Shown: piece by piece, positions 1 to 64,000 of the stretch
Layout: every line of letters starts with the position of its first letter
Position numbering within the stretch: position 1 is the first letter of the stretch
Virus record (IMG/VR): IMGVR_UViG_3300033072_000306
Coordinates: 1-64,000 of that record
Length of the DNA stretch: 64,000 bases
Origin: a virus
Taxonomy: Duplodnaviria > Caudoviricetes
Reading direction: 5' to 3' (one strand)
The notes under the pieces: model-generated
What the model saw: the letters and a program-made list of their open reading frames with translations, nothing else
Databases searched by the model: none
Told to the model about the DNA's origin: nothing
Program-made: the position numbers and the translations under genes

Positions 1-214
1 CAACCATTAACGTATTGCTATAGATTTAATTATAATACTGATTGAAAGGATGGGAGGAGAAAACAATGAAACATTTAATTTATTATTGTGTTTAATCTTA
101 TATCATATTTAGGAGCGAAAATCAAGAGTAAAACTGACTATTTTGTAAAGATTTGTAAATGATATAAACTATATATTAATTATTAAAAGATAGACTTCCT
201 TGTCTATGAGGTGT

Positions 215-243
215 AATATACACAAGTCAGATACGTTTGTCAA
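215..243 (-). promoter_or_regulatory. sigma70-type promoter (leftward)
   Basis: Minus strand TTGACA-17nt-TATATT. Confidence 0.7.
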
Positions 244-451
244 TACCTAAATGAAATTATTTTATCGTTTGGTTATTATTTAATCTAATTCATACTCTAA
301 CAGCCTCCACACAACTTTCTAACAACACTTCCAACAATCGCTAGAAATACTAACACTGGAACACTAATAATTACAACTAGCATAACCAAGAATATTAAAC
401 AAAACATTATAAACCAACTAGCTAATAATATAATTAAATTTAAAATTAAAT

Positions 452-829
452 TCATTTATCAAACCTCACAACCTTTTTAACTTCTCTAGAGTCCGCAACA
501 AGACCATCTTCTTTGTACCCAACATCATTCATAGTTGTTGATAGATGTAGTAGCTGTTCCCCTAGATGGGAGTATTCAAAATAAATAAATGACGGAGTTG
601 TCTCCTGTTTTACAACATAATATTTGCGATCATAAAACCAAACAATCTCACCTAGAGCAAATGATCTACTGTCCTCTATTAACGAATTGTAAAACAAACC
701 ATACCTAACTTCTGAATTATGTTTTGATAATTCTAGAATCTCTTTGTTTGTTATATCAAATACTTTGAAAGAAATAAGAAGACTTCCTATAACAAAGAGA
801 GCTAATATAACGATAATAAATATATTCAT
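452..829 (-). CDS. hypothetical protein with N-terminal transmembrane helix
   Basis: 125-aa ORF, hydrophobic N-terminus. Confidence 0.6.
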   Translation of the reverse strand: MNIFIIVILALFVIGSLLISFKVFDITNKEILELSKHNSEVRYGLFYNSLIEDSRSFALGEIVWFYDRKYYVVKQETTPSFIYFEYSHLGEQLLHLSTTMNDVGYKEDGLVADSREVKKVVRFDK

Positions 830-1027
830 ACACCATTAACCTTATTAAATTTCTTACCACAACGATAACAATGCTGTTCCGCTATAACAGTTCCTAAACG
901 CATTCTAACAATAACACTAGACTTCTTATGAAACCTTAGCAAACAAAGAATATTCATATTCTACCCTCCAAACACATCAATTAACATAAACATCACTAAC
1001 AAAGCTATAGCACCATACAATAAATAT

Positions 1028-1300
1028 TCAATCATAATCACTCTCAATATACTCTCTAACTTCAAAATCATCAAAAGACAAATCATTATCTCTAATGAAT
1101 CTGCACATCTGCTTATAAGCTACATCTTCTATCCAATATGACGAGGCATCTAAGTATTTCTTATTAATAGGGCATAAGATATATGTTTGTTTCTCAAAAT
1201 CTCTTTTAAAGGGTAGATGCACAACAGCATCATCGTATTTGCAATATACATAATAATAATATTTAGTTTCACTTATTTCGATATCACTAGAATTAATCAT
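1028..1300 (-). CDS. hypothetical protein
   Basis: 90-aa ORF downstream of leftward promoter. Confidence 0.55.
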   Translation of the reverse strand: MINSSDIEISETKYYYYVYCKYDDAVVHLPFKRDFEKQTYILCPINKKYLDASSYWIEDVAYKQMCRFIRDNDLSFDDFEVREYIESDYD

Positions 1301-1329
1301 TGTTTAAGCACCTCTGAAAATAAAAATTT

Positions 1330-1359
1330 AATTTAGCACAACAACAATAACAAAGTCAA
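1330..1359 (-). promoter_or_regulatory. sigma70-type promoter (leftward)
   Basis: TTGACT-18nt-TAAATT on minus strand. Confidence 0.55.
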
Positions 1360-1519
1360 TATTAGCAACAATAAATTAGTTGTAACTTTTATAACTCTTT
1401 TGAATAGATGTTCTTGTCGATATCGAAGATATTGGCACAACAGATATGAATACTAGAGTTATCAATATGTGGATGTTTTGTATGAAAGAACGTTAGTGAT
1501 AGAATACAACAACAGACGC

Positions 1520-1720
1520 TATTGCTTATAGACAGTTTATAAGTATTCTATAGAGTGTTCTTAAGTTATATTATAAGTATTAGTGTTTTTGTCTGCATAC
1601 AATAAAACACTCTTTTCTTATAGAGGTTTTTAAGGTTGTTTATAGGTATTTTAATACATATTGCTTATAAGACCTAGAATATTTTATAGCTGTAACTATA
1701 TGATTATAAAGGTTTATATT
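1520..1720. repeat. ~11-12 bp phased TATAG/TATAAG/TTAAG array
   Basis: e.g. gcttatagaca gtttataagta ttctatagagt gttcttaagtt atattataagt in a gene-free gap between divergent promoters. Confidence 0.5.
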
Positions 1721-1761
1721 TTTACAAAATCACTAAAAAAGCAAGACTGTTGCTTACTGTA

Positions 1762-1791
1762 TTGACAACACTAATCTTAACACTGTAAAAT
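1762..1791 (+). promoter_or_regulatory. sigma70-type promoter
   Basis: TTGACA-18nt-TAAAAT, upstream of AAGGAG RBS. Confidence 0.65.
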
Positions 1792-1819
1792 GTGCTAAAT
1801 ATTTTAAAGGAGAAAGAGT

Positions 1820-3196
1820 TTGAGTAAACCAAAAATCACTGTTCTTGATGCAATTATGGGTAACAGTAAAACATCTGAATTAAAGGATATTATGGAAGCT
1901 TGCACTAATCCAGTTTTATACATTACCCCACTACTATCCGAATCTATGACTGTTGTTGGTGTTTGTAATGATGATGGTGTGCAAGTTAAATCTTCTGATG
2001 GTGAATACATGTATGATGTAGATAATAAACTATCAGAAAAAAGGTTCAAGATACCTAATACAAAGAATGTTAATAACAGTAAGTTAGATAGTCTTGAGTT
2101 TATGGTCAGTAAAGGGTATAACATCAGTAGCACACATAAGTTGTTTAGTATGCTTACACCAAACATTGCTATGAAACTTAAAGAGTTGAAGTATTGCCTT
2201 GTTATTGATGAAAGTTTAAATTGTTGGAATAACTTAAACATTTATGACTTTTACAATGTTAAAGATGATAAGGTTACTTCTGAGGATGAGAAATCTGATC
2301 AGAAAACATCAGCAGTATCAAAGACAGATAAAGAAGTTCTAGGGCTTATTAGTACGGGAAACATTGTTGTTGATCCTGTTGGGTTGTTGCATTGGGATAG
2401 CGAAACTAATTATGTGCCTAAAGTTGGTATGTTACACCACGAATTAAAAATGCTATGTGACATGAAGCAGTTATATTTGTCTAATGGAAATGTTGTGTTT
2501 TGGGAGCTTACTACTGAGATTCTAAAATCTTTTGAAAGTGTTTACATTGGTACATATATGTTTGAATCTAGTATAATGTCTCACTATATGGATGTGCATG
2601 ATCTTACTTACGATGTTGTAAAGTTTGGTAAGAAGCCATCTTTCTATAAACCATATATAGATATAATTCAAGGGAAGATGAACGATGTTGGTGATGGTAA
2701 GTACGCATTATCTTATTCTAAGCTTGAGGGTAAAACTCGTGTTAAAGAGTCTGTAAAAGAGACTAGACAGATTTTAAGAAAGAACTTAGATAACTTTTTT
2801 AAAAATAGATGTAAAACACATAAAGATTTTAACTTATGGACAACATACATTGATGCAAAACCGTCAATAATGAACTCTAGGTGCAATGTTAATTTCGTGC
2901 CTTATAATATTAAGGCTACAAACAATTACAGACATTGTAATAGCGTTGCTTATTTAGTTAATAACTTCCCAAATACCTTCCTTGTTGCTATGATCACAAA
3001 AAGGAATAGTAAGCGTAAGTTTGATCAAGACATGTGGGCTTTGTCTGAAATGCTTCAAATGCTATTTAGGAGTGCTATTCGTGGTGACAAAGAGAAAGGC
3101 GATGAAAGCAGACACATCAAACTATATATTCCATCACAACGTATGAGAAGCTTGTTAGAATCTTGGTTAAATGATGAATTTGAGGAAACTAAATAA
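1820..3196 (+). CDS. SF2 (DEAD-like) helicase-related protein, paralog 1
   Basis: Walker A-like DAIMGNSKTS, YITPLLSE, Walker B VIDES, motif VI-like SEMLQMLFRSAIR; TTG start after AAGGAG. Confidence 0.7.
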   Translation: MSKPKITVLDAIMGNSKTSELKDIMEACTNPVLYITPLLSESMTVVGVCNDDGVQVKSSDGEYMYDVDNKLSEKRFKIPNTKNVNNSKLDSLEFMVSKGYNISSTHKLFSMLTPNIAMKLKELKYCLVIDESLNCWNNLNIYDFYNVKDDKVTSEDEKSDQKTSAVSKTDKEVLGLISTGNIVVDPVGLLHWDSETNYVPKVGMLHHELKMLCDMKQLYLSNGNVVFWELTTEILKSFESVYIGTYMFESSIMSHYMDVHDLTYDVVKFGKKPSFYKPYIDIIQGKMNDVGDGKYALSYSKLEGKTRVKESVKETRQILRKNLDNFFKNRCKTHKDFNLWTTYIDAKPSIMNSRCNVNFVPYNIKATNNYRHCNSVAYLVNNFPNTFLVAMITKRNSKRKFDQDMWALSEMLQMLFRSAIRGDKEKGDESRHIKLYIPSQRMRSLLESWLNDEFEETK

Positions 3197-4083
3197 TGAA
3201 AATTAAACCTTTACTTAGCTGTGAAGTGAGTGTAGACAATATCAACTTCCCTATCTATGTATCAACAAAATTCGATGGTATTAGAGCTATGGTTATTGAT
3301 GGTGTTGTCTACTCAAGAAGCATGAAACCTATTAGGAATGAGCATATTCAAAAGCTCTTTGGTAAGGAGGAATATCAAGGATTTGATGGTGAGTTAATTG
3401 TTGGGGATATTTATGCTAAAGATGTATTTCAGAAAACAACATCTGGTGTTATGTCTAAAGATGGTGAACCTGATGTAACATTCCATGTATTTGACTTATG
3501 GAATCTACCTAATGAAGATTATGAATCTCGTCAACGTACCCTACAAGATTTACTCTTGCAAGATTCGACAATGAGTAATGTTGTCTATACAATGATTCAT
3601 AAGTGTCATACAGTTGAAGATTTAGAGTTCTTCTTAAAGCATGAAGAGAAAGTTGGCGGTGAGGGATTGATTGGTAGAAACCCTAAAGGTAGATATAAAT
3701 ACGGAAGATCAACACCTAAAGAACAATTCTCAATGAAGTTTAAGTTCTTTCAACAGGAAGAGTTCGAGGTTGTAGGATTTACAGAACGTATGCACAACTC
3801 TAATGAGCAAACACGGGATAATCTAGGTTATGCTGAACGTAGTAGTGCTAAAGATGGTATGATTCCTATGAACACTCTAGGGAGTTTAGTATTAAAGTAT
3901 GGTGATGATACATTCAATTGTGGTACAGGTTTTACAGATGCTCTCAGAGATGAAATCTGGTTCAATCAAGAGAAGTATTTAGGTAAATTAGCATCAATTC
4001 GCTATATGAGTGTTGGGGCTAAAGATAAACCACGTGTACCGTCCCTTGTCGGATTTAGAGATATTGATGACATGAGTAAATAA
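3196..4083 (+). CDS. lig: ATP-dependent DNA ligase
   Basis: KFDGIR adenylation motif, FDGEL, FHVFD, EGLI, C-terminal OB fold with GTGF and PRVP. Confidence 0.95.
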   Translation: MKIKPLLSCEVSVDNINFPIYVSTKFDGIRAMVIDGVVYSRSMKPIRNEHIQKLFGKEEYQGFDGELIVGDIYAKDVFQKTTSGVMSKDGEPDVTFHVFDLWNLPNEDYESRQRTLQDLLLQDSTMSNVVYTMIHKCHTVEDLEFFLKHEEKVGGEGLIGRNPKGRYKYGRSTPKEQFSMKFKFFQQEEFEVVGFTERMHNSNEQTRDNLGYAERSSAKDGMIPMNTLGSLVLKYGDDTFNCGTGFTDALRDEIWFNQEKYLGKLASIRYMSVGAKDKPRVPSLVGFRDIDDMSK

Positions 4084-4098
4084 AGTTAGTAATAATCC

Positions 4099-4127
4099 TT
4101 GAGTGTATGGTTGAATTACTGTACACT
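4099..4127 (+). promoter_or_regulatory. sigma70-type promoter
   Basis: TTGAGT-17nt-TACACT. Confidence 0.5.
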
Positions 4128-4164
4128 ATAATTTTTAATATAGAAAATGTTCTTGGAGTAAAAT

Positions 4165-4479
4165 ATGAGTTGTTTAAATGGTTGTAATTTAGAAGTAAAT
4201 GGATATAAAATCTTTGATATCTTAGATGATGGAGTTTATATTGCTAAATCTAAAGAAGACTTACTTGAGTATGTTAAGCAGTATGGTGACACTGAAGACA
4301 TCTACGGATTATCAGAGCAAGAGCTTCTAGAGGAAATGAGAGAGATTTCTTTATGTTCTAAAGAAGCTACAGAAATTAAAGACTGGGGAGACGATGAAGT
4401 TGGTTGTATCTATGATTTATATAAAAAAGTAGCATCGACAGATCAAGGTATTCAAATGCTATTAACATATAATCCTTAA
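4165..4479 (+). CDS. acidic hypothetical protein
   Basis: 104-aa ORF with GGAG RBS. Confidence 0.65.
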   Translation: MSCLNGCNLEVNGYKIFDILDDGVYIAKSKEDLLEYVKQYGDTEDIYGLSEQELLEEMREISLCSKEATEIKDWGDDEVGCIYDLYKKVASTDQGIQMLLTYNP

Positions 4480-4565
4480 ATGTCTGTAATTGCTAAAAAT
4501 TAGCATGGAAAGACGTAGTAAGATATGTTTTGATTAATGTAGATTGTTATTGGAGATAGAGTTAA

Positions 4566-5090
4566 ATGACTTGTATTGTTGGTGTTGCTAAGGGTGGTAA
4601 GGTTTACATTGGTGCAGATTCTCTTGGTAGTAATGGTTTCACAAAAGAGATTCGTAAAGAGTGTAAGGTTTTTAAGAATGGAGATTTCTTAATCGGTGGA
4701 ACAACATCTTTTAGAATGTTGGATTTACTAAAGTGGAAGTTTAATCCTCCTACTGTTAAAGATGGAGATGATCTACACAAATTTATGGTGGTTGATTTTG
4801 TTGAATCTGTGAGAAATCTTTTTACTTCCAATGGGTTTTCAATAACATCTGATGATTGGAAGAGTGGTGAATTTCTCGTTGGTGTTAAAGGTAGACTGTT
4901 TAAGATTTCAGGAGATTTTCAAGTGTCAGAACATGATTATGTTTCTTGCGGTAGTGGAGAATATCATGCTGTTGGTTGCTTGTACAATTCAAAACTATCA
5001 AAACCTAAAGAAGATATTATTAAGGCTTTAGAGTGTGCTGAGAATTTTGTTGTAAGTGTCAGTAGACCATTTACAGTTTTGTGTATTTAA
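4566..5090 (+). CDS. HslV/proteasome-beta-like Ntn peptidase
   Basis: MTCIVG (Thr nucleophile after Met removal), GADS, KVF, GSG motifs. Confidence 0.8.
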   Translation: MTCIVGVAKGGKVYIGADSLGSNGFTKEIRKECKVFKNGDFLIGGTTSFRMLDLLKWKFNPPTVKDGDDLHKFMVVDFVESVRNLFTSNGFSITSDDWKSGEFLVGVKGRLFKISGDFQVSEHDYVSCGSGEYHAVGCLYNSKLSKPKEDIIKALECAENFVVSVSRPFTVLCI

Positions 5091-5104
5091 TTTGAGGATT
5101 AATA

Positions 5105-5542
5105 ATGACCCTAACAACTAAGAATCTAACAAACATCAACAAAGTTGCTTCCGAAGTTCATCGTAAGTATGTTGCAGGGACACATGCCAGTGAAGTATTT
5201 AGTAAAGAGAAATGTGGTAAGAAGTATTCTAAAGAGGATGTTGAGAATATGATCTGCCTATACATTTATGGTGTATATGCAACTAGAATGGGTTATATTT
5301 ATGATGGTGATTCTGGAGAGTTGTGTAAAATCTATCGTAGAGATGTTTTTAGAAACTTAAACATATCATTCCAAAAGTCTAAGAAAAAGATTCGTGGTAA
5401 AATGGTGTTTGAATACGATAAAGAAAAAGTTATTGAACACTTTAAGAATATGCCAAAAGAGTTGCAATCACTATCTAATGGTGTATTATTTGAGGAGAGA
5501 TTAACGATGGTTACAAAGATTTTAAAAAGTGAAATGTATTGA
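5105..5542 (+). CDS. basic hypothetical protein
   Basis: 145-aa ORF with GAGG RBS. Confidence 0.65.
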   Translation: MTLTTKNLTNINKVASEVHRKYVAGTHASEVFSKEKCGKKYSKEDVENMICLYIYGVYATRMGYIYDGDSGELCKIYRRDVFRNLNISFQKSKKKIRGKMVFEYDKEKVIEHFKNMPKELQSLSNGVLFEERLTMVTKILKSEMY

Positions 5543-5742
5543 GGAGAAATAAATGAGAGTTTACGTTACTGTATGTTTTACTGAGAATGAAGGCACTAAC
5601 AGGTTTACGGATTTCAATAGTGTAATTGGTGTATATATCCTAAAGAATCATGCAGAGGAAGCTGCTAGGAATTATATGGATAAATTACTTGAAGAGACTG
5701 GTGTACACTCAACATATCAAATATTTATTAAGGAGATTTAAA

Positions 5743-6156
5743 GTGTTCGAGTTAGACAAAGATGAAGTTATTAAAGTGTTGACACGTAACGCTATCAAAT
5801 GCTTAGTATGTAATACTGTTTTAGAAAGTAAGCATCAGCATAATTTTCGTTCTTGCGGTTGCTCTAATCAATCGTTCGTTGACGGTGGGTTGTTGTATAC
5901 TCGTACAGGAGCTAAGGATTTAGACTTAGTAGAGAACCTATGCGAGTATGTTGAAATGACTCGTGGTGAGCGAGATAAGCAACTTGAACAGCAGAAATTA
6001 GATGATCAAATTAAATTACAGAAGCGTATTGATAATGGTGAAATGCTTAATGTCGGAAGTGAAAGTAATCCACATTGGGTGAGTAAGGAAGTGTGGAATA
6101 TTGTTATGAAGGTTTCTAAGAAATACTACCCTAATACTAAGAAAAAAAAGGAGTGA
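5743..6156 (+). CDS. Cys-rich putative Zn-binding protein
   Basis: CLVC...H..NFRSCGC...VDGG; GTG start after GGAG. Confidence 0.65.
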   Translation: MFELDKDEVIKVLTRNAIKCLVCNTVLESKHQHNFRSCGCSNQSFVDGGLLYTRTGAKDLDLVENLCEYVEMTRGERDKQLEQQKLDDQIKLQKRIDNGEMLNVGSESNPHWVSKEVWNIVMKVSKKYYPNTKKKKE

Positions 6157-6548
6157 TGTTGGAGATGAAGTATTTTGATGATATTAATAATTTATACAAG
6201 GTTTCCGAAATGTCTCTTGATGAAATGAAGGAGTTTCAGTTACAACAACTCAATAAAATAGGCACTTTGAGAAAAGAGGTACAACAAGTACGCTTAAAAT
6301 TGGAGTTAGAGATTGTAGATTTACAATGTGATATCAATACTATGAGTATGTTGTTGAGGGCTAAACAATGAACACACAAGATTATATAGATAGTATTAAA
6401 CAAAAGAATCTAGAGAAAGCTAAATGGGTTCTTAAGATGAGGTTCGGAGATGATTTGAATAAGCTTAAAGAGTTTTACGCAAATCGTCCATCAGAAAGTT
6501 CTTGGGCTGATTTAAGAGCAGTTATTGATGTATTGGAGAGTGAGAATA

Positions 6549-6737
6549 ATGAGTGAATGGATAAGTATTGAAGATAATATGCCAAAGATAGGATTAGAGG
6601 TTCTTATTTGGTCTAAAGAAACTGGAAGAAGCGTTGCAAAGCGTGATTGTGATTTTCCAAAGAGTTTTATTGGAGAAGATAATTATTTCTTCTTTGGTGT
6701 AACCCACTGGATGCCACTACCAGAGCCACCGAAATGA
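6549..6737 (+). CDS. DUF551-family protein
   Basis: WISIEDNMP...VTHWMPLPEPP. Confidence 0.8.
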   Translation: MSEWISIEDNMPKIGLEVLIWSKETGRSVAKRDCDFPKSFIGEDNYFFFGVTHWMPLPEPPK

Positions 6738-6928
6738 ATTTAACAAATAAACATTATACACATCTAGAAACAATAACACAGAATATTCTTGGGATTATTG
6801 CTGGGTTGATTATCTTGAGGTTGTTTAATATTCCATTTAGTGATAGTATTCAACTTCAAGTAATATTCTTTGTTGTTAGTTATATTCGTAGTTATTGTGT
6901 TCGTAGGATTTTTAGTAAGATATACTAA
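6734..6928 (+). CDS. small membrane protein
   Basis: Two hydrophobic segments, SYIRSY.VRRIF C-terminus. Confidence 0.6.
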   Translation: MNLTNKHYTHLETITQNILGIIAGLIILRLFNIPFSDSIQLQVIFFVVSYIRSYCVRRIFSKIY

Positions 6929-6981
6929 AGATTTAGTAATCTGTACTGAGTGTTGGTAAATTATATTAGGAGATATAAATT

Positions 6982-7308
6982 ATGAGCGTTGATTTGAAAG
7001 TTGCTGATGAGGTTTGGTATGTCCCATCAGATAAAAGGCATAACAATCCTAACGGTTGTTTGGTTAAGGTAACTAAGGTTGGTAGAAAGTATCTATATCT
7101 TGGTGATATGAAAATGGAGTATTGGGACTTAAACGGGTTTTCAATTGGAAGTATCGTAGATTTCCCATATGGTTCTGTGTACAAGTCAAGTGACGATTAC
7201 TATGAACACATGGAATGGGATAAATTTAAGAATAATGTTGGTAATTTAACCTTATCTAGAGAGCAGAAGAGAGGTGTCTTGACGATATGTAGTGATAAGT
7301 ATGAATAA
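6982..7308 (+). CDS. hypothetical beta-barrel-type protein
   Basis: KVADEVWY...VTKVGRKYLY; AGGAG RBS. Confidence 0.65.
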   Translation: MSVDLKVADEVWYVPSDKRHNNPNGCLVKVTKVGRKYLYLGDMKMEYWDLNGFSIGSIVDFPYGSVYKSSDDYYEHMEWDKFKNNVGNLTLSREQKRGVLTICSDKYE

Positions 7309-7325
7309 TATTATTTAAAAACATA

Positions 7326-7354
7326 TTGACAAACACTACATCAATGTGTATATT
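7326..7354 (+). promoter_or_regulatory. sigma70-type promoter
   Basis: TTGACA-17nt-TATATT. Confidence 0.7.
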
Positions 7355-7388
7355 TAAATCTCAATTAATTGATAAAGGAACAAATAAA

Positions 7389-7757
7389 GTGACAAAAGAA
7401 AATGTGGTTTTTGATACATCAGCATCTCGTTATGATTTAGCAATCAAAGAGGTTGAAGAGCGTGTTAAATTAGGTTGGAGTGTTAAAGCTTCATTCATGT
7501 TGGGTGGTGGATACATTCGTGTAGATTATGTACGAGTAGACCCTAATCGCTATAAGGATGTTGGTAAAACGAATGAATCAGTATCTACTGATAGCAAATC
7601 ATCAGGTTATGGTGGCTTATGTTCAGTAGGGTGTGAAGAAACTACTGAAGAGGCTACTGAAGTAGCTACACCAGTTGAATCAGCAGAGGTTAATGAAACC
7701 CCTGTTAAAACGACACGTAAAACAGTAGCTAAGAAAGCAGAGGTGAAAGATGCTTAA
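7389..7757 (+). CDS. hypothetical protein with low-complexity E/T/K tail
   Basis: GTG start after AAGGA; the track start at 7326 lies inside the promoter. Confidence 0.6.
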   Translation: MTKENVVFDTSASRYDLAIKEVEERVKLGWSVKASFMLGGGYIRVDYVRVDPNRYKDVGKTNESVSTDSKSSGYGGLCSVGCEETTEEATEVATPVESAEVNETPVKTTRKTVAKKAEVKDA

Positions 7758-7887
7758 CGATGGATACGGTATTGGTAAACAAGAAGGTTATGGTCTTGGA
7801 AGCACTTAACGGTAATTAAATTTAATATTTAATTAAAAGGGACAGTTTGACAAGGATGTCTAAATTACTTTTGGAGAAAAACATACA

Positions 7888-8449
7888 GTGAATAAGAGGA
7901 CAATTCTAAAGCTCTTAGAAATGAATCTTAATGTTGATGGGTATAGGGGTGTTGTTGTAGCATCTAATCAATACATAATTGAAAAAGATTATTTAACACA
8001 CCTTTGTAAACATCCACATTTGAAGTTTAATAAAATGGAGAATGAGGTTAAGAATGTTAATAATGATGCTCGTGTAAGATTCTATTTGAGTAATACTCGA
8101 TTTGAACGTGTAAGAGGATTGAAGATTCATCATTGCTTTATTGATGATATCGGTGGTAATAAAGATTTACTAGGGTTGATTGAAAGTAAAGCTAAGAACG
8201 TGGAGTATCTTGAATATGATTAATACATCAAATACGATTAAAGCAAGTGACCTAAATGTTGGTGATAAGATTCTTAGTACATCTGGTATTGAGTATGAAG
8301 TGATTGAGAATAATGTTGGGGAGGCTATTTATATTCTTAGCAACAATGGTGAAGCTGGTCATATCTCTAATGGATTACACTTATTCTATGATGACATTGA
8401 TTATTTAGATTACGCTAAAGATATTCTAAATATTGACTTGACAACATAG
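7888..8449 (+). other. two hypothetical CDSs (7888-8223, ~8213-8449)
   Basis: ORF track, co-oriented. Confidence 0.55.
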
Positions 8450-8651
8450 TAATAAACAACTAAATTTAAACTAAGATATAACGGAGAAGTAAAATGGAAA
8501 TTAATGTAGTAAACTCAAACAACTTCAAGTCAACCAAAGACACTCGTGAAAAGCTGATGTTGAAGTTATCTTTGAAAGAGCAGAAGATGTTTAAAGAATT
8601 TCTTAAAAGTGTGGTGAGTGTTTAATATTATTTAATTAGGAGTGGAAGGGT

Positions 8652-9482
8652 ATGGGTAAACAACGCAGTCGTCAATTACAAGATGGTCGTGGTTTCATTA
8701 AGGATGGAAGTGTTGTTGGTGATAGGCACACTCAGCGTAAGTATCGTGGCGATGGCATGGTTCTGAATGATCAGACGATCAAGCGTGAGAATTATGATTT
8801 TAGTTGGTTTCACCCAACAGAAGCACAAAATAAAATCCTTAAAAACATGGCTGAAAAGGATTGTACGCTTGTAGATGCACCTTCAGGTTGTGGTAAATCT
8901 AGTACAGTAATCTATCAAGCTCTAAAGTGGTTGCAATCAGGGTACTTCAATAAGATTGTGTTTATTAAAACTGGTTGTCAATTAGGCGTTGATGATGTGG
9001 GTTTTCTAGGTACAAACGAAGCTAAGTTCGATTATCCACTAAAAGCAATGCGTAGTATCTTTGAAGATTTCATGTCACCAGAGAAGCTTGCAATGGAAGA
9101 GAAGCTCGGTCGTATTGAGTTTATGTTTCCAAACTGGTTAGGTGGTTCTACTTTTGGTAGTCATAAAGATGGTAAAACTATTCTGATAATTGATGAAATG
9201 CAGTGGTTTACACCTGACATGGTTAAGCTTGTCCTTGAGAGACCCAGCGATGATTGTAAGACTATCTGTATGTTTGATAGTGACCAACGATATTCAAGCA
9301 AGAAGCGACCAGATGGGGCTAAAGACTTATTGAATCGAATTAGCGCGATTGAAGACGGTGTTCGTATTATTCAGGAAGATTTGTTTGGTTACACGAAATT
9401 AAGCACAAATGAAAACAAGCGTGGAGCTTTATCTCGAAGAATTACGGAGTTGTACAAGAACTTCGATTTTGATAATCAGTAA
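8652..9482 (+). CDS. phoH: PhoH-like ATPase
   Basis: DAPSGCGKS Walker A, VGFLG, IIDEMQ, MFDSDQ, RGALS. Confidence 0.85.
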   Translation: MGKQRSRQLQDGRGFIKDGSVVGDRHTQRKYRGDGMVLNDQTIKRENYDFSWFHPTEAQNKILKNMAEKDCTLVDAPSGCGKSSTVIYQALKWLQSGYFNKIVFIKTGCQLGVDDVGFLGTNEAKFDYPLKAMRSIFEDFMSPEKLAMEEKLGRIEFMFPNWLGGSTFGSHKDGKTILIIDEMQWFTPDMVKLVLERPSDDCKTICMFDSDQRYSSKKRPDGAKDLLNRISAIEDGVRIIQEDLFGYTKLSTNENKRGALSRRITELYKNFDFDNQ

Positions 9483-9485
9483 TGT

Positions 9486-9505
9486 GAGGTCGAAAGACCT
9501 CCTTT
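9486..9505 (+). terminator. intrinsic terminator
   Basis: GAGGTC-GAAA-GACCTC followed by CTTTT. Confidence 0.7.
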
Positions 9506-9736
9506 TGGAGAATATATGGGAAAAATTATTGGATGTGTTTATAAGGATTTCGCAAAAGGTTGTAATGACCATTACTACGACAACGTGACTATTGAGAAGT
9601 TTGACGATCGTGGTTTTGATTATCTTTTAACGCAAGGTGACGATGTTGTTGGGCTAACTGAAAAACAATTCTTCACCTTGTACATGGAGATGAAGCGAGA
9701 GATTGACAATATTAATAATGAGGAGAGTGATAAGTA

Positions 9737-10444
9737 ATGGAAGAAAATAAATACCCAAGTATCCTAGCAACACCTCTTGGTGGTACGCAATACGTTGTAA
9801 ATATTTCTCAGATGTTTGGATCACCTTACACTTTCGATGAAGTTATTTACATTCTTGGAATCGCAAGCCCAGACGATGTTATAACATTTAAGATCAACAG
9901 TGATGGTGGCGATCTATTCAGTCTTATTGCTTTGAAAAATGCTATTAAGATGTCTCAAGCGTATATTCGTATGGAATTGTTAGGTCTCGGAGCTAGTGCT
10001 GGAAGTGCATTATTCCTTTGTGATGCTAACGAGTATATTGTTGGTGATGACAGTTGTATGATGATTCATAACATGATTTGTGGTGTTGGCTATGATGACA
10101 CACAAAAAATTGTTACACGAGCTATGCACAATGCTAAAATCAACGCTAGATTTGTTAAGGATGCGTACAAGGACTTCCTTTCGTTAGAAGAAATTGAGGC
10201 TGTCATCAACAACTCTAAAGAGATATATTTAGAGGATTTTGAAATTCGAGAACGATTAAAACATCGTGAAGAGATGAAAGGTAAAAAACTCCAACAGGAT
10301 ATTCAAGATCAACTAGATACTCCTGCTGATTTATCTGAACACTCTACAGAGTCTCTTGAAGAGGAATTAAAACTCCTTGAGCTTGATAAGAAAGATATTC
10401 AAGCAGAGTTGCGTAAACGTAAGAAAGAAGTAGTTAAAGCATAA
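9737..10444 (+). CDS. clpP: ClpP-like serine protease with coiled-coil tail
   Basis: INSDGGD, GASAGS (catalytic Ser), MMIHN (His). Confidence 0.8.
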   Translation: MEENKYPSILATPLGGTQYVVNISQMFGSPYTFDEVIYILGIASPDDVITFKINSDGGDLFSLIALKNAIKMSQAYIRMELLGLGASAGSALFLCDANEYIVGDDSCMMIHNMICGVGYDDTQKIVTRAMHNAKINARFVKDAYKDFLSLEEIEAVINNSKEIYLEDFEIRERLKHREEMKGKKLQQDIQDQLDTPADLSEHSTESLEEELKLLELDKKDIQAELRKRKKEVVKA

Positions 10445-10455
10445 TTAATTTTAAT

Positions 10456-10493
10456 AACACCTATTGACGAAAGTTGGTAGGTGTTTTATTATG
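10456..10493 (+). promoter_or_regulatory. terminator hairpin with embedded promoter, copy 1
   Basis: AACACCTATTGAC-GAAA-GTTGGTAGGTGTT+TT contains TTGACG-17nt-TATTAT; same 38-mer at 29728-29765 (minus). Confidence 0.75.
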
Positions 10494-10515
10494 GTCACAC
10501 ATTGTTAATTAGATA

Positions 10516-11430
10516 TTGGAGTTTAGTTTGAAAGGTTTAAATGTTTTAAGTTACTGTGATGGTATGTCATGTGGTCAAATAGCTTTAAATGAGTTGGGTT
10601 TTGAGATTGAAAATTATTATGCGTCTGAAATAAAAGATACGGCAATTAAGGCAACTAAGAAAAATTTCCCTAATACTAAGTATATTGGAGATTTAACAAA
10701 GTTGTCTGATGAAGATATTATTTCTCTCGGTGAGATCGACCTGTTTATTAGTGGAACTCCTTGTAAAAACCTTTCAGGTGCGAATAAAGAGAGACTTGGA
10801 CTTAAAGGAGAGCAATCTAAATTGTTTTATGACTTTGCACATGCTTTGAGTGTAGTAAAGCCTAAATATTTCTTCTTTGAGAATGTTAGAATGTCGAAAG
10901 AAGATGAAGATATTATAACAAGTATTCTCGGCGTTAATCCAGTTAAGGTAAACTCTAAGATAAAAGTTGCAGCATTAAGAGAAAGATTATATTGGACAAA
11001 CATACCGTTTAAAGGCGATTTGTTAGATACTGGGATTAAACTACAAGATGTACTAGATTGTGGTTGGACAGATCGTGAAAAAGCAAGATGCTTATTGGAG
11101 AGTGATTCAAGACCACTATCGACACCTGTAAAAATGTTTCATCGACACTATTCCACAGGCTTTACAACTGCAATATTTTTATCTGAAGAGCATTATAAAG
11201 ATTGTGTTAATCACTATGAAAAAAATTTCAAAGGTTTGAGTGCGAGTGAAATATTTTACGAAGGTGATGTGTACGATGGTATTCGATACTTAACAACACA
11301 AGAGCGTGAAATTTTACAAGGTGTGCCTGTTGGTTACACATCAATCTTAACACCAAATGAATCTGCAGGGCTTCTTGGAGATGGTTGGACAATTGATATC
11401 GTAAAAGAATTTTTTAAAGGTATGCGATAA
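10516..11430 (+). CDS. C5 DNA cytosine methyltransferase
   Basis: LSYCDGMSCG, ASEI, GTPCKNLS (catalytic PC), FFENV, RERLYW, LLGDGW. Confidence 0.9.
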   Translation: MEFSLKGLNVLSYCDGMSCGQIALNELGFEIENYYASEIKDTAIKATKKNFPNTKYIGDLTKLSDEDIISLGEIDLFISGTPCKNLSGANKERLGLKGEQSKLFYDFAHALSVVKPKYFFFENVRMSKEDEDIITSILGVNPVKVNSKIKVAALRERLYWTNIPFKGDLLDTGIKLQDVLDCGWTDREKARCLLESDSRPLSTPVKMFHRHYSTGFTTAIFLSEEHYKDCVNHYEKNFKGLSASEIFYEGDVYDGIRYLTTQEREILQGVPVGYTSILTPNESAGLLGDGWTIDIVKEFFKGMR

Positions 11431-11437
11431 ATTTAAG

Positions 11438-11473
11438 AACAGAGTTGACTTCGTGTTAGCTCTGTTTTATTAT
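11438..11473 (+). promoter_or_regulatory. terminator hairpin with embedded promoter
   Basis: AACAGAGTTGAC-TTCGT-GTTAGCTCTGTT; TTGACT-17nt-TATTAT. Confidence 0.7.
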
Positions 11474-11514
11474 GCGTATTAGAAACACAAACAACTTAAC
11501 AGGGTACTTAGGAT

Positions 11515-12504
11515 ATGTCATTAAAGAATGCTCTAATGGGCTTTAAGAAACAACTCGAAGATAAAGCTACAGAAGAAAAGATTGCTAAGATGTTAGCAGA
11601 ACAATCAGATATTCTTAATAAGGGTATGGCTAAAGAATCTAAAGCCAAGCCTAAGAAATGGTTTGATGAGAGTGTATTATATAATGGTGGTAATACACAT
11701 TACAAACTAAATGATAAATGGTATCGAATTAGTGTTGATTCTAAGAGTGATGTAGAGTACACTCAGTTTAAGTTTCATACAACAACAGCTTTAGGGTATG
11801 TTTTATATATTAGTGCTAAGACATATAAAGATGCTCAAGATGTAGTTGATGATATCTTTGGAAAGAAAGGTTTATATTTAGTTAGTGCAACATAATTTTA
11901 ATTTAGGAGATGTGGTGTTATGAATGATTTATCTAAACAGTTAGATAAGGATTTATCTAAGGTATTCTTCAATAGTGTTGAAGAGATGAATGAGTGTTAT
12001 GGTATTGATGCGGAGTTACCTAGTAATTTACATAGCAACGCAGACTTAGTGTGTTATGAGATTGTAGAGCCATTTGTCTATGAATGTTTGGGACAGTATG
12101 TGCTTCTAGGAGGTGGTTTTTACCACTTAGATAGTAGTGGAGAACCTGCTGTACATAGCTTTAATGGAATCAAATCTGAATCAGCTATCGTTGAAGATGA
12201 TTTATATAAGTACGAAGGGCGTTGTTTTGTTTATGTACGTGTAAATGAGTATTTGCGAAAACACTTAGAGAAAACTTTAATTGGTTGTGAGTTTGTATAT
12301 CGAGATAACAAATCAGAAGCACCATATCGTAGATTTGTTCACAGTGTTGAGGCTAGAACGTCAGGGATTGTTGTTACAGATCAAGACGGGTTGTCAGGAT
12401 ACTTGAGTGAGCAACTATTCTATCCAGATGACTACAGTGACCCCATCCCTTATAAAGAATGGGTTAAGAAAATTAACGAACAAGATGTAGAAGTGGAGGT
12501 TTAA
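11515..12504 (+). other. two hypothetical CDSs (11515-11895, 11920-12504)
   Basis: ORF track, RBS present. Confidence 0.6.
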
Positions 12505-12507
12505 GAT

Positions 12508-12921
12508 ATGGAATTAGCTTTATTGGTTTATTTTGCAAGTGTTGTTGGAACATTCTCTGCATTGTTGGGTTTATTCTCATTCGTATTGCTTGTTATCTCT
12601 ATGGTATTTGCTGGTACTTTATTGGCTAGTAATCTTGGTGTTAAGAAGCGATATGGAGAAACTGATGAGGAGTTTAACCATCAGTTGAAGATTAAGTCTA
12701 TACTAAATAAGGGCGTTAAGTGGACAATCCCTTTGACTATTATCTTTGCACTAGTATCAGTTCTTCTGCCGACAGAGCGTACAGTGTATTTAATGACGGC
12801 AGCGTATGCAACACAAACAATTGCTCAAAATGATCGTGTTCAAAAGATTGGTAGTGATGTTTTAGAAGTGGTTGAAAAGAAACTTAGTGAAATGAAAGGG
12901 AATAGTGGGGGATGGCAATGA
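12508..12921 (+). CDS. membrane protein
   Basis: Two or three hydrophobic helices. Confidence 0.65.
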   Translation: MELALLVYFASVVGTFSALLGLFSFVLLVISMVFAGTLLASNLGVKKRYGETDEEFNHQLKIKSILNKGVKWTIPLTIIFALVSVLLPTERTVYLMTAAYATQTIAQNDRVQKIGSDVLEVVEKKLSEMKGNSGGWQ

Positions 12922-13376
12922 TTAAATTACAACTAGCAAATAATTTAGCACAGCATTTCCACCGTGGTCAGAAGTATGGTGAGTATGATTACTTTGAATA
13001 TCATTTAAGAGGTGTTGTTGATTTGTTGTCAGAAGTTAGTCTACTGCCAGTAAAAGAGGATATGATTATTGTAGCCTTATTACATGATATCTTAGAGGAT
13101 ACTTCTTGTGTTTATGGAACGCTAGCAAATATCTTTGGTGTTGTTGTAGCAGATACAATAGCAATCCTAACTAAGACAGGAGGAGAAGTTATTGAGCAAT
13201 ACTTATTCGGTGTTTGTAACAACCATACAGCAAGAATGGTTAAGTTTGCAGACAGTTTATTTAACTACAGGGAATGCGTCAAATGTGGTGATCTAAAACG
13301 TGCTGAGAAGTATGAGCGTAATTTAGAAGTGTTGCACGATAAACAAACAATGTTTAGTCTAGAGAGGGTATTTTAA
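12912..13376 (+). CDS. HD-domain protein, SpoT/Mesh1-like (p)ppGpp hydrolase family
   Basis: HRGQKY, YHL..V, ALLHDILEDT, VKFAD..FN; no synthetase domain. Confidence 0.8.
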   Translation: MAMIKLQLANNLAQHFHRGQKYGEYDYFEYHLRGVVDLLSEVSLLPVKEDMIIVALLHDILEDTSCVYGTLANIFGVVVADTIAILTKTGGEVIEQYLFGVCNNHTARMVKFADSLFNYRECVKCGDLKRAEKYERNLEVLHDKQTMFSLERVF

Positions 13377-13377
13377 A

Positions 13378-15196
13378 ATGAAATACAAACCAGAGAATGT
13401 TAAAATGGTCATAACACATGATGGTGTTGAGAAAGAGGTACAAGGGTTTGATGAATCAGCGTGTTCTGATGAATGTTCAGTAGTATCAGGAGAACAAATA
13501 GAATGTGTATTCCATAGAGTCTCAAAGACTAAAGAGGATTCTAAGAAGCCGAAAACTAAGTCATCACGTTGTAAGGACACTATAGATTGGGTTGAAGAGG
13601 AGTATGGTGATGCTTATAAAAAGCCAAAGAAAGGTGAGGTTGGATATTGATGAATATTAAAGATAAGATACAACAAGATTTAGATAAGCTACAAGTATCT
13701 AGTGAAGTTGATCAACTGCGGAAAGCTTTGAACATCTATATGGTTAGATTGAACAATTACCTTGTAAATAAAGGTTCTATGTCTTTTGATTATTATGGTG
13801 GTTGCTTTCACTATCACGGGTACTTTGACTTTACAAAAGGTGTTCTATTTCTCATGGATTGTAAGAATGAGTTAGTTACTATAGAAGTATTTGGAGGACA
13901 GTCTTTCTACGTTGTATTTAAGTTTTATGCTAAATCAAACAACTTGAGTTACTGGAAGCATTCTGTAAATTCACCGAATGCTAAAGAAGATATAATTGCA
14001 CTAATTGAAAGGGTTGAATCTCAAACTATGGAGTTGTCGTATGTGTAATTGGATTTGTGTTAAAGAAAGAACACCAACAAATAATGAGTCCGTTATGGTA
14101 GGTTTATTTGATAATTATGGTAACAATGGTGTAGCAAAAGCTTGGTTTGCTAATGATAATTGGTATTTAGATTGTGATGGGTTACGAGCGACAGATGATC
14201 ATTGTATATACCTAGACATGACAGTGACACATTGGCAAGCTTTGTATCAACCATCCAAACAGCAAATTAAGGAGCTAACACGAACGTAGAAGAGCACTTC
14301 TTAGATACACAAACATTAGTGGCATTATTAGTTTGATTGAGGATATGTAGATTATGAAGATTCTTAGCAAGTTATTCAAAAAGAATGTTGTTCAAGACAA
14401 ATCTAGGAATACAAAGGAGTGGTATCTTGAAATTAAGAGGAAACAGGAGGAGGATGAAATAAGTGCCGAAGTTTTAGAATACAGCTTATCAGTAGATAGA
14501 GAGTTAAAACGTAGATTCAATTTATTTTGCTATGAGCAATACAAAACACTTTATCATATTGAGCATAACTCTGAAGTTGTGTTTAATGAAAATATTCTGT
14601 ACGCTAAAAGACTTTGCAAAGAGTTTAAGTTCTTTGATGAAGATTTTACCTGTGGTGATTGGAGGTTTGAGCGATGTTACTCAAAGTATCCCGATATTTA
14701 CTACAAGGACATTGGTGTCTCGATTGGTTCTATTTTAGATACTGGTGAGTATTATATATACACAGGGGTTTTCGTTACATTTGAAATGATTGGTAGCGAG
14801 TAATATTATTTCTGGAATTTTGTTTTGGAAAATTTTTTAAACCTCACCTTTTTAAATAAGGGGGTGGGGGTATATTTCAAAGAAATATCGTGTTATTTTA
14901 GATAAAATATGGTGGAGAGTTAAGTGAATAATAGAAAACCTTATAAAGAAAAGTTTAAAGATTTTATAGATGTTAATTCAGAAGTGGATTGGATGAAATG
15001 TCGTGGTGATATTGATGGGTATTTAGTGTATTCAAACACTATCACTAATAAGTTTATTGTTGCACGTAGATTCGATAATCATGAGATTTGGTATGAGTGT
15101 TACGACAACGGTGAATACTCTGATTATAGTTTCTCTAGTCAATCTCTTGCAGAGTGTTGTGAGTGGTTTGGGTTGAATTACTATAATTGGAAATAG
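13378..15196 (+). other. hypothetical CDSs 13378-13650, 13647-14048, 14354-14803, 14924-15196
   Basis: Co-oriented, closely packed ORFs. Confidence 0.55.
14041..14289 (+). CDS. DUF551-family protein (second copy)
   Basis: WICVKERTP...VTHWQAL. Confidence 0.7.
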   Translation: MCNWICVKERTPTNNESVMVGLFDNYGNNGVAKAWFANDNWYLDCDGLRATDDHCIYLDMTVTHWQALYQPSKQQIKELTRT

Positions 15197-15824
15197 TTTT
15201 AGAAAATAAAATTTGAGGGATACTTAAAACACCTTTCTAGGTTTTTTTGTGGTTTAGAATATCTTGAATGGTGTTTGATAGTGTGTTTTAGAAAATCTAG
15301 TATCTATATGTTTAAGGGTTAAGCACACCCCATTTTAGCACATTTTTTAACCAATCATGATTCTAAAATATCTGTAAATATCTAATATATAATGAGTTTT
15401 ATATTGTTTTATACTTAAAAACACCCCTATGCGACCTTATCCAATAGGCTTTATAGCTTTATAAACGCTTTATATCAGCCGTTTAAGCTTGGTCAATTGT
15501 TTAATGATACTGGGGGCAGTGACTTGCCAATGCTTTATAGATTTAGGATTGAAATTGAGAATCTGATAATTTTATTTATAAGTTTTATTTATTCTTTTTC
15601 TTTGTTCTTATAAATAACTGTAATAAACACTGTGCCACTGTTAAGACTAACAACACATATAAACACCAGTACACCGTATACGCTAATATAAGCTCATTAT
15701 AGCGTGTTTAATAGTTTAAGCTACTATGGTACATGATAGGTCTATAATCGTTCTATATGGGCTTATACGAGTGTTTAATGATGTGTTATATAGTGTATTG
15801 TATAGGATGTTTTATATATACGTA

Positions 15825-15847
15825 AAAAAGCCCCAGTTAAGGGGCGT
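15825..15847 (-). terminator. intrinsic terminator ending the leftward early-type block
   Basis: Minus strand GCCCC-TTAACT-GGGGC-TTTTTT. Confidence 0.75.
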
Positions 15848-15869
15848 ATTGTGTGAATCACTGTATTGG

Positions 15870-17870
15870 TTACTTGATAGTGTAAAGCAAGCTATCAGCA
15901 CAGAAGTAAGTAATAGACTTCGTATGCTCATCATCGTTAGCTATAACGCTTTCATTGCTCATAATAGCCTTATCAACTAAGCATGATAATTTATCTTTGT
16001 ATTTTATGTTGTTTACAACGTCTAAATGTTCGTTGCCTTGTGAGTCAATCATAAGAATAAGTAGGATAAAAGTTTTCATTTTAACAACCCTTTTAAATAC
16101 ATATCTAACATTGTGATTGTACCGAATGAATCTAATAAAGTGCCTGAACACCATAAATCTATTGTATTAAATTCATCCAACTTTTTTGGTATGATAATTT
16201 GCATATCTTCATACATATTGTGAGCTGTTATGCAGTAGTCATGCTCACATATTTCCCAATCGTCTTTACGTAGTTCATAAGAGAACATTAAAACATAGTG
16301 CATTGTGATGTTTGTTTTCATTATTTAATACCTACAACTAAGCTAACAAAGACAACACAACACAATAGAATCATTGCACTAATAAGGCTTATCATGTCGC
16401 CAATCGTGTATGTATGTTTGTTAGTGTTGAACAATACAACGGATAGAAAATTATTCATAGCATATACGCCTTAAAGTTTTGACTTGATAAAATTCACTAT
16501 ATAGAAATGACAAAAAGATTGCAAGGGATTTAACAAAAGTTAAGCCTACAATCTTTATAGATTATTTTTCATTGTCCTTCATCTATCGAAATACCGTGGT
16601 CAATTATAGGCTTATAGTTTCTTAACAATACACCGTCTACGCTTATTCTAACTCCGTTTTTATTGGTGAAGTTTATTTGGTATATACTATCGTTTAAAGT
16701 TTCCCTATCGTCATCGCATAGCCTATCAATATGACATGTCCAATCTTTACTCATTATCATTTCGACTATATCATTATCCAACCTATTCAAAGCAAATTTA
16801 ATTAATGTGTCCACCAATGTTTTTGATAACTCTTTGTTTGTGTCACGCCAGTAATTGTGTGTTTTATACCAACTATTATAAGAGTATTTTTTACTTGTTC
16901 CACTTGATATATTCATATTTAAAACCCTTCTGCTATCTCAATAACATTCAATCTTGAGTAATGGCTAACATGGTTGATCATAGCACGCTTAAAACGACCT
17001 TTGAATAACTCTAAATCATTCTCGCTCATTGTTCCATAAGACTTTATAAGCTTTTCATTCTTCATTATGTGACAACATACCGATACTGCGCCAGTTTGGG
17101 GATTAGTGTATTTATTGATTATGAGCATATTAAATACCTTTAATAAAACAATCTTTATATTGTGATTCTTGCAAGGCGCACATTGAATCATTGTATACAT
17201 TAATTTCGTATAACTTGCCATTATCAAGAAAGACTTTATAAGCTGAATTGCTCCAACATACTTTAAAGCCATTTTCTAACGCTTGCATAATTTCTTGTTC
17301 GTTCATTTTCATTCACCACTCAATTGTTGAATTAATTTAATGTTACTTTCGGGCAATCAAATTGTAGCTTGTAATATTACCAATCATTTTATTGGAACGA
17401 TAATTATAACGTGTCATATGATCATTACAAAATGATAGATTAAACTGTTTTTTAAAGCTTGCACTAACATCGTCCCAACACTTTAAGACTTCAGCTTGTA
17501 ATGCATCTAAATCATTGCCTTTTATATATGACACTTCATTAGTGCATTTATTCTCAATTCCATCATTAATGTTTTTAAAGATGCTTAGTCTAGCCGTATA
17601 TTCATCAATTGAACGTGTCTTTTTATAGCTGATGAAAGCATCAATTTGAGCGTGATTAACTGTATCATTCATTGTCTTAAACCCTATATTAAACTAATTT
17701 AAATCTAAAGTTAAAAAATCAGTAGAAACTAATATTTCACCACCGATATTTAGCTTTATAACAAAATAACTAGGTTCAAAAGTCTTTCGTAGAATAACGG
17801 CTTTATTGTCTATACGTTTGAAGTCTTTTGGCACACCTTTATAAATAACTTTGTCGCCTACTTTGAACAT
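15870..17870 (-). other. cluster of small hypothetical early-type CDSs (15870-~16079, 16076-16321, 16569-16916, 16919-~17126, 17130-17312, 17343-17672, 17694-17870)
   Basis: Co-oriented short ORFs; 17694-17870 (MFKVGDKVIYK..., 58 aa) read manually. Confidence 0.6.
16496..16524 (-). promoter_or_regulatory. sigma70-type promoter
   Basis: TTGCAA-17nt-TATAGT. Confidence 0.55.
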
Positions 17871-17949
17871 TTTTAAATACCTTATTTAAATCATTTTAAA
17901 TTGTTGTGCATCATATCACTATAATACAATGCACGTGTTTAATGTGTTG

Positions 17950-18315
17950 TTAATCGTCTAATTGATCGTGCAATTCTTCAAGCTCACTTTCAAAGTCTTC
18001 AAGCTGAGATTCTAGTTCTTCAAGCTCATCTTTTAAGTCACAATACTCTTCAACGTCATCTAAATCATAACTCGATTCATAATCTGATTTAGCACAACGA
18101 TAGGCGATAGGATCACAACTTTTTAAGATGTCACTAGGGTAAAATTCCATTCCAAAGATTGTCACTGATTCTTCAGATTCATCTAAAACATTGTCGAAGT
18201 CTTCCCCCGATATTTCATACTCAAAGTTATCAATTTCACTTTGTTTAGTTTCAATGTCTGCTTTGATTGCATCAATTTTAGATTCTAACATTTCGATTTG
18301 TTGGTTAATGTTCAT
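17950..18315 (-). CDS. highly acidic coiled-coil protein (candidate DNA mimic)
   Basis: 41 D/E versus 7 K/R in 121 aa. Confidence 0.75.
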   Translation of the reverse strand: MNINQQIEMLESKIDAIKADIETKQSEIDNFEYEISGEDFDNVLDESEESVTIFGMEFYPSDILKSCDPIAYRCAKSDYESSYDLDDVEEYCDLKDELEELESQLEDFESELEELHDQLDD

Positions 18316-18355
18316 AGTGCATTTCCTTTGGTGTTTAAGTGAAAATTAATATTGA

Positions 18356-18622
18356 TTAGTTTAAATCTGAAGTGGTATAAAATCCACTTTCAATTTTAGC
18401 ATACAATGATTTTTTAGATTCATTGGTATTCAAGAATTGTTTAAGGTATTTAAGCGTAGTATTGGAATATTCCAAAGCATTACTATCCAAAATAACCTTT
18501 CCATTTTCCTTGATTGCTACAATTGTTTTATAGCTTTGAAATACTGTTTTATTGCCGTTATCAATAATAAATTGGTTTGGCACTTGGTTGCCGTTGTTGC
18601 TATACATGTTTGAAACTTTCAT
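18356..18622 (-). CDS. hypothetical early-type protein
   Basis: MKVSNM...NQFII...FQSY...YSNTTLKY; ATG after AAAGGTG. Confidence 0.7.
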   Translation of the reverse strand: MKVSNMYSNNGNQVPNQFIIDNGNKTVFQSYKTIVAIKENGKVILDSNALEYSNTTLKYLKQFLNTNESKKSLYAKIESGFYTTSDLN

Positions 18623-18665
18623 ATCGTTACACCTTTGTTTAAGCTTATTCGCTTTCGATGAAACA

Positions 18666-18694
18666 AAGATAACAATTTCAGTAAACCAATGCAA
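18666..18694 (-). promoter_or_regulatory. sigma70-type promoter
   Basis: TTGCAT-17nt-TATCTT. Confidence 0.55.
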
Positions 18695-19459
18695 GCACTA
18701 TTTTAAAATAAACTAAAAATAATCATCTAACATTCTATAAACACCTGAAATAAAACAAAAAACAATTATAAATATTTATACGTTTATAAGAATCAATGAA
18801 TGAATCTAGGTTTTTTGATCAATTACCTATGACTAAATACACTAATCACAAGCTTATAAGGCATACCAATGCACTGGGTAACGCCGTGTAGCTTACTGAA
18901 ACCAAGCATTATAAGCCCTTTCAATAGGTATATAAGCAACGCGTGCGAATACCATAAAAATAATTGTAAATCAAATTCTTCGGATAAATGGAAGTGTAAA
19001 ATCACTAAAATAAATAATTAATATTAATAAAACTAATGACGAAATTCTAGTGCGGGATAAACAGGCTCAGAAAAAATAAGGAATGCCCCCAATTTTTTAT
19101 AAAATTCTAGAAACTAGATTTCAATAATTATAATTTAATATTTTATTTAATTACATCAACTAATACAGCAACAACAATCTAATTATCTTCAATCATAGCA
19201 ATCAATAAATCAAGGTGTTCTATAGAGAGTGTAAGGATTCTTTTAGAGTGTCTGTAAGGTTTGTTTAAGATGTTCTTAGTAATTCTTAGTTGTTCAGGAT
19301 AGCACCAAAGACGATGTGAAGATTCTCTAGCACACTATTAAATCTCTAGCAATAAAATTATAAATTAAATTAGTGTATCATCAATTTAGACAATACACTG
19401 GTATGCGAAACTAATGCCGACCTGAAAATAGGATCGACAAATATCCTACCTAAGAAATA

Positions 19460-19720
19460 TCAGTCATTACTCAACACAATAGATTCTTCTGGAGATAAGA
19501 TACGCCAATATTTTTTATCAGTAACATCTATTAAAGCTACATCATAGTCACCTACAGACCAATCTAGATTATTTGATGACACACAAACTCCACACTTCAT
19601 GCTTAAGAACATCATCACAAAAGAGTCACCATCAATATACTCAGCTAATACTGGAAACTCAATCTCTTTAGGTTTCTCTTTCTCAATCTTATTGAATACA
19701 GATTTCATACTAACTCCCAA
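19460..19720 (-). CDS. hypothetical protein
   Basis: 86-aa ORF, GGGAG RBS. Confidence 0.6.
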   Translation of the reverse strand: MGVSMKSVFNKIEKEKPKEIEFPVLAEYIDGDSFVMMFLSMKCGVCVSSNNLDWSVGDYDVALIDVTDKKYWRILSPEESIVLSND

Positions 19721-19780
19721 TAAATTGCTAATGTACCATTAATTCCAATTATTACAGCAACGATTACTGATGCTATCATT

Positions 19781-19987
19781 TTACATCTCCTTAAGTTCTG
19801 CTATGGTAGTTAGTATATAGTCACAGTAAAGAATGTCTACGTTCTTTCTGCTACAGTGTGTGTATATCTTACCATCAGATATGATAAAACCAATCTCCAC
19901 AATAGTTCCTACCCTCTTTGCACCTAACCTCTCCAACACTGTCACAATTTCATCAAGCGGTTGATCTTTGTTGATTTCTATTTTCAT
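19781..19987 (-). CDS. small paralog-family protein (KIEINKDQPL)
   Basis: Similar to 27265-27501 and 28634-28852. Confidence 0.6.
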   Translation of the reverse strand: MKIEINKDQPLDEIVTVLERLGAKRVGTIVEIGFIISDGKIYTHCSRKNVDILYCDYILTTIAELKEM

Positions 19988-20055
19988 GTTTTTAAAATTC
20001 ACTCTACATCTCCTAATGTTTAAGATAATACAAACAATTCGTTTGTTATTTGCAT

Positions 20056-20084
20056 ACAATACAAGAATGTTTTTAGTAATGCAA
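20056..20084 (-). promoter_or_regulatory. sigma70-type promoter
   Basis: TTGCAT-17nt-TATTGT. Confidence 0.5.
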
Positions 20085-20443
20085 GTGTTGTAACAATAAA
20101 TTTTAAGTAATTAAATCTTAGTTTAGGCACACCAAAAATAATTGTTATTACTTTTAGTTATGGTTGAAATGTTTGTTATAAATTAAAATAATAAATTTAC
20201 GAATGTTGCCTAACCATTAAGATACTTTTAAGTATATTCTTAGATATATTATTAGATGCTGTTAGGGTATCTTTAAGTACATTCTTAGAATACTTTTAAT
20301 CATACCATAACTAAATTCTCAATCTATTCTCACACTCCGTAAGATATACTTTTAAACACAACTTAATAGCAGTAAGCATATTATAATAGTATCTTTAAGA
20401 ATGCTATTATAACACATATTACAAAGTAAATAACCTTGTAATT

Positions 20444-20557
20444 TACAATAAGATATTACAAGTAGATATTACAAGAATAATTACAAATACATCTACAAAA
20501 TTTAGTACAAAATACCCTACAACGTAAGCTACAACTACTCTTACACCAATTCTACAC
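20444..20557. repeat. 12-bp phased TACA(A/C) array
   Basis: TACAA/TACAC at 20444, 20457, 20470, 20482, 20494, 20506, 20518, 20530, 20542, 20553. Confidence 0.8.
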
Positions 20558-20897
20558 TATTTTACTATTACATCATCTACTACCGTAGCTACCACAACTA
20601 CAATACATTCTATACCCTATTCTAGAGGTATTGAACAACACATTTCCGATAGGAAGATAATTGTTCATGTATTCTAGAACATCCTATAAACAACCCTTTT
20701 AAATAGAAGCGTTTTTGTTTGCATACACTAAACAAACGCTCTTTGTTTTAAGAAATAGTTAAACATTTAGTTATGATATTATTGTGCCATATATTATAAA
20801 TACCTCCTTCCGATAGGAAATACCTTTTATACACTATTGCACAATACACTATAAGAATACTATTAAACACATGATTTAAATTAGATTAATATTATTG

Positions 20898-20926
20898 TTG
20901 ACTATTGGTGCTACAACACATAGAAT
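20898..20926 (+). promoter_or_regulatory. sigma70-type promoter
   Basis: TTGACT-17nt-TAGAAT. Confidence 0.7.
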
Positions 20927-20982
20927 TGTCTATAACAAATCTTGTTACACAACTGATACAATATATTTAGGAGATATACATT

Positions 20983-21273
20983 ATGAACAACCAACAAACA
21001 CCATTCTCTGTAAGAGTGAGTAGAGTAGATTTTGCTATCGAAGCTATTAAAGCCCTTACTCATTACTCTAAATTATCTGAACAGTACCATAAAGAGTATA
21101 AAACACACTTTGAGGATAGAGATTTACGTATTATATATACAGAGCATTATTTAAACGCTTCTGAGCTTTCCGAAAGAGTAAAAACCATTATTAGTATTGT
21201 TAGCACATCTCCTGATGAATTTGTAAATGTTACAGAGGATATTTATAAGCTGATTTATAAGTGTGATTCTTAG
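20983..21273 (+). CDS. hypothetical protein
   Basis: 96-aa ORF, AGGAG RBS. Confidence 0.65.
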   Translation: MNNQQTPFSVRVSRVDFAIEAIKALTHYSKLSEQYHKEYKTHFEDRDLRIIYTEHYLNASELSERVKTIISIVSTSPDEFVNVTEDIYKLIYKCDS

Positions 21274-21391
21274 GGTATCTATACTTTATTCCCTTAATAG
21301 TGGTAACAAGTATTTATTTCTTATTTAAATACAATTACTTAAACACCACTTTCTTATAAGGAGTTTCTGAAAAGACTATGAAAAATAACTA

Positions 21392-21420
21392 TTGATTTAC
21401 TTGTGGGTTATCTATATAAT
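21392..21420 (+). promoter_or_regulatory. sigma70-type promoter
   Basis: TTGATT-17nt-TATAAT. Confidence 0.7.
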
Positions 21421-21485
21421 ACTTGCATGAACAAATGGTTCTTGAAAATGTGACTGCTCAGTCATTTTATTAATTTATTGGAGAT

Positions 21486-22445
21486 GTGAAAATGAGTGAC
21501 AAAGAGTTTAAGAAGTTTCCATCACTGGAAAACACATATCAAACAAAACCTATTCAGATTGCTGAAGAGCTTGGTTTAGATAAACAACAGTATATCGTTA
21601 CAGAGAAAGTGCATGGAGCTAATTTCAGTTTTCATATCTCTATGGATAGTAACCTCAATGTTGATATTAAGTGTGCTAAACGTAGTGGTTGGGTTGAAGA
21701 TGGAGAAAAGTTCTTCAACTATAAGTCTGTTTTAGAGAAATACCGAAATCGACTAGAAAACATCTTTGATGCTATTTCTGCCGATTGTGAAGAGTTGGTT
21801 ATTTTTGGTGAATTGTACGGTGGTAATATTCAGTCTGGTATGTGCTACCAAGAAGATCAAGATTTCATTGCATTTGATATGAAAATAGATGGTGTACCTG
21901 TTGACAAATTAGCCATGTTTAATGTTCTGCAAGATCGTAAGATCCCATGTGTACCCCTGCTAGGCAAGTTTGACACTTTGCAAGAAGCTTTAAACTTCAA
22001 TGAGAGCTTTGATTCTCTATTGATGCGTGATGGTTTTAGTGGTGAAGAAAAACATAAAGAAGCTGAAGGGGTTGTTATTGAACCTGTTACACCTTCTTGG
22101 TTTCCGAATGGTAGTCGTATCTATTTCAAGAAGAAAACTAAACGCTTCTTAGAGAAAGGTGGTAACAAAATTAAGAAAGAACCAGAAACTCTTCCGAAAG
22201 AGCTTGAGAGTATTTTGCTAACATCATTTGAATACATCAATGAGTCTCGCTTCCAATCTGTCTGTTCAAAGATTGGTGAGGTAACAATTAAGGATATTGG
22301 TAAAGTTATGGGATTGATGACACAGGATATTCTTCTTGATATGCAGAAGGATGAAATTGAAATTCCTGAGAATAAAAAGTTTATGAAGCTGTTGCAAACA
22401 GAAGTTCAAACATTTATTCGACCAATTTTATTGCAGAAAGTTTAA
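21486..22445 (+). CDS. RNA ligase, Rnl2 family
   Basis: TEKVHGANFS, FGELYG, FIAFD, EGVV, KKK motifs plus C-terminal domain. Confidence 0.9.
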   Translation: MKMSDKEFKKFPSLENTYQTKPIQIAEELGLDKQQYIVTEKVHGANFSFHISMDSNLNVDIKCAKRSGWVEDGEKFFNYKSVLEKYRNRLENIFDAISADCEELVIFGELYGGNIQSGMCYQEDQDFIAFDMKIDGVPVDKLAMFNVLQDRKIPCVPLLGKFDTLQEALNFNESFDSLLMRDGFSGEEKHKEAEGVVIEPVTPSWFPNGSRIYFKKKTKRFLEKGGNKIKKEPETLPKELESILLTSFEYINESRFQSVCSKIGEVTIKDIGKVMGLMTQDILLDMQKDEIEIPENKKFMKLLQTEVQTFIRPILLQKV

Positions 22446-22460
22446 TATTCAATTGCTAAC

Positions 22461-22480
22461 ACCCTCTTCGGAGGGTTTCT
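22461..22480 (+). terminator. intrinsic terminator
   Basis: ACCCTC-TTCG-GAGGGT-TT. Confidence 0.7.
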
Positions 22481-22515
22481 TATTTTAACAAACAAATGGA
22501 GATTTAAATTATATT

Positions 22516-23874
22516 ATGACAAATGTTGTAGAGATTTTAGATGGCATTATGGGTAGCAGTAAAACAACAAACACCTGTAAGTGGATGGAGCAGAATAACC
22601 ACAAGTATAAATTCTTTTATATCTCACCTTTACTAGATGAGGTTAAAGATGGTGGGCGTATTCAGCAAGCATGTCCAACGACTAGGTTTGTTGCCCCTAT
22701 GACTAAAGAGGAAGATTTAAAGAATGATGTAGGTAAGCAAAAAGGGATTAACAGTAAGAGAAAGATTGACAATTTACTAGAGCTATTAAAGATTGGTGCT
22801 AATATTACATGCACTCATAGTTTATATTTATCAATGACAGACGATCACTTTAAGGAGATGGAGAAACATCAGTATGTCCTAATAATTGACGAAGAGCTTG
22901 GGATGATTGACGATTACAAAAGCTACAGCTCTCCAGATGTTAAATCCTTGCAAAAGCTGGGTTGTGTTGAGATACAAGATAGTGATGGTATGTTGGTATG
23001 GAAGAATGATGAAGTTACAGAGTTTGATGACGTAACACATAGATATCACAGCTTCAAACGACATGTTGAAAATGAGATGATATATGTCAGTAAGCGAGAC
23101 GCTAATATTTTTGTTTGCCAACTTCCAATTAGACTGATTACCGTAGCTAAGAGATGTATTATCCTAACATACATGTTTAATGGTAATGTTTTATCTTCTT
23201 TCTTAAAACTAAAAGGACTGGTGCATAAGAAATTTGATGATGTCAATATTAATATGGTTTGCAAGAAAGACATTATGAAAAACATTAAGCTATGGATTCC
23301 AAAACACCCTAAATGGCGAAAGGAGATGAAACTTTCCGTTACTGCCTACCACAATATGTCAACTCAGGACTTGAAGCATATTTCAAATTACATTCTTGCT
23401 GTTACGAAAGACTGCGGAGCTACGGATTATGATACAATGTTCACATTCCCTAAAGATCGTTGCAATCTGTCTGAAAATAAACTTAAAACCAAGATTAAAC
23501 CTAAGGGCTTGGTTGATACAGATATTAAGCAGAAAACTAACCCAGAGAGTATTTGTTGGATATCAAGCAGTACAAGAGCAACAAACAAGTTTAAACACAA
23601 GAAATGTGTAATACATGCTTATGACAGATACCCTAATCAATCTGTATCTTCATACTTACAAGATTTTAACTTTCCTGTTGATCGTGATGTTTTTGCTATT
23701 TCTGAAATGTTACAGTGGATTTGGCGTAGTCGTATTCGAGATAACAAGAGTATTGACTTAGCTATTCTTTCCCTAAGAATGCAGTTGTTGTTTTTGAACT
23801 GGTTACATGATCTTCCACTAAACAATGAAGATTACACACTATTCTCAAACTACTTGAATTGGTGTAAGATGTAA
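22516..23874 (+). CDS. SF2 (DEAD-like) helicase-related protein, paralog 2
   Basis: DGIMGSSKTT, YISPLLDE, IIDEE, SEMLQWIWRSRIR; same motif order as 1820-3196. Confidence 0.7.
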   Translation: MTNVVEILDGIMGSSKTTNTCKWMEQNNHKYKFFYISPLLDEVKDGGRIQQACPTTRFVAPMTKEEDLKNDVGKQKGINSKRKIDNLLELLKIGANITCTHSLYLSMTDDHFKEMEKHQYVLIIDEELGMIDDYKSYSSPDVKSLQKLGCVEIQDSDGMLVWKNDEVTEFDDVTHRYHSFKRHVENEMIYVSKRDANIFVCQLPIRLITVAKRCIILTYMFNGNVLSSFLKLKGLVHKKFDDVNINMVCKKDIMKNIKLWIPKHPKWRKEMKLSVTAYHNMSTQDLKHISNYILAVTKDCGATDYDTMFTFPKDRCNLSENKLKTKIKPKGLVDTDIKQKTNPESICWISSSTRATNKFKHKKCVIHAYDRYPNQSVSSYLQDFNFPVDRDVFAISEMLQWIWRSRIRDNKSIDLAILSLRMQLLFLNWLHDLPLNNEDYTLFSNYLNWCKM

Positions 23875-24197
23875 TAACAAAACAAAACAACCCTATTGCA
23901 CTTCAGATAATGTTGTGCAATAATACTTTTAAATTAACTCAGGAGATATTGTAATGTTTGTTTTAGTTAAGAAAGATAATCCTAACGAGTGGTTATGCTA
24001 CGATGGTTTAGCGAAAGACTATTGGTTTAGACCATCTTTTCATTTCCAAGTTTCTATGTGGAGTAAGTTAAATCAAAAGGATTTAATGGATATTTCAGAG
24101 GATATCCGAAACCAAGTCAAACCTATGAAGCTTGTTTTGTCAGAAGTTGAAGTCTCAATATCAGGTGATTATTCTTAATTAAAAGAGGAGATGTATA

Positions 24198-24407
24198 ATG
24201 GATGTTTTATTATTAGTTGTATTACATTTTATTCCGACAATTATTGCATTTTGTCGAGACCATAAAAGTAAGTTTGGTATTTTAGGAATGAATTTAGCAT
24301 TAGGATGGACTGGCATATTTTGGATTTTGGCTTTAATTTGGTCTTTATGTAATCCAAACTCAAACAGTGTGACAGTGATTAACAACAACAATTTGAATGG
24401 TGGGTGA
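24198..24407 (+). CDS. imm: superinfection immunity protein (T4 Imm-like)
   Basis: HFIPTIIAF.RDH...I..MNL.LGWT.I.W..ALIWS. Confidence 0.85.
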   Translation: MDVLLLVVLHFIPTIIAFCRDHKSKFGILGMNLALGWTGIFWILALIWSLCNPNSNSVTVINNNNLNGG

Positions 24408-24933
24408 TATGAAAATGAAAGAGTATTTAATCAAAAATATGTATGGTGAATATAAACTAACAGACTATCATTCAGGATTTAGTGTAGAAGATTTAATTGA
24501 AGTTCCAGAAGGGGGTGAGATTGCAATAGAGTCGTTAGGTAGACCTTACTTTCTTAAGCTTAATGGAGAAACTTATGATGAGTTCTTTTGCTTGGAGTGG
24601 CGTTCAGGCGGTCTTACAAACAATTCACTACGTAAACACAATAAAATTTTATGGGAGAGAAATCCTGAAGTACCTAATACACTAATCCAAGAGAAACTAA
24701 AATTCATTGAGAAGTGGTTGAATGGTGAGAAGATTCAATATATCTTAGGAATTGAAACAGATAAATCCCAGTGGCATAATTTTACAGAAGGTGCTATGCA
24801 ATACATTAAACGATCTGATATTAAGTTTCGTGAAGCTCCTAAATATGTCACAATTAATGGGATTGAGTTTAAAAGTGTTAAGAGCTTATCGAAGCATGTT
24901 AAGAATAATTTTGATTTGGAAGATGGGGAGTAA
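24397..24933 (+). CDS. hypothetical two-domain protein
   Basis: IEVPEGGE...YF...KILWER domain resembles N-terminus of 46905-47642. Confidence 0.65.
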   Translation: MVGDMKMKEYLIKNMYGEYKLTDYHSGFSVEDLIEVPEGGEIAIESLGRPYFLKLNGETYDEFFCLEWRSGGLTNNSLRKHNKILWERNPEVPNTLIQEKLKFIEKWLNGEKIQYILGIETDKSQWHNFTEGAMQYIKRSDIKFREAPKYVTINGIEFKSVKSLSKHVKNNFDLEDGE

Positions 24934-24936
24934 GAT

Positions 24937-25848
24937 ATGGGTTTTGATACTGTAAAAACAAGTGATGTTAAAAATGAAATGCAATATGACCAAATAGCCA
25001 AATTTTACAGAGATGATGGTACGATTGAAGCAGAATACTTTTACTACAATGGTTTAGTTAATTGGCTTCTAAGTTATGGTTTCACTAATGGCAGTCTAAA
25101 CGAAATGAGGAAAAGTAAAGCATTAAAAACAAAGAAACCATTTTTCTCATTATCAAAGGGATGGTATTCTTACGGAGATATTGAGTAATGAGTGGTAACT
25201 TTCACACATCAGGATACACTGAAGACACAAACCAAATTATTAACCATAAGATTAAATCAACATTACGAAAGATTCACAAACTTAAACGTGAGAATTTAAC
25301 ATTGAGTGATCGTAGGAAGTATTTACAGTCAAAAACAGGGGGTGAATTTTATGTTTATTATTCAAATATTTTTGGTGTTTACGTTAAAAGAAATCTCTCA
25401 AGAGAAGATGTACGTTTAGTTTGTAGTATCTCAGAACGTATTGGCAAGAATGGTAATAAGATTCAACGACTACGTACTAAGATTTCTCAATTAAAGAAAA
25501 TCTTAGTTTTAACAGTTGACGAATGATTTAGTTTTTAGTATATTTAGAGGACACCTAACAAGGGCATACTAACAAGTACACACCCTGACGGGTGTCCTTT
25601 TATTTCATTTGGAGAAACATTAAATGACAATCTTTCTAATTATTTTATGCATAGTCGTAGACGTTTTTATATTCATGAAGCTCAAAAAAGTTTTTAGAGT
25701 TCTTAAAGAAAAGGAAAAGCATGAAACACATATTTACGGAGAAGCTAAGCTCACAACCTATATGGAGTTTGGCGCATTTTATGTATATTGCTCAAGTCTA
25801 ATACTAATACCAATCACATTAATACAGGTTTATAAAATGATAAATTAA
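24937..25848 (+). other. hypothetical CDSs 24937-25188, 25188-25526, 25624-25848 (membrane); also 23954-24178 upstream
   Basis: ORF track. Confidence 0.55.
25516..25604 (+). promoter_or_regulatory. promoter followed by terminator-like hairpin
   Basis: TTGACG-17nt-TATATT, then GGACACC...GGTGTCC-TTTT. Confidence 0.6.
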
Positions 25849-25870
25849 TAAAAATCTCAGACAAACAAAT

Positions 25871-25893
25871 GCCACCTTTACGGTGGCTTCTTT
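25871..25893 (+). terminator. intrinsic terminator at convergent junction
   Basis: GCCACC-TTTAC-GGTGGC-TTCTTT. Confidence 0.7.
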
Positions 25894-25962
25894 ATGTCAA
25901 TTAAAAAGGCGGTAGCAAGATTATTTGATTACTAGCATCATCTCCGCTGCCATACATATTAA

Positions 25963-28174
25963 TCATATTTTCTCTCGTATTTTAATTAAATCTTCAACTG
26001 TTTCCCATTTACGCGTGAAGTGTGCTAAACCATATTGATTTGGTAGATATTCAAGTTGAGCTGGTCTGTCATAAACGACTTCATAGTAACTTACCAAAAC
26101 TTCGCCTTTTAATATAGTTAGCTTTCTTTCAAAACCATCTTCAACAAATAGTTTATCATCATACCACTGACAAGATGCACTTAAAAGATTATCAGGGTTG
26201 TATGAACTTGCAGACTTTAAAGAATACGCTTTTGGGAATACTGTTTTAATTTCATCAATTTCCTCTTTAGAAAATTCTTTTGGAATAATCTTATCAAATA
26301 AGTTTTTATATCCTTCTAGTACTTCAAATCTCATTACTTAAGCTCCTCTAAAGTTTTTAATTCATATATCAATATCGTTTCAGACCTATCCAATTCAACA
26401 TTCTCTTGGTTTGATATTGAACATTGTAATAGCATATCTTCGATCTGGCACAGCTTACAATCAATTCTCATAGCTGCAATAGTATAACCACCACCGAATA
26501 ATCCCAAAAGGTGTGCCCATAAACCTTCACCATCTTTCTCTAAAACAGCTTTACATTCCTCGTAATGCTTTTTAGCTTTAGTTAAATCTTCAATTAACTT
26601 TTCTTTACCAATAACAGTTTTCATATTCAAACTCTCCAACAAAATTGTTTATAGTGTATTCTATGTTTATACACGATCTCTCTTAACTCTTGTTCAACTT
26701 CAGTAATACTCATAGAATTATTACTAACACCAATATACTTAGTTAATACATAGTCAACCTCATCACAAAAAGCATCGTATATCAAGCTATCAACAATATC
26801 CTTAGTGATATACTCAACAAAGTCATTATCAGCGTATACGGTGATCCCTGAGACATTAAATGATACATTCAAAGGGTATAACGTATAATCTTTTTCCATT
26901 CTTAACATCCTCTTATATATTTATATATACCACCATGAAATAGAAAAGCCCAAATTAAGGAGCTTAACTAATTAAGTTTAAAATTATATTAAATGCTTTG
27001 GTATTGAACATCACCACATTTAAAACTTTTTAGTGTGTCTAAGTTAATTGTACGATAACCTTTAGCTGTAATATCATACACACATACAAGATTCTCTTTT
27101 TCCTCACGTACAAATCCATTGTTAACCAACCCCTTCTTAACACCTACACGAGCTGTCATCTTGCGTAGTGTTCCATCTTTCTTAACGAAGAAACAAGTAA
27201 AGAATTTACCATTAGTGTTCTTGATCATAGATTTTAAAAGATTGTTGTTCATTGAAAACTCTCCTTATGTCATATCTTTTAGTAATAAGTTAGTGAAATC
27301 TGATAGTGTTAGAACATTACCTTTTTCAGCATCTACTACTCGGTTAATAAAACAACCTAAGCCTAAGTACACTTCTACGTATACTGTTTGTAGATCGTTG
27401 TTCCAACATGTTTTTTGTAAACCAAGTTTAACCAATGTTTGAACAACTTCACATTCAGGTTGTTCTTTATTAATCTCAATTTGAACGGGTTTTTTAATCA
27501 TTACAAACTCTCCTGTAAATAAGAAATATACCCATCGATCACTTTCAACATCTTTGGTGAGGTTTTAACAAGTTCTTTATCAAAACATGCTATCACTCTC
27601 AATGATTCTAATTTATCAAATACATCTGAATCTGTCAACTCTGAATCCTCAAGATACTCATGTATTTTATTAAATATTGTTGAAAGTTTTAAATCAATTC
27701 GTTGATTATTCTCTGAAAGAATTTCTGAGATTTTCATTTAGTTTCTTCTCCTTTTAATTACTATTAAGTATTAAATTCTTTAACTCTTCATAACTCTGTT
27801 TTGTGTGGGTACAGTTTTCATAATTACTACCACTTGAATTAAAAGAAATATGACCAGTATCGTCAGACTTATATCTACCGACATTAACAATCTGATCAAC
27901 ATTCACAAGTGTTTTTGAATCAGTGTTGGCAACGTCAACCTCAATAAACTTACTCATAAATCTCTACCTCACTAAATTTAAAATAAGTCTCAAACTGATA
28001 AGAGTATAACCACTCATCACCAACACTATCAAACACTTTCTTAGTGAATATACTTTCTTCTGTGAAGTAATGTGATCTAGGATTTACAATCTCACCAATA
28101 AAATAGTCATCAAAGATAATTTCTTCATTAAGAAACACTTTCACGGGTTTACCATATTCGTTATAAGCTGTCAT
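25963..28174 (-). other. hypothetical CDSs 25963-26334, 26334-26642, 26627-26908, 27265-27501, 27501-27737, 27754-27957, 27950-28174
   Basis: Co-oriented packed ORFs. Confidence 0.55.
26989..27252 (-). CDS. SH3/Sm-like beta-barrel protein (WYL_2/DUF2693-like)
   Basis: FFTCFFVKKDGTLRKMTAR...VYD..AKGYRTINL. Confidence 0.7.
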   Translation of the reverse strand: MNNNLLKSMIKNTNGKFFTCFFVKKDGTLRKMTARVGVKKGLVNNGFVREEKENLVCVYDITAKGYRTINLDTLKSFKCGDVQYQSI

Positions 28175-28193
28175 ATTACACCTCTAAAGTTTA

Positions 28194-28520
28194 TTAATTG
28201 AATGTATCGTACATCTCTTCTGGTGACATCTCTTTCATTTCTTCAAGGACAATCTTTTTCAAACTTACTAAAACATCTTCAGCAAGAGTTGTTTCAACAC
28301 CTTCAGAATCTTCTAAGTAAGTTAAGTATAGGTGGGCATCAAACTCATAACCAAAAGCTTTCTCAACACCAAACTCGTGAGCAAAAGATTCATCGATCAT
28401 TTCCAGAGTGTGACTACCGATTGATAGAGTAGCAAAGTGCTCAACACCATTAAGGTCAAAATACACATTGATTGCATCTTCGTTAAAATCACCAATTGCA
28501 ACATTAGTTAAAGTTTTCAT
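28194..28520 (-). CDS. acidic hypothetical protein
   Basis: 108 aa, directly behind its own promoter. Confidence 0.65.
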   Translation of the reverse strand: MKTLTNVAIGDFNEDAINVYFDLNGVEHFATLSIGSHTLEMIDESFAHEFGVEKAFGYEFDAHLYLTYLEDSEGVETTLAEDVLVSLKKIVLEEMKEMSPEEMYDTFN

Positions 28521-28567
28521 ATCTATATCCTACCTGTTAAGGGTTTGTTTCGTTTGTCTATGAAGCT

Positions 28568-28617
28568 AATATATCAAACAAATAAAAAGGAAGCAACCCA
28601 TTAGAGTCACTTCCTTT
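28568..28617 (-). promoter_or_regulatory. terminator hairpin with embedded promoter
   Basis: AAAGGAAGTGACTC-TAAT-GGGTTGCTTCCTTT; TTGCTT-17nt-TATATT. Confidence 0.7.
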
Positions 28618-28633
28618 AAAATATTTCTCGCAA

Positions 28634-28852
28634 TCACATTTCATTTAGTTCGACTAATGTTACTAGAGGATACTCCTCCATCCAATCGTGATCTTCCATG
28701 TAATCAGAAAACTCTCCTGACGATTCGGCTACGATATAGCCATAACCATACCAACTCATTAGACAACTTTCATAGCCCATGTCACTTAACCGATCAACTA
28801 TGTCATAAGTATTTTGCTCTGCTGTGACAGCTATTTTTATACTATTTTTCAT
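28634..28852 (-). CDS. small paralog-family protein
   Basis: KIAVTAEQ...L..MGY...VTLVELNEM. Confidence 0.55.
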   Translation of the reverse strand: MKNSIKIAVTAEQNTYDIVDRLSDMGYESCLMSWYGYGYIVAESSGEFSDYMEDHDWMEEYPLVTLVELNEM

Positions 28853-28883
28853 ATAATCCTTTAAAATATTTAATTAATTTTGT

Positions 28884-29426
28884 TTAGAGCGGGATAGCTT
28901 GTTTACGAATCCACTTAGTAAAACGATATGTAAGTGTTTCTCCTAGAGGGTTTGTATGATCCATCCAATTTGTATGTTCAAACATTGTGAAATCCTCTTT
29001 AGGAATCTTATACCAAGTATCACAATTATCAACATCATTAGCAACCTCAGTAATCCAAAGTTCATCTGTGATATCAAATGTTGAACGATAAAGTTGAGAA
29101 CCACCACCTACTAAGATTTTATCTGTTTTAAGTTGGTCTGATTGCCACCTCGAACATGACATAGCTAATTGCAAACTCATAGATTTTAATGCGTGCTTTG
29201 TTGATGGCTCTTTATATGAATCACTAACACAAAAAACAGCCCTACGATCTAATGGCTTAGGTAAACTCTCAACAGTGACACGCCCCATCAATAAGACATG
29301 TCCTAAAGTTTGTTCTCTAAAGAATTTCATATCTGGGGGTAGGTTGAATAATAGTTTATTATCATATCCAATCTCACCATTCTTTCCAGTACATACGATG
29401 TGAATAACTTTCTTATCTTTATACAT
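28884..29426 (-). CDS. folA: dihydrofolate reductase
   Basis: IG.DNKL.F.LPPDMKFF, MGR.T.ESLP.PL..R, VGGGSQLY, CDTW. Confidence 0.92.
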   Translation of the reverse strand: MYKDKKVIHIVCTGKNGEIGYDNKLLFNLPPDMKFFREQTLGHVLLMGRVTVESLPKPLDRRAVFCVSDSYKEPSTKHALKSMSLQLAMSCSRWQSDQLKTDKILVGGGSQLYRSTFDITDELWITEVANDVDNCDTWYKIPKEDFTMFEHTNWMDHTNPLGETLTYRFTKWIRKQAIPL

Positions 29427-29727
29427 TAGTATAGCTCCGACTCAACAACATCATAAAGAATATTATCTTGTTTGTTTGCATTGTTCAAGTGCTCGCATTC
29501 AATATTAGCGTCTTGCTTATTTCCATAAGCTTGATGGATTTCTGTTTCAGTAACAAACTCTGTATCGCCACACATTCCAAATACTTCAACATCTGTATAT
29601 TGAACAACAATATAAATTTTCATGTTTATACATCCTATTTTAATTTAAAAGGGTTTTAAAAACTTTAGGTATTCTTTGTTACTTTCCACTCTGCATCTCC
29701 AAATTAGGTAAAACACTTTAGTATGGA

Positions 29728-29765
29728 CATAATAAAACACCTACCAACTTTCGTCAATAGGTGTT
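29728..29765 (-). repeat. terminator-promoter module, copy 2
   Basis: Reverse complement identical over 38 nt to 10456-10493. Confidence 0.8.
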
Positions 29766-29771
29766 GTTAAA

Positions 29772-30659
29772 TTATTTAGCTACAGGAATAGAAATCTTAT
29801 CACCAGAAACATAGTTTAAAATCTCAATGTCAGACCACTCGTAAGAATATAAATCCTTAGCTTTGTTAATCTCGATTTGAGGAAAATCGTAAATTGGTCG
29901 AGTAAGGATTTCTTTAGCCATTTCTAATTGATCAGAATAAAGGTGAACATCTCCAAATGTAATAATAAATTCACCAACTTCAAGATCACATTGTTGAGCC
30001 ATTAAGTGTGTTAGTAAACTGTAAAACACGATGTTTAGAGGATTCCCAACCACAAAATCCCCACTGCGTTGATACAATTGGCAACTTAGCTTACCATCTT
30101 CTACAAAGAATTGGAATAAAGTGTGACAACATGGAAGAACTGCGTTAGGAATATCGTTAGGATTCCAACCTGAAACAATTAATCGAGAACTACTGGAGTT
30201 AACTTTAATTTCATTAAGAAGCCATTCGATTTGGTCAAAACCTTTTTGAACTTTGATTCGGTTGTAGTAATCGTATCCACCAAGACCATGCCCCTCGTAC
30301 TCTGAATACCAAGTTTCTCCAAATCTGCGCCATTGATATCCATAAATTTTGCCAAGCTCAGTAGGGTTATTTGGATCAATTTGCCCTTCCCATAAATCCC
30401 AGATGTGTACATTCTTATCTTTAAGGATTTGATTATCAGTTTGCCCGCGAAGCATCCACATTAATTCCTCAAAAGCTCCTCGAACAAAAACTTTTTTATG
30501 AGTCATTAAAGGAAATGATTCCTCTAGATTAAAGCGTAGTTGTCGTCCAAATAAAGAACATCGCTTATGCCCATCACGAACATCACGAAAGCCTTTTGAT
30601 TCAGCCTTATCAACCAACTCTTTAAGGATTTCTAAATACCCTTGTTCGCCTTTCAACAT
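29772..30659 (-). CDS. thyA: thymidylate synthase ThyA
   Basis: SLFGRQLRF, YGYQWR, LPCCH, YQRSGD, NPLN, GDVHLY. Confidence 0.95.
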   Translation of the reverse strand: MLKGEQGYLEILKELVDKAESKGFRDVRDGHKRCSLFGRQLRFNLEESFPLMTHKKVFVRGAFEELMWMLRGQTDNQILKDKNVHIWDLWEGQIDPNNPTELGKIYGYQWRRFGETWYSEYEGHGLGGYDYYNRIKVQKGFDQIEWLLNEIKVNSSSSRLIVSGWNPNDIPNAVLPCCHTLFQFFVEDGKLSCQLYQRSGDFVVGNPLNIVFYSLLTHLMAQQCDLEVGEFIITFGDVHLYSDQLEMAKEILTRPIYDFPQIEINKAKDLYSYEWSDIEILNYVSGDKISIPVAK

Positions 30660-32628
30660 TACAAATTCTCCTTACGAACCTTCTCTTTAAATGAAACAAC
30701 ACTATAGTAAGAACGTCTATGCTTTAAACTATCACAATAACTCTCAGCCTCCTGAAGAGAATTGCACTCATAGTATTCAGACTCTTGGTAAGAGTACGGG
30801 TAATCCATATCAGTATGTTGAATTTCCGCAATATATTTTACAGTATTATTAGACACTCAATTTTCTCCAACAACATCAAAAGGAATATTATTCTTTAATA
30901 CAGAAACAATAACCATAACTTCTTCATCAGAAATACTTGCACCATCATTAAAGTAGTACATAGACTCTTTAGCAAACTCTACAAGCTCCCCCCACCGTTG
31001 TTCATTCATAACAAAACTCCTTATTTAAGCTATAATACAAGCTATCCTGAACACTTTCACTATCACCTGATACAACCATACCAGACACATCATAATCACG
31101 CTGTAAGCGCTTATTTCGAGCTTCTACAGCACCTTTCTTAATACGTTTCTTGGCTTGCTCATATTCATAATCATTTTTGAATTGATTAGCTAATAATTTC
31201 TTCACGTTAAAACTCCACACCATATTCATTTAGTAAATCTTTATTAACAACTATTGTTTTAATGTGCTTCCCAGCTTGATAGAAAGTTGGTTGCAATGCG
31301 TTTTCATCAAACCATTTCTCAAGCAATAGGTTTAGTGATTTAATTTTTTCATCATCAAATTCAACATCACTCAAGTAGTCTTCAGACCATTCAGAATGTT
31401 CTTCGTATGCCCTACCTTGCATCTCATTGATCAAGTCTTTAGCATTCAGGAAGTTATTATGTGTTGGTTTGATTTTCTCACACACATTGATACCCCAACC
31501 AATTGCATCTTCTTCATCGTTTGCAACATTTCCTACAAACTCTACAGCATCCTGTATGTTATCATAAGCACACTCATCAGTCGGGCAGTAAACCAATTCT
31601 TTAATATTCATTTCACTTTATCTCCACTAAAGATACTAGATACACTAACATTATTAACATCCATAGTCCACACTTGATCATTAAAATCTTCTACAGAGAT
31701 AATTTCATCACCATTAATAAAAGTGACAACACCTTTAACATCATTTCCAGTAAATCCATGTTCTTTGAATGTTACTACAGAGTATAATGATACTTCATTT
31801 ATCATTGATTAAATACTCCAAGTCTGATTTTAGAAGTTTCTTTTGGTTGTACTTCTTATTTGAGCAACCCAATTGTTCAATACCAAGCACATCACTAGAG
31901 GAGGAAATATGCTCTTTCTCTGATAAGACATAACAGTAATAGTCTTTAATCTCATGTAGATCACTTACACCAAAGAAATCTAAAGTTTGTCGAATTAATT
32001 CACAACCATAAGCACTGCCGACACGATGTTTACGGGCTTCATCCCAACTATCCAAAACATTTCCAAAGATGTTTAAGCAACCGCCTTGTTCAAGTGATAC
32101 AAACACGTTTACAGTTAATATCTTACGGTCTTGATAGCCTAAAGATGCTTCTGTAACCTTACATAAATGTTTAAACATATTAAATACTCTCACCTAAAAA
32201 TTCTAATTCATCATAGTTGAATAGCTCAGAAAATCCGACAAATTGAACTTCAACTGGAAACTTATCACTACCATCATCAGAGATTACAAAACCTACGATA
32301 CCATCAACAACACCGTTACGATATTCTGTTGAACCATCTCGCTTAGTCAATATTCTAACCTTATCACCAAACTCATATTTAGTTTTCATTCACTGTACTC
32401 ACTCTCAATAATATCACAAACATATGAAAAGACCTCGTAGCTGTCGTTACTTTCATAATAGTACAGAGGAAGAACAAGTTTTGAAAACTCACTCTCAAGG
32501 AATTGTCCGAATCTTTGAGCTTTGTTTGTTTGATTCCACAAAATAAGTTTCATGTTTAAACCAAGATAAGCTTTGTAACTGTCACTATAAATATCTTTAA
32601 AAATATAATCTGACATAATAATTTCCAC
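30659..32628 (-). other. hypothetical CDSs 30659-30856, ~30857-31009 (50 aa, manual), 31002-31229, 31207-31611, 31608-31805, 31795-32193, 32180-32389, 32386-32628
   Basis: Tightly overlapping co-oriented ORFs. Confidence 0.55.
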
Positions 32629-32636
32629 CTCACAAA

Positions 32637-32697
32637 ATAAAAGGATACATCCAGAAGGACATATCCGTAATATAATTAAAAATTAAACTTTAGTCAA
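32637..32697 (-). promoter_or_regulatory. promoter whose start site falls inside a terminator hairpin
   Basis: TTGACT-17nt-TATATT-AC-GGATATGTCC-TTCT-GGATGTATCC-TTTT. Confidence 0.7.
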
Positions 32698-32738
32698 CAC
32701 ATTTTAGAAAATTATTTATGTGTTGGTTAAATATTGTT

Positions 32739-32963
32739 TCAAGTATTGTTTAAATACTCTTTTAAGTCTTGTAGAGTACCAATGTATTCATCATCTTTAG
32801 TGATTAAAGGGAAGCTACGATGCCCCTCTTTAATACTCATAAACTCAGACAATTGGTAGTCTTTACCCAACGAAAGGTATTCATAAGAAACACCTTTAGA
32901 TTCACATAAAGCTTTCGCTTGATCACACGAACTACATCCTTGTTTTCCGTAAATTTTAATCAT
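32739..32963 (-). CDS. glutaredoxin
   Basis: YGKQGCSSC, RSFPLI, IG. Confidence 0.9.
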   Translation of the reverse strand: MIKIYGKQGCSSCDQAKALCESKGVSYEYLSLGKDYQLSEFMSIKEGHRSFPLITKDDEYIGTLQDLKEYLNNT

Positions 32964-32986
32964 TTAACTCTTTAACTCCTATTAAT

Positions 32987-33547
32987 TTAATCTGTTATTT
33001 TAACTTCGTAATTCATCAAAGCATTATAAACTCTGAAATCTATTTGTTCACGATACTTCTCAGCAAGACATTTAAGATATTTCTCTTTATCTTCTTTGTA
33101 CGCATAAAAAGCTTCTATCTCGGTATCAAATAAGCCAGTATATCCTCTGTGCCTTGCTCTAAACTTGTTACTATTTTTGTGAAAATCAACACCTATTGCA
33201 AAGTTCCCACGAGCTGCTTTACTTGTAGTTAACGCAACGTTTATATCTCTCGGAACAAAACAGCAAGTGTCTTTGCTGTATATTTTTTCATCTCCACTGA
33301 GTATATCCTTGTCTAGTGCGAAGTTATCGCAATTGTAACCAATCCTCCCAACAACATCTTCGTAGAAATTAGAGTAATCTAACCAATCCTCAGATACTTT
33401 CACGCCCGAATACTCTACACGTCCTCGCTCTCTTGTGTACCAACACCGCTTAACCATACCCCTCCAGATTTCATAAGCTGGAACTCTAATGTGGTTAATC
33501 TTTGTTGGAAACTTGCCACTATTAGTAGCTAACACACCTTTAAACAT
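32987..33547 (-). CDS. free-standing HNH homing endonuclease with AP2-like C-terminus
   Basis: W.GMVKRC, W..YSNF, LDKDIL...YS..TCCFVP..IN, GLFDTEIEAF.AY. Confidence 0.8.
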   Translation of the reverse strand: MFKGVLATNSGKFPTKINHIRVPAYEIWRGMVKRCWYTRERGRVEYSGVKVSEDWLDYSNFYEDVVGRIGYNCDNFALDKDILSGDEKIYSKDTCCFVPRDINVALTTSKAARGNFAIGVDFHKNSNKFRARHRGYTGLFDTEIEAFYAYKEDKEKYLKCLAEKYREQIDFRVYNALMNYEVKITD

Positions 33548-33601
33548 ATACCCCTCATAAGTGAGAAAGACACCAACAGATGTCTAACTCAAGTAAATAA
33601 A

Positions 33602-35380
33602 CTACTGACAAACTAAACAGTCTTTAATTCGAATGTGTGTAGCACCTCGAACACCGTAGTTATAATATAAACCGTTAATTCCTTCGTCCAGTAAAGCTCT
33701 CTTGTGCATCTCCCCAATATATTCCTCAGAATCGTTTCCAGAGAATGCCAAGTTAATGCTTTGTTGTTGATCGAAATACTGTTGACGTTGTGAACATAAA
33801 TCTAAGTGGTCTTCTACAGGAATCTCAAAAGCAATACGGAATAAGAACTTTTCTTCGTCTGTAAGCTCTTTAAGATGTTGACAAGAACCTTTAGCTTCAG
33901 CTACAGATTTTACAATCTCCTCTGTGTAAATACCTTTACGTTTTAGTAGTTGCAAAAACTCGTAGTTGATTCTAAATATGTCACCACCAACAGTTTCTTT
34001 AACCTTAACTAAAGCAGTCTCCATACTGATTCCCTCAGTAGGGGTGTTTCGAGATAACTCAACACTTCCTTTAGTTGGCGGAGCAAACATTGTCGTAGCG
34101 TTTCGATAAGTTTTTCCAGCCTTCTTAATACCTTCAGGAACTCCTAGAACATCACCCAGCCACTGAGAAGCTTCTCTTGTTTCATCTCGTTGACGCTTGA
34201 AGATTTCTTCGTTCAACACCATTGCATCGAATCCACCAACAGGATAACCACGTTGCATTAACAATGAGTGGAAACCGCAAGTGCCCATACCAGTAGCTCG
34301 AAACTCACTCGTAAACTTCTCAATCTTACTCAGGAAAAGCTTTGAGATACCTTTCTTTTTACCAAGTTGCTCTAAGTATCCACTAACATTACAGTCCTGC
34401 ATAATTTGAATCAGTTGGAATAAATGTTTCGGGAAACTGTCATATAGAGACAAGTTAGCATTAATAATAGGGCAACTAAAGGTATATTCATCGTTTGCAG
34501 GGAGGTTTAATTCGATGCAAAGGTTACTTCCTTTAGCCTCAAGCCCTAAAATCTTAAATACTTCGGCACGATTACGCTTCATTGTATCTAGCTTACAAAA
34601 ATAACCCTTACCAGTAGATGCTCGAAGCTTAATAACTTTTTTAAGTCGATTCAACGCTTCAGGGTCTTCGGCTTTTAATTTACTAATAAAACTATCACGA
34701 ATAATCCAACCAATATTAAGCTTATCACTCATATCTTCAAGAAGGTCTGCTACAGCATAAAAGTCACCATGTTCAATGTTAACATAGAAAGCTGTCTGCC
34801 CTCGTCTAATACCCTGATTAATCTCTTCCGTAACTTTTTGCAAGTCTTTAATTACAGGAATAATACCCTCAGACATATTACCATCATCGTCATATACAAC
34901 ACCTTCTGCCAGCCAATCCTCAAGGGAAATGGCACAACCGTGTGCATTTTTAACAAGCTGTTCCAGTTCTCCACGAATAAACGATTTCGATGCAATAGAG
35001 TTACTTAGTGTTTGACCACTACAAGAGATTGTCAACCCACGTTGAGGTAGACCACCATTAGCTTTAAGTGGTGTAGAGAATACAGCAAAACCATCTTTAA
35101 ATACTAGATTTAAGAAAACCTCTCCCCAATCTTTCCCTTTAGTGTATTCATCTTCTTCCCACCAATCAGGTTTAACACTTGGAGCATACTTAGCAAGCCA
35201 ATAACACGTTGTTTTATCACGACTCAAAACACTTTCATTTTTATATGAGTAACTTTCCATGAAGAATTGTAAGCTATTTGTAGAGTACCAATCTGGGATT
35301 TCACCAGACGCTTTCCAATCTTCTTTCAATTGTTTGTAGTTAATAAACTCAGACATACTTAACCTTGTTCCTTCCAACAT
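33602..35380 (-). CDS. nrdA: class I ribonucleotide reductase alpha subunit (no ATP cone)
   Basis: ISCS, SNLCIE, SCP, APPT, LYYNY, C-terminal CLVC. Confidence 0.93.
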   Translation of the reverse strand: MLEGTRLSMSEFINYKQLKEDWKASGEIPDWYSTNSLQFFMESYSYKNESVLSRDKTTCYWLAKYAPSVKPDWWEEDEYTKGKDWGEVFLNLVFKDGFAVFSTPLKANGGLPQRGLTISCSGQTLSNSIASKSFIRGELEQLVKNAHGCAISLEDWLAEGVVYDDDGNMSEGIIPVIKDLQKVTEEINQGIRRGQTAFYVNIEHGDFYAVADLLEDMSDKLNIGWIIRDSFISKLKAEDPEALNRLKKVIKLRASTGKGYFCKLDTMKRNRAEVFKILGLEAKGSNLCIELNLPANDEYTFSCPIINANLSLYDSFPKHLFQLIQIMQDCNVSGYLEQLGKKKGISKLFLSKIEKFTSEFRATGMGTCGFHSLLMQRGYPVGGFDAMVLNEEIFKRQRDETREASQWLGDVLGVPEGIKKAGKTYRNATTMFAPPTKGSVELSRNTPTEGISMETALVKVKETVGGDIFRINYEFLQLLKRKGIYTEEIVKSVAEAKGSCQHLKELTDEEKFLFRIAFEIPVEDHLDLCSQRQQYFDQQQSINLAFSGNDSEEYIGEMHKRALLDEGINGLYYNYGVRGATHIRIKDCLVCQ

Positions 35381-36357
35381 TTTACAAAACCATCTTCATC
35401 CCAACTATGCTCATATTCCTTGTTCTCACCTTTAGAGAAGAAGTCTGGTTCAGCATAGGCGATACTACTTGTTAAGAACCAATCGTACAACTTACATTTG
35501 ATACCAAGCTCAGGGTAAGGCAGATTCTTACATCCATGACGTACAAAATACACATTAGCCAACACTTTAACCAAATCAACGTAGTCACTTACAGGAACAC
35601 CGTTAAACTCACCACTAGGTACTAATGAGTTAAGGATAAACTCTTCCATTGCCACTTGATTGCGTGTTGTTTCTAACAGACCGTTATAATACTCAACGTC
35701 TTCCTCAAGTGAACTATTAATCTCAGCATAATAGTAATTAAAAGATTTAGCTAGATACTCACTATGCAGCAACTCATCAATAGCAGACTGTTTTGTTCCC
35801 TTAACTGTGGTTGCAATCTTGTTAACACCATTAGCTTGAAACGATCTCAATAGAGCAAACATGCTAAATAAAGAAACACCCTCAACAAGACCGAAGTTTA
35901 AACACACTTTCTTCTTATCTTTATCTTTAAGCACTTTACCAAGCCATTTTGCACGTTCTTTAAAAATTGGATCATTCAAGTAAGATAGATAGTGTTCATC
36001 ATTGTCAGTACCAAAAACTTTGTTAATTTTATCGTAGAATCGAGCATGAACAGCAAGTTCGATGGCATTGATTACCGCAGCACCTTCTTGGCATTCTGGA
36101 GCTTTAAAGAATTTTGGGTAAACATCTGTCCAAAACTTTGAAACATCAATTTCGTACTTTCGGAAAGTTGGTAAAATTCTCTCCACAACAAATCGTTGTT
36201 CATCCGTTAATGAGTATAAAAGCTCCATTCGATCTTCTTCAACAACTCGAATCTTACTAGCAAACCAAATTTGTTTCTCAAACTGCTTATTGGAAATATC
36301 CAAAAGATCAGGGTATTTTGTTTCATACCCATTGTACTCATCTGTAATCTTAATCAA
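35359..36357 (-). CDS. nrdB: class I ribonucleotide reductase beta subunit
   Basis: YE, EL.VHARFY, EGVSLFS.F, DELLH. Confidence 0.92.
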   Translation of the reverse strand: MIKITDEYNGYETKYPDLLDISNKQFEKQIWFASKIRVVEEDRMELLYSLTDEQRFVVERILPTFRKYEIDVSKFWTDVYPKFFKAPECQEGAAVINAIELAVHARFYDKINKVFGTDNDEHYLSYLNDPIFKERAKWLGKVLKDKDKKKVCLNFGLVEGVSLFSMFALLRSFQANGVNKIATTVKGTKQSAIDELLHSEYLAKSFNYYYAEINSSLEEDVEYYNGLLETTRNQVAMEEFILNSLVPSGEFNGVPVSDYVDLVKVLANVYFVRHGCKNLPYPELGIKCKLYDWFLTSSIAYAEPDFFSKGENKEYEHSWDEDGFVKCWKEQG

Positions 36358-36360
36358 AAC

Positions 36361-37529
36361 CTATTTTTCCTTCTTAAAAATCTTTTTAAATAAACTTACA
36401 ACAATCCATAAAAACAAGAACAATGGGTATAGTAAAACAATTCTACAGAAAGTCTTACTTGGACTGCTTTCCCATTTGCTCTTTAGGTCATTATATTCTT
36501 TTACATCTTCTGAATCAAGCTCATCAAAGTTATTTTTGATAAAATTATCATCAGATAGTGAAGGGATTGCCATTATTCCTAACAACAACCCTACAGAGAT
36601 GTAACAAATAGCAAATATTAGCAATGCTGTCATTTGTTATCATCACCTCCGCTACTAATATTATACTTACCCTTTAAGCGAAATTTCTCTTCTTGTCCAC
36701 CAACAACCTTGACAAAAATCTTCTCAATAACTTGTAAGGTCACTGACAACATCTTTGAAACAAAGTTGATAGGGAATACCAAAGCATTAAGAACAAACAA
36801 TGTAATTGGTAAATACAGGAAAGCTGATCGAAGATTTAAGTAAGCATTGAAATGTGTATCTGTACCACGTTCTAATAATAGACAGAATACTTTATCTGAT
36901 TTTAAAGCTAAATATAAAAGAATTGTATATGTAACACTAATACCAAAATACCAACACAAGAATGTAATCATAGAACATCTCCAAACTTAACAATCTGCTT
37001 CATTTCCTCAGAACACATCCCACTAGAGAGCCATGCTTTATCACTACGCTCAATACCAAAGTAACGGTGATGATTCTCTACCACCCCACAGAAACGGCTT
37101 TGTTGCTTCTCTATAATCTCCTGAGAGTAGTTTCCTTTGTAGAATCCAAAGATATTCTCTAACACTTGTGATACTTCATCAGAGGTGTATACAAACTCCT
37201 CATAAGAGGGATACTCTTTTAATCGTTCCTTTTTAATGATACCTACAGTGATTGCCGTTAGTAAAATCTTCTTGTCGTACAAGTCAGCCGATGTTACCCA
37301 TATTTGATTATTAGGTTTTGACATTATTCACCTCAATCAATTTCCAGTAGCATAAACTATCGTAATCATCACATACTGTATTGCCTGAAACAATTTCTGA
37401 GATAACATCATCTTCTAAATCAAGCTTAACCAATTCTTTTTTAACATCGTCTAGAGTTTCATGTTCAGAATTGTCAATCTCCATCTTCATACCAGAGGCA
37501 TAAGTTGAAACTAAAATATACTTAGGCAT
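36361..37529 (-). other. hypothetical CDSs 36361-36633 and 36630-36971 (membrane), 36968-37324, 37311-37529
   Basis: ORF track. Confidence 0.55.
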
Positions 37530-38124
37530 TGTCCACCTCTACCATCTTCTCAACAAGGTCATCCAAAATCACTTTCTCGAAATCCTCTTTCTTTCTTACC
37601 TTCATGTTATTATCAGCTAAGAAGTAATAATACTTGCCATCAACCTCAACAGTCTTACGATTGAATGTTGATTTCCAAGTAGCAAACTCTTCACTATCTT
37701 TTGTAAACTTTAGGCTGTTGTTATCAATAATACGGTCTGTCGCTTCAGCAACAATCTCTGGATAATGTTGAATCTCTTTACAAACAAGATTACCAATATT
37801 TAAAGCATACCCTAAACGCTTCTTCTTGATAGCACCATTAACCTCATCATCTTGAAGCTCACGAGAATTAAACTCATTAACCAGCTCATCTAAATAGGCA
37901 AGTGTATAGATAGAATCACCATAACCATCTAGTTCTTCTGTTAAGTCTTTCTCGGTATGAGTTACAGTTTCAATCAACTCTTCTAGAGTAATGTCAACTT
38001 GTAGGTTGATTGCATCAAAAAGCTCTTTGTTTGAATACTCTTTAATACTCTTACCATGTGCAATCTTATTGAACAACACAGCACTATCTTTTGCCTTATC
38101 ATAGACTTGTTTTAAAACTTCCAT
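37522..38124 (-). CDS. MazG-like all-alpha nucleoside triphosphate pyrophosphohydrolase
   Basis: LEELIE, ELDGYGDSIY, N.N.LKF, KVRK. Confidence 0.7.
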   Translation of the reverse strand: MEVLKQVYDKAKDSAVLFNKIAHGKSIKEYSNKELFDAINLQVDITLEELIETVTHTEKDLTEELDGYGDSIYTLAYLDELVNEFNSRELQDDEVNGAIKKKRLGYALNIGNLVCKEIQHYPEIVAEATDRIIDNNSLKFTKDSEEFATWKSTFNRKTVEVDGKYYYFLADNNMKVRKKEDFEKVILDDLVEKMVEVDNA

Positions 38125-38386
38125 TTATACACTTCCTTGTAACATCTCTAATACTATTTGTAGGTTTTCAACATGACTTTTCGACATTGTGTCAATGCTA
38201 ACTTTCACCTTGCCAAGATCATCATCAAACAGACAAAACTCTACAAGTAAAGACTCTGTATCACCATTGAAAAAACCTCGTTTATGATTGTGTGCAATCG
38301 TATATAATTGAACATTATCATTCTTTGATAACTTTAAAAACTCACTCTCAATTGATTTAATCTTTCGTACTTGTTCAATCTTCATA

Positions 38387-39286
38387 CTACACTCCTAACA
38401 ATTTAGTTTCTTCTTTCACTTTATTAACCCACTTCCTCAAGGATTGCTCATCAATACTATACACAGTGCAAACATCACGAATACTACCACATTTGAAGTA
38501 CATATCTAAGGCGCAATAACAAGTGAATGGTGTTGCATCCTTAACAAATGTTTCAATCCAAACACCTCTAAAACAAAAAGTCAGCTTATTTTTCGTTTCA
38601 TAGCCAAGCATTTTTAAAACTCTGTATACTCTGTCCCTATCGCATTTAAAATATTCAGAAATAGAAAGACTTGATAATCCTTCTAAATACATACCGACAA
38701 CACCGCTTACAAATGTCGGTGATAGATCTGAATAGTAGTAATCGATTCCATTTATCTGACAAAAATCTTTATTCACCCTGTCTTCAAATTTGTCGCTCTT
38801 ACTGGCTAAAATATCTTTACAGTAATATGGCATCTTCCTTTTCCTATTTTGTACAAGTGTTCTGCCAAAACCAAGAGCTTGCGATAAATCCCTATCCGAC
38901 ACCAATTCACCAAGAATAGAATAAACATCGGATGATCTCACATTAAGACCTCCAACAGCAATGTTCCATCCAATATTTTTATTGGGTCTTATCAAAGATT
39001 CTTTGTATAGCATTTCTTTTTCCGTACCACAATCAATTACAGAAATCACCAAGTCTTCCTCATTAAAGATTTTGTAAAAACTGTCCATGTACCTGCCACC
39101 TTTGTTACCGTTCAGTAAGTAGTTGTTGTGGTATGCTAAACGTTTCGTTACATTCTTTGATACTCCAACGTACCCGAATTTAGATATATCTTTATCAGAA
39201 ACCCTTCTTATCCAATATAAGTAATGATTCAAACCACCCAAAGAAGAATGCATTAAACTATCATCAGCTATTATCATATTCACCAC
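38387..39286 (-). CDS. free-standing GIY-YIG homing endonuclease with HTH modules
   Basis: LYWI...YVGVS..V.KR..H, E..E..I, GWN. Confidence 0.75.
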   Translation of the reverse strand: MVNMIIADDSLMHSSLGGLNHYLYWIRRVSDKDISKFGYVGVSKNVTKRLAYHNNYLLNGNKGGRYMDSFYKIFNEEDLVISVIDCGTEKEMLYKESLIRPNKNIGWNIAVGGLNVRSSDVYSILGELVSDRDLSQALGFGRTLVQNRKRKMPYYCKDILASKSDKFEDRVNKDFCQINGIDYYYSDLSPTFVSGVVGMYLEGLSSLSISEYFKCDRDRVYRVLKMLGYETKNKLTFCFRGVWIETFVKDATPFTCYCALDMYFKCGSIRDVCTVYSIDEQSLRKWVNKVKEETKLLGV

Positions 39287-40271
39287 TCATAATACTAGCT
39301 AAACTCACAAACATAGGAACTCCAAATCCATCACAAACATCATTCAGAACCGTCAAACCTCTAAAGTGGTTATTACCTTGATACCCTTTGTATCTCTCAT
39401 CAAATGGATAACAAGCTCCGTTAATAATACCGATCTGTTGTTTACCATCAATTGTTGGGCGAATAGCAATATCTAAACACTGTTTATGACCTACAACAAA
39501 ACTCTTACCAACAGTCTTAAGAATGTTCATAGCGTTACCACCATAAGGTTTCCCATTCATAGGGTTTGCTAGGTAATGCACAAAGAAAATCCCGTTAATC
39601 TCTACAGGTTTCAAGAAGTCATAAACCTCCCAACCATACTTCTCAAATGGTAACATCTCTGTTCCAAGAGTTCCAATCAGTTCTGGATTGTCGTCAACAT
39701 AACGATCTAATCTATTTTCATGGTTTCCCATACAGAAAACTTTTCGCGGATTATAACCTGAATCTTGATTTATGTACATATTTAAATATTCAAAACCTGT
39801 ATTTCCAGCTTTAATATCATTCGACAATCTACGACCTTCTGATGTTGATTTACCTTTGTCGTATGAAGATAAGCTAGGGAAGTCGTAATGATCTCCAATA
39901 TGAACAATAACGTCTGGTTTCTGTTCGTATATAAACTTACCAATATATTTCATGTATGATAAGTCTTCCTCACTTTTACACTGTGTATCAGCGATAACGA
40001 TAATTTTCTGCTTTTCCTTTAACATGGAGATAGACTTGTTTACCATCAATTCAACCTCATACTCGGAGAATTTCTTGATTTTCTTATCTTCACTTTGGTT
40101 TAAATAACCTCTAACATCTTCTCGTTCTAGAAATGTTCTAATGCGAGATTCAAAGCTATCATTTCCAAATAATGTCTTAGCAACCTGTCGATTACTTACT
40201 CCTGATTTCAGTAAGTCTAAACAAGGTTTGTGCCACTCTTTAGTGAATAGAACTTCTGATTTAATTGTCAT
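39264..40271 (-). CDS. calcineurin-like metallophosphoesterase with N-terminal HTH
   Basis: IADTQ, HIGDHYD, MGNHE, VGHKQ motifs. Confidence 0.85.
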   Translation of the reverse strand: MTIKSEVLFTKEWHKPCLDLLKSGVSNRQVAKTLFGNDSFESRIRTFLEREDVRGYLNQSEDKKIKKFSEYEVELMVNKSISMLKEKQKIIVIADTQCKSEEDLSYMKYIGKFIYEQKPDVIVHIGDHYDFPSLSSYDKGKSTSEGRRLSNDIKAGNTGFEYLNMYINQDSGYNPRKVFCMGNHENRLDRYVDDNPELIGTLGTEMLPFEKYGWEVYDFLKPVEINGIFFVHYLANPMNGKPYGGNAMNILKTVGKSFVVGHKQCLDIAIRPTIDGKQQIGIINGACYPFDERYKGYQGNNHFRGLTVLNDVCDGFGVPMFVSLASIMSGEYDNS

Positions 40272-40274
40272 TTA

Positions 40275-41163
40275 TTATTCAACCTTGCCTTTTAGAATAG
40301 TGATAAGACTCTTACACTTATCAATGATTGGTTTATCTTTACTCTTATCTAAGATGTTTGAGACATGCTCAACAAGTAATTCAGTGTCGGTTTTAGACAT
40401 ACTCGATGGTAGGACTAATGCGTTACTATTACCATCAATAAAATTATCAATAATGTTATTGTATAAATAACTACTCATTATTCAATCTCCTTCTACCCAA
40501 AACGATGCGTCCAAGACGTTGGTTAATTCTTCTTCCAATAAATTAGCAAGAAATTCGTCTTTCTCCGCTTGAGACATTTTCAACCAATCTTGTTCCGTGC
40601 AACCTAAATCCTCAAGAGTATACTCGTATTTATGGTTCGCACCATAATAACCAATCCCGATATTACCTTTAACTACAATACTCATTGTTCAATCTCCTCA
40701 TTATCAATGATTTCATTATCAACAATCTCAATCTCTGCATTAGCTAAATAATAAATACGAGCTAAAATCATAGAGTTTAATAACACTTCACCATCAATAT
40801 CTAAAGCTTCACAAGCTTTGTAGTATTCCTCTAGGGCAACTTGATCTTCAGGTTTATCAATCTCAATCTCTAGGAGTGACTGTTGATTCTTCTGTAAGAT
40901 ATGGAAGTTAGATAACTCTAATGGTGATGGTAAGACATCGCCCAACTCAATCTTTAGTTTATTTGTCATTACTCATCAACCTCATAAGAATCATCTAAGT
41001 AGTCTTCAACTGAATTTTTTGAGATATCCCAATCAATCTCGTCTCCCTCTTTGTACTTATATGCATATTCTTTCAATAACTCAATAGCTTCTTCAATTGT
41101 CTCAGCTTTTACGCTGTAGTATTCAGTTCCAGTTACAGGAATAGAAAAATTAAATACTTTCAT
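40275..41163 (-). other. hypothetical CDSs 40275-40478, 40482-40685, 40682-40969, 40969-41163
   Basis: ORF track; several acidic. Confidence 0.55.
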
Positions 41164-41755
41164 TATTCAAACTCTCCAATAATAATTCTCTTAGTAAAGA
41201 TTCTTGATCTTTCTTTAGCTTTGGAATAGAGTGTACGCCATACTGCTTAATGTTGTCAACAACTTTCTTATCTTTTTTAATCTGAATAAACTGTTTCTCG
41301 ATTCTAGCTTGTTCAAAAGGGATATTCATTTTCTGAGAATAAGAAACAATTTCATGGCAACCTTTACAAACCCATCGTAAATCATCTCTAGTGACAATAA
41401 CAATATCCTCAATAAACTGCTGAATATCTGAGATGTCTTTTAGACTACTTCCCTGTTGGCGAATATGATCTACTTGAAGCTCCTTCTCTATAAAAAGATT
41501 ATTGCATATCTCACACTCACCGCCCCAAACTGTAGGTTTCTTTCCGTTAGGATTAGGGTTTGGTATTTGGAATCTTTTATCTTTAATCAGCTTTGTTTTT
41601 GATGGATGTCTGTTCCAAAGAGACCTACGTACACCGCCCCTAATATAAGACATTAAGGAAGCCTTAGACTTCCACACATCAGAGTTTTCTTCTAAAAGTT
41701 TTTCTACTTTGTCTTCAATCTGCATTACGGGTAAGTTCTCCAATAATCTTTGCAC
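41150..41755 (-). CDS. HNH-type (His-Me finger) endonuclease
   Basis: CEIC...VDHI...L..VCKGCH. Confidence 0.75.
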   Translation of the reverse strand: MQRLLENLPVMQIEDKVEKLLEENSDVWKSKASLMSYIRGGVRRSLWNRHPSKTKLIKDKRFQIPNPNPNGKKPTVWGGECEICNNLFIEKELQVDHIRQQGSSLKDISDIQQFIEDIVIVTRDDLRWVCKGCHEIVSYSQKMNIPFEQARIEKQFIQIKKDKKVVDNIKQYGVHSIPKLKKDQESLLRELLLESLNNESI

Positions 41756-41895
41756 AATCTAAGCAAAAGATAATATTCTGACCACGATTCCTAAAACTGT
41801 AAGTGTAGATGATATCATCACCTTTATTCAACTCAACATCACATCCTCGACAAAATCCAGATCGCTCAATCTTGCGTTTTTCTATTTTATATCTA

Positions 41896-43086
41896 TCACT
41901 CATATTTCACTCCTAAAGGTTTTAATCTGTCCTCAATAACATTTGGTACATGTTCTGGGTACTCTCTCATTTTAGCACAACGATAGTAAAGATTGAGCAT
42001 TGCTAGTGGCGTAGCTTTATGTGTCACACCAAAACAATCTTCATACTCAAAACTCTCAGGAAGATGTTTTTTAAAGAAGTCTAATACTCCTTGCCACAAA
42101 TCTTTTCTTGTTTCAAACTTCATCAAGTATTTCTCACAACCTTTATAACCAAAAGACTTCAAATTCCCAAAACGCTTCATCATATCTTTAGCAGAATAAT
42201 TATCGGCTGTATCTCCACAGATGCTCTGGTAACACAAAAACATGTCTCCATGCCCTAACATCTTATCACTACCACCAGAAGTCTTTGTAGCCTTAATCCA
42301 ACCAAGTCTATTCTTCTCTGTGTCCTCAAACCACTCTGGAGAGTCGTGATGCCCAACGATATATAACCCACCGATTCCCTCACAATTATAGTCCTTATCA
42401 ATTCCATGTATATAGGATACGATATTTCGTTTATCTAGAGAGTGTTTTGTTATTGTAATGCTATCATCAGCTTCCTCAAACACAGACCAATGTGACATCC
42501 AATTTTCGTGTAACCACTTCTTAATTTCAGGTAGGTCAGAAGGAATCCACCCTTTCTCTCGTTGTCCTTTATAGTTAAAATGGTCTTTGTCGTTTAGTTT
42601 AGGTAAAGGTAATTCGTCCCTATGGTTTCCTGTGCTACCTAAAAAGATGATAACTTTAGTGGCTTTTGTTTCAGAAATAGCTTTATAAATCTTTTTACGA
42701 ATTGTCCCTTTTGCTTTCATCAACGAGCCTTCCAACATATAGTGTTTTTTAACACCGCAATTAGGAATATATTCGACACCTTTTTCTTGACAAAACTTCT
42801 TAACACCAGTGTAGCAATCTTCAAAACTGATGATTTCACCATTATACTCAAACTCAACACTACGTACCATTTCATTAGATGTTGCAGAGAATGCTAACCA
42901 ATCACCATCAATAATTAAGACAATATCATCATCATTGATTACTGAAGTATCAAAAGGTTTCCACTTAGTTGAATTTCTTTTTTCATTGAATTTCTTAACA
43001 CATAGAACATCTTCATTCGTAATCTTTGCTTTTGGTTTTACATCTTTCCCAAACTTTGTTTCATAGAAGTTAAACGTCATTATCAC
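41896..43086 (-). CDS. 5'-3' exonuclease (T7 gp6/FEN-like)
   Basis: IDGD, NYKGQR, EEADD, IDKD, GDTADN. Confidence 0.88.
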   Translation of the reverse strand: MIMTFNFYETKFGKDVKPKAKITNEDVLCVKKFNEKRNSTKWKPFDTSVINDDDIVLIIDGDWLAFSATSNEMVRSVEFEYNGEIISFEDCYTGVKKFCQEKGVEYIPNCGVKKHYMLEGSLMKAKGTIRKKIYKAISETKATKVIIFLGSTGNHRDELPLPKLNDKDHFNYKGQREKGWIPSDLPEIKKWLHENWMSHWSVFEEADDSITITKHSLDKRNIVSYIHGIDKDYNCEGIGGLYIVGHHDSPEWFEDTEKNRLGWIKATKTSGGSDKMLGHGDMFLCYQSICGDTADNYSAKDMMKRFGNLKSFGYKGCEKYLMKFETRKDLWQGVLDFFKKHLPESFEYEDCFGVTHKATPLAMLNLYYRCAKMREYPEHVPNVIEDRLKPLGVKYE

Positions 43087-43149
43087 TCTTCCTATTCATA
43101 TACTACCCCTCTACATATACTCTTTAAAATTATCAAACCACTAAAACGG

Positions 43150-43186
43150 AAAAAGGCGTACAACCCATAAGGTTGAACACCGTTAT
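43150..43186 (-). terminator. intrinsic terminator
   Basis: GGTGTTCAACC-TTAT-GGGTTGTACGCC-TTTTT. Confidence 0.65.
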
Positions 43187-43823
43187 TAATAGTAGCAGTG
43201 GTATTTATAATTCAACCTTTTCTACTTTGTAATTCAAATACACCGTTAAGATAGCAAAAATCACCCACAAGGTTGCATACACTGAAAACACCCAAATAGG
43301 TAGTCCAAAATAACCAACCATCATATACACTGCAGGCAACCACAAGATATTCATTCGTGGAGGTAGATGCTTATTGTGCAAGTATTTAACTTTACTCATT
43401 TCTTAATCAACTCCTCAACAACATTTCGTAAATACAACAACCCTTCAAAATCTAAGTCATGTACAAGATTAACAATATAATCAATATCGACAAAATTACT
43501 GCTGGTATCGATTAAAGAAATATTCTTAGAAAGAGTTAAGATTTCTTCAGAAGATTTTTCAGATAACATATCACTCTCCTTAATTAATAATAACTACTTT
43601 CTCTGCGTCAATCTCATATTCTGAAACAAAAGCTTCATCGTAAATCTGATCAACATAATATTCAGAATCATCACGATCTATATAGAATACTTCTGCTGTA
43701 TTTGACACAACTTGATAACCATTACCTTCATCACCTAGTGGATAGATGATACGGCAATCTAACAATGATTTATCTTTTTCAACTAACTTGTTTAAAGCTT
43801 CTAAATAATCTTTTAGTAACATA

Positions 43824-44138
43824 TCAACCACCTTGTTCCTTAATAACCTCTAACATATCAACAGTAGAAGTGAGGGTATTAATAACACCATCAAAATCAC
43901 CACTATCAACAACACTTACCAACTCTTTAAACTTCTTAGTAGATAATCCAAAAGTTTCCTTAGCAACAATCTTCAAGTCTTCATTGAGATTCTTAGCACG
44001 ACTCTTCTGTTGTTCCAACTCAATTGAGAATCGCTTTAACTCCTTAACTAAAGCCTCACGTTTCTCTTTAGAAATCATAATCTCATCTAATGCAATACGA
44101 TCTGATTCTGCTACTGGTTTACGTCCAGCGTTACTCAT
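43824..44138 (-). CDS. DsbA/GapR-like dsDNA-binding protein
   Basis: Helical E.K...E..K......K.TFGL..K.F..LV pattern. Confidence 0.55.
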   Translation of the reverse strand: MSNAGRKPVAESDRIALDEIMISKEKREALVKELKRFSIELEQQKSRAKNLNEDLKIVAKETFGLSTKKFKELVSVVDSGDFDGVINTLTSTVDMLEVIKEQGG

Positions 44139-44706
44139 AATTTATTCTCCAATTCTTTCATTTCAAGTTCTTTCCAAAGTTTATCTAAGTCCAACACTGG
44201 AGCATCTTTCTTAGCATCCTTTAACATCATTTCAAGGTTCTCAATAAGCTCCTCTTTAGTTTCACCAGAGGGTTCTATAAATCTTTCTGTTGTTAACCAC
44301 AAGTCACCTTTATCGTTGTAGTAGGCTTCTGTCAACCCATACTCAATTTCCTCAACACCGTTGAATACATGTCGTTTAAATCCAATGCGATAATTCCAAT
44401 GTGACATTAAACATACTCCCAAGACTTAACTACAACTGTTTTCTCAACTGGTCTCACCTCTGACAATTCAACACCTTTATCATCTTCGATGTGAGGGTAG
44501 TAGTAATCAGAGTAATAACTTCCAGAACGAGAGATTTCATACTTATAGTATTTACCAGACTCATTGTTCATCACCACACAGGCTTGATATTCATATTTAC
44601 CAGATGAAACCCAATCTCCTTCCTCAATCATTGTCCAAAGATAATCTTCAGAGAACTTTTCAGGTGATTCTTCAACCTCTTCAAAATCTTCTAAATTTAA
44701 AAACAT
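44135..44706 (-). other. hypothetical CDSs 44135-44422 (WNYR...EAYY) and 44407-44706 (acidic); also 43205-43399, 43580-43831
   Basis: ORF track. Confidence 0.6.
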
Positions 44707-44722
44707 AATACATCTTCTCCAA

Positions 44723-45049
44723 TTATTTACGTTTAGTTTGTTTGTTACGTTCTCGATAATACCTTTCTACTTTAGGACGTATCTTATCATACATCTTACC
44801 AAAACATTGTGGATACTGTCTATCCATAACATCAATTAAAGACCTATAAATCGCCATAAGCTCCTCTTCAGAAGCATCGTCATGCTCACCTAACCACAAC
44901 CCCTTACGGAACGCTGAACGCACTTGAGAGGCTAATGGAGTGAATGTAAATCTACGATGGTCTAAGTCTTTTTCTTCTGGTTTAGGTGTGCCATGACTTT
45001 GATCCCATTTCGTAAAGGGTAAGATATTACCATACTCATCTGTTGCCAT
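44723..45049 (-). CDS. hypothetical 108-aa protein with basic C-terminus
   Basis: ATG at 45049 after AAGGAGAG. Confidence 0.75.
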   Translation of the reverse strand: MATDEYGNILPFTKWDQSHGTPKPEEKDLDHRRFTFTPLASQVRSAFRKGLWLGEHDDASEEELMAIYRSLIDVMDRQYPQCFGKMYDKIRPKVERYYRERNKQTKRK

Positions 45050-45067
45050 ATTTTCTCTCCTTAAATT

Positions 45068-45654
45068 TAAAATTAACAATGACAACGTGCGAATAGTTGC
45101 ATTCAGTGGCTCTGCTTCTCTTGTACTTCGATACTACCTGTGTCGCCCACAGACGTATTATGAATAATACAACATTGTTAATTTTAGATAGTGTTCACCC
45201 TGTAACGACATTGCAAATAGTTACACAAACAGTCTATGCATATACTCACTGGATATACTTTCAACAACTGAATGAACCAAATTGAAGTAATGAACACTAT
45301 CTAAAATTAATATCGCCTTTTACCGACACAGATAAGGCTGATCTGCTTTTTATTATGTCTGAATGATTATTTTCAACCTTAGCAGAGGTTGCCCATGAAG
45401 AATGTACTCTACTTTTATATATGACTAAGGAGGTAGCAGTGATACACACTACAAAGTCTTCGAGTATTTAACATGTAATTGGCGTTACACATTAAACCAA
45501 GCCTAAGCTCTTTAAACTAAACCTAAGCTCTGTACAAACGCCATCATTCTAATGGCATACTTAAAATTAACTTTAGTAGAATGTTTGTGAGTTGGACTTG
45601 GTATCCTTAGCGAAATCTATTCACACAGCGACAAACATTCTACTAAAGTTAATT
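45068..45654 (-). ncRNA. putative structured RNA or array of RNAs downstream of tRNA-Arg
   Basis: Perfect inverted repeats of 14, 20 and 24 bp enclosing small hairpins; 20-nt tandem repeat; no credible sense ORF. Confidence 0.6.
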
Positions 45655-45730
45655 GGTGAGCCGTGAGGAACTTGAATCCCCATACCTCGAAGTAGAATTT
45701 CGATGCATTATCCAATTATGCTAACGACCC
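45654..45730 (-). tRNA. tRNA-Arg (UCU) with encoded CCA
   Basis: Cloverleaf GGGTCGT/ACGGCTC acceptor, GCAT/ATGC D stem, TCGAA-ATTCTAC-TTCGA anticodon arm, GGGGA-TTCAAGT-TCCTC T arm. Confidence 0.9.
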
Positions 45731-45815
45731 ATTTAACAATGAGAGCACCCTAGAACACTCTCACGAATTTTTATTTAACTAAATGCATACTTGTATGTCA
45801 CTGTCTATTTATAGA

Positions 45816-46439
45816 CTACCACTGATCATCTTCATTCTCTTGAGAATCTTCTGCAACTACAGCAGTCTCTTGAGCTTTAGCATTAGGATTTTCAGCTAAT
45901 GATTTAACTTTACCTAAAGCACTAAACTTCTCAGTTACATCCCCACCTTTAGAGACATATTCATCAAGCTCTTCAACTTTGATAGCAACAAGATTAGCAA
46001 ACTTACCGTACTTGTTTTCGTTGATCTCATATTGAGCAACACCTTTACTACCATTACCAACAAGCTTAGTGAAAGTAATATCTTCAAGCTCACCATCAAC
46101 TTCTTGCAATACTCGTGGGCGGTATTTATCAGCGATTGGAACACGAACACCATCTTTCTCGTAAGATTCATTTTTCTTCAATTTAATGAAGAACTGCTCA
46201 TCTGTACCGATTGCATTTGTTTCACCGAACTTCTCAACGAAATCATCGTAATCCATTTCTTTAGGTTTGTTCTTAGGAAATTCCTTACCCCAAGCTTTAG
46301 CTGTTGCTTTATCGACATGAAGATCAACAACATACTCATTACCATCTTCAGGGTTAAACTTTGGTGACGGGTTTTGAATCTTTGTGTAATAAAAACCAAC
46401 ACCTTCGATTACTTGAGCTTCTGTATTTAACTTTGACAT
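45816..46439 (-). CDS. single-stranded DNA-binding protein (T7 gp2.5-like)
   Basis: OB-fold pattern, VGNGSKG, acidic tail ending in an aromatic residue (DDQW). Confidence 0.75.
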   Translation of the reverse strand: MSKLNTEAQVIEGVGFYYTKIQNPSPKFNPEDGNEYVVDLHVDKATAKAWGKEFPKNKPKEMDYDDFVEKFGETNAIGTDEQFFIKLKKNESYEKDGVRVPIADKYRPRVLQEVDGELEDITFTKLVGNGSKGVAQYEINENKYGKFANLVAIKVEELDEYVSKGGDVTEKFSALGKVKSLAENPNAKAQETAVVAEDSQENEDDQW

Positions 46440-46592
46440 ATTTAAATTGTTTCCTTATTTAGTTTGTATAATGAATGTCATTAACATTCTTGCATTTGCT
46501 ACAATAGTTGGAAGTAACTTACATCTCCAAATATTAATGTGTATCTAAACATTAATTAAAAATTAAATTTAATTGCTGTCTTGATGTTGTGT

Positions 46593-46621
46593 ATTCTATT
46601 AAAACCTAAAGGTCTAAGCAA
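46593..46621 (-). promoter_or_regulatory. sigma70-type promoter for SSB-tRNA-RNA unit
   Basis: TTGCTT-17nt-TAGAAT. Confidence 0.65.
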
Positions 46622-46904
46622 TAGGTTTTTTAAGAATGTTTGTATCTCGTTTGTAACTGTTAAGTTACACCTTTGTAAACGCTATTTATATTAGCTCTTA
46701 CTCTCAGAATCAGTTTCAAAATACTCTATAGGGTTATCTTGAATATCCTTCTTCAAAGTGCTAATAAACTCCGATAAAGCATAGTCACAAAGTTTTGATG
46801 CATATTCACCAAGAATAGCACTAAACTCCTCATGCTTCTCCTCTGCAACGTATGACAACAAACGCTTAATATCTGAAATTAATACTTCACTTTCTTTTGA
46901 CATT

Positions 46905-47642
46905 CTAACTCTCCTGATTACTCTTTAGCTCTTCAATCATAAGCTCAATAGCTTTCTTCATAGTTTCTTGATTACCCCAATAGACAGCATCAATGAACAT
47001 ATACTTGTTACCAACCCAATGAGATTTAACTTTCTCAACTAAAGATTGAAACTCTAAAGAATCTGACAACTGATCTACAAAAGATGGTAAATCATTATCA
47101 ATAGAGTAGTTAATATACCATAAAGCTTTCTTCAACTCTTGCAAATCTTCATCTTTCTTTCCACAACGCCAAACATACTTAACAGCATTACTAATACAAG
47201 CTGGTAGTAAAGATGTAACCTCAATAGCTTCAACACTACAATCATCGGATGTATAGTGCTTAGGGTGATTAACAGTGTCCGCTACAATGTGTACAGCATC
47301 ATCTAGATTATTCACATTTCGTTTCCACACAAGTTTCCCATACTCCTTAACATATTTTTTAATTTCTTGATATGTTGGAAAATCGCTATTTACATTATCA
47401 CTCCAATAAGCGTATGACCATGTATCTTCTAAATCCTTTGTATAGAAAATCAAATCCTTTGTTCCCTCTGGATCACTTCCATCAAAGTAGTAACACTCGT
47501 CAGCTTCCTCTGGAATTTTAATCCAATCAATTCCTCGTGGTTGTCCGCCATCTAAACACTTAAAAGTTTTCTTGTTAATGTATAAATCGTTATTCAAAGT
47601 CGTACTCCCATCCATTCTGATTATGAACACTATATTCACCAA
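46905..47642 (-). CDS. DUF3310 (SaV-like) domain fusion protein
   Basis: VNHPKHY...EAIE...NAVKY.WRCGKK...L.KA.WY. Confidence 0.8.
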   Translation of the reverse strand: MVNIVFIIRMDGSTTLNNDLYINKKTFKCLDGGQPRGIDWIKIPEEADECYYFDGSDPEGTKDLIFYTKDLEDTWSYAYWSDNVNSDFPTYQEIKKYVKEYGKLVWKRNVNNLDDAVHIVADTVNHPKHYTSDDCSVEAIEVTSLLPACISNAVKYVWRCGKKDEDLQELKKALWYINYSIDNDLPSFVDQLSDSLEFQSLVEKVKSHWVGNKYMFIDAVYWGNQETMKKAIELMIEELKSNQES

Positions 47643-47767
47643 GTTTTACAGATAATCTATGCAACTCACAAACCTCTTGATAACTCAAAGGCTCTTCTGA
47701 ATCCAATAAATCACGAATACGACATTCAACATCTTCTACAGTTTTACTCATTAGTAATCTCCTAAAA

Positions 47768-48016
47768 TTAATACTCACCAATTTGTTGCTTAAACAACCT
47801 TAGTGCTTGTTGGTATGATAACTCACCCTTATCACTTAAACAATACCCTTTGACAATATTTAGTGAAGTTTCTTTATCACCAACCTCACAACTCCATATT
47901 AAAGAGTATTTCTTAGATAACTTCTTAGCAAGAGTTAATGATAATCCCTCATCAACAATGAAAGCTTCCTTGCTCTCAGAGTTGATTACGAATATGTTGT
48001 ATAGTATCTTAGTTAT
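47768..48016 (-). CDS. 82-aa ORF with apparent ATA start (or start-codon pseudogene)
   Basis: GGAG-7nt-ATA, in-frame TAA just upstream, fills the gap exactly. Confidence 0.5.
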   Translation of the reverse strand: MTKILYNIFVINSESKEAFIVDEGLSLTLAKKLSKKYSLIWSCEVGDKETSLNIVKGYCLSDKGELSYQQALRLFKQQIGEY

Positions 48017-48945
48017 AAATTGTCTCCTTTAGTGGCATAGTTAAACAATTGCACAAACTCCTCTTTGTCGATATAAGAAAAACATTCAGTATATCCTTGA
48101 AAGTCGTTCTTTGGAGAATATTTGAAATCTAAGAATAAGTTGTGCATAAGTCTTTCCATATTATAAATAACCTTTGCAGATTTATGAAAACAATACTCCA
48201 GTAATTCAACTTTGTATCCAGATGTCCTTGAAATCTCACGCACCCTATCTGCTATGTCTTTAGATATTCCTATTTTATAAAACATTTCATCTCTGCTAGA
48301 TAGTTTCAATAAGTATAAATTACTACCATTTGGGCATACCTTTTCATAATCACTCGCACTATATCCACCACTGATTTTGCCACATTCAGGACAACCATTT
48401 CCAGCTAAATGATAATAAGGAATCTGCTCGAAATTTCCATGTTCCTTGCAACCAATTTTAATAGGATTCCTACATCCAGTATATTCTACATTAGAGTAAT
48501 TATACGTGTTACCATGTTTTAGTGTCGCCTTAGAAATGAAATCTTCCAGACAATCTCTACCTCTAAGATTCCTATTCTCGTCTGAACACCTCTCACAATG
48601 ATGCCCTCTGCTCAGAATCCAGTTGGGTTTAGTTTTGTATTTGCCATGTTTTACGCATTCTACTTCTGTATAATCCAACGACTTAGTATACTTAAAATCA
48701 CAGAAAGAAAACAGGTTAGACTGTTCTCCATGCTTTTCTTCAAACACTCTTTTAAAGTATTCTGTCTTATCACCACAAACACTTTTGAAACCAACTTTAC
48801 ATCCTTTAGCGAGATTTGTTCGTGTAATCTTATGTGTAAATCCGAATGAATCCTCGACAAATATGTAAGGATTCTTCTCTAAGATATATCTGTACCCCAT
48901 AGAAGCACAGATACCCTTATAATCATATTTAATCTTATTAGCCAA
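48013..48945 (-). CDS. free-standing homing endonuclease-like protein (DUF723-type Zn repeats + GIY-YIG/T5orf172-like domain)
   Basis: C..HG repeats, GCPEC, LYLL...YKIGIS...R...E; TTG start after AAGGAG. Confidence 0.75.
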   Translation of the reverse strand: MANKIKYDYKGICASMGYRYILEKNPYIFVEDSFGFTHKITRTNLAKGCKVGFKSVCGDKTEYFKRVFEEKHGEQSNLFSFCDFKYTKSLDYTEVECVKHGKYKTKPNWILSRGHHCERCSDENRNLRGRDCLEDFISKATLKHGNTYNYSNVEYTGCRNPIKIGCKEHGNFEQIPYYHLAGNGCPECGKISGGYSASDYEKVCPNGSNLYLLKLSSRDEMFYKIGISKDIADRVREISRTSGYKVELLEYCFHKSAKVIYNMERLMHNLFLDFKYSPKNDFQGYTECFSYIDKEEFVQLFNYATKGDNL

Positions 48946-48958
48946 TTTATCTCCTTTA

Positions 48959-50980
48959 TTAGTGAATTTCGCTATATTTTGTTCCGAACTGTGTATCACA
49001 ACCAAATTGAATATCAACTTTCAATGTTTTATTTACCATATCTAATGCCTCCTGAAAAATATCTTTCACATATTCATCTGTAAGTGATTGATATTCTTGA
49101 AGATTTTCGTCATGCATTGACATGCACAATTTAAGTTCATCCTTAATTCCATCTCTAACCTTAATGTTGTCGATACATTTCAGCCATAAATCCAGCAAGT
49201 ATGAGCCAGAACCCTGCACAAGCGTTGAGTAGGCATCATGCTCTTTCTTTAAGTAGTACCACATTTTACTATATGGATTCCATTGGTACATGCCATGTGA
49301 AACAGTCTTACGAATCTGATCGTCAGCAATAGCCTTGATACTCCAGTTAAGTTTTTTATAAGCCTTAAAAATTACCCTCGCTTCCTTTTCAGAAATCTTA
49401 GCAGTACGGGCTAGAGTTGGAACACCACAATTATATTGTAGAGCATATCCACAGTTTTTACCTATGCCACGCTTTTTGCTGATTACTTTAATCAAGGCAT
49501 TCTTTTCTTCATCAGACATATTAAGCATCTTACTTAGTCCATCAGTAAGAGGGTAGTCTTCTTTAGGAAACCCTTTGCTTTCAATCTTAAAGAAATTCAA
49601 TTCGTCTTGTGTAATCAAGCCACCGACTTTAGCCAAAGCAAGGTGTGGGTCATAGTCTTTACTTTGTTGTGAGTACACATAATCTGGATCATACGGCATC
49701 TGATAATTGAAGCTCCACAAGTTCTCCATAGAGCTTAAATCACTACAAACGAATCGCTTACCTTCACGAGCAATAATACATCCACGAACATCCTCACCAT
49801 AGGCTACACGAGATGATGGCAGGTTCACACAAGGTTTACGATGCTTTAGGCGTAGTGTATTTGTAAACCCTTTAGCACCAGCTTCAATGTATTCACCAAA
49901 AATTAGGCTGTCTAAGAAACCTTGAATACTTCCTTTACGATGCTTAACTACACCTAATCCAACAAGAGCTTGAACCTCCTCTGTCTCATCAGCCAGTTTT
50001 TCAATACTTGGACACAACATTCCACCACTTTGAGGAATATAGATTTGAGGAATCTTTCTCTCACTTCCATCCTCGTTTTTGTCATACTTGAATGTTTCAG
50101 GAATCCACCCTAAAGAGAATAGCCAATCTTTAATCTGTTGTGGTGATTGAGGATTTGGTTCATCATAAGACTTGACAGTTTTAATCTCACCATCGAAATC
50201 AAAATCCACTTTAGCCTTTTCAGTAAGCTCTTTCCACTTGATTCCTGTTGCAGATAAACTTCCATCTTTCTTAAATGGTTTTGCTGGTTTAGTGCTTTTA
50301 CTGTAAACAGGAACTTTCGGCATGACACTTTTAAGAAGCTCTGTTTTCTCATCAATAAGAATACTAAACTCTTCAATAAGCTCTTTTGCTCTTGGAACAT
50401 CAATACGTAATCGAGTGTTTTGTTGTTCAGCAAGTTGCTCCATCTTAAAGTTTAAATATTTAACAACTCGATGTGTGCAAAATTCATAGTCCGACATTTC
50501 ACCATAAAGCTCTTCAAATCTTGCCTTGAGTTTTTTATATGTGTACTCTTGGATTTTTACATCTTCTTGAACACGGTTATCGTAATCATCTTGTGTTAAA
50601 TTTTCCCAATCATTAATAACAGGTTTAGGTACACCAGCTTCAATACCATAGTCTTCAAGACCATGCTTTGCACGATTTAAGTCTAAGTACCAAGATAATG
50701 CTAATGTATCTACAAAATGAATCTTACTTACATCATATCCAAAATGAATCAAGGCATTCTTGTCGTAGCAAATACCATTGTGCATAATCAATATGATTTC
50801 ACGATTTAGAAATTTACCAAGCGTCTCTTTTTCTTTTTCAGTGTTAGCGTGTAGAGTCCACATTTCTCCTGTTTCAACAGATTTAGCACAAAAGTTGTGT
50901 AGCTTTGCTTTGTCTCCCTGCTCAATTAGGTGGTGAAGCAAACCACTCGATTCTAAGTCAGCATTGTATATTTTACACAA
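48959..50980 (-). CDS. family A DNA polymerase (T7-like) with 3'-5' exonuclease
   Basis: DLESSGL, HN...YD, SDLSSME (motif A), R...K...Y...Y (B), HDE (C). Confidence 0.95.
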   Translation of the reverse strand: MCKIYNADLESSGLLHHLIEQGDKAKLHNFCAKSVETGEMWTLHANTEKEKETLGKFLNREIILIMHNGICYDKNALIHFGYDVSKIHFVDTLALSWYLDLNRAKHGLEDYGIEAGVPKPVINDWENLTQDDYDNRVQEDVKIQEYTYKKLKARFEELYGEMSDYEFCTHRVVKYLNFKMEQLAEQQNTRLRIDVPRAKELIEEFSILIDEKTELLKSVMPKVPVYSKSTKPAKPFKKDGSLSATGIKWKELTEKAKVDFDFDGEIKTVKSYDEPNPQSPQQIKDWLFSLGWIPETFKYDKNEDGSERKIPQIYIPQSGGMLCPSIEKLADETEEVQALVGLGVVKHRKGSIQGFLDSLIFGEYIEAGAKGFTNTLRLKHRKPCVNLPSSRVAYGEDVRGCIIAREGKRFVCSDLSSMENLWSFNYQMPYDPDYVYSQQSKDYDPHLALAKVGGLITQDELNFFKIESKGFPKEDYPLTDGLSKMLNMSDEEKNALIKVISKKRGIGKNCGYALQYNCGVPTLARTAKISEKEARVIFKAYKKLNWSIKAIADDQIRKTVSHGMYQWNPYSKMWYYLKKEHDAYSTLVQGSGSYLLDLWLKCIDNIKVRDGIKDELKLCMSMHDENLQEYQSLTDEYVKDIFQEALDMVNKTLKVDIQFGCDTQFGTKYSEIH

Positions 50981-51008
50981 ACCCTATATCTCCATAAAAA
51001 TTTAAAAC

Positions 51009-51043
51009 ATTATACAAAAGATAAAGGGTCTACACAAGACCCT
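51009..51043 (-). promoter_or_regulatory. terminator hairpin with embedded promoter
   Basis: AGGGTCT-TGTGT-AGACCCT-TT; TTGTGT-17nt-TATAAT. Confidence 0.6.
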
Positions 51044-51049
51044 CACCAA

Positions 51050-52804
51050 TTAAAAAGGAATTTCATCCTCATCGTCATCCACGATCACAACACTTTTCTT
51101 AATACTGGCTGTGTTAGCAACCTCTGTTGTTTCATCATCGTAAAGTTGAATAGACCAATCCACATCATTTAAAGAGAATACATCAGCAATTCCTAAATCA
51201 CCAAACTCACGATTCTTTAAGATACCCCAACGTACACGCCCACGTTTCTTATTAGGAAGATACTCTCGTTCCAAACTTAAAACATTCCATGAAAGTTGCT
51301 CTAAACCACCTGAACCACGTAGATGCGATAAAGAGATACTGTTCCAGAATGGCTCATCTTCCTTGCCTTTTGGCGGTGTTACACTGCTTCCTTGACGATT
51401 TAAATGTACAACAAGAATAATTCCAATATCATTAGCTGCACAGAATGCTGCAAGCTCAGTCATAACAATATCAATCTCTTTACGTTCATCTTTAATATCA
51501 CTTCCAGAGATAACCATAGATAAATGATCTAGGACGATATAATCACACTTCTCAATAAAGTACATGTGCTTAACTTTCGCCATTAACTCTTTAATAGGCA
51601 TTGAGCCAAAGTGATCTAAGAAGATAATATTGTCACGCTTACACAAGTCATTATACACTCTAGTAATATCTTCTTGTGAAGCCACAGCTAAAGGATTTCG
51701 CTTATACTCTCGGTAAGACACTTTCAACTCTGCTGCGATACTACGCTGTAGAGTCTTAGTTGCTGTTTCCTCAAGATAGATTGTCCCAGCTTTATAACCT
51801 TGATCACGAATATCATCGCAAATCTTTGATACTGCTGTAGTTTTTCCTGCACCACTGCTCGCACTGATGATAGTTAATTCACGTTTACGAAATCCTCCAA
51901 GCATTTCATTAAGTTTAGGGAAGCAATCTACTTGAACACCAAGCTCAAGAGGTCGCATAACATCCTCTAAAGAAATATCGCTAACATGAAGAATCTTCTC
52001 AGTCACTAAAGGCTTACGCTCAAACTGTACTAACTTTGCAAGCGAGTTTGATGCTTCGGCTAAATCCTTGAAAACACCTTTATGATCTTGCAGATAATCG
52101 CTTGCATCCTTATACCCATGCAAAGGCTGAATACTGAATAACTCAATACTGCCAATGAAAGCTCCAGAGACCTCCTCACGAGCTTCCTTACCTTTTAGAA
52201 CGCCTTTCTTTAACTCTGCTGGTGTAGCGTAATCATCATCAAAGAAGATCGTCATACTGTCGAATGATTGGACAAATTCTTTATTGTGCAACAAAGCCTC
52301 TGTAGCATTCTTAGTGCCTAAAGGGATTGAAACAACAAATGGCTCTTGACCTTCGTATTTAGTCCCCTCTAAACTGTCCAATTGGGCTTGATAAACAGAT
52401 AAGCAATCCCATTGACCTTCTGTAACAGTGAAGTTTGTGTGCTTACGATTAATAGTCTCAGCAACGTCTTGACCAAAAAGCTTATTGCCAATCCCAACCT
52501 TACCAACAGCAGTCCAATGAAAATCTTCATCTTTACGCTTAGTTAGGTCTTGCTTCATAAATCCTGTAACTTCACCTTTATTGTTATAGGATGGAAAATA
52601 AAATGCTGTTGGTGTTTTCCCATCTAGCTCTGATACAGATGAACGAACACCGAATTTCTCTAAAGTATCCTTTCGGATTCCACGTTCACGAAAACCTTTG
52701 AATGGATACTTTAGAACATCTTCGATAGTTTCTTTTGGTGTATTCATTTCACCATCTTTACTTGTTGACACGTAATCTCCTTTAATCTTTTTGAAGTAAC
52801 CCAC
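51050..52804 (-). CDS. primase-helicase (T7 gp4-like, TOPRIM + DnaB)
   Basis: TEGQWD, FFDDD, KDASD, ASSGAGKT, LDHLS, VHLNR, LRGSG.LEQ, KNR. Confidence 0.95.
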   Translation of the reverse strand: MGYFKKIKGDYVSTSKDGEMNTPKETIEDVLKYPFKGFRERGIRKDTLEKFGVRSSVSELDGKTPTAFYFPSYNNKGEVTGFMKQDLTKRKDEDFHWTAVGKVGIGNKLFGQDVAETINRKHTNFTVTEGQWDCLSVYQAQLDSLEGTKYEGQEPFVVSIPLGTKNATEALLHNKEFVQSFDSMTIFFDDDYATPAELKKGVLKGKEAREEVSGAFIGSIELFSIQPLHGYKDASDYLQDHKGVFKDLAEASNSLAKLVQFERKPLVTEKILHVSDISLEDVMRPLELGVQVDCFPKLNEMLGGFRKRELTIISASSGAGKTTAVSKICDDIRDQGYKAGTIYLEETATKTLQRSIAAELKVSYREYKRNPLAVASQEDITRVYNDLCKRDNIIFLDHFGSMPIKELMAKVKHMYFIEKCDYIVLDHLSMVISGSDIKDERKEIDIVMTELAAFCAANDIGIILVVHLNRQGSSVTPPKGKEDEPFWNSISLSHLRGSGGLEQLSWNVLSLEREYLPNKKRGRVRWGILKNREFGDLGIADVFSLNDVDWSIQLYDDETTEVANTASIKKSVVIVDDDEDEIPF

Positions 52805-52990
52805 AAATCAAACCCCTATTCAAACCCCATCTTCCCAAATCTCATAAGTTTCTTCTACAGTGTAACCTCGCTCCCAATACTTCTTAACAACACTTACATC
52901 GTCAATATCCATATTGTTAAAATCACACAACTCTAAAAACTTCTTTTTAAACTCTGTCCATTTCATTAGTATTCACCACTCCCAAAAATA

Positions 52991-55236
52991 TTAATCTATA
53001 AAAACTGTACCATACACACATGAATCAAAATTGTCAATAATTCGATTACGCATATCATCACCAATAAACTTTAACCCATACTCAGGTGAATCGTTATTAA
53101 ATCGCTTCCAAAAATAAGGGTGTACAAAGAACTTCAAAGGAACATCTTCACCATTCGTCAACATTACATCATTAACTACGAAATGATTATTTACTATATT
53201 ACCAAAGGGTAGTTTACAAACAGCCTTATCATTAAAAACATCAACTTTATGTAACTTACCTTCAAACAAAATGTAAGCTGAACTTGGGAAAACCTCAATA
53301 TCTTCGTAGAATAAATCCATGCAATTCTTAACACCATTTATAAATTTACCGTTAAGAATATTACTAAATTCATTAACATCCTCAATAATCATTAATAACA
53401 CCCTCTCCCAAAAATATACGGTTGAAAATCTTCACTCTTGTTAAGCATATTATACAACTCAGAATACATAGTCAAGCTTAAATGTATATCACGGTCAACA
53501 CATTTATCATCTTTTAACTTATTCTCAGCAATATTAATGTATTGTAAGAGTTGTGTTTGAATACCTACGCCTGTATATGTCCAACAAGGAGACATCTTAT
53601 ACGTTGATTTCTTTTTCCACCAGAACATGCCTTTGTAACATTCATACTCTTTATCATCTTCACCATTATAGTTTTGATGTTGCTCTAGACAAATAACAGA
53701 AACACGTAGAAGTTCTTCTGGTGATATATTTACAAATCCATTCACTTAATCAATCTCCCGTTCATTTCATAGATATCCTAATATAAGTTACACATTGTTA
53801 ATATAAGTTTTCTGAATACAACGTACCACCATCTGAATCATCACCACCAACTCTTCGAACAATTTGTTTCTGCTCTACAGCTATTTTCCAAGCTTCTTGA
53901 CGGTCTACAAATTTACCTTTAGACGTTACGAAGCCCTGTTTCATGTATTTATCATGTAGACGAACATTATAACTGTTTGTAGAAAAATCATACATAGAAT
54001 ACATATCGTCTGATCCATGTCGGATTCCACAAATAATTACATTATCTGCTTGATAATAAATTGCAGCAGATACAATCCGTTCTGGTGGGTCATAATCACT
54101 ACCACTTGGTAAGTTATCTATATATTCACTCATTAGTTGCTCCTATATCTTCAACACTTAACTTGTAAAAATCCAAATACACCCTATCTCATCACCAGCT
54201 CGTAATTCAATTGGTGCTACATCATCATTCTTAACAACAATTAAAGGTTTACCTTTCCAGTTTGCAGGGAATGGAGTAAACACCTTCTGTTGCAACCCTT
54301 TCTTAGCTAAACACTTACGAAGATAAAACTTCCCATAGCATTGCTTACCAAGATCACTATGAATGTGTACATCTTCATTAACCTCAACTTCAACTACACT
54401 CCCAACAGGAATCTCACAACGATTCTTTACAGTTAGTTTTTCAATTTTATACATCTCCAACTCCTCTAGAAATAACCTTAATGTTATTGATCAATATTAA
54501 ATCATTGGAAACTATTTTGCAATACTTAGAACAACTCCAATTAGGATTATTTGAAATCACTCTTGAGAAATACTCGTGATCAACTTTAGGAATATAAATT
54601 TTAATTTTATTCGCATCAACACCTAGTCGTGTAGCACTACCACTAATTTGTAGTATTGCTTCTTGAATGTTCTTCATCTCAACTTCTTCTGAAATATTAA
54701 TTTCCATTATTTATTCTCCAATACCAAGCACCACAAATATCCATAGTGATCATCAACAAAATCCGAGAAAGCTTTTAGTCCACCTCGATCATCATAGAAT
54801 ACATAATGGTCATATCGTTTAACAACTTCATATTCTTTGTTTAAACTTATCCACCTATCTGTTTTAAGTGAATTAAAAATCTTAAAAGGTTTTATTTTCA
54901 TTTATACATCTCCAATTAAACATGCAAAGATTCTAACTCTTTCTTAACATTGTTGTCAACACATCCCCACAACATAATAAACATGTAACTAGAAGCTCTC
55001 ATACGCTCTATAGCACCATCTTTAGTAGTTTCCTTAGTGAATGTACCTAGTGTCTCAATAACAGCCCAGAATAAGCTCTCAGGGGCATTTATGAGCATGT
55101 TTAGTTGCATGTTATAAGCAACCTTAATATCTTCTGTATGCATCCCCATAGCCATTTGTGCTTGTCCTGATAATAATTGCTGTCGCATCATTTTGAATTG
55201 CTCAACAATGTTTGACTCTAATACTGGTAAATTCAT
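52991..55236 (-). other. hypothetical CDSs 52991-53401, 53392-53745, 53798-54133, 54447-54707, 54707-54901, 54916-55236
   Basis: ORF track. Confidence 0.55.
54158..54460 (-). CDS. trimeric dUTPase/dCTP-deaminase-fold protein with degenerate active site
   Basis: IP.G..V.V...YG...LRKCLAKKGL...PANWKG...VKN...IEL.AGDEIG. Confidence 0.65.
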   Translation of the reverse strand: MEMYKIEKLTVKNRCEIPVGSVVEVEVNEDVHIHSDLGKQCYGKFYLRKCLAKKGLQQKVFTPFPANWKGKPLIVVKNDDVAPIELRAGDEIGCIWIFTS

Positions 55237-55342
55237 ATTTCCTATTCCTCGTGTTTATGCAATGATAAGCTTATACCAAATCTTAACTTAAAGCAATTAT
55301 ACCGAATATAGGAGAATACCCCTCCCCGTACTTTCTAATTTA

Positions 55343-56083
55343 CTAAACACTATCATGCACTTTATCAGGGTAGAAAAAGTTTTTGTGGTACTCACTCATA
55401 TCAGACTTAGTCAACACTCGAAACATTTCAGGGGTTAGATCAACCATGTTCTCAAACTTTTGTGTAAACGAAATATATGATGGTGTATAACCAGTGCCAG
55501 TTACAATTTCAATAAAACCCAAATCACCAAGAAACTTTGTCCATTTAACCAAAATACTATGTGATGTAAATTTAACAATGTCTTCACCACCTGTACCAAG
55601 TATAAACTTAAGATGACTGCAATTTTGAGATTTTAAGTAGATATAGTTGTAAAGCCAAAAACCCACAATCTTATAAGAAATGTCAAAGTCTTTTTTCTTT
55701 AAGGTAATATCTTCTTGTATCTTATTTACTGTCTTTTTAAGAGTGCTAGAAACACCTTTAAAATCTTTACTTACCAACCCTGCACAAATCATAGAATTTT
55801 TATTGGTCTCTATAAACAATGCTATATCGTCTACACCTGAGTAAAATTCTGTTTTACCACATATATTCTCTGGGAAAACCACTGAAATGTGCTTGAACTT
55901 TTCATGGACGAGAAGTTCTAAGTACAAACAAATTTCATCATCTAGCTCCCAAACCTTCACTATTTCGTAGTTATACTTTTTGAACCTTTTAAATCTGTTT
56001 GTAATCTTGTCTAATCCTGTTTGCCCAACCTTGTAGTAGGTTTTTCCATTTAGACTTAACTTAACAATATAAATATTTTTCAT
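55343..56083 (-). CDS. GIY-YIG/T5orf172-like nuclease domain fused to putative winged helix
   Basis: IYIV...YKVGQT...RF...LE..VH...GKTEFY; C-terminal L..LGFIE. Confidence 0.65.
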   Translation of the reverse strand: MKNIYIVKLSLNGKTYYKVGQTGLDKITNRFKRFKKYNYEIVKVWELDDEICLYLELLVHEKFKHISVVFPENICGKTEFYSGVDDIALFIETNKNSMICAGLVSKDFKGVSSTLKKTVNKIQEDITLKKKDFDISYKIVGFWLYNYIYLKSQNCSHLKFILGTGGEDIVKFTSHSILVKWTKFLGDLGFIEIVTGTGYTPSYISFTQKFENMVDLTPEMFRVLTKSDMSEYHKNFFYPDKVHDSV

Positions 56084-56253
56084 TCTTTAACAACCTCCAT
56101 TTCAAATTCTTTAAAATTTAAACTTACCACAAACATCGAGAAAGTACAACACAATAATAAATCTTCGTAAACTCAACAAACAACTAAATCTATAATTTAC
56201 AAAACTATTTTTCATCATTTTACTCCTATTTACAAATATAAACAAAATATTTC

Positions 56254-56282
56254 TTGCATTAAGACTTGACAAGATGTATAGT
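56254..56282 (+). promoter_or_regulatory. possible antisense sigma70 promoter
   Basis: TTGCAT-17nt-TATAGT on + strand inside the minus-strand arm. Confidence 0.4.
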
Positions 56283-56428
56283 ACACCTTTCTTTTTACTC
56301 TTTTTCTTTTAAACGATAATGTGTTAGCATTAATATCAATCTTTAGATTGTTACGAATAACTGTTAAGTTATTTGGGATTATAAATAATACTATAAAATA
56401 AATTTATAAACAATACTTAAACACATAT

Positions 56429-56963
56429 TCATACTACTCTTACTGTCATAATACTGATGTAGCAGATTAATATATAAGATAAACAATCTTCTAAATATCC
56501 TTCCAATATGTCATCAGACAATTCTTTAAGTGTATTAGATTCTTCGTTAGCATAGAAATCTGTACACTCCTCAATCTTCTTCAAGACAAACTCTTCGTTC
56601 ACTGTTACTTGTAATCTAGCTTTCATTACATTTCTCAACCAACTCTATAGCTTGTTTCAAAACATCATCTTCAATCAACCGATCTCCACACTCAATGCCT
56701 CCAGTAAAACCTTCTTTATAAAGTGCTACCCTTGCTTGAAATAAACCTTCAAAACTTTCAACTAACTCAAACGCTTCAATGATTTGTTTTAGGTCTTCAC
56801 TATCTACACACTCGTATTTATCATTTTTTGAATCATAAAATAAGACTTCACTTAATTTACACCCTTGTGACTTGTTGTGTAAGTTCACAGCAACAGCCTT
56901 ACCATACTTCTTCACAAACTCGATTGCATCCATCTTAAAACCCTCTCTATCAATAATCTTCAA
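56429..56963 (-). other. hypothetical CDSs 56429-~56627, 56616-56963
   Basis: ORF track. Confidence 0.5.
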
Positions 56964-57047
56964 CGAAATGTTGTTGATTCATTTTCATACTATACAACTT
57001 CTCTTGATCGTCTGTAAACCCCTCTCAAAAAATTTATCTTCATTAAA

Positions 57048-57800
57048 TCAGACATTATTGTTTCTGTTATTACCCTTCATTCTTAGTATCTTAGCAAGAG
57101 ATGGGTTGCTTAACAAGTGTTCAGGAATACCTTTTGTTGCATTGGGGTTTCCTGTCATACCATCTTCCCAACCTTTAATCATACTCTTAGGGATGAATGG
57201 TTCTTTATTCAGTTGCTCATCAAGACGTTTCTGTTTCATGTGTTCAGCGTATTGATTTCTTGGAATCCAAGCTTGTCTCTTAGGTTGCCGTATAACACTC
57301 TCATTGCTCTTTACAGCGTTGTTTTGTTGTTCAGGTACATACGTACCACCTACATCTGTATTCGAGCTATTAGGTGATGTTTTTAAGCTATCACGTACAT
57401 GTTCAATATTACTTTTAACTTCTTTTACTGTTTCATTAATTGTTTCTTTTGTTTCAGAAGAAATTTGTTTACCTTTAACAGCTACAGACAACAACATCTT
57501 CTTACCTTTACTTGTTAAAGAGTAGTGTGTTGTACGATCAAACTTATTGAAAGGGTTGCGAGATAAAGTAATTAACCCCTTGTCCAACAACTTCTGTTTA
57601 GCACGTTGTACTTGTGATATAGATACAGCTTCATCTAAGTCTAAAGATAACTCTTTATTTGAACGATAAACAACATCTACAGATTGTGTCTGCATCCAAT
57701 AGCAAATATGTTGAAAAACCATTGCTGCCATAGCACCAACTTCTTTAGCAACGACAGGGTTTACAAGTTTAAGCATCACTTTTGATGTTTCTTTTAACAT
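57048..57800 (-). CDS. replication-initiator-like winged-helix protein
   Basis: A...G..AA.VFQ.I.YW...Y.S..EL...S.SQV.RA..KL...GLI...DRT..Y.L. Confidence 0.65.
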   Translation of the reverse strand: MLKETSKVMLKLVNPVVAKEVGAMAAMVFQHICYWMQTQSVDVVYRSNKELSLDLDEAVSISQVQRAKQKLLDKGLITLSRNPFNKFDRTTHYSLTSKGKKMLLSVAVKGKQISSETKETINETVKEVKSNIEHVRDSLKTSPNSSNTDVGGTYVPEQQNNAVKSNESVIRQPKRQAWIPRNQYAEHMKQKRLDEQLNKEPFIPKSMIKGWEDGMTGNPNATKGIPEHLLSNPSLAKILRMKGNNRNNNV

Positions 57801-58125
57801 GACTGAGATTTTCTCCTAGAATCAAAACAACGTAGACATGGTAAGTGAAAAACAATTTCTTTTCAACATAGTTTTAAAATTAATATTTAATTAATCTATT
57901 ATTTTAATTTTATTATAGAAGAAAAATCACTTTTATACACTCGATAGATTTATACCGTTCTAGATAAATTCAATATCGAAAAATGCGTAGTTGTTGGTAT
58001 TCTAGAAAGTTATACACAACATGAGTTATGAATCCATAATGAAGAAAAACTTGTTTATTTAAATTAAAGGAAATAAAAAAAAACTTTCTCATAGGTGAAG
58101 AAAAAACTTTCTTGCAGACATAAGA

Positions 58126-58157
58126 AAACCCACTCCATCCTGAGACGAAGTGGGTTT
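58126..58157 (-). terminator. terminator after tailspike
   Basis: AAACCCACT...AGTGGGTTT followed by TCTT. Confidence 0.6.
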
Positions 58158-58367
58158 AAATGGTTTTTAGGTTTTAATCAAGATGTAAATACAAAGATCA
58201 TCACAAAGACCTCTATATTTTTCTCTATAGATTCTAGTAGTGATTTCAATTTAAACACCTGTATCAGTTTTAATGATGATAGTATTTTATAATGAATAAT
58301 AAAAACCCAAGCCGAAGATCATGATGTTGTAAATCTAATTAAAGATCAGGGCTCGTGGTTTGTTGTG

Positions 58368-61300
58368 TTATCTCATACGCAATCGACCTATTACCCAACA
58401 AGTACCGCTTGAGAATCGTGGATCAACACGTTTCTGCAACAAGAAACGCTCTTTTGGTAAAGCATAGGCATAGCTCGATGTTCTGCCTGATGTGTTGCTA
58501 TATTCATTCTTATCTGACCAAATACGTGAGAAGTTCACCCCATCATAAGTAATGAGAACACCATCTGGGTTATCACCGTAGCTACCAAGTAAATCTGAAC
58601 CTAAAAATATGGTTACAGGTAGATTATCGTTATGTCGCCAAAACTGAGCAGGATAATACGCCAAGCCTGCATGCAAATATAAAGCCATGTCGGTTAATGT
58701 TGCCTGATCTTTTGAGACCCTTGCACGTCTTGCGATGTAGCTTGGATTACAATCAGAACCGAACAAAATACAGTCTTGCATTGGGTAAACAGAGATATGC
58801 TGCTCGTTGTGCTTATTTGGTTGAATCAAGTCACGTGGCTCAATGTGCCAGACTGGGTTAGCATCCTGTGGGTTGTCGCACCACAAGATTTTACCAACAG
58901 CTTGACTATCAAACGGGTAATCACCCATTACCACCCATACACGATTCCACCACTTATCCCAAGCGCAACCATGAATGTGTGAACTTGCTGTAGCTGTAGC
59001 ACCAAAGATCGTCTGATTTTCAAGATCAAGAATTGTCTTGTATGTTCGCCCATGATCGTTAGAGAAGTTAATTTTACCTTGACCATAGTTCGGTGCAGCA
59101 GAATAACCACCTGCAAGCACAATATTATCCTGAACATCGAACAGCCAACCTGAAAGCAACCCACCTACTGTATTCACATAACCAGTTGCAGCAACCAAAG
59201 CAGACCCATTAACAGGAAGATATTTAGCTTCACTACTACTTGCACAGATTAACGAACCATCCCCTGCAACACGACCATACATATTTGAAGCAAATCCAGA
59301 TGCGATTGGGACTAGATCAGAACCATCGAAAGTACCTCGATATTCCCCTGAACCTGCATCAAGCGTAACCGCTGAGATACGAGAATATAAATCATCTACA
59401 GTTGTTTTATAGATGTTTGTGTTCGCAGTATTTCGCAAGTAGACGCTATCGTCTGAATCAATCGTGATGATTTCAAAACCACTTGCATCAATGTACTTCG
59501 TTCCTATCAACTTGTTCGGCAGACTATCACGACCACCAATAAGCTTAAAATCATTGATAGTTGCAGGAGAATCAACATCAGGAACAAATACTTGACGACC
59601 AGTTGTAAATGCACCGCTTACAGGGTTTTGCAACGCATCATATACACGATCTCGGCTCGGCATACCTGTTTCAGCAACCGTATCTACAGCATAAACAATG
59701 TGCTTGATGTTTTGATATGGAAGCTTTGCAGTAAGTACAGGGCGTTCAATTTTTAAAGAACCTGTTGCGGTGTTGGCTTGATGAAATGTAATAGAAACGC
59801 CAGTAATATCAACATTTGATGGGTTTTTAGCACTTAATGGAATTAAATACTCGGTAAAATCACCGTTGTTCTTCATCGGCACAGGGGATGATAATTCCTG
59901 TGTAACCGTTCCACCGATTTTATAAACAAGATAAGCAGTAACAGTGTCAATTGATGGACTGGAAAGCATTACACTTAAATACCCACCTTTACCCAAAAAA
60001 CTATCTGGATAATCAAAATTGAAAGTAGCTCCTTGACCACGAGTAGCAGTAGTATCTGTCGCTGGAACCTCCAACACCCAGTCACCGTTTTCATTGAGAT
60101 AACGGCTGTACGCAACTGCATTACCAACCGTATCGTAACCGTTGAGTTTTGGATAAGGGAATAAACTAACCTGCGTACCTGTAGCGTCTAGCGCATTTAC
60201 AGTAGTGATTTTTGAGTAGCTATAAACTTTCTGCTTACTGATAATTAGATCAGTGATACTTAGCGTTGCATCCACTGTTGTGCTAAATGAGATAACAATT
60301 CGATCCGCATCTGTAGCAACGGTGGCTGGTATATTGGTATATAGGTTTGAGCCATCAGTCAGTGTTGTTGTGAATCCACTACTAGATATGACTGAACCAT
60401 TAGCTCTGACTTGTGATGTTGTGACTGTTGCAGCACCTCCACCCTTTAATACATTCCCCTTAAAGTTTATGTAAACAACATCACCAGTAACCAACCCCAT
60501 TTCAGAAACGTATTGTCGCAATAGTGCGGATGCAGCACCACTTAATGCAACACTATTATCAGTCCAAACTGCATTTGTTTTTAAAGATAAAAGGTTTAAT
60601 TTTGGATGTGTCGCAAGGTTGGTGACACTATCATCCACCAAATCTGAAACAGTGGTTGGTAATTTAATCGGTGCAGCTCGTTTGCTCTGCATTACAGGAT
60701 CGTAACTCAATACAAGCCGATCAATAGAAATTGCATCTGTACGAATTGCAGAGATACTGACTTGCACTTGCTTAATTGCTTTTCCGAAGTCAACACTGGA
60801 ACTAAATTCCAAACCATTGGTTGCAGTTGTATATACATCACGTGTAATTCCAGAAGTACCATCTGTTGGCGTACCAACCAAGCGGATACGCATATCACGA
60901 TTCGCCAGTTGATTTACAAGCATTGAGAAATATAACACCTGTTTATCGGCAATCGGTAATATGTGACTAAAGGTTGATCCAGCGTTAATAGTTATGCGTT
61001 CGCCTGAGTAAGTCACACCACTTAAAGTAGGAAGATGCTCAAAACGAGGGAATATATTTGTTTTAACTGCTGAACGCAAAATCTCATCTTCTATACGCTC
61101 AAAACGTGTAAATCCGCTTGTCGGCTCAAAATCACCAACATACACATCAGAAATAGTTAAAACTGCACCACCAGTAGCTTCTGGATTTACTATGATTGCA
61201 TCAATATCATTAGGGTTTACTGCTGATATATTTACATCCACAAGCTTAAACCAACCTGTAGTACCATTTGGGATGTTGTAGTAGTTAGAATGTACATTTG

Positions 61301-62510
61301 TTGTATCTTTCTTGCGAACTTGAACCAACGCACGCATCACACCTGAGTTAAGCACTGCACTGGTAACATTCACCCATACAGAGCATGTATTAGAAAGCTT
61401 ACCTTTTGTCGGCATTGTCAACTGCAAACGCCCACCGTCCATTGTTACAGCAACATTTGTTTGATTTAGTGTGTAAGTCAACAAGGATGTGGAGACAGCA
61501 TTTTGATCAAAACCCTTGAAAAAGTTTAGATTGGTTTTTGTATTGGTGTAGTTTTTAGCTGTAACTAGATTTGCATCAGAATATGATTTCGCTTGGATCA
61601 GAGGATCATAAGGACTCTTGGTTAAACTTGTCGCTCCTGCTGTAGATTTGTACCACAATCCACCATTAACAACCTCACCAATATTCACAACCTGATTTAC
61701 AGCTATATTAACAATGTCTGCATTTGCTTGTGCTAGTGTTGGGTAGAACTTACTAGCTACTGTACTAAGATTGGACAAAGTTGTATTTACAGTATTAGTT
61801 TGTTGAGTCAAAGCGTTATCAAGATATTCTGCTGTAGCTTTTTGATTGATTTGTGATTGCAAAGATGAATCTTGAGAATCAACATAAGTTTTATCTACTT
61901 TAAGAGCCAATTGACTATCAGTATAAGTTTTATCCGCCTTAGTTAGTAAGGTAGAGTCTACATAAGTTTTATCTACTTTAAGAGCCAATTGACTATCAGT
62001 ATAAGTTTTATCTGTTTTAAGCGCTAACTGATCATCAACATAAGTTTTATCAGATTTAGTTAATAAAGATGAATCTACGTCAACTTGACTAGCCTTGAGT
62101 GCAAGTTGACTATCAACATAGGTTTTATCAGATTTAAGTGTAAGCTGATTATCAACATAAGTTTTATCAGCTTTTGTAGCAACCGCACCAATGATTGCAG
62201 ATTGTGTAGAGTTACTTACAGGCTTATCAGCATCAGCAGTGTTATCAACATTACCTAAACCGATTTGACCCTTAGTAACTTGGTGAGGGTTTAATAAATC
62301 TTCAATGTGGGTTTCTAATTCTTGACGTACACCATTGACTTTCCCATCTACAGTGGTGGTATCGACTAAATCTTTCGTTGTTTTTGTGTAATCAGCTACA
62401 GAATCTAAGGTAATGGAATAATTACCACTTCCGCCTGTAGGGATTTTTTCTTGACCCGTAATATTTTCTGTAGGGATTTCTGGGGCATCTACAATTCGTA
62501 AATCTGCCAT
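58368..62510 (-). CDS. tail fiber/tailspike with putative beta-propeller glycosidase C-terminus
   Basis: NPH.VTK.QIGLGNVDNTAD anchor, coiled-coil repeats, FYPTLAQANAD linker, Asp-box FSNDHGRTY, HIHGCAWD. Confidence 0.85.
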   Translation of the reverse strand: MADLRIVDAPEIPTENITGQEKIPTGGSGNYSITLDSVADYTKTTKDLVDTTTVDGKVNGVRQELETHIEDLLNPHQVTKGQIGLGNVDNTADADKPVSNSTQSAIIGAVATKADKTYVDNQLTLKSDKTYVDSQLALKASQVDVDSSLLTKSDKTYVDDQLALKTDKTYTDSQLALKVDKTYVDSTLLTKADKTYTDSQLALKVDKTYVDSQDSSLQSQINQKATAEYLDNALTQQTNTVNTTLSNLSTVASKFYPTLAQANADIVNIAVNQVVNIGEVVNGGLWYKSTAGATSLTKSPYDPLIQAKSYSDANLVTAKNYTNTKTNLNFFKGFDQNAVSTSLLTYTLNQTNVAVTMDGGRLQLTMPTKGKLSNTCSVWVNVTSAVLNSGVMRALVQVRKKDTTNVHSNYYNIPNGTTGWFKLVDVNISAVNPNDIDAIIVNPEATGGAVLTISDVYVGDFEPTSGFTRFERIEDEILRSAVKTNIFPRFEHLPTLSGVTYSGERITINAGSTFSHILPIADKQVLYFSMLVNQLANRDMRIRLVGTPTDGTSGITRDVYTTATNGLEFSSSVDFGKAIKQVQVSISAIRTDAISIDRLVLSYDPVMQSKRAAPIKLPTTVSDLVDDSVTNLATHPKLNLLSLKTNAVWTDNSVALSGAASALLRQYVSEMGLVTGDVVYINFKGNVLKGGGAATVTTSQVRANGSVISSSGFTTTLTDGSNLYTNIPATVATDADRIVISFSTTVDATLSITDLIISKQKVYSYSKITTVNALDATGTQVSLFPYPKLNGYDTVGNAVAYSRYLNENGDWVLEVPATDTTATRGQGATFNFDYPDSFLGKGGYLSVMLSSPSIDTVTAYLVYKIGGTVTQELSSPVPMKNNGDFTEYLIPLSAKNPSNVDITGVSITFHQANTATGSLKIERPVLTAKLPYQNIKHIVYAVDTVAETGMPSRDRVYDALQNPVSGAFTTGRQVFVPDVDSPATINDFKLIGGRDSLPNKLIGTKYIDASGFEIITIDSDDSVYLRNTANTNIYKTTVDDLYSRISAVTLDAGSGEYRGTFDGSDLVPIASGFASNMYGRVAGDGSLICASSSEAKYLPVNGSALVAATGYVNTVGGLLSGWLFDVQDNIVLAGGYSAAPNYGQGKINFSNDHGRTYKTILDLENQTIFGATATASSHIHGCAWDKWWNRVWVVMGDYPFDSQAVGKILWCDNPQDANPVWHIEPRDLIQPNKHNEQHISVYPMQDCILFGSDCNPSYIARRARVSKDQATLTDMALYLHAGLAYYPAQFWRHNDNLPVTIFLGSDLLGSYGDNPDGVLITYDGVNFSRIWSDKNEYSNTSGRTSSYAYALPKERFLLQKRVDPRFSSGTCWVIGRLRMR
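61864..62175 (-). repeat. eight 39-bp (13-aa) tandem repeats in tailspike
   Basis: K.DKTY.D.QL.L repeats; exact 53-bp duplicate at 61882-61934 and 61960-62012. Confidence 0.9.
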
Positions 62511-62537
62511 TACTTTAATTCTCCGTAATATTTGTTT

Positions 62538-63080
62538 TTAATAACTTCTTAATGCTTTCTCAAAGATAGTAGCTTCGTTGGCAATCTTTTGAGCTTTATC
62601 CAGAATGTTAATTACTCGTCTAGCATTCTTGTAATCTTTAGTTGTTTTCGTGATATAGTCTGAAAGTTTCTTTTTTGTAAACCAACCCTCTTTACTGCCT
62701 AACACAAGTATCTCTGCTGCATATTTTGGCACTTGAGCTAATCTTGGATTCTTTAACATCTCACCATTTAAACCAAGTTTCTTGTCAGCAAGTTTGTAAT
62801 TATCTTCCCATGTTAATTGCACGAACCCACGCCCATACCACGGATAATATCGAAGATTCTTTTTACGCCAATCCTCAGATAACCAATAGGCTTCAATAAC
62901 GGGTAACATTGTTTGATTTGTTTCATGCCAAGCTGTAGCTAAAACGTAAGCAGCTTGATTGTATTCAAGAGAGTGTTTGTTACAGTATTCAATAATGAGG
63001 TTGATATTATCTACTTGGTCTTGGTTTAGAGAACCAAAGGACTTTCTTAAAATAGAAAACCCTCCTGAAGTCATCTTCAT
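62538..63080 (-). CDS. endolysin, glycoside hydrolase family 19
   Basis: AY.LATA.HET, YGRGFVQLTW..NY, ARRVIN; termini resemble Acinetobacter phage endolysins. Confidence 0.9.
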   Translation of the reverse strand: MKMTSGGFSILRKSFGSLNQDQVDNINLIIEYCNKHSLEYNQAAYVLATAWHETNQTMLPVIEAYWLSEDWRKKNLRYYPWYGRGFVQLTWEDNYKLADKKLGLNGEMLKNPRLAQVPKYAAEILVLGSKEGWFTKKKLSDYITKTTKDYKNARRVINILDKAQKIANEATIFEKALRSY

Positions 63081-63385
63081 TTTTCTTCCTTAATATTTTT
63101 TCTATAATTTAGAATGTGAACACGTTTATCATGTTCGTGTATAAGAAGTTTTATAAACAATACTGTAAAACAAACACAAACAGTAAATGCAGCAAAGATT
63201 ACAAGGTATGGTGCAAGGAGTAAGAATTTTGCATAAAAGCCTAAAACTATGAAAGATACAGCTAATGTAAATCTAACAATAGAGCTTTTAAATGTATCTG
63301 AGAAAGCCCTGCTAATCTCGCACCATCCTATAAGGCAAGTCCAAATTAATAAACAAACCTGAATAATAACAATATATAATTCCAT
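63077..63385 (-). CDS. multi-TM lysis-associated protein (holin/antiholin candidate)
   Basis: About three hydrophobic helices, basic C-tail, overlaps endolysin start. Confidence 0.55.
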   Translation of the reverse strand: MELYIVIIQVCLLIWTCLIGWCEISRAFSDTFKSSIVRFTLAVSFIVLGFYAKFLLLAPYLVIFAAFTVCVCFTVLFIKLLIHEHDKRVHILNYRKNIKEEK

Positions 63386-63386
63386 A

Positions 63387-63776
63387 TTATTTACCTATCA
63401 GTTTATCAATAATGTTGTCTATAACTCTTAGTACACCACCTACAGCTTTCGATATAACTTGGTCAGTATTCTTTACAACAGCATCTAGAATCTTTAATGA
63501 GGATAATCCACATAGGATATATAAACCAAATTGATACCAAAACTCTAATAATCCTGTGTATACGATAATGGAATTAGCTATAGCCATTCCAATAACAACA
63601 CCAATAATAATAGCTCCTAGAGCAATAAAACTTATTAGGAACTTCTCTAAAGGTGTTTTATTTTTCCAATCAATATCATTTCTCTTATACCAAACAGCGA
63701 GGAGACTTCCGATCAGTGATGGGAATAACCATTTAGCAATACTAATAATTGAAATGGTTGTTGTATTTGCTTCCAA
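63387..63776 (-). CDS. holin candidate
   Basis: Three TM segments; TTG start after AAGGAG. Confidence 0.6.
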   Translation of the reverse strand: MEANTTTISIISIAKWLFPSLIGSLLAVWYKRNDIDWKNKTPLEKFLISFIALGAIIIGVVIGMAIANSIIVYTGLLEFWYQFGLYILCGLSSLKILDAVVKNTDQVISKAVGGVLRVIDNIIDKLIGK

Positions 63777-63790
63777 TGGAATTTCTCCTT

Positions 63791-64000
63791 TTAAGATGTA
63801 CGAAGCCAAATAAACACCACAATAGATGGTTGGACGTTGTTGTGAGGTTGATCTCCACCAGCGTCACTAGTTTTAAACTTAGCACCAATATCATTTGTGT
63901 TGGTGACAGCAGAGCTTGCATAATTATCAGCTTGTTGCGATGGAAATTCATGGGAGTGTTTAGGCATTTCTTCAACTGTTAACTTATGAGTATATTCACC
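63791..64000 (-). CDS. 3' end of baseplate/tail-collar-type protein (partial)
   Basis: Manual frame: HKLTVEEMPKHSH...GGDQPHNNVQPSIVVFIWLRTS-stop. Confidence 0.8.
   Translation of the reverse strand, partial: GEYTHKLTVEEMPKHSHEFPSQQADNYASSAVTNTNDIGAKFKTSDAGGDQPHNNVQPSIVVFIWLRTS

What the first reader, a model, noticed from the sequence alone, without database searches (positions are those of the whole stretch)
45068..45654. tRNA-coupled ~590-nt ornate RNA or cassette array with three long closing helices
Seen: a perfect 24-bp inverted repeat (45565-45588/45631-45654) begins at the last base of the tRNA CCA; a perfect 20-bp one spans 45178-45197/45291-45310; a 14-bp one spans 45068-45081/45173-45186. 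Each encloses 2-4 small hairpins (e.g. GTATTA-TTCA-TAATAC, CTGTG-GGCGA-CACAG, GTGAA-TAGAT-TTCGC). All three are bounded by TTAA and the first two share the TTAA at 45178-45181; YTAAAATTAAY recurs at 45067, 45177 (rev), 45301 and 45561. Elements 1 and 2 share TGYAACTATTYGCA near their 3' ends, differing only by transitions. GCTWAGG occurs four times on the minus strand and a 20-nt tandem repeat (18/20) sits at 45492-45531. Known: large phage ncRNAs such as ROOL and GOLLD lie beside tRNAs, and >=20-bp stems are RNase III substrates. Inference: a co-transcribed novel RNA, or several small RNAs excised from the SSB-tRNA transcript.
Basis: partly seen in the sequence, partly recalled or inferred. 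Interest (0 to 1): 0.8.

Follow-up and report, generated by a model that had tools for sequence, protein, structure and literature searches.

The report
Swappable stem-closed RNA modules behind tRNA
The 600-base gene-free stretch after this phage's tRNA-Arg gene is not one big RNA: it is a row of separate folded RNA modules, each closed by a long stem, that related Acinetobacter phages gain, lose and swap one at a time, and one module belongs to a conserved cloverleaf-shaped RNA family that has no Rfam match and that I found described in no paper.

Summary
The three perfect inverted repeats (24, 20 and 14 bp) are the only ones of that kind in the whole 89-kb phage genome; shuffles give 0.1.

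All genes here are on the minus strand, and the minus strand folds better (z -6.8 against -3.6). In relatives, wobble pairs occur only in that sense.

Three related contigs show the parts are independent:
- one has an extra tRNA and different interiors inside the same stems;
- one lacks the tRNA and modules E2 and E1;
- one has an HNH endonuclease gene in place of the array.

E1 (45068-45186) belongs to a covarying cloverleaf-like family. It occurs once per genome in at least 50 Acinetobacter phage records from three unrelated groups, often with its own sigma-70 promoter and sometimes next to tRNAs.

E3 recurs after tRNA-Tyr in Mithridates and AM24 with seven compensatory pairs.

The closing stems share a short motif with stems that enclose a true tRNA or tRNA-like RNAs in other phages.

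Rfam matches nothing except tRNA.

Best reading: a co-transcribed array of small RNAs, probably released by host RNase III. Transcription, processing and function are all untested.

Earlier notes of this scan describe the same module families in other Acinetobacter phages.

The parts
45740..45764 (-). Conserved hairpin between the stop of the 207-aa gene and the tRNA. It is present in all four related loci, including the one without the array.
   Evidence: Read from the sequence and seen in L035, L036 and L037. Its function was not tested.
45654..45730 (-). tRNA-Arg (anticodon TCT), the first element of the array.
   Evidence: ARAGORN; Rfam tRNA at 53.2 bits. It is the only tRNA in the 89-kb genome.
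45565..45654 (-). Module E3: a perfect 24-bp closing stem that starts at the last base of the CCA and encloses a 42-nt three-way junction with two small hairpins.
   Evidence: A homologue follows tRNA-Tyr in Mithridates, Bestia and AM24. Seven of 20 pairs changed on both sides, 96.7% of cells are paired, and one U-G pair is conserved in the sense strand.
45311..45564 (-). Module M: about 250 nt holding at least five hairpins, several of which depend on G-U pairs. It includes the 20-nt tandem repeat.
   Evidence: It is 94-97% identical in L035 and L037, while the upstream gene is only 72-77% identical. Nine of 11 substitutions at predicted pairs keep the pair. No homologue was found in 50,697 phage records.
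45178..45310 (-). Module E2: a perfect 20-bp closing stem enclosing 93 nt. In the relative L008/L035 the arms are conserved but the interior is unrelated.
   Evidence: The E1 model gives only a weak match (15.7 bits with filters off), driven by a hairpin that resembles P4 of E1. The L008 arms contain a U-G pair in the sense strand.
45068..45186 (-). Module E1: a cloverleaf-like four-way junction. P1 is 45173-45186 with 45068-45081; an extra hairpin is at 45155-45170; P2 is 45138-45152; P3 is variable; P4 is 45082-45100 and stacks directly on the 3' strand of P1.
   Evidence: Covariance model R1 scores 69.9 bits, E 2e-16, at 45069-45168. Family alignment A1 shows covariation in P1 and P2. Identity to phage IME-Ap7 is 90% over 71 nt.
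45047..45060 (-). Ribosome-binding site and ATG (45049-45047) of the downstream 108-aa gene (44723-45049), about 10 nt after the 3' arm of E1.
   Evidence: Sequence. The orthologue in L036 begins MAVDEYG at the same position.

Best explanation
The stretch 45050-45653 is an array of at least four separate structured RNA genes on the minus strand, in the order tRNA-Arg, E3, M, E2, E1. It lies between a 207-aa replication-region gene and a 108-aa gene.

Inferred: the array is transcribed as one untranslated precursor together with the tRNA. Each module folds on its own because its ends pair into a long closing helix. The perfect 20- and 24-bp helices are cut by host RNase III. That cut would free the modules and also open the tRNA's 3' trailer, which is otherwise locked in a duplex from the CCA onward.

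Shown: the modules are evolutionary units. Related phages keep the closing stems and exchange, lose or gain the interiors. The same kind of stem, sharing a short motif, encloses a true tRNA or tRNA-like RNAs in other Acinetobacter phages.

E1 is a member of a strongly conserved cloverleaf-shaped RNA family. Unrelated Acinetobacter phages carry it as a single-copy gene, usually with its own promoter.

Inferred: E1 acts in trans on something common to the host, most likely a tRNA-handling factor. Its target is unknown.
For: Strand:
- All flanking genes and the tRNA are on the minus strand.
- The minus-strand fold is -170 kcal/mol, z -6.75; the plus-strand fold is -134, z -3.58.
- U-G pairs occur only in the sense strand: in E1 P1 (5 sequences), in E3 of Mithridates and AM24, in the E2 arms of L008 and in M.

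Independence of the modules:
- L008/L035 has tRNA-Arg plus tRNA-Met. Its E3-type stem again starts at the last tRNA base but has a 143-nt different interior. Its E2 arms are the same with an unrelated interior. M and E1 are about 97% and 95% identical.
- L037 has no tRNA and lacks E2 and E1.
- L036 has an HNH_3 endonuclease ORF in place of the array.

E1 family:
- 24 distinct sequences give 92.9% paired cells against 84.8% in shuffles, and a covariation score of 0.253 against 0.130 (0 of 500 shuffles reach it). Eight pairs changed on both sides.
- It occurs at one place per record in 48 phage records and in 22 IMG/VR stretches.
- Strong promoter-like sites end 2-7 nt before the model start in three loci.
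- Same-strand tRNAs lie within 1.5 kb in 6 of 27 loci.

E3: 7 of 20 pairs are compensatory.

A true tRNA sits inside a closing stem in IME-Ap7.

The three stems are the only long perfect inverted repeats in the genome.
Against: - There are no expression data, so transcription, co-transcription and discrete ends are unshown.
- No convincing promoter or terminator was found in the region.
- In this genome the 20- and 24-bp stems are perfect Watson-Crick duplexes without a single wobble. Selection on RNA does not need that, and it also fits a DNA-level copying or recombination process.
- The interior of E2 has no homologue and so no covariation support.
- The proposed P2-P4 loop contact in E1 (GCGA with UCGC) is invariant, so it cannot be tested by covariation.
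- The phage encodes no RNase III, so processing would depend on the host.
- No partner protein is conserved next to E1, and its function is unknown.
Confidence: 0.6

Rival explanations
1. DNA-level mobile cassettes: the inverted repeats are terminal repeats or recombination joints of small mobile DNA elements (MITE-like or integron-like), and any RNA folding is incidental.
For: The arms are perfect, without wobble, in this genome. TTAA lies at every boundary, and the tRNA insertion is also flanked by TTAA. Presence or absence falls exactly at module borders, and conserved arms enclose unrelated interiors. A homing-type HNH gene occupies the same locus in L036.
Against: Each element has one copy per genome, with no other copy in this genome. 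No integrase was found; transposase families were not searched for. The 19-nt core of E1 is found in only 2 of 185,579 species genomes, and neither is titled Acinetobacter. The closing stems of the E1 family differ in sequence yet keep pairing, which is the opposite of transposase-recognised ends. Relatives have U-G pairs that would be C-A mismatches on the other strand. The interiors themselves covary.
Confidence: 0.15
2. Decaying tRNA cluster: E2, E3 and M are eroding remnants of tRNA genes and their spacers, with no function of their own.
For: The E3-type interior of L035 and L037 is homologous to a 162-nt tRNA-like module carried by 39 phage records. IME-Ap7 has a real tRNA inside the same kind of stem. 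The Mithridates spacers hold low-scoring tRNA-like sequences. The interior of E2 has no homologue anywhere.
Against: M is 94-97% conserved while the neighbouring gene is 72-77%. The E1 core is invariant across unrelated phage groups. E3 keeps 96.7% pairing through seven double changes. Neutral decay would not maintain perfect 20-24-bp helices.
Confidence: 0.1
3. Cis-acting leader of the downstream 108-aa gene: the stems are RNase III or stability elements that set the 5' end and translation of that mRNA, as the R sites do in T7.
For: E1 ends about 10 nt before the ribosome-binding site here and in L008, and about 25 nt before the tail-tube gene's ribosome-binding site in Friunavirus.
Against: L036 and L037 express the same gene without E1. 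In other phages E1 precedes tRNAs, other RNA modules or a terminator, and it follows unrelated genes. A leader of 600 nt is far more than such control needs.
Confidence: 0.1
4. One large ornate RNA of about 590 nt, comparable to GOLLD or ROOL, with the three stems as domains of a single fold.
For: It is next to a tRNA, it is long and gene-free, and its fold is very stable.
Against: No Rfam match at E up to 1. The domains are independently present or absent in close relatives. E1 and E3 occur alone in other phages.
Confidence: 0.05

Closest known systems
Small stable RNAs in the phage T4 tRNA gene cluster (species 1 and 2, also called RNA C and D); from my own knowledge, not checked here
   Same: They are non-tRNA structured RNAs on the same strand as phage tRNAs, presumably cut from a common precursor, with unknown function.
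   Different: The present modules have long perfect closing duplexes, are exchanged between unrelated phages, and E1 usually has its own promoter away from tRNAs.
RNase III processing stalks (rRNA operon stalks around 16S and 23S; T7 early R sites); established knowledge
   Same: Leader and trailer pair into a duplex of about 20 bp or more around a structured RNA. In IME-Ap7 such a stem encloses a real tRNA.
   Different: Here the stems share a short sequence motif across phages and mark the borders of exchangeable units. Cleavage is not shown.
GOLLD and ROOL RNAs (Rfam)
   Same: Phage-borne, next to tRNAs, large gene-free structured region.
   Different: No model match. This is an array of independent modules of 90-250 nt each, not one conserved fold of 500-800 nt.
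Bacterial and phage Y RNAs (YrlA type, Rfam RF02553)
   Same: A long closing stem carries a tRNA-like domain.
   Different: No Ro60/TROVE gene in the phage. No YrlA match in the window, and only a chance-level hit over real tRNAs in Mithridates.
Promoter-early stem-loop (PeSL) mobile cassettes of T4-type phages (Arbiol et al. 2010, PMC2839356; cited from an earlier scan note and my own knowledge, not read here)
   Same: Short conserved stem-loop sequences mark the joints at which phage genome modules are shuffled.
   Different: PeSLs flank protein genes and contain early promoters. Here the stems flank RNA genes, and no promoter was found in them.

Membership tests
GOLLD / ROOL | Match to the Rfam covariance model | tested here: not met
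   cmscan of 44000-47000 at E up to 1 found only tRNA plus two chance hits.
GOLLD / ROOL | One conserved multi-domain RNA inherited as a unit | tested here: not met
   The modules are independently present, absent or swapped in L035, L036 and L037.
tRNA (RF00005), for E1, E2 and E3 | Match to the tRNA model or an ARAGORN call | tested here: not met
   Only 45654-45730 is called as tRNA. Relaxed ARAGORN settings gave noise.
tRNA-like cloverleaf topology, for E1 | Four-way junction with a 5-bp arm stacked directly on the 3' strand of the closing stem | tested here: met
   Alignment A1 and single-sequence folds. The inner 6-7 bp of P1 are conserved and P4 has 5 bp with no linker. That this shapes E1 like a tRNA in three dimensions is inference.
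Y RNA / YrlA | Ro60 (TROVE) partner gene, and a match to RF02553 | tested here: not met
   No TROVE match in the 89-kb genome, with controls positive. No YrlA match in the window.
MITE / small transposon | Several dispersed copies with conserved terminal repeats | tested here: not met
   One place per record in 48 records. No other copy in this genome. E1 stems vary in sequence.
MITE / small transposon | Target-site duplication | tested here: inconclusive
   TTAA lies at every border, but the context is A+T-rich and the empty site in L037 does not allow a unique reconstruction.
RNase III processing stalk | Continuous duplex of about two helical turns formed by the flanks of a structured RNA | tested here: met
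   24 bp (E3) and 20 bp (E2), both perfect. E1 has 14-17 bp.
RNase III processing stalk | Cleavage by RNase III in vivo or in vitro | not testable with these tools
   Needs RNA end mapping with and without rnc.
Self-cleaving ribozymes (hammerhead, twister, pistol, hatchet) | Match to the Rfam models | tested here: not met
   No match in the window at E up to 1, in five related loci at E up to 1, or in 18 further loci at gathering score.
RNA anti-CRISPR (CRISPR-repeat mimic) | Similarity to the host CRISPR repeat | tested here: not met
   The A. baumannii I-Fb repeat (sequence confirmed in PMC4338279) aligns with score 16, against a shuffled mean of 15.3; 86 of 200 shuffles score as high.
Phage attachment site at a tRNA | Integrase gene in the phage | tested here: not met
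   No Phage_integrase match.

The most novel reading that the evidence does not exclude
Acinetobacter phages share a slot system for RNA genes. Conserved closing stems would serve twice: in RNA as processing and insulation handles, and in DNA as joints for recombination. Through them unrelated phages would trade tRNAs, tRNA mimics and other folded RNAs as cassettes. The invariant cloverleaf RNA E1 would be a tRNA-shaped effector aimed at a host tRNA-handling or tRNA-cleaving (defence) factor.
Probability: 0.25. Interest if true: 0.85.

Novelty: new variant of a known kind. Interest (0 to 1): 0.6.

Why it matters
Phage tRNA regions are usually annotated as tRNAs plus empty spacers. Here the spacers hold conserved, covarying RNAs that cross between unrelated phage groups infecting Acinetobacter, including therapy-candidate genera such as Friunavirus and Obolenskvirus. 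They are unannotated, or overlain by short hypothetical-protein calls, in nearly all of the records found.

If the modules are processed trans-acting RNAs, they form an unexplored layer of phage-host interaction, possibly linked to tRNA-directed host defences. The conserved stems would be a simple natural scaffold for expressing and exchanging structured RNAs.

The E1 family is well enough defined (a covariance model, more than 25 distinct members, cultured carriers) to be tested directly.

Tried and rejected
- Rfam: searched the window at E up to 1, five related loci at E up to 1 and 18 further loci at gathering score. Only tRNAs matched.
- Megablast against phages found nothing. Only the sensitive mode and per-module queries found homologues.
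- The exact loop pattern of E3 is absent from IMG/VR.
- The upstream 207-aa protein found no relatives in IMG/VR.
- A pattern that left the P2 loop free recovered only true E1 members with the same loop, plus chance hits inside genes. The loop-loop contact therefore could not be tested.
- E2 as a paralogue of E1: no hit with default filters and 15.7 bits with filters off. Left as weak.
- Rejected: CRISPR-repeat mimic; Ro60 / Y RNA system; phage-encoded RNase III or RtcB; attP.
- GCTWAGG is locally enriched but not conserved in relatives, so it is probably not a functional motif.
- Five literature searches found no description of these RNAs. The library misses most subscription journals.
- Genes next to E1 in ten diverse loci show no constant partner.

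Full report
**Observation.** ARAGORN and Rfam place tRNA-Arg(TCT) at 45654-45730 on the minus strand, so the 24-bp stem begins at the last base of the CCA. The tandem 20-mer, the shared 14-mer of elements 1 and 2 and the recurring TTAAAATTAAC motif are also real. Four of the twelve GCTWAGG sites of the window lie in this stretch. The window is part of an 89,450-bp IMG/VR phage contig. A scan of the whole genome finds these three as the only perfect inverted repeats of at least 14 bp with a 3-250 nt spacer. Shuffled genomes give 0.1 on average. So the feature is real and unique in this phage.

**Strand and setting.** All neighbouring ORFs and the tRNA are on the minus strand. The gene-free stretch runs from the tRNA to the ATG at 45049 of a 108-aa gene. 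As RNA, the minus strand folds to -170 kcal/mol (z -6.75) and the plus strand to -134 (z -3.58). Its acidic tail ending in tryptophan is compatible with a T7-type SSB but proves nothing. I found no convincing promoter or terminator in the region.

**Not one RNA.** Three related contigs settle this.
- L008/L035 (IMG/VR) matches 45582-44716 at 87.6%. It has tRNA-Arg plus tRNA-Met. It has an E3-type closing stem that again starts at the last tRNA base but holds a 143-nt different interior. The middle part M is about 97% identical. E2 has the same arms and an unrelated interior, and E1 is about 95% identical.
- L037 (metagenome) has no tRNA, has the same E3-type module with a perfect 21-bp stem, has M at 94%, and then runs straight into the ribosome-binding site. 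E2 and E1 are missing.
- L036 has none of it and instead carries a 201-aa HNH_3 endonuclease ORF.

The parts are therefore separate units bounded by the stems. Every border lies at a TTAA.

**E1.** The core of element 1 matches phage IME-Ap7 at 90% over 71 nt. A 21-23-nt piece of it is identical in 48 Acinetobacter phage records, at one place per record, mostly in unannotated gaps. These records include Friunavirus podoviruses and Obolenskvirus myoviruses, and it is also present in the 94-kb phage BS46. The 19-mer occurs in 22 IMG/VR stretches but in only 2 of 185,579 prokaryotic species genomes: one a 41-kb contig that looks like a phage, the other a short match only.

Twenty-four distinct sequences align to a common plan:
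- P1, a closing stem whose inner 6-7 pairs are conserved and whose outer pairs vary;
- P2, a 5-bp hairpin with a 5-nt loop ending in GCGA;
- P3, a variable region of 25-100 nt;
- P4, a 5-bp hairpin with a 9-nt loop containing UCGC, which abuts the 3' strand of P1 without a linker.

On this structure 92.9% of cells pair, against 84.8% in shuffles. Eight pairs changed on both sides, and the covariation score is 0.253 against 0.130 (0 of 500 shuffles). Slid controls fall to 26-49% paired. P2 switches as a whole between CUGUG/CACAG and CCAUG/CAUGG. Five sequences have a U-G pair in P1 that would be C-A on the other strand. P4 is invariant, partly because of how the sequences were collected.

A covariance model (R1) scores the window copy at 69.9 bits. 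In BS46, L031 and L014 a near-consensus sigma-70 promoter ends 2-7 nt before the model start. In those phages E1 therefore looks like a gene of its own. Its neighbours differ widely: portal, head morphogenesis, terminase, endolysin and Rha-like genes. Six of 27 loci have a tRNA on the same strand within 1.5 kb, in one case 19 nt away. The layout is that of a cloverleaf: a closing stem, three arms, and the last arm stacked on the stem. The two complementary loops could form an elbow, but that is inference. A search that left the loop free found no variants to test it.

**E3 and the stems.** E3 has homologues directly after tRNA-Tyr in Mithridates, Bestia and AM24. Of 20 pairs, seven changed on both sides: five in the closing stem and two in the inner hairpin. 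One U-G pair is conserved and one G-C became G-U, all in the gene sense. Overall 96.7% of cells pair, against 83.5% in shuffles.

The longer E3-type interior of L035 and L037 is homologous to a 162-nt tRNA-like module present in 39 phage records, nearly all unannotated. The window's E3 looks like a shortened version.

The 5' arms of E2, E3, the Mithridates copy and the Obolenskvirus/BS46 modules all contain UUAGA followed by G or U and then A. Several have a bulged base at the same place on the 3' arm (read from the sequences). Inside such stems the contents differ by phage:
- IME-Ap7 has a hairpin plus a true tRNA (Rfam 45 bits);
- AP22 has a degenerate tRNA-like sequence;
- WCHABP1 and Mithridates have short unrelated hairpins.

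So the stem is a conserved frame and the content varies.

**M and E2.** M has no homologue outside the three relatives. It is better conserved than the flanking gene, and nine of eleven substitutions at predicted pairs keep the pair, mostly through wobble in the gene sense. With three sequences this is modest support. E2's interior is unique. With filters off the E1 model gives it 15.7 bits, through a P4-like hairpin in which one stem pair changed on both sides. I treat a relation to E1 as possible, not shown.

**What it is not.** See the membership table for the tests. In brief, the evidence excludes a known Rfam family other than tRNA, a Ro60/Y RNA system, an attachment site of a temperate phage and a mimic of the host CRISPR repeat. 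An active MITE is unlikely: the elements are single copy, absent from host genomes, their stems vary in sequence, and they have sense-strand wobble pairs.

**Mechanism.** Shown: the units are structured, strand-specific and independently exchangeable, and two of them have wider families. Inferred: they are transcribed with the tRNA as one untranslated precursor. The 20-24-bp duplexes are cut by host RNase III; the phage has none of its own. This cut releases the modules and gives exonucleases access to the tRNA trailer, which is base-paired from the CCA onward. The 9-nt overlap between the 3' arm of E2 and the 5' arm of E1 means their full stems cannot coexist, so cutting E2 would let E1 close.

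The perfection of the stems here, and the exchange of interiors at conserved arms, suggest that the arms also guide recombination at the DNA level. I cannot separate that from selection on RNA. The function of the released RNAs is unknown. The invariance of the E1 core across phages that share only the host points to a host partner.

**Comparison and novelty.** The nearest known things are the small stable RNAs in the T4 tRNA cluster, RNase III stalks around rRNAs, Y RNAs with tRNA-like domains, GOLLD and ROOL, and PeSL shuffling joints. None fits as a family (see the membership table). I found no paper on these RNAs in the held library.

Earlier notes of this scan describe the same cloverleaf module and swappable modules in other Acinetobacter phages. 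They describe a similar stem scaffold in Pseudomonas prophages. They are unchecked AI notes. My alignment, covariation counts and locus comparisons were made independently here and agree with them.

**Limits.**
- There are no expression data.
- E3 and M rest on three sequences each.
- The E1 alignment was collected through exact matches to its 3' core.
- E-values of model R1 are rough.

Noticed in passing
L036:628-1233 (+), metagenome contig OERT01000993.1: A free-standing HNH_3 endonuclease ORF (201 aa) occupies the same intergenic locus where the window has the tRNA-RNA array. A T-arm-like hairpin lies just upstream of it.
   Followed up: partly
L006:2170-2242 (-), Acinetobacter phage IME-Ap7: An unannotated tRNA (Rfam 45 bits) with an irregular anticodon loop (ARAGORN reports 'tRNA-???'). 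It is enclosed, together with a hairpin, in a long leader-trailer stem.
   Followed up: partly
L009:883-1687, L039:406-1094, L038:1166-1889: Obolenskvirus phages and BS46 carry unannotated gene-free gaps of 690-800 nt. In BS46 and AP22 the unit looks to run from a promoter to a terminator. They are built from E1 plus further shared modules, and 39 records carry the same 162-nt tRNA-like module.
   Followed up: partly
window 45740-45764 (-): A hairpin right after the 207-aa gene is conserved in all four related loci, even where the array is absent. No U-tract follows it. Its role is unknown.
   Followed up: no
It ends in an acidic tail with a terminal tryptophan, as T7-type SSBs end in an acidic tail with an aromatic residue. 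A protein next to E1 in L014 hits the same PHROG of unknown function (phrog_3877).
   Followed up: partly
L033 (CAZPYI010000001.1, 41.6-kb contig of a 'Streptococcus' MAG): It carries a full E1 copy and looks like a misbinned Acinetobacter-type phage contig.
   Followed up: no
window 48013-50980 (-): The DNA polymerase ORF matches only positions 671-1230 of a 1445-position PHROG profile. Its end overlaps an endonuclease/HNH-type ORF (48013-49017). This may be a polymerase gene interrupted by a homing endonuclease.
   Followed up: no
L005:1293-1607 and 2150-2591, phage Mithridates tRNA cluster: The 'spacers' between annotated tRNAs hold low-scoring tRNA-like sequences (Cys, Ser) and modules shared with Obolenskvirus arrays.
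   Followed up: partly
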